A program made the position numbers and the translations under genes. A DNA stretch of 35,566 nt from Welwitschia mirabilis (lineage: Eukaryota). The notes under the pieces are model-generated. The model saw nothing but the letters and a program-made list of their open reading frames with translations, was not told the origin of the DNA and searched no databases. The stretch is taken from NCBI GenBank assembly GCA_051453625.1, contig JBOZIK010000001.1:29842847-29878412 (forward strand). The letters are read 5' to 3'. Positions 1-35,566 of this stretch are shown piece after piece (the stretch's first letter is position 1; the number at the start of each line of letters is the position of its first letter).

Positions 1-456
1 TCACGTTTTTACGAGGATGCTTGATACCCTTGGGTTGTACCTTCTTATTTGGTTACGATTGTCAACATAGGAGGTTGTTTTGTACCATGATTGGCACGGT
101 TCTTTTGTTACTATTATTAGAGGCTTGGAGTATACAAATGTTTCTGAGTTATTTGAAAGTCGTAACATGATTGCAAATATATTATGCTCAAAAACAGAAA
201 GCTTTAGATATAAAGAGTAATTTTATGATTTTNNNNNNNNNNNNNNNNNNNNNNNNNNNNNNNNNNNNNNNNNNNNNNNNNNNNNNNNNNNNNNNNNNNN
301 NNNNNNNNNNNNNNNNNNNNNNNNNNNNNNNNTTATAATGTGTTAATAGAGTCTAAATAGGATTTGATCCTAGGTTCCGTTGTGCATGATAGTTAATAAC
401 GAATACAAGAAAAAAAAATTATGGTTAATTAAGGTAATTAAAGTTGGGGTGTTACA
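1..456 (+). mobile_element. Probable 3' part of a gypsy-type LTR, truncated by the window start and containing an N gap
   Basis: Ends in TTGGGGTGTTACA (444-456), a typical plant gypsy LTR terminus. No partner LTR is visible. Confidence 0.35.
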
Positions 457-494
457 CAATCATAGCTCTAGAAAAAAAAATTTTTTTTAAATGC

Positions 495-697
495 AGGTGG
501 GGCATTTTGAGGCGTTTATCTGAAAAACGCCTTAACAAGCATTTTGAGGCTTTCATCTAAAAAACGCCTTAACAGGCCGCAAAAGGATTTTTTCTTAACC
601 TTTTGAGGCGGTTTTCCCATAAATGCCGCATAAAACACCTTAAAAGCATTTAAGATGTTTTTTAAGACCTTTTAAAAGGCTCTATTTCTTGTAATAC
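495..697. mobile_element. Degenerate CACTA-like DNA transposon end with subterminal repeats
   Basis: Clustered motif in both orientations (GAGGCGTTT, AAACGCCTTA, AAACACCTTA) ending at TTTCTTGTAATA, which resembles the CACTA terminus TTTCTTGTAGTG. Confidence 0.4.
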
Positions 698-1254
698 TAT
701 GTACCACTAATTAAGTTTCAGTCTCAATAGACTTATGTTAATAGAACTCAAAGGATAAATGTCACTAATTAAATGCCTAATTATTTCAATACACATCACA
801 GAATAATCACCACCATTATATCATTTTATGCATAAGATAATAAGTAACTACTTAGAACAATTAACTCAAATGCATGAGCATGTAAGAAAATACATTTAAC
901 GGTACATACTTGGAAAGCATAAAGAAAAACGAAGTAACCATGATCATTGGAAGTTGTGCTACTACCTGCATCATTGTATAACTATACTATGCATACTCTA
1001 ACTACATTAATCATTCTAAAAGTAATGTGATTATTAGTCAATAACCAACAATATCTAACATTCATTATAAATTAACTATTGAACAACTAAGTATAGAAAA
1101 GAAATCTATTAATATAATTATAGTAAGAACATTATTTAGGTGCCGAAGATAAATATCTAATCCTATCTAAACACTTATTTCATCATGCATCTATTTCCTA
1201 ACATTAACCAACTTTTAAAAATAAAATCTTGTTTCCTCAAGAGTATAAATATGA

Positions 1255-1700
1255 GATAGGACAATATAAGATAACACAATACCATGCATATAATATAAAA
1301 TATTATAATATTATCCATATAATATAATATGTCTGTGATATAATTTTGATAAACATACAATAAANNNNNNNNNNNNNNNNNNNNNNNNNNNNNNNNNNNN
1401 NNNNNNNNNNNNNAAATAATATAATATAATACTATAATATAATTTAATACAATATAGTGTGTATGTGTAATATTATGCATATAATAAAATAAATTAATAT
1501 ATATTATAATATATAATACAACATAATATTATATAATTTAATATAATTATAATACAGTATAATATAATATAATGGGCTATAATATGAAACAATTTTATAT
1601 AACATATTTTAATGTAACAAAATGTAATAACAAATTATATTATAACATAATGTAAAATAACATAAAGTAACTCAATATTATGCATATATTACTTCTTATA
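1255..1700. repeat. AT-rich low-complexity, degenerate (ATATA)n repeat with an N gap
   Basis: Almost pure A/T with repeated ATAAT/ATATA units. Confidence 0.8.
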
Positions 1701-3954
1701 AATTCAACGCTACATTCTCACTAAAGATGGTGTTGTTTTTATGTTTCATAACCATATGCCAAGATAGTGTCATTTTTACAAAAAAAATTGGTAAACTCAA
1801 TTTCTACAAACCATTACCTTTCTATAGCCTTCAACATGTATGATGTTGGACTTGTGCTAGTATTTGAACATATTTCTGTGCAGTAGGTTAATGGACTAGA
1901 GGAAAAAGATTAATTTAGAACTTAGAACTAAATTTTCTAGCACATTATAAGATTCCTCTAATACTATTGAGGCTTTAATGTCAAAACCTTAATCAACAAT
2001 CCAAAACACACACCATAATAGCATTGCAAACAATCCATAAAGAAGGTAGGTACCTTAATATAACAAGCAGCCCTATCCTAAAGATATTTGCAAAGATGAT
2101 CGAGCACGATGAATTTTAATCTAGGGTTTCTTTAAGTGGATATGTAAGGTAGAGCCCTTACCTAAGCTTGAAATATCACTCAAAATATGAACAGGAAATA
2201 ACAAATGGAGCCACTGCCAGCATCCACCATGCAACTGGGAAACCCCACTTCAGTAATATGACATTTGGTTAAGTAAATGTGTTTGGCTAGGAAGTGAACC
2301 ACGAGAAAACACAGAGTCCCAAATCAAAGGCCTGTAAACAACACTAAACTTTTCCACCCCAACAGTGGACAACAGCTAAAACCGACTTGCCTTGTTTTTC
2401 TTGGTTTCCAGTCTGAACCAAATTAGGCAATTCGTCCTCCAAACCTTCAAGAAGAAAATGACACCATTGCTAATCGGTATCTTCTTTGTATGAATAGTTG
2501 CCTTCTTGCAAGTATGAACTAACGTAACAACATCTGGACATATGAGATTTTAATATTCTAAGAGAAGCCTGAAAGAGTGTATTAGACAGATCTTGCAGAA
2601 AAGGAGTATGAGATAACTTAATTGATAGTTCTTCAAATGGCTTCTCTTGGTGTATTGCATGGAAACTGTGAGGATTTCACAGAAATAGTGATAGCACCAG
2701 AATCTATTTTGCTATCAGTGAGTAACTTATACAGAGGGCCAAGTTTGTTCAGAGACTAGAACCATCAGCCATCATGCCAAAGTCTCAGACGCATTTGTTA
2801 GATCCGAGCATAGTAAAATTCGTACTGTCAAAACAAAATGCAACATACTAACATCCATAAGAAAAAGAGCAGAAAACTCGATATTTTAGTTTAAAAACAC
2901 ACAAAAAACTGGAAGCCGCCCGCTCAATGTGTAAAACGCTGTCAATTTCAAGGAGTCATCTCTTGAATAATATCAATGTGATATCAAAAGCGAATGAATA
3001 AAAATTATTCGGTGAACTAAAACCCTACGGAGTAAAAATGGAGTTGTGAACTATAAGGAACGAGGGAAAATGCAGAAAGCGGAGAAAAACCAGCATACCT
3101 ATTTGTAAATAGCGCTCCCGTGAGGAAACAATAAACGCAAAGAATGACGATCGATGTTTTTTGAGAAGTTGCCAGTCCCTTCCCTGCATTTTCTGATATA
3201 AATTATCAGATTCTTACAAGAAAGACTTCAAGGCAACGAAATAAAGATACGAACAAAATAAGATATCAATGAGTAATTGATCTACTGGAGCAAATGTTGG
3301 AGTTCATCCTCCTCCTACGGAAGATTTCTCCTTTTATTCGAAAGCGAGGGAGAGAATGAAATGAAAAGAGAAAGGCCGGTCATTTGAAAACTATTCTCTT
3401 CCTCCAATCTTCATTTTTATTTCGTTGAAAGGTTGTTACCGGAAAACTTCGGGCGTTGATGGTGGAGTGAGCCAAAGCGATGATGATGAAGTCGTGTCTG
3501 TACGGCGCGGTAAAGCCAGAAAAACGTCAAAGAAATTTCTAATTAAAAAAAATGTGCAAACGTCTGCTCAGCCACAACATAGGGTCAATGTCTTGGTTTA
3601 AAGTATTAGAGATTTTCAGAATCGCAGTCTGTTTGTTTCCTTTCCAGCTGTGTTAGATGGGGACCTTCCGTTGAGATTTTGATCGAATGGTCCTCATAAT
3701 TAAACGCACACATTCGCCTTAATCAAAATCAAGTACGTAGCTCAAAAGATAATGACACACACCCAAATGGAAGGCACACGCTTCAAAATGATAGGCATTA
3801 CAAGAAATAAAATAATAAATAACTATTTCTTGTATTAATTTAAAAAATACATTACGTCAAGGAACGAAGAAGAAGTTAAAATGAACTTCTCGAACTAACC
3901 TTGGATCAAGTTCGCTCCCAAAGGAGGCACTTAGAAAACCATGACATCTTAACA

Positions 3955-4394
3955 CTCCAAGTTTTTGCACCACGTTTTGCCAACCAAAGACTTTCTACAA
4001 CACTCAAGACCATTTTATAGATGAGGGAAGCTAAGGCTTGGATGGCTTTACCATAATGTGGTTGGTGGTAGTTACATAAGGGGGTTTACACTTTTGGGTG
4101 AATAAATTAGAAAGAGGTTACAAAATTTAGCATGTAGCCTAAATGAATGATTATTTATCTTCCAGTACAAGAGAGGTGATGACATGTCCTTTAAATGGTG
4201 ATGCAACTACCATTAGATGCCATGTGATGTGTTCTCCATGTCATTATGTTCATTACTACCACATGTCACTATGACATGTTGTTTTACGCCTCCACCTATG
4301 TTATTGGAGTTTTAAAGTTTATTCTAAATTAACATCGAACTGAGCTCGTAAGTGGAATGTGATGAACTTACCAAAAAGATGTAAGAACATAAGA
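3955..4394. repeat. Diverged ~430-bp repeat, copy 1 (LTR-like fragment)
   Basis: Shares colinear anchors with 5545..5975: ATTTTATAGATGAG, AAGGCTTGGA, TAGTTACAT, GCATGTAGCC, GATGCCATGTGAT, TGATGAACTT. Confidence 0.6.
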
Positions 4395-5544
4395 NNNNNN
4401 NNNNNNNNNNNNNNNNNNNNNNNNNNNNNNNNNNNNNNNNNNNNNNNNNNNNNNNNNNNNNNNNNNNNNNNNNNNNNNNNNNNNNNNNNNNNNNTGCAAG
4501 ATAAGAATATTTTATACATAAAGGTATTTTTAATTCTTTTCTTAATCTTTATACTCTTTTCTATTTGCAAGAATACAATCTAGAGGATGGAATTACCTAT
4601 TAAAGGAAAATAAATGCTTATTATTATTCTAAGTAGGTTCTAAAATCCTATAAGCATACAACATATGATGATGAATACTCTTAGATAATCTATTTCCAAA
4701 TTTGTAATACTTCACTTGTTATTCCTCTAGGGGATTTAGAAGTAATCTTTAATCTTAAGCAACATGATGACCTATTATTTTGATCATACTTTATAATGGC
4801 CTAGATTTATTTGATTTTACACTCAGAATCATTTTTCCACAAGAATATATGTAGTAAATTTTACAAAGGATACAATATTAATTATACTTGTGATAAAAAT
4901 AATAATAAAAGAAAAATATAAAAGTTTTTATTTAAATGATCTTTATTTGATAACGTAAGGGAAAAAAATACTCTAAGGATCTAATCATTTTGCCCAACTC
5001 TCCCCTTTGCTTTGATGATTCTTATATCTCAAAACATAAACTAAATTATCAATTCTTTAGGGCTCAACGTGGATGTACAATATCATTTATCACATGAGTG
5101 TTGATAAGTTATCCAGTCCTCATAATAGTTCATAGCCTTTTATAATCTAAAAAGTATGAACCAAAATGCATATGATCCATTAAATAATAAAAACTACAAA
5201 CTCCTAAGAGTAATCTATAATAGTTCACATGGTTTAAACTAAGTTAAGAATAGGTAAACATCACTTAAAGATTGCTAATACCTATTTTTATACATTAATA
5301 ATGGAATAATAAAACCTGCTAAAGAATAGGTAAACTTCACTTAAAAATTTCTAGTTCTACTAAATATTCCTAATGCCAAATGAAATGTGCATAATAATAA
5401 AAGGATTTAAACCAATTTTTATACTAAATATAAAAGAGATATACATTACATTTTTAGAGAAGAATGAAGGAGAAAGACTTCTCGACTCTCCTTGGATTAT
5501 TTTCCCCCCAAGAGAGATTATTAGAGAACCATAGCATTCTAGGC

Positions 5545-5975
5545 TCCAACTCTTTTCCACATTAATCAAACCAAAAGATCCATTATAATGAGGACCTGAG
5601 ACTATTTTATAGATGAGAAAAGGCTTGGAGTTTAAGCCATAACTGCATTAGTTAATAGTTACATTGGGGGGTTACTTAAGGGAAATTACTTAAGAGGAAG
5701 CTATAAACATGTGGCATGTAGCCATAAGGAAAGATTCTTTATCCTCACATGAAAACATGGAAAGGATGTGTTATTTGACTACTAATGATACTGTCAATGG
5801 ATGCCATGTGATCTATCTTCTATGTGCTCATCCTTGTTATTGCTAGACATCATTATGGTATATTAATTTAAACTTCCACTGTGTATCATTAGTTTTAAGA
5901 ATTTTATCTAGATTATTTTTTACTTAGCTCATAAGATAATTATGATGAACTTTCTAATTTATTATAGGAACATGA
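5545..5975. repeat. Diverged ~430-bp repeat, copy 2 (LTR-like fragment)
   Basis: Same anchors, order and orientation as 3955..4394. Confidence 0.6.
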
Positions 5976-8900
5976 GTTTTATGATATTTTGGCTCAATAG
6001 TTCTATCTAAGAGCATTAGCATTTAGTATAGGAATATATTAAAGTTTTACATTTGTTCTCTAGAATCCAATAATATGCCTACTAATGTTAAGGCAAATCT
6101 CATATCTTTATGAAAATATGATAAAAATGGTAAATTCAATTATTTTATAGTAAATTAATGAATGAAATGTCTTTTCCTAGGCATAATTAATCATTTATGC
6201 TTGCTTAGAATGCCAATTTTTGCATGTAAACATTAAAATATAGTAATTTTCAAAACACGTAGAAACTACTAAATAGCAAATGGAATCATGATTGGTTTAA
6301 AGACAAATGGAAAGCATTGTTTCATGCTTTCTGGAATTCTAAGGCTTAACCTAAACATAAAGTTTTCCTTTGGTGTCTTGTTCCTAAAGGCTTTTCTATT
6401 GGTCATCATTATTAACACCTAGGGATTAGTCAACCTACTTGTCCTATTTGCTAAGGTGGAAATAGTTTTTAACATGTCTTTTATAATTGCAATTTAGTAA
6501 TGAATTTATGGAGTTGGTTGTAGCATCTTTTTCATCTTAGAATTCCTCTTTCCTATCCAGATTCTTTGTTACTCCAAGGCAAGGTTGATAATAGTGTGAA
6601 GAGGGGATGACATATTCTCCTATTGGGCAGTTTGCATTTTCTCTAGAAATGGTAATATTAAGCATGATACAATGATGAAACATTTGATAACTTCATAATT
6701 AGAATGAAAGTGTTAATTATCATAACAGTTGTTTTGCAAGATGAATCCATTAGAGGTCCTCACAAAGATATATTTGTAACAGTGCTTCAAGAAGGAATCA
6801 TCTAGCCTACTGGTTTTATCTTTTATCTTTTACATTTCATGATGATAAGAAACCATCCTAAGGGGTGTAGTTACTTATACGTGTTTTCTTGTGCTTTGTT
6901 AAGGTTTCTTATCTAATTTTGATCTTGATGATTTCTCTTTACCTTAGCAAGCTCTTCCCATCATCAATAACTTTTTTATTTTAAAAATAATTTAATTTTT
7001 AAGAAACCTTTTCTTTTTCTCTTTTCCTCCTAATGCTATATTGGTTCCTAAAAATAAAATGAATTAAAAGAATGTTCTTCTTAGATGTTTTATTTTTATT
7101 CTTAACAAGTTTCCTATATGCTACATTGATAATACATATTTAATGGTGGATGCCCTCTTTAATGTGCATCAAAATGCAAAGTCTTAAGAAGTAAATGTTT
7201 ACAAAGACTTTCTAATATAATTTGATATTTTCTAATCAAGATGCAACCTCCTTTTTATTAATACTTTTCTTACTGCTTCAATGCAGTTGAAGAATTCAAC
7301 TCTCTACTATTACAATTCATTAAAAGAAGTTAATGTTTGCTAATTAACAATAATATTCATTATTGATACTTCCTTGGAATTCACTTGTGTGCTTTGTTTG
7401 TGTTCTTCAAGAACTTAGCCTTTAATGCACTCTCAACAATTTATGATCACTTTACAAGTCTTCTTCTTCATCAATTGCTTTAGCCTTTTTCCCTCTTTTT
7501 GAAAGATTTACCTGAACTTTTATCATGCCAAAGTTTAATAAAGCAAACCTTTACCACTATTTACATCTTCTATCAATCAATATTCTTTTTTAATCATGAA
7601 AACTATCTTCAACCATTATCACATTAATGATTTCCAATTTTGAAAGGAGGATTAGATAAACTTAAAACTTTGAATGACCATGCCTCCAGGAATATAGCCA
7701 CTATGATTGCCCAAACAAATAATTTGATTATGCCATAGGCTTTATAGCTTCCAGGCAAGACATCCAAAGGTCACTATCCATAATTTATATGTGAAGGACG
7801 AGTATCCTACATCTTGGATTTTTACCCTATTGACTAATTTTGAAAGTAATGATTCTCATTTAATACGAAAGATGCTAATAATAACAACTTCCAAATATGA
7901 GCATTTGCCATATTGTCTCATCATCAAAGGTAGAATAAAAGTTCCTTAATCCTCAACTTTAGCATAATCTTTAAAAATTAAGTACCTTTTATTCCATAAA
8001 CAAAAACTTAATGCTCACAAAAACTTAATGCCTAAGTATCTAGAGAACTTAAAAAAATTGACAATTCAAAAGATTCCAAAGAAAACTAAGAAGATTCCAC
8101 GAGCAATAATTCAAACCGAATAAAGCTAATAGCAGTCACCTTCAAGAATGAACTTTCCCTGGAAGGAAAGCAAGGAGTTGATTCATTAACATTCTTTAAC
8201 TTTGTTTTGATTCGCTAGCAAACTGTCCAAAGTACAGGCAGAGATGATGCATTTGGACACTCGTTTTCCCCAGTTCTCTAAGTAATTCCAGTCACATATA
8301 ACAGTAATCTCTTTCATCACTCGGGCAAACAATGAAACCCAAAAGGGAAGTCAGCCATCGCTTCAGTCCCAGAAGGCAGAACGAATTAATTGCAGGTTGA
8401 CTCCCAAAACAGGTAAAGAAGCAATTCTTTTCAAACCTGGTTGTAAGCAGTTTCACAGTAACGAACCACAGCAGTGCACTCTGTTCTGTGCAATTGAAGG
8501 ACTTATGGTTGAAGCGCGGCACAGAGAATGTCATTTAACCCTGTAAAACAAAAGGTACTTATAAGCCTTATCCCATCAAATCCCAGATCGTTCATCTCCA
8601 CGGACGGATAAGACAGTACGCCATTTATCGACCACAAAATAGGGCAAACGCGAAGGCCGTATTATCACATTCTTAACGTGCTGCAGAAGCGGACAAAGTA
8701 CCAGATACTTCCTGGTTTGAGGGCCTTATCGACAATGTCCTGCAATGGGAGTTTGGAACTTACTGCTTTGGGAGTCAATGGCGACAGACTGGACACGTTA
8801 TCAGCAAGGAGGTCTCTCTCTCTCGAGCCCACTGTTGGTTTCAGACTGTACTCAGCGTGATTTCTTATCTTTTGTGTCGCTTTTCCAGAGCCTTTCACGG

Positions 8901-9400
8901 ATCCAATGGCTCTGCACGTACAGCTCGAAAGCAGCCATCACAAGAATCGGATTATCGTGTAGTGCTGCGTGATTTAGGGCCCTTCTATTCATTACGGACG
9001 TTGGCTTGTGGACAGATCACTCACAAGGCGTATCCCTCCAACCACAAAAAGATGACGCCCTTTTCTGTGTCTCTCTCCCCTCCCACCTTTCTCTGTGCTT
9101 TAAAATCCGTTGTTCTTCTGTTGGCAATGCACAGAACAATGTACATCGTCCTTGAGGGCTTGAGAAGCTTTAATAATTGTTCTACCCTTTTCTGGTTCTG
9201 ATACCTTTTTCGCTTTTCCCTTCTTGAATTTTATCACACTTCTGGGGAAAGGTTGCAGGTTCAAGTTTTAGTGAAACCATGTAGGCTAGAGTATGCTCTT
9301 TGAAATGGAATCTTCTTCTTTGGTATCCTTCTTGTTCGGTCTCCTGGAATTTTCTTCGCAGGGGCTTCCCATTAGGTAACAAGGGACCAACTGAAACACG

Positions 9401-9668
9401 ATGTGCCGTGCCTGGGTAATTTTTACGATCTCTGTTTTGTTACTGGCTCAAAATCACCGCTGTAACGTTTCTGCTGTGGGCACTCTGCCCTCCTCTGTAA
9501 ATATAGGCGCTCTTTTTGCTTTTGATTCCACAATAGGGCGTGTCGCCAGAACAGCTATTGAGTTAGCAGTGGAGGATGTTAATGGCAGCCAAGACATCCT
9601 CAACGGGACCGAGATTAAGCTTTTCTCTGTTGATTCCAATTGCAATGCATTTCTCGGCACAGAAGCAG
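9401..9668 (+). CDS. GLR3: Glutamate receptor-like channel (GLR3 clade), exon 1: signal peptide and start of the amino-terminal domain
   Basis: MCRAWVIFTISVLLLAQ...VNIGALFAFDSTIGRVARTAIELAVEDVN...DSNCNAFLG; donor CAG|GTATT at 9669, phase 1, joins 28663 in frame. Confidence 0.93.
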
Positions 9669-10013
9669 GTATTGAGTGTTCCTCTTCTGGTTTATAGTTC
9701 TTTATCTCTTTAATGATTTGGAAATATTCTTTTTGGTTAAGATGATTTGGAAATGTTAATCCGTTTCTGCTTACGCTTAAGCTATGCTTTTACTTTGTAG
9801 TTTTCACTAATCTGTGTTTTACAAAATTTTCTTGTAGAATTTCTAATTACATCTGCTTCTACTAGGCTTGTAATAGGCCATATATTTCCAGCATGTATGC
9901 AAAGTTACCTGGTGAAATTTTCCAATCAAAGTATCAGTGAAAAAGGGTTCCCAAAGGTCTAATCAAATCCAGGGAATAGTTTTCAGTTGGGAAGCCAAAT
10001 GAAGTTGTACAAA

Positions 10014-10324
10014 TGTTATGAACCCAGTCGTAAAAATGTAAAAAATTAAAAGTAAGTGACTATTTCGAGGGGGTGAAGCCTCCAACAACCATTTCGAGGG
10101 TGATTAACCTCCAAGATAAGAGTTCAAACTTTATTCGATGATTTCAAAGCACTACAATACCCACTTATTTATAGGACACACAATCCTCCTAACAAAATAC
10201 ATAGTCTATGTGGGATTTAAGAAAAATAACAAAATAACAATTTATGGGGCCAAATAACAGTTTATGGTCCTAATAACAGAAATTGAATTTGCAATAAAAC
10301 TACTATAATTGTGGGGTCACGTTA
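10014..10324 (-). repeat. 3' LTR of the chromovirus
   Basis: Begins TGTTATGAACCCAG on +. About 28 substitutions versus 17517-17827 by hand count (~91% identity). PPT adjacent (10325-10341, TTTGAAGAGGGGTGGAA on -). Confidence 0.92.
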
Positions 10325-10816
10325 TTCCACCCCTCTTCAAAACGATCTTGTCCTCAAGGTTGAAAGTCTGGAAACCTCTTCTGTAACTTGTGTAGAAATT
10401 CCCAAGTAGCATTTTCAGGAGGCAAGTTAGCCCATTGAACAAGCACCTTTGTAACCACTCAATTTTGAAACTTCACCATACAGCGGTCCAAGATAGCTAC
10501 CGGTTGTACTTGTAAGATCCCTTCTTCAGAGATATTCAGAAGCTTTGTAGTTACTGTAGTTTCGTTCCCAATCTTTTTCTTTAAACATGAGACATGAAAA
10601 ATAGGATGTATCTAAGACGCTGGAGGCAATTCAAGCTTATAAGCAATGGAGCCAATTTTCTGAAGCACTTTGTAGAGTCCATAATATCGAGGAGAGAGCT
10701 TTAAATTGCGACAAGTAGCTATTGAAGTTTGCTTGTATGGCTGCAATCTAAGGTCTAGCAAGTCACCAACCTCAAAAGACTTCTTCATGTAGTGCTTGTC
10801 TACTTCTTGTTTCATG
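10325..10816 (-). pseudogene. Second copy of the integrase C-terminus, chromodomain and PPT
   Basis: LRLQPYKQ...KLSPRYYGLYKVLQKIGSIAYKLELP (GPY/F region), then VLVQWANLPPENATWE. Colinear with 13098-13590 with many substitutions. Ends at the N gap 10817-10916. Confidence 0.9.
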
Positions 10817-12268
10817 NNNNNNNNNNNNNNNNNNNNNNNNNNNNNNNNNNNNNNNNNNNNNNNNNNNNNNNNNNNNNNNNNNNNNNNNNNNNNNNNNNNN
10901 NNNNNNNNNNNNNNNNTCGTCAAAATGTGGCCAACTTTTTATGTTGGCCAGCAAAGGAGCAAAAACATGAAATGAGAGACTAATTGTAGATCCAGAGCAT
11001 GGGGTATAATAGTGTTTTCAAAAGTGCAACATGTCACCTGATGAACTTTTCTCAAACAGTTTCAATTAGGACGATTTTTTGAAAAAAAAACATTTTGAAA
11101 ATATCATCAAAATGTTGCCAACTTTTTATGTTGGCAACATGTCGTGGAATAAACCAAAACATTGGCCATCCAAAAAAACATGAAATAAAAGACTAAGTGT
11201 AGGGTAAAAACATGCCATTTCTAGCAATGTGCTCCTATAATTCTACTTGCATTCTTCAATCTTCCACCTTTTTTTTTGATCTTTTTCATCATTTATTGTG
11301 GATTTTCTTCTCTTCCTTTGAACGTGGTTTGACCTAAAGCTAAACTTTCACAATGGTGCGATGTAAAAACAAGGGCAACAAAAGTGATTGCAAGTTTTGT
11401 GGCATAAGCATTTTTGGTGAACTTACTCAATTAAAGTATCACATTCCAAGCATGTTAGGGAACAACACTTGTAAGTGTGCATCTACTAGTATGTTATAAT
11501 GACACTCAATGTCATAGTACATATTTATATGTTTTTCTTGCTACATGCTTTTGTCCACATCATTATGTGGGAAGCAATTTGTTTTATTATGGCTTGAACA
11601 TTTTAATGACATTTTTTCACAAATTCTTTTTTTTTGGATAAGTTCATAAATATAATTGCATTAGTATTTAACAAATTATATGTAGTGTTTAATGTTTCCA
11701 CATAGTAATGGGCTTTCTATTTGTCTATGTACTTCAATTACGTTTTGGATTGTTTATTCTTCTAATTGTTTATGTACTTCAAATACTTTTTGGACTGCTT
11801 ATTTTTAATTGTTTAGTTGTATTGATTATAAATATTATAACTTTTATATTTACACAAATTTTAAATAGAAAATACTCACCATCGACATAACGTGTCTCCT
11901 AACATGACAACTCAACTCCTTCAGTGTGCCAACATAAACTAATTACAAGCATAAACTAACTACAGACATGTATATCAATTATAATTTGGTTGGTACTCGC
12001 GGCTTTCAAGCATGCCTGTAGACAGCTTACAAGGTGCAGAAGTAGACCTTAAGCCACAGTTTTGAATTTACTTCGGGTTTAATAAAATTGAAATCAATAA
12101 TTGCAATCCTTTCGTGTTTAGATGCCGCAGTTTTCTTACGTTTTTCTTCTAAGATCTCAGAATTATGGGATCCCTTTGACAGCAAAACAGATTGCTTTTA
12201 AATTGTCCAGACAAAAAATTTGCAGATGAGCTTAAAACCGACGGCAAGGGTGGAAGAGACGGCAAATC

Positions 12269-12450
12269 AAACCCTAAATTCGTAGCATTCAAGGAACAAA
12301 TTTTGTGCATAACCTTAATAGTTTAACAACGAAACAAAAAGGTCATAGCCAATCTTTCTCTTAGTTTCAAAGAGCAGCAGTACGTTGCCTAAAAAATCCC
12401 CTTTAAAAATTGAAGAAAGAATGAAGGCACTTACAAATACGAAACCCTAA
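12269..12450 (+). promoter_or_regulatory. Two telo-boxes (AAACCCTAA) in the captured P0 intron
   Basis: AAACCCTAA at 12269-12277 and 12442-12450. The motif is enriched near the 5' ends of plant ribosomal-protein genes. Confidence 0.55.
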
Positions 12451-12529
12451 CAATACAAGTACCCTCCAGGAAAACGCGCAAAACAAAAGCAAAAAGGCAA
12501 AGCAGATCAACACAGATGAAGGTACTTAC

Positions 12530-12787
12530 AACAAGCAAAGGAATAAGGTTCAGATACGCAGTATTCCCAGACTTCTCGGCATATATACGAATGGATCTCT
12601 TGATCATTGTATTTTTTCCAATAAGAACGATCGAATCAGGTCTCAATCCTTGGCGAATGTTCTGCAACTGATTGGACCCGACATTGTCTGCAAGGCAAAC
12701 CACAACCTGCGAGTATTGCTTAAGCAGATCACATAGTTTCTTGTCGTAGAGGTTTTCTTCTCGGCCTTTGCTTCCCTTAAACCCCAT
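12530..12787 (-). pseudogene. RPLP0: Captured fragment of a 60S acidic ribosomal protein P0 (uL10) gene: N-terminal 86 codons followed by an intron donor
   Basis: [73 protein letters not shown] matches plant RPP0. Followed by GTAAGT at 12529-12524. No downstream GNVGLIF exon was seen. Confidence 0.92.
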
Positions 12788-12792
12788 TTCTC

Positions 12793-13097
12793 TGTTACGA
12801 ACTTCGGTTGAAAATTGAAAGTAAGTGACGACTTCAGAGGGCTCGGTTGAAAATTGAAAGTAAGTGACGACTTCAAAGGGCTCAAGCCTCGAAGGGTGAT
12901 TAACCTCCAAAACAAGAGTTTGATTTCAAAGCACTCCAGTACGTATAGGACACAAAATCCTTTTAATAAAATATGTAATCGATATGGGATTTAAGAAAAA
13001 TAATAAAATAATAATTTATAGGGTTAAATAACATTTTATAGTCCTAATAACAGTAATGGAATTGCAATAAAACTACTATAATTATGGGTTTACATTA
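12793..13097 (-). repeat. Internal (third) LTR, rearranged
   Basis: Begins TGTTACGAAC and aligns to the outer LTRs through AAAACTACTATAATTATG. Has several short deletions and a 39-bp tandem duplication. Its own PPT lies at 13098-13114. Confidence 0.9.
12804..12881. repeat. 39-bp tandem duplication (2 copies, 1 mismatch) inside the internal LTR
   Basis: TCGGTTGAAAATTGAAAGTAAGTGACGACTTCA(G/A)AGGGC at 12804-12842 and 12843-12881. Confidence 0.95.
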
Positions 13098-13114
13098 TTC
13101 CACCTGTCTTCAAA

Positions 13115-16100
13115 ACAACCTTGTCCTCAAGATTAATAGTCTGGAAACCTCTCCTATAATTTGTGCAGAAATTCCCAAGTAGCATTTTTGAGGAGACAAG
13201 TTAGCCCATTGAACAAGCATCTTTGTAACTGCTGGATTTTAAAACTTCACCATATGGCGGTCTAAGATACCTACCGGTTGTACTTGTAAGATCCTTTCTT
13301 CAGAGATATTCAGAAGCTCTATAGTTATCATAATTTCATCCCCAATCTTTTTCTTTAAACATGAGACATGAAAAACAGGATGTATCTGAGACCTTGGAGG
13401 CAATTCAAGCTTATAAGCAACGGAGCCAATTTTCTGAAGCACTTTGTAGGGTACATAATATCAAGGAGAGAGCTTTAAATTGCAAAGAATAGCTATTGAA
13501 GTTTGCCTGTATGGCTACAATCTAAGTTATACCAAGTCACCAACCTCAAAGGACTTCTCCATGCGGTGCTTGTCTGCATCTTGTTTCATGCGAGTCGTTG
13601 TAGCTTCAAGGTTTTTCTTTAAGAGTTAAAGAATTCGATCCCTATCACGCAACTCCATATCCACATGACAAACCTTTGTTACGCCTGGAACATATGACAA
13701 TAGTGTAGGTGGTAATTGTCCATAAACAGCTTCCTAGGGAGCCATTTGAGTGGAGGAATGAAAAGTGGTATTATACCATCATTCAGCCAATGAAAGCCAC
13801 TTAGACCCCCCCCCTTTGCCTGGTGACTAGTGAAGCACCTCAAATATGTCTCTAAACATCTGTTCGCAACCTTAGGTTGTCCATCTGATTGTGGATAATA
13901 ACCTAAGCTCATGCATAAGTGTGATCCTTGCATCTTTCCAAAAAGCACTTGTAACCACAGGATCACGACTGCTAACAATGGATGTATGCATACCATGCAA
14001 TTTGAAAATATTTTCAAGGAATAAGTTGGCCACCTGTTGTGCTGTATAGGGATGAGATAATGATACGAAATGGGCATATTTGGAAAGATGGTCCACCACC
14101 ACCATAATTGCAGTCTTGCCCTGAGATCATGGTAAGCTATCAATGAAATCCATGAAGATGTCAGACCAAATACGTTTAGGAATATGTAATGGTTGGAGTG
14201 GCCCTGGTAAGGATGTCTCATACTTATTTCTCTGACAGATTTCGCATTTGGCAATATAAGATTTGATATCTTTTTTCATACCTCTCCAATAAAAGTTTTT
14301 TGAAACCCTCTTATAAGTTTTTTGGAACCCAGAGTGACCTGCCTCAGGAGAAGCATGGAGATGTTTCAGAAGCTTAAATCACCATTGGGAATTTTCACCC
14401 AAAACTACTCTTCCTTGATAATGAAGCAATCCATCTTTATAGGAATACTTGAGCACTTCATTTGGCAATTCTTGTAACTTGGTGATGGTATCCTGTAAGA
14501 CTTTATCCTCACTAGTTTCTGTTTTTACTCCTTCAACCCATGCTGGTGATGGCCGAGAGAGAGCTAAAAGCTGTCATTCTAAGTTACGAAAGAGAGCAAC
14601 AACTGCTGCATTCTCTACGCCTTTCTTATACTCAATCTCATAGTCATATTCCATGAGCTTTGCCATCCATTTTTGTTGGATTGTTGTTTCAACTCTCTGA
14701 CCCACTAAATACTTCAGACTTTTATGATCAGTTCAGATTTTGAAATCCCTTCCAATCAAGTATTGTTGCCATTTTTCTATAGCGTGCATAATAGGCATCA
14801 TTTGTTTTTCATAGGTAGATAGCCCAAGATTCTTTTTAGAGAGCACCGATTAGTATATGCTAATGGTCATCCCTCTTGTATAAGAATTGCATGAATCCCT
14901 ACACCAGAGGCATCACATTCAATCACAAATAATTTTGAAAAATCAGGGAGAGCTAATACCGGTGCTATGGTCATGGCTTGCTTAAGATCCTTGAAAGCCT
15001 GCTCTGCTTCAAAACTCCAATTGAATGAATCCTTCTTCAGGAGATTGGTTTGGGGAGCACTAATCTTTCCATAATTTATGATGAATTTTCTGTAGTAACC
15101 AGTCAACCCCAAGAAGCCCCTCAAACCATGAATACTTTTAGGCACTAGCCAATCAAGCATGCAAGCAACCTTCTTTGGATCAGCGGCCACTCCATCACGG
15201 ATATTATGTGCCCTAGATATTCTACTTGATTCCGTCCAAATGAACATTTTGATTGTTTGACAAAAAGCTTATTCTTTTTTAAAACATTAAAAGTTGTCTG
15301 TAAGGCAGCCATATGTTTCTCCCAAGTGGGGATGTAGACTAGAATATCATCAAAGAAGACCAAAACAAATTGCCGTAGATATAGGCTAAAAACATCATTC
15401 ATGAGACTTTGGAAGGAAGATGGAGCATTTGTTAATCCAAATGGCATGACCAAAAACTCATAATGCCCATGATGAGTACGAAAGGCTGTCTTGCATATGT
15501 CTTCTTCTCGCACCGGTATCTGATGATAACCCAAACAAAGGTCTAGTTTGGAAAAGTATGCAGCTCCATGAAGTTCATCAAATAACTCCTTGATGGTAGG
15601 GATGGGAAATTTATCTTTAATGGTAATTTTATTGAGCTCCTGATAGTCCCCACACATACTCCAGGAACTATCTCGCTTTTGGACTAAAAGAATTGGTGAA
15701 GAGTAAGGACTCTGGCTAGGCCGAACAATCCCTACATTAAGCATCTCCCTTATTTGTTTTTCAATTTCATTTTTCTAGATCTGGGGGTACCAATAAGGCT
15801 GAATATTTGGCAGTTGACTTCTAGCTTGCAAGGGAATCTGATGATCTCAAGTCCATGTAGGAGGAAGCCCAATAGGTTCAGCACAGATATCACTATAATT
15901 TTGTAGTAACTTCTTCAGTTCCAGTGGTTCATCTATAGCATCTTTATTTTCCTCCAAAGAACACAACTTGATTAAAATAGTTGCATCGTTTTTGGATATC
16001 ATGTTTTCAATGCAATGGCTGCTTATAATTTGTGTTGGTGGTGCTCTTGACCATTGTAGTGAATATTTTTGTCCTTGATATGTAAATTGCATAGACAGTC

Positions 16101-17488
16101 TAAAAAAATCCCATAAAATTGACCAAGTGTGCGAAGCCAAAATGCCCCTAACATGACATCGCAACCCCCCAGTGGAAGCAAATATAACTCGGTCCTAAAT
16201 CTGAAATCTTGAACTGATAAGGACAAGTTAAAGCATCTACCTTGAGTTTTTAGTCTCTCCATTTGCCACCATAATGTCAAATGCCTTGTCTTGTTGTATG
16301 TGGCATCCCAATCTCTTGGCAATTGCAGAGTCAATGAAATTATGAGTACTCCCAGAGTCAACCAGAACAGTAATAAGTTGATGTTTAAGAAGACCCTTGA
16401 GTCGCATTGTTTGAGGCGATAATGAACCTGAAATAGCATGCATGGAAACCTTAGGCATCTCCTCTTGAACCTCTATAGGTTGTTCATCCTCTTTCTCGTG
16501 AGACCACTTCCCTTCTAATAAGAATAATTGTTGTGACTTGCATTTATGTCTTAGGGCAAACTTCTCGTCACAATTGTAGCATAACCCCTTGTCCCTTTTA
16601 GCATTTACTTGAGCTAGAGTTAGCCGCTTAATTGGTGGAGCAACTGAGCCCTGTGTTGAAGGAACAGTTAAGGAACTAGGGGCAACAGACTTTCCCTTTT
16701 TTAATCGACTTAAGGGCTGCTTGTCGCTCTTTTTGTAAACGTGCTAATCCGATTACAGCAGACATTGTGGTTGGTCTAAAAACTCGAATATCTGTTTTAG
16801 CTCCTCCTTCAACCCACTGATAAAGCAACTTACAAAAAATTCCTTAGTCAATCCAGTTGTGCAATTTGCTAATTGCTCGAATCGTGATTGATAATCATGA
16901 ACAGATGATGTGTCGAAGTTTGGAGAGTTCNNNNNNNNNNCCCTGTATAGTCTTCGTAAGGGCTAGGGCCAAATCGGACACAAAGGGCCTCAACAAATTT
17001 ATCCCATGTCACATCCTGATTTTTCTTGGTCTTCTCAAACCATTGATACCATTGGAGAGCTTCCTTCTCAAGGTGAAAGGAGGCTATGGCAACCTTTTGT
17101 GTTTTTGGAGTCAGATTAAATTTAAAGAAGTGTTTAGCCCTATAGACCCATCCGTTCGGATCATCTCCATCAAAACATGGAAATTCTAGACTCATGAACC
17201 GTGTTTGAATTGCGACACCCTTATCCACTTGCTGTATCAATCCCTTTTGCCCTAGGTGTTGAGTTTGATCATGATCCCTAGAAGATACTTCTTCAAAAGA
17301 AGCTGAGGATTTTCCTTGGGTGAGCTTTAATTCTAGTGTGCCAATTAAAGTTTTGATATCTTCTAATGCCTCGGTATTGCTTTCCACCGTCACCTTGACT
17401 TTACCATGTCATTTGTCTGCCTAACAGATGTTTCCTTTAAGACTTTGAGGTCATTTTCCATCTTTGAAAGTCTCGTGCCATCCACCAT
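13115..17488 (-). pseudogene. Degenerate gag-pol polyprotein with frameshifts and stops
   Basis: Start MVDGTRLSK at 17488; gag FPCFDGDDPNGW; knuckle GLCYNCDEKFALRHKC; protease [26 protein letters not shown] and FFDDILVY; RNase H ECDASGVG; integrase HHCC and VVVDHLSKYAHF; chromodomain. Confidence 0.95.
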
Positions 17489-17501
17489 GGATCTGGAACA
17501 A

Positions 17502-17514
17502 GGCTTTGATACCA
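17502..17514 (-). promoter_or_regulatory. Primer-binding site for initiator tRNA-Met
   Basis: TGGTATCAAAGCC on -, one mismatch to TGGTATCAGAGCC, 2 nt from the 5' LTR. Confidence 0.9.
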
Positions 17515-17516
17515 AA

Positions 17517-17827
17517 TGTTATGAACCCAGTCGTAAAAATGTAGAAAATTGAAAGTAAGTGACCACTTTGATGGGGTCAAGCCTCCAACAACCACTTTGA
17601 GGATGATTAACCTCCAAAATAATAGTTCAAACTTTATTCGATGATTTCAAAGCACTACAATACCCACATATTTATGGCACACAAAATCGTCCTAACAACA
17701 TACGCAGTCCATGTGGGATTTAAGAAAAATAACAAAATAATAATTTATAGGGCCAAATAACATTTTATGGTCCTAATAACAGAAATTGAATTTGCAATAA
17801 AACTACTATAATTATGAGGTCACATCA
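17517..17827 (-). repeat. 5' LTR of the chromovirus
   Basis: TG...CA termini, flanked by the PBS and the TSD ACAAA. Confidence 0.93.
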
Positions 17828-19523
17828 ACAAACGTGGAATTGTAAAGAAAAGGAGATAAAGCTTTAGGGGTTCTCATTTTTAAAAGGTTTTTAACCTTAG
17901 CATTGTTTAAACCTTTGATTTGAGGTTGCGGTTTAATTGTTCATTTTAAAATCTTGGAGTTGCAGTCTAGTGCTTGTGTTTGTGCTTGTATTGTCTGTGA
18001 CATAAAAATAATAAGTGCTCTGCACTACTTTTCCAAGGCCACAGGCTTCAAAGAGGCCATACTTCGTGATATCTCTGTGTTTTGTTTGTGCTCTTTATTC
18101 TTTTTGTTTGTTGTTTCTGGCTTCTTCCTATAGCATTTTGAGCTTTGTAATTTGTGCTTATCCAAGAGAAAAGACAATCTACAGGAAGTCTGAATTCTTT
18201 GAAGGAAATATAGGACTCCTCTTTTGTTGAAGATTTGAATCTCATAATTACCACGAAGCTGGTTCATTACAACATTATTGAATTTGAATTCTGAGGTATC
18301 TTCTTTTTGCTTAGAACAGGATATATTTAAGGCCGGCAAATGATTTTATTTCCCATGCCAGATAAAATTAATCAAAAAAATAGGAGATGCAGACCTTTTG
18401 GAAACAGCTTTGGATTTTAAGATCATTTGATGTCCCTAGAAGCACGTTACAAAAAGCAATGGCTCTCTTAAAATTAGGTTTTATAGTGTTCTCTTGAGGG
18501 AGAAAAACATTATTGACTCATGTTGTGGCTCCATGGGCCTGCAGATGTTAAACCAAGGGCAAATAGAGTTTGGGCATTAGTCCTTCAACCATGCTACTTG
18601 ACAGAATTAAAGGGAGGGCGCATTTTATGCACACTTTCAATACACTAGTCAACTGTAAAATAACAGACCCAATGTTTAGAAATTTTCCTTGTGCCTTTCA
18701 ATTGATTTTGTTAGGAATATGAACCATTATGTTTCCTTATGTTAGTGCCACAATGGACTAAATTGTTAGAGTAGTTGGCAACTAGGCCTTTATTATGCGA
18801 AGATGATCCTGCCTCCCTTTTTCCTCTAGCCCTCAAGGTTATAGATTATTTCAGGATGGAGATTTCTACTTTTGAAAACCTTTAGGTATAAAGTAGTTGC
18901 TTGGGGGCCAATGGAGAAATTGGCTGCCAAATTGTTTCTTGTCTAACTTAACTTTTGTTGAAGGGCTAACACTATTGTTAACAATGCACGAGCCACAGTA
19001 AAATTGGATTTTACCTTATTTAAAAAAACTCTTAAATAGGTATTTAATTTCATAAGATATGATAAGTTACTTATGAAGATTCACATAACTCAAATAAATG
19101 ACATATCGTGTACCATAAATACATGGATTCTTAACACAGGTATGTGTGGAAGTTTATTGAAAATTAATGTATTGTTATTTTCAATTGCTTTCTTTGTTAC
19201 TATTTAACCTAAGATTTCTACATTCATTATTGTATCCTACACTTTTGATTGTTTTCTACCTTAGGAACTAACAATTTTGCGAGAAGATTATGGTCCATAA
19301 ACAACAAAATTGTTGGAAGAATCCTAATAATCTTAACAATCATGTGAAAAATACTGTGAAAACAAATAAAGCTAGTGTTGTAGCACTAACTGATTCAGAT
19401 GTAAATGACTTATCTACTTTTTGTTCTAACACTGATAATGACTCTTCTTTCTAGTATATTGATGCAAGCAATTTCACATATCCCTAAAGAACTTGATTTT
19501 TGTATTACTAAAAATAGCACACA

Positions 19524-19820
19524 GAGCCTTACACAGAGTGTTGTTGGTTCAACCCATGTTTATAAGTAGTTAGGAGCTTCAAATTCTTCGGTTCAGATCC
19601 TACAGTGTGTAGGTTGGCTTTTGGTTTATATTAGTGTATTCAAAGTGCACCAAGGGATGGGCTTCACTATTTGGGCTATAAATCATAGGCAAGACTTAGG
19701 CCTTTGGTGATTACCTCCTAGGCCGGTAGGAGCCACGTATGGGTTTTCACTTGGCCAATGAAACTAGTGACCTTGGCGAGTGTGGTACAGTTTCCCATGA
19801 ATTAACTTCCTTAAAAAGGA
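19524..19820 (+). mobile_element. tRNA-derived SINE, copy A, with a 14-bp TSD
   Basis: B-box-like GGTTCAGATCC (19590-19600), A-rich tail, TSD AAAAATAGCACACA (19510-19523) / AAAAATAGTGCACA (19821-19834). Homologous to 26004-26262. Confidence 0.75.
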
Positions 19821-20827
19821 AAAAATAGTGCACATTATATCACTATCAAGAAGCAAATCTAACGCAAAGGTCTCACATGTTGGTAACATATAGCTTGACA
19901 ATCTTATGTATAAAAATGTACTAATAATTTGAAAATTTTAAATGAACCTAGTGAGTGTTATGAAACTAATTGAAAAAATGCTATACATCTGAACTTAGAA
20001 AACATGATATTAACTATCACTGTATAATCAAGAAAGTTAAAAAAATGAATTAAAAATCCAATTAAGAAACAATGTACAAATATTAACGCCTAGATTACAA
20101 CTAACATTTCTTAGTGTTGACAATGGTAATAAATGAAGTGACAGTGTTATAGACTGGGGCACATTGGTTTACACACCCTTAGAAAATCACACCACATTTA
20201 AAAGTCTTTAAAAATTTCATAAAAAAATTACAAATGATCTCGTCTGTGAGTTTTGTCAAATAAGAAAAACCAAAAAAAAAAAAAAAAAAAGGATTGCAAA
20301 ACATATAGAAACCGCAGCTTTTGCAACATTAGAGTTAGTTCATAGTGACTTATATAGACCACTACAAATTGCTTCTATCAAAGGAGAAATGATATTTTAT
20401 CCCTTTATAGGGGACTACATAGGTATACATATGTTTGCTTCTTGAGACTCAAAATTTGAGCTTTAGAAACTTTCAAAATATGTTAAAGATTTGCCCCAAA
20501 AAAAGGAGAGGGAAAAAGGGAAAAAAGCAGTTAAGAAGTAGGAGAACAAATCAAGGTAGAGAATATGTCAATATGGAATTTCAAAAATATTTGAATGACC
20601 ATGGAATTAGACATGAAATTACTCAAAGACATATACTTAATTCAATAGAATAGTACAACAAAAGGACTGGGGAAAAACAAGGAGCATTAGCGGAAATCAT
20701 GAGAACTTTATTCCATCAAATTGTGATCTCAAAGTATTCATGGGCTCAAGTTTTAAATCCTCTGACTTATGTCTTAAAGAGGCTTCCAATTGATAGTTTA
20801 GATGGAAAAACTCCTAGTGTCAAAATG

Positions 20828-21041
20828 TATATATGTGGTGAGTTTCAAGGTCTTGGGCTTGACTTCTATAATTCGCAAGCTAGCTTGTGCTTCTACCCAG
20901 GTATTCCAGGTGGATCTAATGTGAGCAAGGGCCACCTATGGGTTTTAATCTTGCCAGTAGACAAGTGATCTTGGTACATGCAATGTGACTTTACCATGAA
21001 TTAACTTCTTTTACCACCCAAAGAAAAAAAAAAGCAAAAAA
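20828..21041 (+). mobile_element. SINE copy B (diverged, internally deleted)
   Basis: Shares GCCAC.TATGGGTTTT and CCATGAATTAACTTC plus an A-tail with copy A. Interrupts the copia integrase. Confidence 0.6.
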
Positions 21042-23587
21042 GAGGAGGCGGGTTTGTGTTTGATAGAGTGGTAAATGTCCAACATCTAAGACCAATTGGA
21101 TGTAAGTGCCACATTCATAGAAAAATGGATAGCAAGTCAGAATAAAATCATCTTGGGTACAAACTAGATCACAAAGCCTATTAGCTATGGGATGGCGCAC
21201 AACACACGATGATAATTTCTTGAGATTCACATTTGAAGAATCAAAATTTGATTCAAAATTAGCCGTATCCAATGCTGTAATTTACAAAACATACTGATGA
21301 CAATGATTTAGATTTTGAAGGTAGTCCCATAGTGCTTGAAGGGGAAAGTCTACAAAATCAATAAATATGGGACTAGATGACCTGAATTAGAGTAGCTTTG
21401 AACCAATTAATATGAAACTAGAAAAAGCTAGAATCCAATCATATGGGACTCATGAATGCTGAATCAAAGCTATATCATATTGAGTATGATACCTTTGATA
21501 AAGTGAGAATTGATGTGAATTGCACCTAATTCAAAAGCCATCATCTGTGGATAAGACTTGTAGCATGTGCTTGAATCTAGAGGGTTCACAACACAACTTT
21601 GTTTACTAGGGAAACAAGAAAATGAGGTCCTTTAAAGTAATGTAAAATGTGTAACAAAAAATTAGTCATACAAAGCAATCAAATCAGGCCAAGAAATGAT
21701 AAAGAAGTCCTCCAAATACCACATTGGAAAGAGGTCATGGAAGATGAAAAATTAAAAACAAAAAAGATGGAAGTTCAAGGAACCCTCAATCTATCAAATG
21801 AGGCAAAACTTGTCAAATTTTACTAAATGTTTTGTACAAAACTAAATTCAGACAAAGCAATTAACAAGTTCTATGCTAGATAGGTTGTTGAAGGATATAG
21901 TTGAAGAAAGGGTATTGATTATAATGAAGCCTTTGTGCCCTTAATCAAGATGAGAAGTATTTGAATCATCTTGACAATAATAACCCAATATGATCAGAAA
22001 TTATTTCAATTTTCAAGTAAAATCAATCTTCCTATATGGAGAACTTTTGGAAGCCATGTTCAACTATTATAAAAGATACTAGCACTGGAAATGGAAAAAA
22101 GCCAAGAAATGTAAAAAAGCCAATAAAAGACAATAACCAACATCCAAAAGAGAGAGACAACAGTGTAAGGAGCAAAACCCACAAGGGTAAAGCCATGGCA
22201 AAATAATGCAAAGCTCTTCTTATCTTCAATAATGAACATTACATCGAAGGCAACATAACTTTGTTTAAGAAACCTTCGCCAGTGCTTGATGATTTAATGG
22301 CATAACCAAAGACCCTTAAATTGGATAAAAGCAAATAGTACATTTCTAAATAAATCTCTGTAACACACAGTTTAGCTCCACCACACAAGTCCTTAAATTA
22401 TTACATCATAACAAAAGTTTTTTCAAACAAAAACTTGGTGGTAAAACTACAAACTTAGAATGGATACCATGCCAAACAATGGATTTGACTTTACAAAACT
22501 ACAACACCAACTAGTATAGGGCTTCGATAAAACAAGGACCAAAAATAAAGGTTGCAAAGTAAAAAAAGGATTTGTATGGGTTAAAGAGGCATCTAGGACC
22601 TAGTATATGAAGATGAATGGGTTTCTTCACCTTCTTAAGTTTAAGAAATCAAATGTTGACAACAATCTCTATTTCCTTCAAACTCTACTATCCTTGTATT
22701 ATAAAATAATGATATAATAGTTACAGGGTATATATGCAATCAAATTGAGAAAGTAAAGACTACACATATTAACAAGTTCATGATATTAGACTTAGGATTG
22801 TTAAGTTACTCTCTAAGGATCTAGTTACAGCAAGATAAAGCCTTGATGACCATCATCAATACTTAGGTTGCATGCTTTGTTGTCTCTATCAATTGACAAC
22901 TGGCAAATGGGAATTGCGAGTACATATATCAATGATATAATGCCATGTGAAGGGGGTTTACATCTTCCAAAAGAATTAGGATAAGGAGATTCTTATTAAA
23001 TTTGAAGCTATCAATTAGAAGAAATGGTTAGTTCGCNNNNNNNNNNATGATACCACACAATATTAAATGCTGATACTCTATCTAGCTAATATGAGACTTG
23101 ATATTACCTTTGCAATAAATAAATTAGCAAGGGTCATGCATGATTCTAAACAAGGTTGCTTTAAAACCACATTTAGAATTCTATGTTATAGTTTTGGAAC
23201 TGCCAATTTGGGAATAAGATTTACTAAAGGAATAAATACGTAATTGCAAGTTTGTCCAAACATAGACTAGGTTGGGGACAAGGAAATGGGAGTTTTAACA
23301 ATTGGGCATCTTGAGTGCAGCTAGAATCATCAATAGAAGGCACGTGAGTGGGGTTAATAAAATTTTGAATGTAAAATCACAAAATGATTACTAATAAAAT
23401 ATTTTATTTGCATAGATGAGAAATAAGAAGTTCAAGAAAAAGTAAAAGCAATCAGCACACCAAATTTTAAAGTGTTTAGGGTGCATAGCAACCTTGCATC
23501 CACTCTTAGTCTTAATTTTTTGACACCATTCATGGTTATGAATAGCTAGCTTAGTAGTTATCTGACGATCTTGGATATCTCTCCTTA

Positions 23588-23780
23588 TGACTTTTTCTCA
23601 CTTCTTTCTTGAATCATCCTTTTGTTGCCTCCCTTTAATGTTAACTATAACAACCCCTTGTGATATGTGCACTTTTTGTCCACTGACTTCTTCTCACTTC
23701 TTTCTTGACCTTCCCTTTTGTTGCCTTCCTTTAACGCCAACTAAACAACCTGTTGGGATATGTGCACTTTTTGGTCTACA
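23588..23780. repeat. ~96-bp tandem duplication (2 diverged copies)
   Basis: TGACTT.TTCTCACTTCTTTCTTGA...CCTTTTGTTGCCT.CCTTTAA...GATATGTGCACTTTTTG occurs twice. Confidence 0.8.
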
Positions 23781-25756
23781 ATGGACATTCCCAAACACCC
23801 TAGGTGGCTCACTTTTATTTTATCACTTATTAATGCTACCATAAGGCTCTCTCTAACATGGGAATTGCTAATTTTTTCTTTTGTAGTAACACCATCAACT
23901 ATTATAGCATTCTCAACCATATGTTTCGTTAAAAACATAGCTTTTCATCGTCAAACGAAACATATTGATATTCAATATCATGTCAACAGTAAAGCCATTG
24001 AGAAAGGATTGTGGAGATTGTCTTTAGGTGGGTGAGTGTTGTTATATCCCTTAGGCCATTGAGGTTGGCATCTTGTGTTGTGTGCTACATATGTATGTGT
24101 ACTCTGTGAAGCTTTCATTTGTAAATAAGAGCTATACGTTACTTTATCAAGGACATAGGCTAAAAATGGGGCCAAATATTGTTAATCTCATGTGTGTGTG
24201 TTTTTGTTTGCATCTATTCTTGTTTCATTGTGATGCTTGTATTTGACAACATTTATAGTAAATCTACATAAAAACTAATTTTTTTAAACATTTTCATAAT
24301 CTCATAATGGAATATTGATTCTTACATCATGAAATTGTGTTCTATGTCTTTTATTATTTTTGCAATGAAGTTCTTACGACCACTTAAACGTTGCTCAATG
24401 CTTTAGCTAAAAATGTTTTACAAGTTTTCTTCAAATTCATAGAGCTTGTTTACTAAGGTCTACTTTTCAAAGTTAGGAAGCATGATAACTACCTAGAAAC
24501 TGAGTTACCATCAAGCATAGTTGTACATCAACCATAAGCTGCAAATGGAATTTGAATAGTGATGTTATGGGCAATATGGACATACATTAGGGTTGATTTT
24601 TTGAGAAAGGTGATGCACAAAACTTAGGCATCCATGTAATGTAATCTTTTCAATGGTTACATGTTTGAGTGCCATTAGACTTGTTTTGCTAGTTTTGTTT
24701 TTTTAAACTTAAATTATATCAATGTGATATTAAGGAAACATTTTTCCTTGGTGACATAAATGATATGTTACATAACTATACATCATGTAGCACGACTCTT
24801 CGAGTCAACACGAGTCACTTGCAAGTTGATGACTCCAAAGCTTGGCGAATCACTCTCTTTGACTTGACATCCTAAAGTTGAACTTTCTTTTTAGTTAACA
24901 AAGTTCAATCTATGGTGATTGATTTACGAGTTAGGTGCGTCAAAGAATTTTTTACTCTCTTTGCATGTAATAAAGAGTCAATTTTTATTTTCTCTTATTA
25001 ATTTTTTAACTTTTTGATTAAAAAGATCCCACACTTTATGAAAGTGTAAATATATGATTATGTATTGGGTTTTAACACTTCATTTCCCATTTTAGACAAT
25101 CCATTAGCTTATTACTTATTTGATTGGACTTTGCATATTTGAAATGAATATTTATGTATAATATGTTTTGTTCTTAATAAGATAATATGTTCATTGGCCA
25201 ATGGGATGATAGTGCAACGAGTCAAACAGTCACACTTCATATAAGAGGTGGGTTTGAACCTTTGGATGTCTTCCTTGACATCTGTGAGGCATCAGGCATA
25301 ATTAAAACATTTGTTTGGCATTGGGCATAATTAAGACATTTGTTTGAGTGATCATGGTAGTCTTAGTCTAAAGAGAGACAAGGTCAGTAAATAGTTTCAA
25401 GTTCAACATCTCTACAAACAACGTGTCCATTGACTGATTCTATGATTCGATAAAAAAGCTTCATATTACACTTGGCTTTCCATATTGGTTATGTGCAATT
25501 GCGTCTCCGCAGTCATTTAAATTCATTTGTCTATCATTGCAATGTGTTAAAGTTGTATGTTATACACTTTAAAAAAAATTAATCATCCATAAAACATTAA
25601 TATTATGTTAGTTTTTCATTTTTTTTGTTTGACTCTTTTTTTATTCTTTTGTGTAAACAAGTCAAAATCAAGTGAATCGACAACTCAATGAGTTACTCAT
25701 GAGTTGTGAGGTAATTTTCAGCTTTCTCGGTGCATTAGGAGTCATAAGTCATATTA

Positions 25757-26317
25757 CCTTGCATTACGTCAAACAACGAAACAGATATATGGAAGTAGTG
25801 AGATTCAGTGTCTTGGGTTCGAGTCCTATAGTGTGTAGACCGACTTGTGGTTCTATCTATCTATTTAAGGCACAATTGATGTAGCTTGAGCGTCTTAGGT
25901 ACAAATTATAGATGTGACTTGGAGATTTGGTGGCAAGCTTCTAGGGTTGCTAGTTGTGCCATGTGTTTTCATCTGGCCAAGAAGAACAAAGAATGTGGTG
26001 AATAAAGCTTAGTGCATAGCATAGGTGGTTCAGCCCATGTTTATAAGGTGGGAGCTTCAACATCTTGGGTTCAGATGCTGTAGTGTGTCAACTGGCCTAT
26101 GGTTCCTATTTATGTATTCAAAGCACACTCAAGCATGGGCTTTAATGTCTTATGTATGAATCACAAGTAAGACCTAAGACATTTGGTGGCAAACTCCTAT
26201 GCTAAGTAAAACAATGACCCAAGTGAGTGAGGCATGGTTTCTTATTAATTTACTTACTCAAAAAAGAATTTGGTGAGTGCCGTATGGTTCCTTACAAATT
26301 AGCTTCTTCCCAAAAAA
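25757..26317 (+). mobile_element. SINE copy C, interrupted by nested copy D; start approximate
   Basis: Perfect B box GGTTCGAGTCC at 25816-25826. The body resembles copy A up to ~26003 and resumes at 26279 to an A tail at 26312-26317. Confidence 0.65.
26004..26262 (+). mobile_element. SINE copy D, nested in copy C
   Basis: A box TAGCATAGGTGG (26017-26028), B-box-like GGTTCAGATGC (26068-26078), A tail, TSD AAAGAATGTGGTGAAT / AAAGAATTTGGTGAGT. Confidence 0.75.
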
Positions 26318-26419
26318 GTAATTATAGAATTTGATATGCAAGTTAAATAGAGAGATCTTGAGCTTGAAGTTAACATCTAGATGTTAGTGTATTTTGGTTT
26401 CCTTCATGATAACCATGGG

Positions 26420-27050
26420 TATTGATGAAAGTGAAGTTAACATCCTTGCCTACATTTTGAGGTATTTTAGTACTAATTGATATTGATGTGATTAGTGGTG
26501 GTCCTTATGATGCATGTATCATGGCTAGGAAATTTCAACTAAATGATTTGACATCTTTTTAATCATATTCTTGGAATTAGTGTTTTTGGAAGTGTAGAGG
26601 ATAGGAAACTTAAGATTACTCAAGGAATCTGTGTAAATGTTTTGTCACATATCAGTAAGTAAAACATGAAGCTGAAGAAAATGTCAGTCAATGTACAGAT
26701 GGAATCGTCTTAAAAACATTGGTCTAGTACCAATTCAATGAAGGTATTCACTAGGTTACACAACCATTAGGAGCAGTTGACACATGCATAGTGAATCCTT
26801 CATGTGAATTTCTGGCCGATGTTAAGTTGATTCTTCAATGTATGAGCTTTTTTTTTTTTTTTTTTGATTTCACTATTGGATATGTTGGGAGTGAGTTGCA
26901 AACTCCTGGTATTTAGATGCATGTTTTGTAAGTGACTGTGTTAGGAGATCCTCTATGAGGAATGTCTTCTGCTTACCAGGTGCTGCATCAGGTTGGCTCA
27001 ATAGTACATTTTGCTACACTACTTTGTTGTGGTGCCCTAGGAAGCAACAG
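26420..27050 (+). mobile_element. Second very old Ty1/copia RT-RNase H remnant
   Basis: Fragments KFQLNDL...ILGISV...DRKLKITQ (compare EFEMKDLG...ILGMEI.RDR...LSQ) and NVFCLPGAASGW (compare GYVFTLAGGAISW). Confidence 0.55.
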
Positions 27051-28662
27051 TTTAGCAATCTTGATCACACTACTAAAAAGAAGAAGAAGCAGAAGGAGAA
27101 GAAGAAGAAAGTGAAATTTACGTAACAAATTTCTTCTCATTATCCAGTCTAAGGCATTTAAAAGTTGTACCCTTCCAATTCTCTAACAAAGCTTCAAACT
27201 TCTTGAAACATGGAAGCCCTGTAATTCCTTTGTAAGTATATAAAGCCATGTATTCTATGAAAAACCATGGTTAAGTAAAATGAAGAAGGAAATACCTTTA
27301 AGGGGCATTGTTGGTGCTTCTTGAGTGTTCAAATGAATTTCAAGCAAAGCAATGATGATTCTAGCACCACTGGAGGAAAAGTGTGATCCATTTTGCTGAG
27401 TAGAGAGAAAGTGCTCACAGTCAATTAAATGAAGAGACTCTTATATTGACAAAAGTTTTCTATCAGGTATTACAATCATATCATGCTTGTAATTACAAAG
27501 CATACGCAATCTTCTTAATTTATTTCGTTTCAACATAACCAAAAGCTCCTTTGATAATACTGCTGCTTATTAGATGCCAGTACTTTTTATGAACCGTTCT
27601 GGTTATGACATAAAGGATCTTTCAATACAACATGCTGCGGGCTCCTATGTGCTTGTATTTGTGTAGGCTGGGCATATAAATATCAAAGGCTTTCATTTTA
27701 CAAGTTCCTCGAGCCATAGTTGCATCCTTTGGGCAGAGAAACCACTGCCACATACAAGGAACTATATGGTCAATTGTAAGCTCACTTCTGATCATCCAAT
27801 GAATAAAGGGCTGCTAAATTCAGTATGCCGTGTGCTTCCACATCTTTTGGAATGAAAATGTTTTTCATCATCATTGATCCAAACCATGTCGTTTGGTTCT
27901 TTTCCTGTTTTTCACTAAATGGTAATCTTATTTATTCAGAGAAACTAACTGTTCTGCCTGGATACATTTTTGGATGAGTTCTGTGCCTATGGCATTTATA
28001 GAGGATCTCAAATTTTTAATTGAAATATATATCTTCCTAGAAATCATTTAAGTGTTATGTTTCCAAAATTAGTACTGTAATAGGCTAGGAAAGTGTACAA
28101 TGGAATAGTTTTCTCTTTGTTTCTAAATGCAAATCCTGGGATCTTCATTTAGATAAAGAAAAGTTTATTATGTAAGACAGTTGTGAGAGCCTGCTTTGAA
28201 GAAACAAGCTGCTTATTTTAATGCTTTTCTATTGTGATTAAATTCTCACACTGGACAGAAACAGCTTTTATCTGTATAACTTTGAACACCATTAATCTGA
28301 AGCTTTGTTAACTTCTGAAGCTTTATTGGACAGCTGATAAGCTGTGGAAACTATGGCAAATTCAAGTAGTGCCTGTACTGAAACGGTGATGAAAGGGAAA
28401 ATTTCTCTGTTGAACTATTGCTATTATTCTAACTTATGGACTGCTTCGGAAATAAAGTGGATCATGTTTCAAGTGGAGTTTATTATTAGTTTATTACATT
28501 TCTTATTCTCATCTTACTTTCATTTTGACAAATACAGTATTTATCAAATCTCATGGAACATGAGGAACCTTCACTTACTTTTATGTGCTTTGTAGCTTTC
28601 TGTAAAAGTTTTCAGGGTGGAATTCGCCAATAATCACACTTAAACCATGATCTTATGTGCAG

Positions 28663-29987
28663 CTTTAGGGTTGATGGAAATGAATTTGACAGCAGTCATA
28701 GGTCCACAGTACTCTGTGCTTGCACATATTGTTTCTCATATAGCGACTCACTTAAAAGTACCTCTAATATCATTTGCTGCTACTGACCCAACTCTTACAT
28801 CTTATGAATACCCTTACTTCATCCGTATGACCCACAATGATTATTTCCAAATGGGAGCCATTGCTGACTTTGTTGGGTACTTTGGCTGGAAGCAAGTGGT
28901 GGCTATTTATATAGATGATGACTATGGAAGAAACGGTATTTCTGCTTTAGGAGATGCTCTTTTAAGTGTGGGAGCTAAGATTACCAGGAAAGAAGCTCTG
29001 ATCCCTGGAATCGATCAGGAAGGTCTGAGCAGCATCTTAGCTAAGCTAATTTTGATGGAGACAAGAATTTTTGTCGTTCATATGAATTCAAACACTGGCA
29101 TTCAACTTTTCTCTGCGGCCAAAAATGTTGGAATGCTTGGCAATGGCTACGTCTGGATAGTAACGGATTGGCTTTCTTCTGTTCTGGACTCTGGTTTAAT
29201 AGAACCTGAAGGCATGTCCTCCTTTCAAGGTTTAGTTGCACTGCGACCACATTTTCATGACTCCCAAAAGCAGTATTCCTTGAAGCAAAGATGGAAGACC
29301 TTGCAGAAGGAACACAGGATTAACGTGTCGTTGAACTCTTTTGGCCTGTATGCTTATGACAGTGTATGGATGATTGCTTATGCAATTGACAGTTTTCTGA
29401 ACCAAGGTGCAACGTTTACTTTTGTACAACAGTCTGATCTACTACACACAAATGGAAGTAAATCAGATTTAGCAACGTTAAAGGTACTTGATGAAGGGCC
29501 ACAAGTGCTTAAAACCATTTTGAAGTCTAAGTTTGATGGTGTGACAGGTCCTATACAATTGGATTCAAAACGTGACCTACTGTTTTCGAGTTACGAAATT
29601 ATCAATATTGCTGGGACAGGTTATCGCAGGATTGGGTATTGGTCAAATGATACTGGCCTATCTGTTACCCCTCCAGAAGCTACATCCCCTCTAAAGCGCC
29701 CAAAAAATGGTACAATGCCCAAATTACATGACGTAATATGGCCTGGTGAAAGCAAATCAGTTCCTCGGGGTTGGGTTCTTCCTGAAAATGGTCGACAGCT
29801 TGTGATTGGTGTGCCAAGAAAGTCAGGATTTAGGGAATTTGTGACAATAGCAGAGGATGGCACTGCTAGAGGATTCTGTATTGATGTGTTTGCTGCTGCT
29901 GTAAATCTACTGCCTTACAGTTTCCAGTACACATTCATGCCTTATTCACCCGACTATGATAAACTTGTGGATCAGCTGGCACGAAAG
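28663..29987 (+). CDS. GLR3: GLR3 exon 2: amino-terminal domain and start of S1
   Basis: AVIGPQYS, SFAATDPTL, DDDYGRNGI, GYVWIVTDWL, GLYAYDSVW, PRGWV, GFCIDVF; donor AAG|GTGAG, phase 0. Confidence 0.97.
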
Positions 29988-30053
29988 GTGAGCATCCGTG
30001 TTAAAAAATTTACAAATAAATTCTTAGATAGTACTGATAGGAAACCGCAATAG

Positions 30054-30419
<366 letters not shown>

Positions 30420-30640
30420 TAATTGTGTGTTAGAATTCAAAATTTATATGCATAGTATCCTGTCCTTTGCTCAGAGGTTTCTACTACCAAATAACTTCTT
30501 TGTTCTTTGGGAGTGACGTTGAAGAACAGATTCGAGTCAGTGTAACTGAAATATATCAATTAGATTTGCAGTTGATTTCTCATTGGTTCGAAAAATGCAA
30601 AATAAGTATCCTGACTATTTGTGAAACCTCTTATGTGCAG

Positions 30641-30672
30641 GTTTTCATTTTCTACCCTTTTTTTTGCCCACA
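30641..30672 (+). CDS. GLR3: GLR3 exon 4: 32-bp pore-loop micro-exon
   Basis: GTGCAG|G TTT TCA TTT TCT ACC CTT TTT TTT GCC CAC A|GTAAGT encodes (W)FSFSTLFFAH(R). Confidence 0.95.
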
Positions 30673-30895
30673 GTAAGTGTCTACACCCTTTGAATTCATT
30701 CCATTCCTTTATGTTTTAGCCGTGTTATTTTTCAACTTCAATACCCAAATTGAGCTCCTAGACAATAAATGATATTTTTTAAAGGAGAAACGGCCATCAC
30801 TGATCTGATTAAATTCTAGCAGCTAGTTATTATTTGAGTGCTGCTGTTAAATTCTTAGCGGTGAGAGTCACCTTCAATTCCGTGCTTTTGTTCAG

Positions 30896-31302
30896 GAGAG
30901 AACACCCTCAGCACACTCGGGCGAGGCGTTTTACTGGTTTGGCTGTTTGTAGTTCTAATCATCAATTCCAGTTATACAGCTAGTCTAACATCAATTCTTA
31001 CAGTTCAACAACTTTCACCCACAATCCAAGGAATTGATGGGCTGATCTCTAGCACTGATCCCATAGGCTATCAAGCGGGATCCTTTGTTGCAGGCTATCT
31101 TTCACAAGAATTCAACATTGCGAAATCCAGATTAGTACCCCTTGATTCCCCAGAGAGCTACAATACAGCATTGACACTGGGTCCTGATAAGGGAGGGGTG
31201 TCTGCAGTTGTTGATGAACTTCCCTATATCCAGTTGTTCCAATCCAAGTACTGTGGATACACAACAGTGGGCCAAGAATTTACAAAGAGTGGATGGGGAT
31301 TT
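30896..31302 (+). CDS. GLR3: GLR3 exon 5: M3 and S2
   Basis: ENTLSTLGR...[25 protein letters not shown]...AVVDELPY...[14 protein letters not shown]| acceptor and |GTGAGT donor. Confidence 0.97.
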
Positions 31303-31351
31303 GTGAGTTGCTCTTCTCATGATCATCTGTGGTTCATTTTTTTTCAACTAG

Positions 31352-31966
<615 letters not shown>

Positions 31967-33879
31967 ACATTACTAACATCCACTATACAGGAATTCTAGT
32001 ATGTGTTGTCTGTTGGAAATCCATGTATATCATATGGTTTTTCTTTTTGCTGGAATTCTACACATTCTTATGTTTTCGTTATTTAAGATCTGCTCAATCG
32101 ATAAAGCTCCTGGAGAGAACACTTCTTAAAGGTTACTGAGTTCAACCCTGTATAGCTGGTGAATTTACAGTTGACTAGAGATTGCAGATGTAACACTTTA
32201 AAACATGGAATGAGAAAAAGCATGTCATGAAACTGAACTGTCCAAGAAACTCGCGCCAACACAGAAAGATGGGATTTTCTGTAAGGGCATGCTGAGACAT
32301 GCGAATCAGTGAATTGCTTTTTGTTTTTTTTATTTGGCGTGTAAATCTGTCTACATTTCTTGGGAGGGAGCCTCCATAGTTGGTTTCCTTGGCAATCTAT
32401 TTGTTGAAATATCAATCTTCACTGACATCTGATCTTCTTAACTTAAACTTGAGTGGGTGAGGTACAAGAATAGTTGCTGTATTATTGGCTGAGGTTGATT
32501 ATTCAGCTTATTAACGTGGAATACAAAATCAAAGTAATTATAGGAGAACCATAATTTTATTACCAGTGAAGAGTTATAAGGTTAGTATGGATAGAACCCG
32601 AGGACAAAACAGGTGATATGCAAAACTGATGTCATTACTTCTAGTATTACTATGATTATTTATATGTTGATTCCAAATGACTTCTAATCCTCCTATTATG
32701 ATTAATAACTGGCCACTTAAATAAATGAATTTAGCAAATACATGATAGTTTTTGATGAATTAGTGTGTGAAAAAAGAAAAGAATAGGTGCTCCCCAGTTA
32801 TGAAAGTCAGATGAATCTGTTCATTTTGGGTGAGTAGTATCAATCAATAAGTATCGATAAGGTAAGATAAAGAAAACATAATTTAGAAGTTAGGTATTAC
32901 AAAACTCACATTTATAACATATATGTTAATTTACATTTAATGAATGCTTTCATCCTCATTTGACAACCATCATAGAGCTTTCTTATGCAAAATTGAATCA
33001 AAATCGGTTATATGTACTATGTATGTTGTCTTGTGGTATATTTTCAAATATTCATATTTATTATTTGAGATAATGACTTCTTTTTATTTAAAGTAATTAT
33101 AAGTATCTTTGATAATCACTCTATTTGTTTAAGATTGCAACATGACATCAAAGTTAATTTTTTACAGCGTGGAGAAACTAAGGTAAACAGCTTCTTGTGA
33201 TGGTGATTATGCTTGATCATGTAATATTGTACTTAAGAGAGCTATGTCCTTTGCCATACTAAGGCCTTTTTCCCCTATGAGAAGATTGTCCCAAAATAAG
33301 TTTTCTAAGGGAGTCAAAATTAAAGGCACCAAATTCTATAGCTAAGACTACTAGAGTTCTAGGAATGATATCAAGAATTTAAAAAGGAACACCAGTGTCA
33401 AACAGAACTCATTGGAATTTTAGATATCAAATCTTTGATCTTTTAACTAATGTGACCTATAGCATTGGTTCCATTTCAGGTAAATTTTGAATGGAAGATT
33501 GTAAATCATTTTATAAGAGGACTTACCTTTGAAACCAAACCAGTCATCATTGTCATTTACTTAAAGCTTCCATGTATAAATATAGAGTTTCCATAATTGT
33601 AGAGGTCCATTTTTGTCCTCCATTTGTAGTAAATCAAGTGGTTTACCGTGTTTTTGAGTAGTATACTACTAGATATCCTACATTCTATAGCATTCAGGGG
33701 ACATATACGGCCACATATGTAGGAGGTATTATTATTTGATCCATTTAGAATGCCAAAAGATAACTCACAATGACCCCAAAATAGTAATATAAGCATTTCA
33801 TATTCCATTTCTAAAAAATACAATCCTTTTGGGTTTCATGCCACATCAAATTTGACAATACTGTATTCAAGGTGTAGGT

Positions 33880-35566
33880 TCATGAGTGATGTATTTTTGA
33901 AAGTTGTCTATAAAGAAAAAGATTGTTTTAACATCTTTATCTTTTTTGTACACCTAGTCCCTTAGCTTGTTTTGGTTTTGTAATGGGATCTTGATTAGCA
34001 AGATGAATTCATGCTCTGCATCGATAGCTGTTGTGTTGCCAATCTATGGTTATTTGATAGGGTTTTATAAGCTATTTAGCAGGACATTTACACAAGTTTA
34101 GATGCACTTCTGAGAATTTTGGAGAATTAATGTAAGATGTCTGAAATGTGCAATTCTTTACAAGATTTAAGGCATTTATGACGCATTCTAATACTCATGG
34201 TTGTGGAAGAATATTTCTGATAGAAAAGGCTAGCTTCTGCTGACTTGGATGTTAAAGAAGAGTGTCGTCCCCTCTGTCGTCCCCATGACAGCAAGGACGA
34301 CGACATCATTAGATTCCGACATGGCTAGTGAATCATCTGTTGAGTTATCTGTTGAGTCATCTTTTGTAAGGAAGTGTCATCCTCTCCATCATCCGGACGA
34401 CAGTCAGGACAACACTAACAATGTAACCGTCTCCGATAACCGACCTTGACTGGTTCGTCAGTTTCTTATCTGTAAAAGAGCGTTTATTGCAGCAGCTTCT
34501 GTTTGTCGTTTTCTAGTCTATAACCCTATAAATAAGTCGCCCTTCGACTCTCCTCTCTATCTTCGTTACACTGGCAATTCTCGTGACTGGAGATCGAAGG
34601 GTGGGAGATTCATCTCGAGAGTTGTAGAAAGAGATTCCCTTAGTGGAGGACTGTGCATCCTTCATTGCGGCCCGACTGTTTTGTAACCCAGATGTTGTTA
34701 CTTTTAATATAAACTTTGTTTTCATATTTGTCTATTAGTTTGTCAGATGTTCCTTATGGTTTATGTTACTTTTGATCTGGTGACAATTTCATTGGTGTTA
34801 TAGATCATTAAGGGCAGCCTTTATTAAGGCTGAAAAGAAGTAGTTTAGTTTCATTTTGCATTGCATTTAGTTAATTGTGTTATGTATTTGCATTGCATCT
34901 TTTATTTCTTACATTCTTATTTACTTCTTGTTACTATTTCTTTTGTGAAAAGCAATCCTTAGTCTCATTTCATAGTCTTCAACGAGAATATGACATTCGG
35001 GTTTACTTCTAATTATATTAGTGTGTTGTCTTGTGCAAAAATATCTATTTTATTTATGAATGATAGAATCCTCTTAAATATAAATGCTTACACAAATACA
35101 TATCGCAAACAATTGGCGCCGTTGCCAGGAAGGCTACTGAAGAGCACGAGGATTGTCGTCGTTCAGGTGAGTACATCGGATTTTCTGTTTGGTTATTTAT
35201 TTGTAGCAATGTATTTTAGATAGGAACCGTAGGTTTTGTTTGCAGTTTTTCAGATTTTCAGTTTCAGTAGTAAAATAACCATCGTGCCCTTTGTCGTCCC
35301 CATGGCAGTCAGGACGACAGTCTATGATTTCAATTTTCATTTTCGGATTTCGATTTTTTGTAATAAAATCGGTCTCTGTCATCTCCTTTGTCGTCTGGAC
35401 AACCAGGAAGACGACAACTTGTGTTTTTCCAATTTTTGGCTTTTTACTCTGATAAGTTTTTGTTTGCTGCCCTTTGTGTTTGTCGTCCCTGTTGGAAGTG
35501 AAGCCAAATCTCTTGATATTATTTATTCCTTTATAGTGTGACTTTATATATTTTATACAGTCCCTT
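33880..35566 (+). mobile_element. Athila-type gypsy element: ~1.2-kb 5' LTR (start approximate, end 35111), PBS and leader, running off the window
   Basis: LTR ends AACA at 35111, has CTATAAATA at 34526-34534, and is followed by an Asp PBS. Confidence 0.8.
35114..35130 (+). promoter_or_regulatory. Primer-binding site for tRNA-Asp
   Basis: TGGCGCCGTTGCCAGGA versus the canonical Athila PBS TGGCGCCGTTGCCGGGGA. Confidence 0.88.

Follow-up and report, generated by a model that had tools for sequence, protein, structure and literature searches.

The structure in the Welwitschia mirabilis scaffold that combines three LTRs with a piece of the ribosomal protein gene P0 was tentatively explained as a scaffold conflation of two copies of one retrotransposon family, a reading to which we assign a probability of about 0.45. 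The earlier note had taken the structure for a single transposed unit that arose by LTR-mediated 3' transduction. Herein, the window refers to the whole stretch of DNA analysed, 35,566 nt in length. Direct observation covers every local junction, the gap positions, the decay of the P0 copy to a pseudogene and the existence of another, expressed P0 gene, and we infer that the 10-N join in gag is wrong.

Layout and classification of the element

All the features listed by the earlier note (LTRs, PBS, gag-pol, PPTs, P0 and a second integrase (IN) end) were recovered in their places on the minus strand (Table 1). Sequence inspection revealed TTTGT at both outer ends, whereas the flank of LTR2, GAGAA, differs, indicating that a single TSD brackets the outer LTRs only. 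LTR2 is preceded by a PPT and has no PBS beside it.

Table 1. Features of the three-LTR structure, listed in element orientation
Feature	Position	Strand	Evidence
TSD copy TTTGT, 5' LTR side	17828-17832	-	sequence inspection
5' LTR, 311 nt, TG...CA, one AATAAA at 17638	17517-17827	-	LTR comparison
PBS TGGTATCAAAGCC, 2 nt past the 5' LTR	17502-17514	-	sequence inspection
gag (Ty3_capsid / Retrotrans_gag), broken by the 10-N gap	16756-17408	-	Pfam
10-N assembly gap in gag	16931-16940		N run
Degenerate pol: protease, RT, RNase H, integrase zinc finger, SH3-like IN end A, PPT	13098-16743	-	Pfam
First PPT, directly before LTR2	13098-13111	-	
LTR2, 305 nt, both ends complete	12793-13097	-	LTR comparison
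GAGAA between LTR2 and the P0 ATG (ATG at 12787)	12788-12792	-	
P0 (uL10) exon 1 pseudogene copy, aa 1-86	12530-12787	-	Ribosomal_L10 profile, tblastn
Intron-like low-copy DNA after GTAAGT donor	12036-12529	-	contig depth
Rest of cargo, mainly repetitive non-coding DNA	10917-12035	-	
100-N gap, nominal size	10817-10916		N run
Second integrase end (SH3_Tf2-1, chromodomain-like tail) and PPT	10325-10816	-	Pfam
3' LTR, 311 nt, one AATAAA at 10135	10014-10324	-	
TSD copy TTTGT, 3' LTR side	10009-10013	-	sequence inspection

The Pfam domains along 17408-13242 follow the order gag-PR-RT-RH-IN, which is that of Ty3/gypsy elements, with matches to RVT_1 (E 1e-33), Integrase_H2C2 (E 5e-22), RT_RNaseH_2 and SH3_Tf2-1. 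Other Ty3/gypsy traits are present as well, namely the outer LTR pair, the short TSD, a PBS after the 5' LTR and a PPT before the 3' LTR. The PBS is of a type that we take to be that of initiator tRNA-Met (tRNA-iMet). At the same position the 5' LTR starts with TG and the 3' LTR with TA, and both end with CA. Purine-rich tracts ending in GGTGGAA precede both LTR2 and the 3' LTR. The second IN end (10816-10325) is 89% identical to the first. In its tail, Chromo (PF00385) matched 10458-10357 at E 8.9e-5 and 22.8 bits, under the Pfam cut-off of 25.1; the chromodomain region of the IN copy adjoining LTR2 is frameshifted. Many stops and frameshifts break every coding frame, indicating that the element is dead.

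The element lies in a glutamate-receptor gene, as the earlier note had placed it. The open frame at 9398-9697 (+) holds receptor exon 1 (ANF_receptor profile positions 3-45), which the mRNA contig X12 record 9 covers up to 9668, and the open frame at 28644-30050 (+) holds exon 2 (profile positions 42-352). The two exons dovetail around the element, indicating that it sits inside a receptor intron of ~19 kb.

Comparison of the three LTRs

The outer LTRs are identical at 283/311 positions (91%), equal in length (311 nt) and without indels, and the divergence of the pair is K2P 0.097. When LTR2 was aligned with the 3' LTR, there were 31 mismatches over 233 aligned positions and 35 gap positions. 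Pairwise alignment of the three LTRs thus bore out the expected relations, with the outer LTRs mutually closest and LTR2 more distant. Compared with the outer LTRs, LTR2 carries deletions of 8, 14 and 12 nt and a 39-nt tandem duplication at 12804-12883. Its divergence from them is equal in the R/U5-like and U3-like halves, and the R/U5-like half has several indels. The AATAAA motif, which occurs once in each outer LTR, is absent from LTR2 alone.

A 5-nt flank match would be expected by chance at ~0.0015 given the local base composition. Three read-derived contigs of X9 track the PPT and then diverge precisely at 13097, which independently supports the LTR start used for the TSD. The contig X1 record 8 crosses from the flank into the 5' LTR and extends 37 nt there, and X5 record 20 (12846-13226, 0 differences) bridges the PPT/LTR2 boundary. 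An alternative version of LTR2 lacking 76 nt (joint 12811 to 12888) was present in X1 and X5.

The P0 fragment and the cargo

The P0 exon 1 copy matches the Ribosomal_L10 profile at E 1e-9 and a gymnosperm P0 at 87% over aa 1-86. The fragment stops there, the insertion domain and acidic tail of the complete P0 / uL10 being absent, and tblastn found no P0 exon beyond exon 1 anywhere in the window. It carries two compensating 1-nt indels (12765, 12752), by which six residues differ from those of the P0 gene that is expressed. The contig X12 record 11, from a P0 mRNA that is spliced and highly expressed, is identical to 12529-12752 at 214/224 positions (95.5%), with the splice at 12530/12529, indicating that a separate parent P0 gene exists and that the copy in the window is a pseudogene.

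The earlier note had supposed a P0 locus elsewhere with the LTR 5 nt upstream of its start codon. A separate expressed gene does exist, and its mRNA has a normal 5' UTR of its own. The match of this mRNA to the window takes in GAGAA and stops with a loose end at 12795, 3 nt inside LTR2; these 3 nt, ACA at the LTR2 terminus, are common to the expressed P0 5' UTR at the junction. GAGAA is P0 5' UTR sequence, and for the element to which LTR2 belongs it would serve as the TSD.

The LTR2/P0 junction is present in an independent sample, in which X9 record 27 bridges 12621-12836; X9 record 26, which spans 12081-12537, shows 16 differences and 7 gaps. Depth over 12036-12529, P0 and LTR2 is ~2x that of the flanks, and with the LTR2 version lacking 76 nt this suggests that more than one LTR2-P0 copy may exist. 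Low-copy stretches of the cargo contig, about 2 kb, lie at 12036-12947 and 10917-11123. The cargo also contains a 45-nt tandem repeat at 11714-11815, and direct repeats ~190-210 nt apart at its edge on the 100-N gap. A TIR/TSD pair was sought around the cargo and none was found, in line with the transduction model of the earlier note. The six contigs listed over 11654-12836 differ from the window at 46/1809 nt (2.5%), and the eight listed flank contigs at 10/3737 nt (0.27%); together with the ~2x depth, the 2.5% difference hints at a second LTR2-P0 copy.

Assembly gaps and continuity

There are six N runs in the 35.6-kb window (100, 49, 100, 100, 10 and 10), indicating a fragmented scaffold. 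From this mix of lengths and the unsized 100-N run, it appears that no read-pair link underlies the 100-N join. The earlier note had given the 100-N gap at 10817-10916 only, and the 10 N within gag were overlooked.

The contig with LTR2 and P0 (10917-16930) has an N run at either end, and the 10-N gap is its only link to the 5' LTR and the receptor-gene side. The Pfam gag profile breaks off at position 37 ahead of the 10-N gap and picks up again at 60 beyond it, which would allow for a loss of 0 to ~40 nt there. Around both gaps the summed contig depth is ~95-260 versus 4-6 in the flanks (X1, X5), roughly 20-50x. Among the 32 of 6525 pieces and 15 of 69 joints listed, no contig bridged a gap or tied the cargo, P0 or LTR2 to the flanks. 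For a single transposed unit, 10917-16930 would have to run unbroken into the sequence on either side, and at each of these joins the scaffold has an N gap. The cargo/IN junction, if any, and the template-switch junction proposed by the earlier note would fall inside the 100-N gap.

Origin of the three-LTR structure

Under the conflation reading, receptor intron 1 would hold an old, dead two-LTR chromovirus with 311-nt LTRs, the TTTGT TSD and a K2P of 0.097. The contig 10917-16930 would come from another family copy, whose 3' LTR (LTR2) lies upstream of a decayed P0 paralogue, 5 nt from its ATG, and GAGAA would be that copy's own target-site copy. A short-read scaffolder could have slotted this contig into the gap of the intron element, producing the 10-N join in gag and the 100-N join to the other IN end. 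Misplacement is possible since the contig is collinear with the gag-pol of the family, and the 100-N join could arise whatever lies between because receptor exons 1 and 2 dovetail. In support, the contig is N-bounded on both sides within multi-copy element sequence, and no contig among the 32 of 6525 pieces and 15 of 69 joints listed ties the cargo to the receptor flanks. Conflation also leaves nothing unusual to explain: equal-length, indel-free outer LTRs with a TSD, and an LTR2 that ends in CA followed by 5 nt of P0 5' UTR. Against it, the gag coordinates at which the two contigs end almost coincide, as if they were adjacent, although a homology-driven misjoin would look alike. The ~2 kb of low-copy sequence should give links to the true neighbours, which makes misplacement less probable than it would be if the contig consisted of repeats only. 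LTR2 lost exactly the AATAAA, which fits read-through, and more than one LTR2-P0 copy may exist, a condition that a donor-plus-copy model requires.

That read-through model, put forward by the earlier note, we consider unlikely. A family copy Y would have sat 5 nt upstream of the ATG in a P0 paralogue, its 3' LTR (LTR2) without a poly(A) signal, so that transcription continued through P0 exon 1 into intron sequence. The resulting RNA would have been packaged with a sister RNA, a non-homologous switch (now in the 100-N gap) restoring the IN end, PPT and U3, and one integration of the composite would have left identical outer LTRs at insertion and a single TSD. The single TSD around the outer LTRs only, and outer LTRs that are closest relatives, equal in length and free of indels, agree with this, as do a PPT and no PBS at an LTR2 complete to CA, AATAAA missing from LTR2 alone as expected of a read-through donor, and the P0 fragment in element orientation. 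The splice donor is present with no acceptor or exon 2, so the P0 intron could not have been spliced out. The separate expressed P0 gene, the LTR2/P0 junction in the independent sample (X9 record 27) and the lack of a TIR/TSD pair around the cargo are also in favour, and there are precedents in three-LTR complexes (PMC1950507), read-through transduction and Bs1 (PMC13317346) and oncogene capture after read-through (PMC4276931). However, continuity of the composite hangs on the two N gaps, with the switch junction hidden. The model expects the outer R-U5 to come from the donor, whereas LTR2 is equally far in its R/U5-like half, with indels. Capture at insertion does not fit cargo contigs ~2.5% off the window versus 9.7% between the outer LTRs; if these contigs represent the donor locus, 2.5% is too small for a capture that dates back to the outer LTR pair (K2P 0.097). 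Furthermore, the RNA-mediated TRIM and Bs1 captures reported in 10.1101/010850 are exon-only, whereas the Welwitschia copy retains an intron.

DNA-level import after insertion, by SDSA with filler DNA or ectopic gene conversion, appears similarly improbable. A break in the IN region of the intron element would be followed by strand invasion into copy Y, synthesis through its IN end and LTR and ~2 kb or more into the flanking P0 pseudogene, and end-joining to the other side of the break. This accounts for the duplicated IN end (89%), the more diverged LTR2 and the intact outer LTRs and TSD, permits a cargo younger than the outer LTR pair, as the ~2.5% contig differences hint, and needs no unspliced RNA for the retained intron. 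But invasion of a template only ~89% identical would in general be disfavoured, the AATAAA loss in LTR2 becomes mere coincidence, and the import relies on the same two N gaps, its rejoining junction hidden in the 100-N one. In plants, gene fragments have been described to move by SDSA with filler DNA that contains genes (PMC3445842). Finally, two adjacent family insertions, one full and one 5'-truncated or gap-hidden, could flank an old P0 pseudogene, with TTTGT matching fortuitously. The 100-N gap could conceal the 5' part of the second element, and complexes from adjacent elements are, according to PMC1950507, not uncommon. Yet the match has a chance of ~0.0015, the 5' LTR is far nearer the 3' LTR (91%, no indels) than LTR2, its supposed partner, and the GAGAA flank mismatches TTTGT, which makes this account highly improbable.

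Relation to known systems and implications

Three-LTR complexes with a flanking TSD were ascribed to template switching by Sabot & Schulman (2007, PMC1950507). As there, the Welwitschia structure has an internal third LTR, outermost LTRs most similar and a single flanking 5-bp repeat. The complexes described by these authors contain two complete internal domains, with a normal core after the middle LTR. Here, in contrast, LTR2 is followed by 5 nt of UTR, the P0 exon and intron and no PBS or gag; the first core is complete and only ~490 nt of the second (10816-10325) can be seen; the divergence of LTR2 clearly exceeds that within the outer pair, and continuity crosses two gaps. The maize Bs1 and TRIM transductions described so far in PMC13317346 and 10.1101/010850 are exon-only, retain no internal LTR and often occur in several transposed copies. 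They share with our case a sense host-gene fragment between LTRs and a proposed route of read-through past a weak poly(A) signal. A host-derived cargo with an identifiable parent gene, the expressed P0, is a further Bs1-like trait, whereas the Welwitschia structure keeps an intron and the donor's whole 3' LTR.

In the oncogene capture model, a read-through RNA is co-packaged and recombines with a helper RNA. The proposed steps here are alike: an element inserts upstream in sense orientation, read-through yields a chimeric RNA, and a second genome supplies the 3' end. Oncogene capture after read-through in retroviruses (PMC4276931) is an animal paradigm, in which captured sequences have as a rule been spliced and no internal LTR is retained. 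Filler-DNA or SDSA repair of double-strand breaks inserts gene fragments in plants (PMC3445842), and the fragments described there are likewise intron-bearing, non-collinear and copied to new sites independently of any transposing unit. Unlike those cases, the tract would start in a homologous retroelement and include an LTR, and any junction microhomology would lie within the gap.

If the structure is an artefact, as we tentatively favour, N-bounded contigs in multi-copy elements of fragmented assemblies need long-read support before they are read as nested or composite. It is unlikely that the composite is real and of RNA-level origin, in which case one TSD-flanked gymnosperm element would preserve as fossils the donor's whole 3' LTR, the target-site copy next to it and a stretch of exon and intron that escaped splicing. 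If that were true, a plant LTR retrotransposon would provide structural evidence for the route of read-through plus recombination known from retroviral oncogene capture. A real composite would be a rare, still-readable intermediate of gene capture, with a poly(A)-less donor LTR, the donor target site and unspliced host flank, and would bear on gene-piece duplication and pseudogenisation in giant gymnosperm genomes.

Structure of the putative three-LTR element

Reading of the - strand, together with Pfam searches and LTR alignment, recovered at its place every feature that the earlier note had listed for the element, a decayed Ty3/gypsy LTR retrotransposon in an intron of a glutamate-receptor gene. 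The internal region has the Ty3/gypsy domain order of gag, aspartic protease, RVT_1 (E 1e-33), RT_RNaseH_2, Integrase_H2C2 (E 5e-22), and SH3_Tf2-1 in Pfam, and its coding region is interrupted by many stops and frameshifts. The second integrase end carries a chromodomain-like tail with an E value of 8.9e-5, under the Pfam cut-off.

Features of the element in the order of the - strand (window positions)
Feature	Position	Strand	Remark
TSD TTTGT	17832-17828	-	beside 5' LTR
5' LTR	17827-17517	-	311 nt
PBS TGGTATCAAAGCC		-	2 nt past 5' LTR
PPT, then LTR2	LTR2 13097-12793	-	internal third LTR
GAGAA, then ATG opening P0 frame	ATG 12787	-	downstream of LTR2; 86 codons
Non-coding DNA, then 100 N	gap 10817-10916		~1.6 kb, beyond P0 donor site
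Second integrase end	10816-10325	-	89% identity to first integrase end
PPT, 3' LTR, TSD TTTGT	3' LTR 10324-10014; TSD 10013-10009	-	3' LTR 311 nt

Public sequencing runs were compared with the window as assembled Logan contigs. Among the 24 runs listed, 16 held part of the window, and four (X1, X5, X9, and X12) were compared; the contig-based results rest on the 32 of 6525 pieces, 15 of 69 joints, and 24 of 695 loose ends that were listed.

Divergence of the LTRs

The outer LTRs were identical at 283 of 311 positions with zero indels (K2P 0.097), whereas LTR2 aligned with the 3' LTR at 233 positions, 31 of them mismatched, and a further 35 were gap positions, bearing out the expectation that the outer LTRs are mutually closer and LTR2 more distant. 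At the substitution rates usually applied in dating (~1.3e-8 to 2.2e-9 per site and year), the K2P of the outer pair would correspond to roughly 4 to 22 million years. The LTR start underlying the TSD is backed externally by three X9 contigs, which match along the PPT and part from the window precisely at 13097.

Each outer LTR contains exactly one AATAAA (17638 and 10135), a motif that LTR2 has lost through a 14-nt deletion. A 39-nt tandem duplication is also present in LTR2 (12804-12883, 2.1 copies, 97% matches). At this duplication, contigs of X1 and X5 are without 76 nt (joint from 12811 to 12888), and this shorter form is an allele of LTR2 or else another version of it. The 3' LTR bin 9908-10211 had summed contig depths of 7520 (X5) and 2886 (X9), compared with 491 and 126 in the 5' LTR bin, and loose ends were located at 10130 and 10178 within it. 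Because of this depth excess and the loose ends, a short piece of 9908-10211 seems to be common to a far more abundant repeat.

The P0 fragment and the cargo

The ribosomal-protein P0 (uL10) frame after LTR2 matched Ribosomal_L10 (E 1e-9, Pfam), with 87% identity to residues 1-86 of a gymnosperm P0 and a GTAAGT donor at its end; the closest named P0 relatives were gymnosperms. The earlier note had placed a P0 gene elsewhere in the genome, and a separate, highly expressed P0 was found in two X12 contigs (depths 232 and 95). The former, record 11, matches 12529-12752 with 10 differences and then runs on for 169 nt reading as the following P0 residues, indicating that it is spliced at 12530/12529. 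In the latter, two 1-nt indels relative to the window (12765 and 12752) restore the usual P0 residues, and beyond 12795 the contig continues with 103 nt of 5' UTR unrelated to the window; the match to the parent UTR extends through GAGAA and 3 further nt (ACA, the LTR2 end). Since the spliced mRNA and the restoring indels show a separate expressed gene, the P0 in the window is a pseudogene fragment. At 12736, in the P0 exon, the window has G whereas every covering contig in all four runs has T; the G was probably introduced by the assembly or is a private variant. When proteins were searched with the read-through ORF of exon 1 plus intron, all 110 matches had an identity of at most 72% and singled out no parent or second-copy ORF.

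A separate TIR or TSD pair around the cargo (the P0 and non-element DNA from LTR2 to the 100-N gap, 10917-12792), which the earlier note had named as counter-evidence to its own model, was looked for in 10917-12800. No such pair brackets P0 there, and the inverted repeats, none longer than 25 nt and all imperfect (72-88% complementary), gave no sign of a carrier DNA transposon with terminal inverted repeats. An Rfam search of the cargo for an intronic snoRNA gave one sub-threshold chance match only (mir-96, E 0.69), and no RNA run containing the cargo was found among the runs listed. At 11231-11387, several contigs of X1, X5, and X12 skip 137-171 nt, reflecting either an insertion in the window's repeat copy or a deletion in other copies.

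Junctions and continuity of the assembly

X9 record 27, a 216-nt contig from another study, spans 12621-12836, of which 44 nt lie in LTR2 and 172 nt past it, with four differences and no gap, indicating that the LTR2/P0 junction is real. X5 record 20 (12846-13226, zero differences) spans the PPT/LTR2 boundary. At the junction of the 5' LTR with its flank, X1 record 8 reaches 37 nt into the LTR and X5 record 24 reaches 30 nt, and at that of the 3' LTR, X1 record 1 and X12 record 10 each reach 26 nt; the last three records are under the bridging threshold of 31 nt. Among the 15 joints listed (of 69), none joined 10013 to 17828 as an empty site would, and the LTR-to-LTR joints (e.g., 10057 to 17594) belong to other family copies or solo LTRs.

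The summed contig depth was 4-6 in the flanks, ~10-15 at 12036-12947 (X1 and X5), 35-120 at 11124-12035 (X1, X5, and X9), and ~95-260 in the element body (X1 and X5). Six of the listed contigs, within 11654-12836, showed 46 differences from the window over 1809 positions (2.5%), and eight listed flank contigs 10 over 3737 (0.27%). The 2.5% differences, the 76-nt-shorter LTR2, and the doubled depth give only a hint of a second, close LTR2-P0 copy.

There are six N runs in the window (100, 49, 100, 100, 10, and 10), including a 10-N gap inside gag (16931-16940) that the earlier note had overlooked. The contig 10917-16930, which extends from the cargo through P0 and LTR2 over most of pol, has a gap at either end, both in multi-copy element sequence, and no link from it to the receptor-gene flanks was found among the 32 pieces (of 6525) and 15 joints (of 69) listed. 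The Pfam coordinates allow the 10-N gap a true size of 0 to ~40 nt, so the contigs meet at nearly one gag position, which is expected under true adjacency and homology-driven misjoin alike. The receptor exons would by themselves justify the 100-N join, which is uninformative on the intervening sequence. Direct repeats of 32 and 29 nt, ~190-210 nt apart, directly adjoin the 100-N gap in 10917-11202, and this local duplication may be the reason why the contig stops there.

Possible origins of the three-LTR structure

We tentatively favor, with a probability of about 0.45, a scaffold conflation of two family copies. An ordinary two-LTR element would occupy the receptor intron, while the other copy would have its LTR, along with GAGAA as the target-site copy, within the 5' UTR of a P0 paralogue, and the contig of this P0-adjacent copy would have been wrongly placed into the gap of the intron element. 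Every component would then be ordinary and one wrong join would suffice in a visibly fragmented assembly, although ~2 kb of low-copy sequence in the contig should have anchored its placement. The earlier note had proposed LTR-mediated 3' transduction, with RNA read-through into P0 and a template switch; a detailed co-packaging model exists for oncogene capture. The distribution of AATAAA, its loss from LTR2 through the deletion, the sense orientation of the P0 piece relative to the element, its absent acceptor, and the unbracketed cargo all speak for this origin. We nevertheless consider it unlikely, as the R/U5-like half of LTR2 has diverged from the outer LTRs at least as much as the U3-like half, the cargo has kept an intron, and the ~2.5% contigs, should they represent the donor locus, show too little divergence for an origin dating back to the age of the outer LTRs.

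Ectopic repair at the DNA level after insertion, in which a family copy beside the P0 pseudogene served as donor for SDSA or gene conversion, would produce the identical anatomy, permit a cargo younger than the outer LTR pair, and account for the intron. But it would require strand invasion of an only 89% identical template and turn the AATAAA loss into a coincidence, and we regard it as doubtful too. Two adjacent insertions whose TSDs match by chance are highly improbable, the probability of a chance 5-nt flank match being ~0.0015. An unequal-crossover tandem of one element (LTR-core-LTR-core-LTR) was rejected: LTR2 is no hybrid of the outer LTRs, and neither PBS nor gag lies downstream. The local junctions and the P0 pseudogene are real. 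For their apparent union in one transposed unit, an artefact of this assembly has a higher probability than any one biological mechanism.

In PMC1950507, template switching is held responsible for three-LTR complexes that are flanked by a TSD and have similar outer LTRs. Rice and maize together yielded two of them out of 4704 candidate elements, and two more cases came from Triticeae; these have two complete cores and host DNA is absent, whereas the element in the window carries P0. PMC13317346 reviews Bs1 and transduction by read-through, and PMC4276931 describes read-through with oncogene capture. The TRIM transductions of 10.1101/010850 hold exons only, unlike the cargo in the window, which keeps an intron. 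Gene movement by SDSA filler DNA is described in PMC3445842.

The host gene

The frames 9398-9697 (+) and 28644-30050 (+) match ANF_receptor profile positions 3-45 and 42-352, respectively. Downstream of the latter come ligand-gated channel exons, and receptor-gene exons extend to 31963 (+). Since these ANF_receptor parts flank it, the element lies in the ~19-kb first intron of the glutamate-receptor gene. Remains of a different retroelement were observed in the same intron at ~20200-23300 (+), with an integrase-core (rve) match (E 8.8e-5) at 20423-20650, reverse-transcriptase-like frames near 23067-23240, and a 10-N gap at 23037-23046. In the RNA-like run X12, a contig of 2669 nt spans 9300-9668 and so includes exon 1 as far as 9668; this glutamate-receptor-like gene thus appears to be expressed even with an intron full of transposons.
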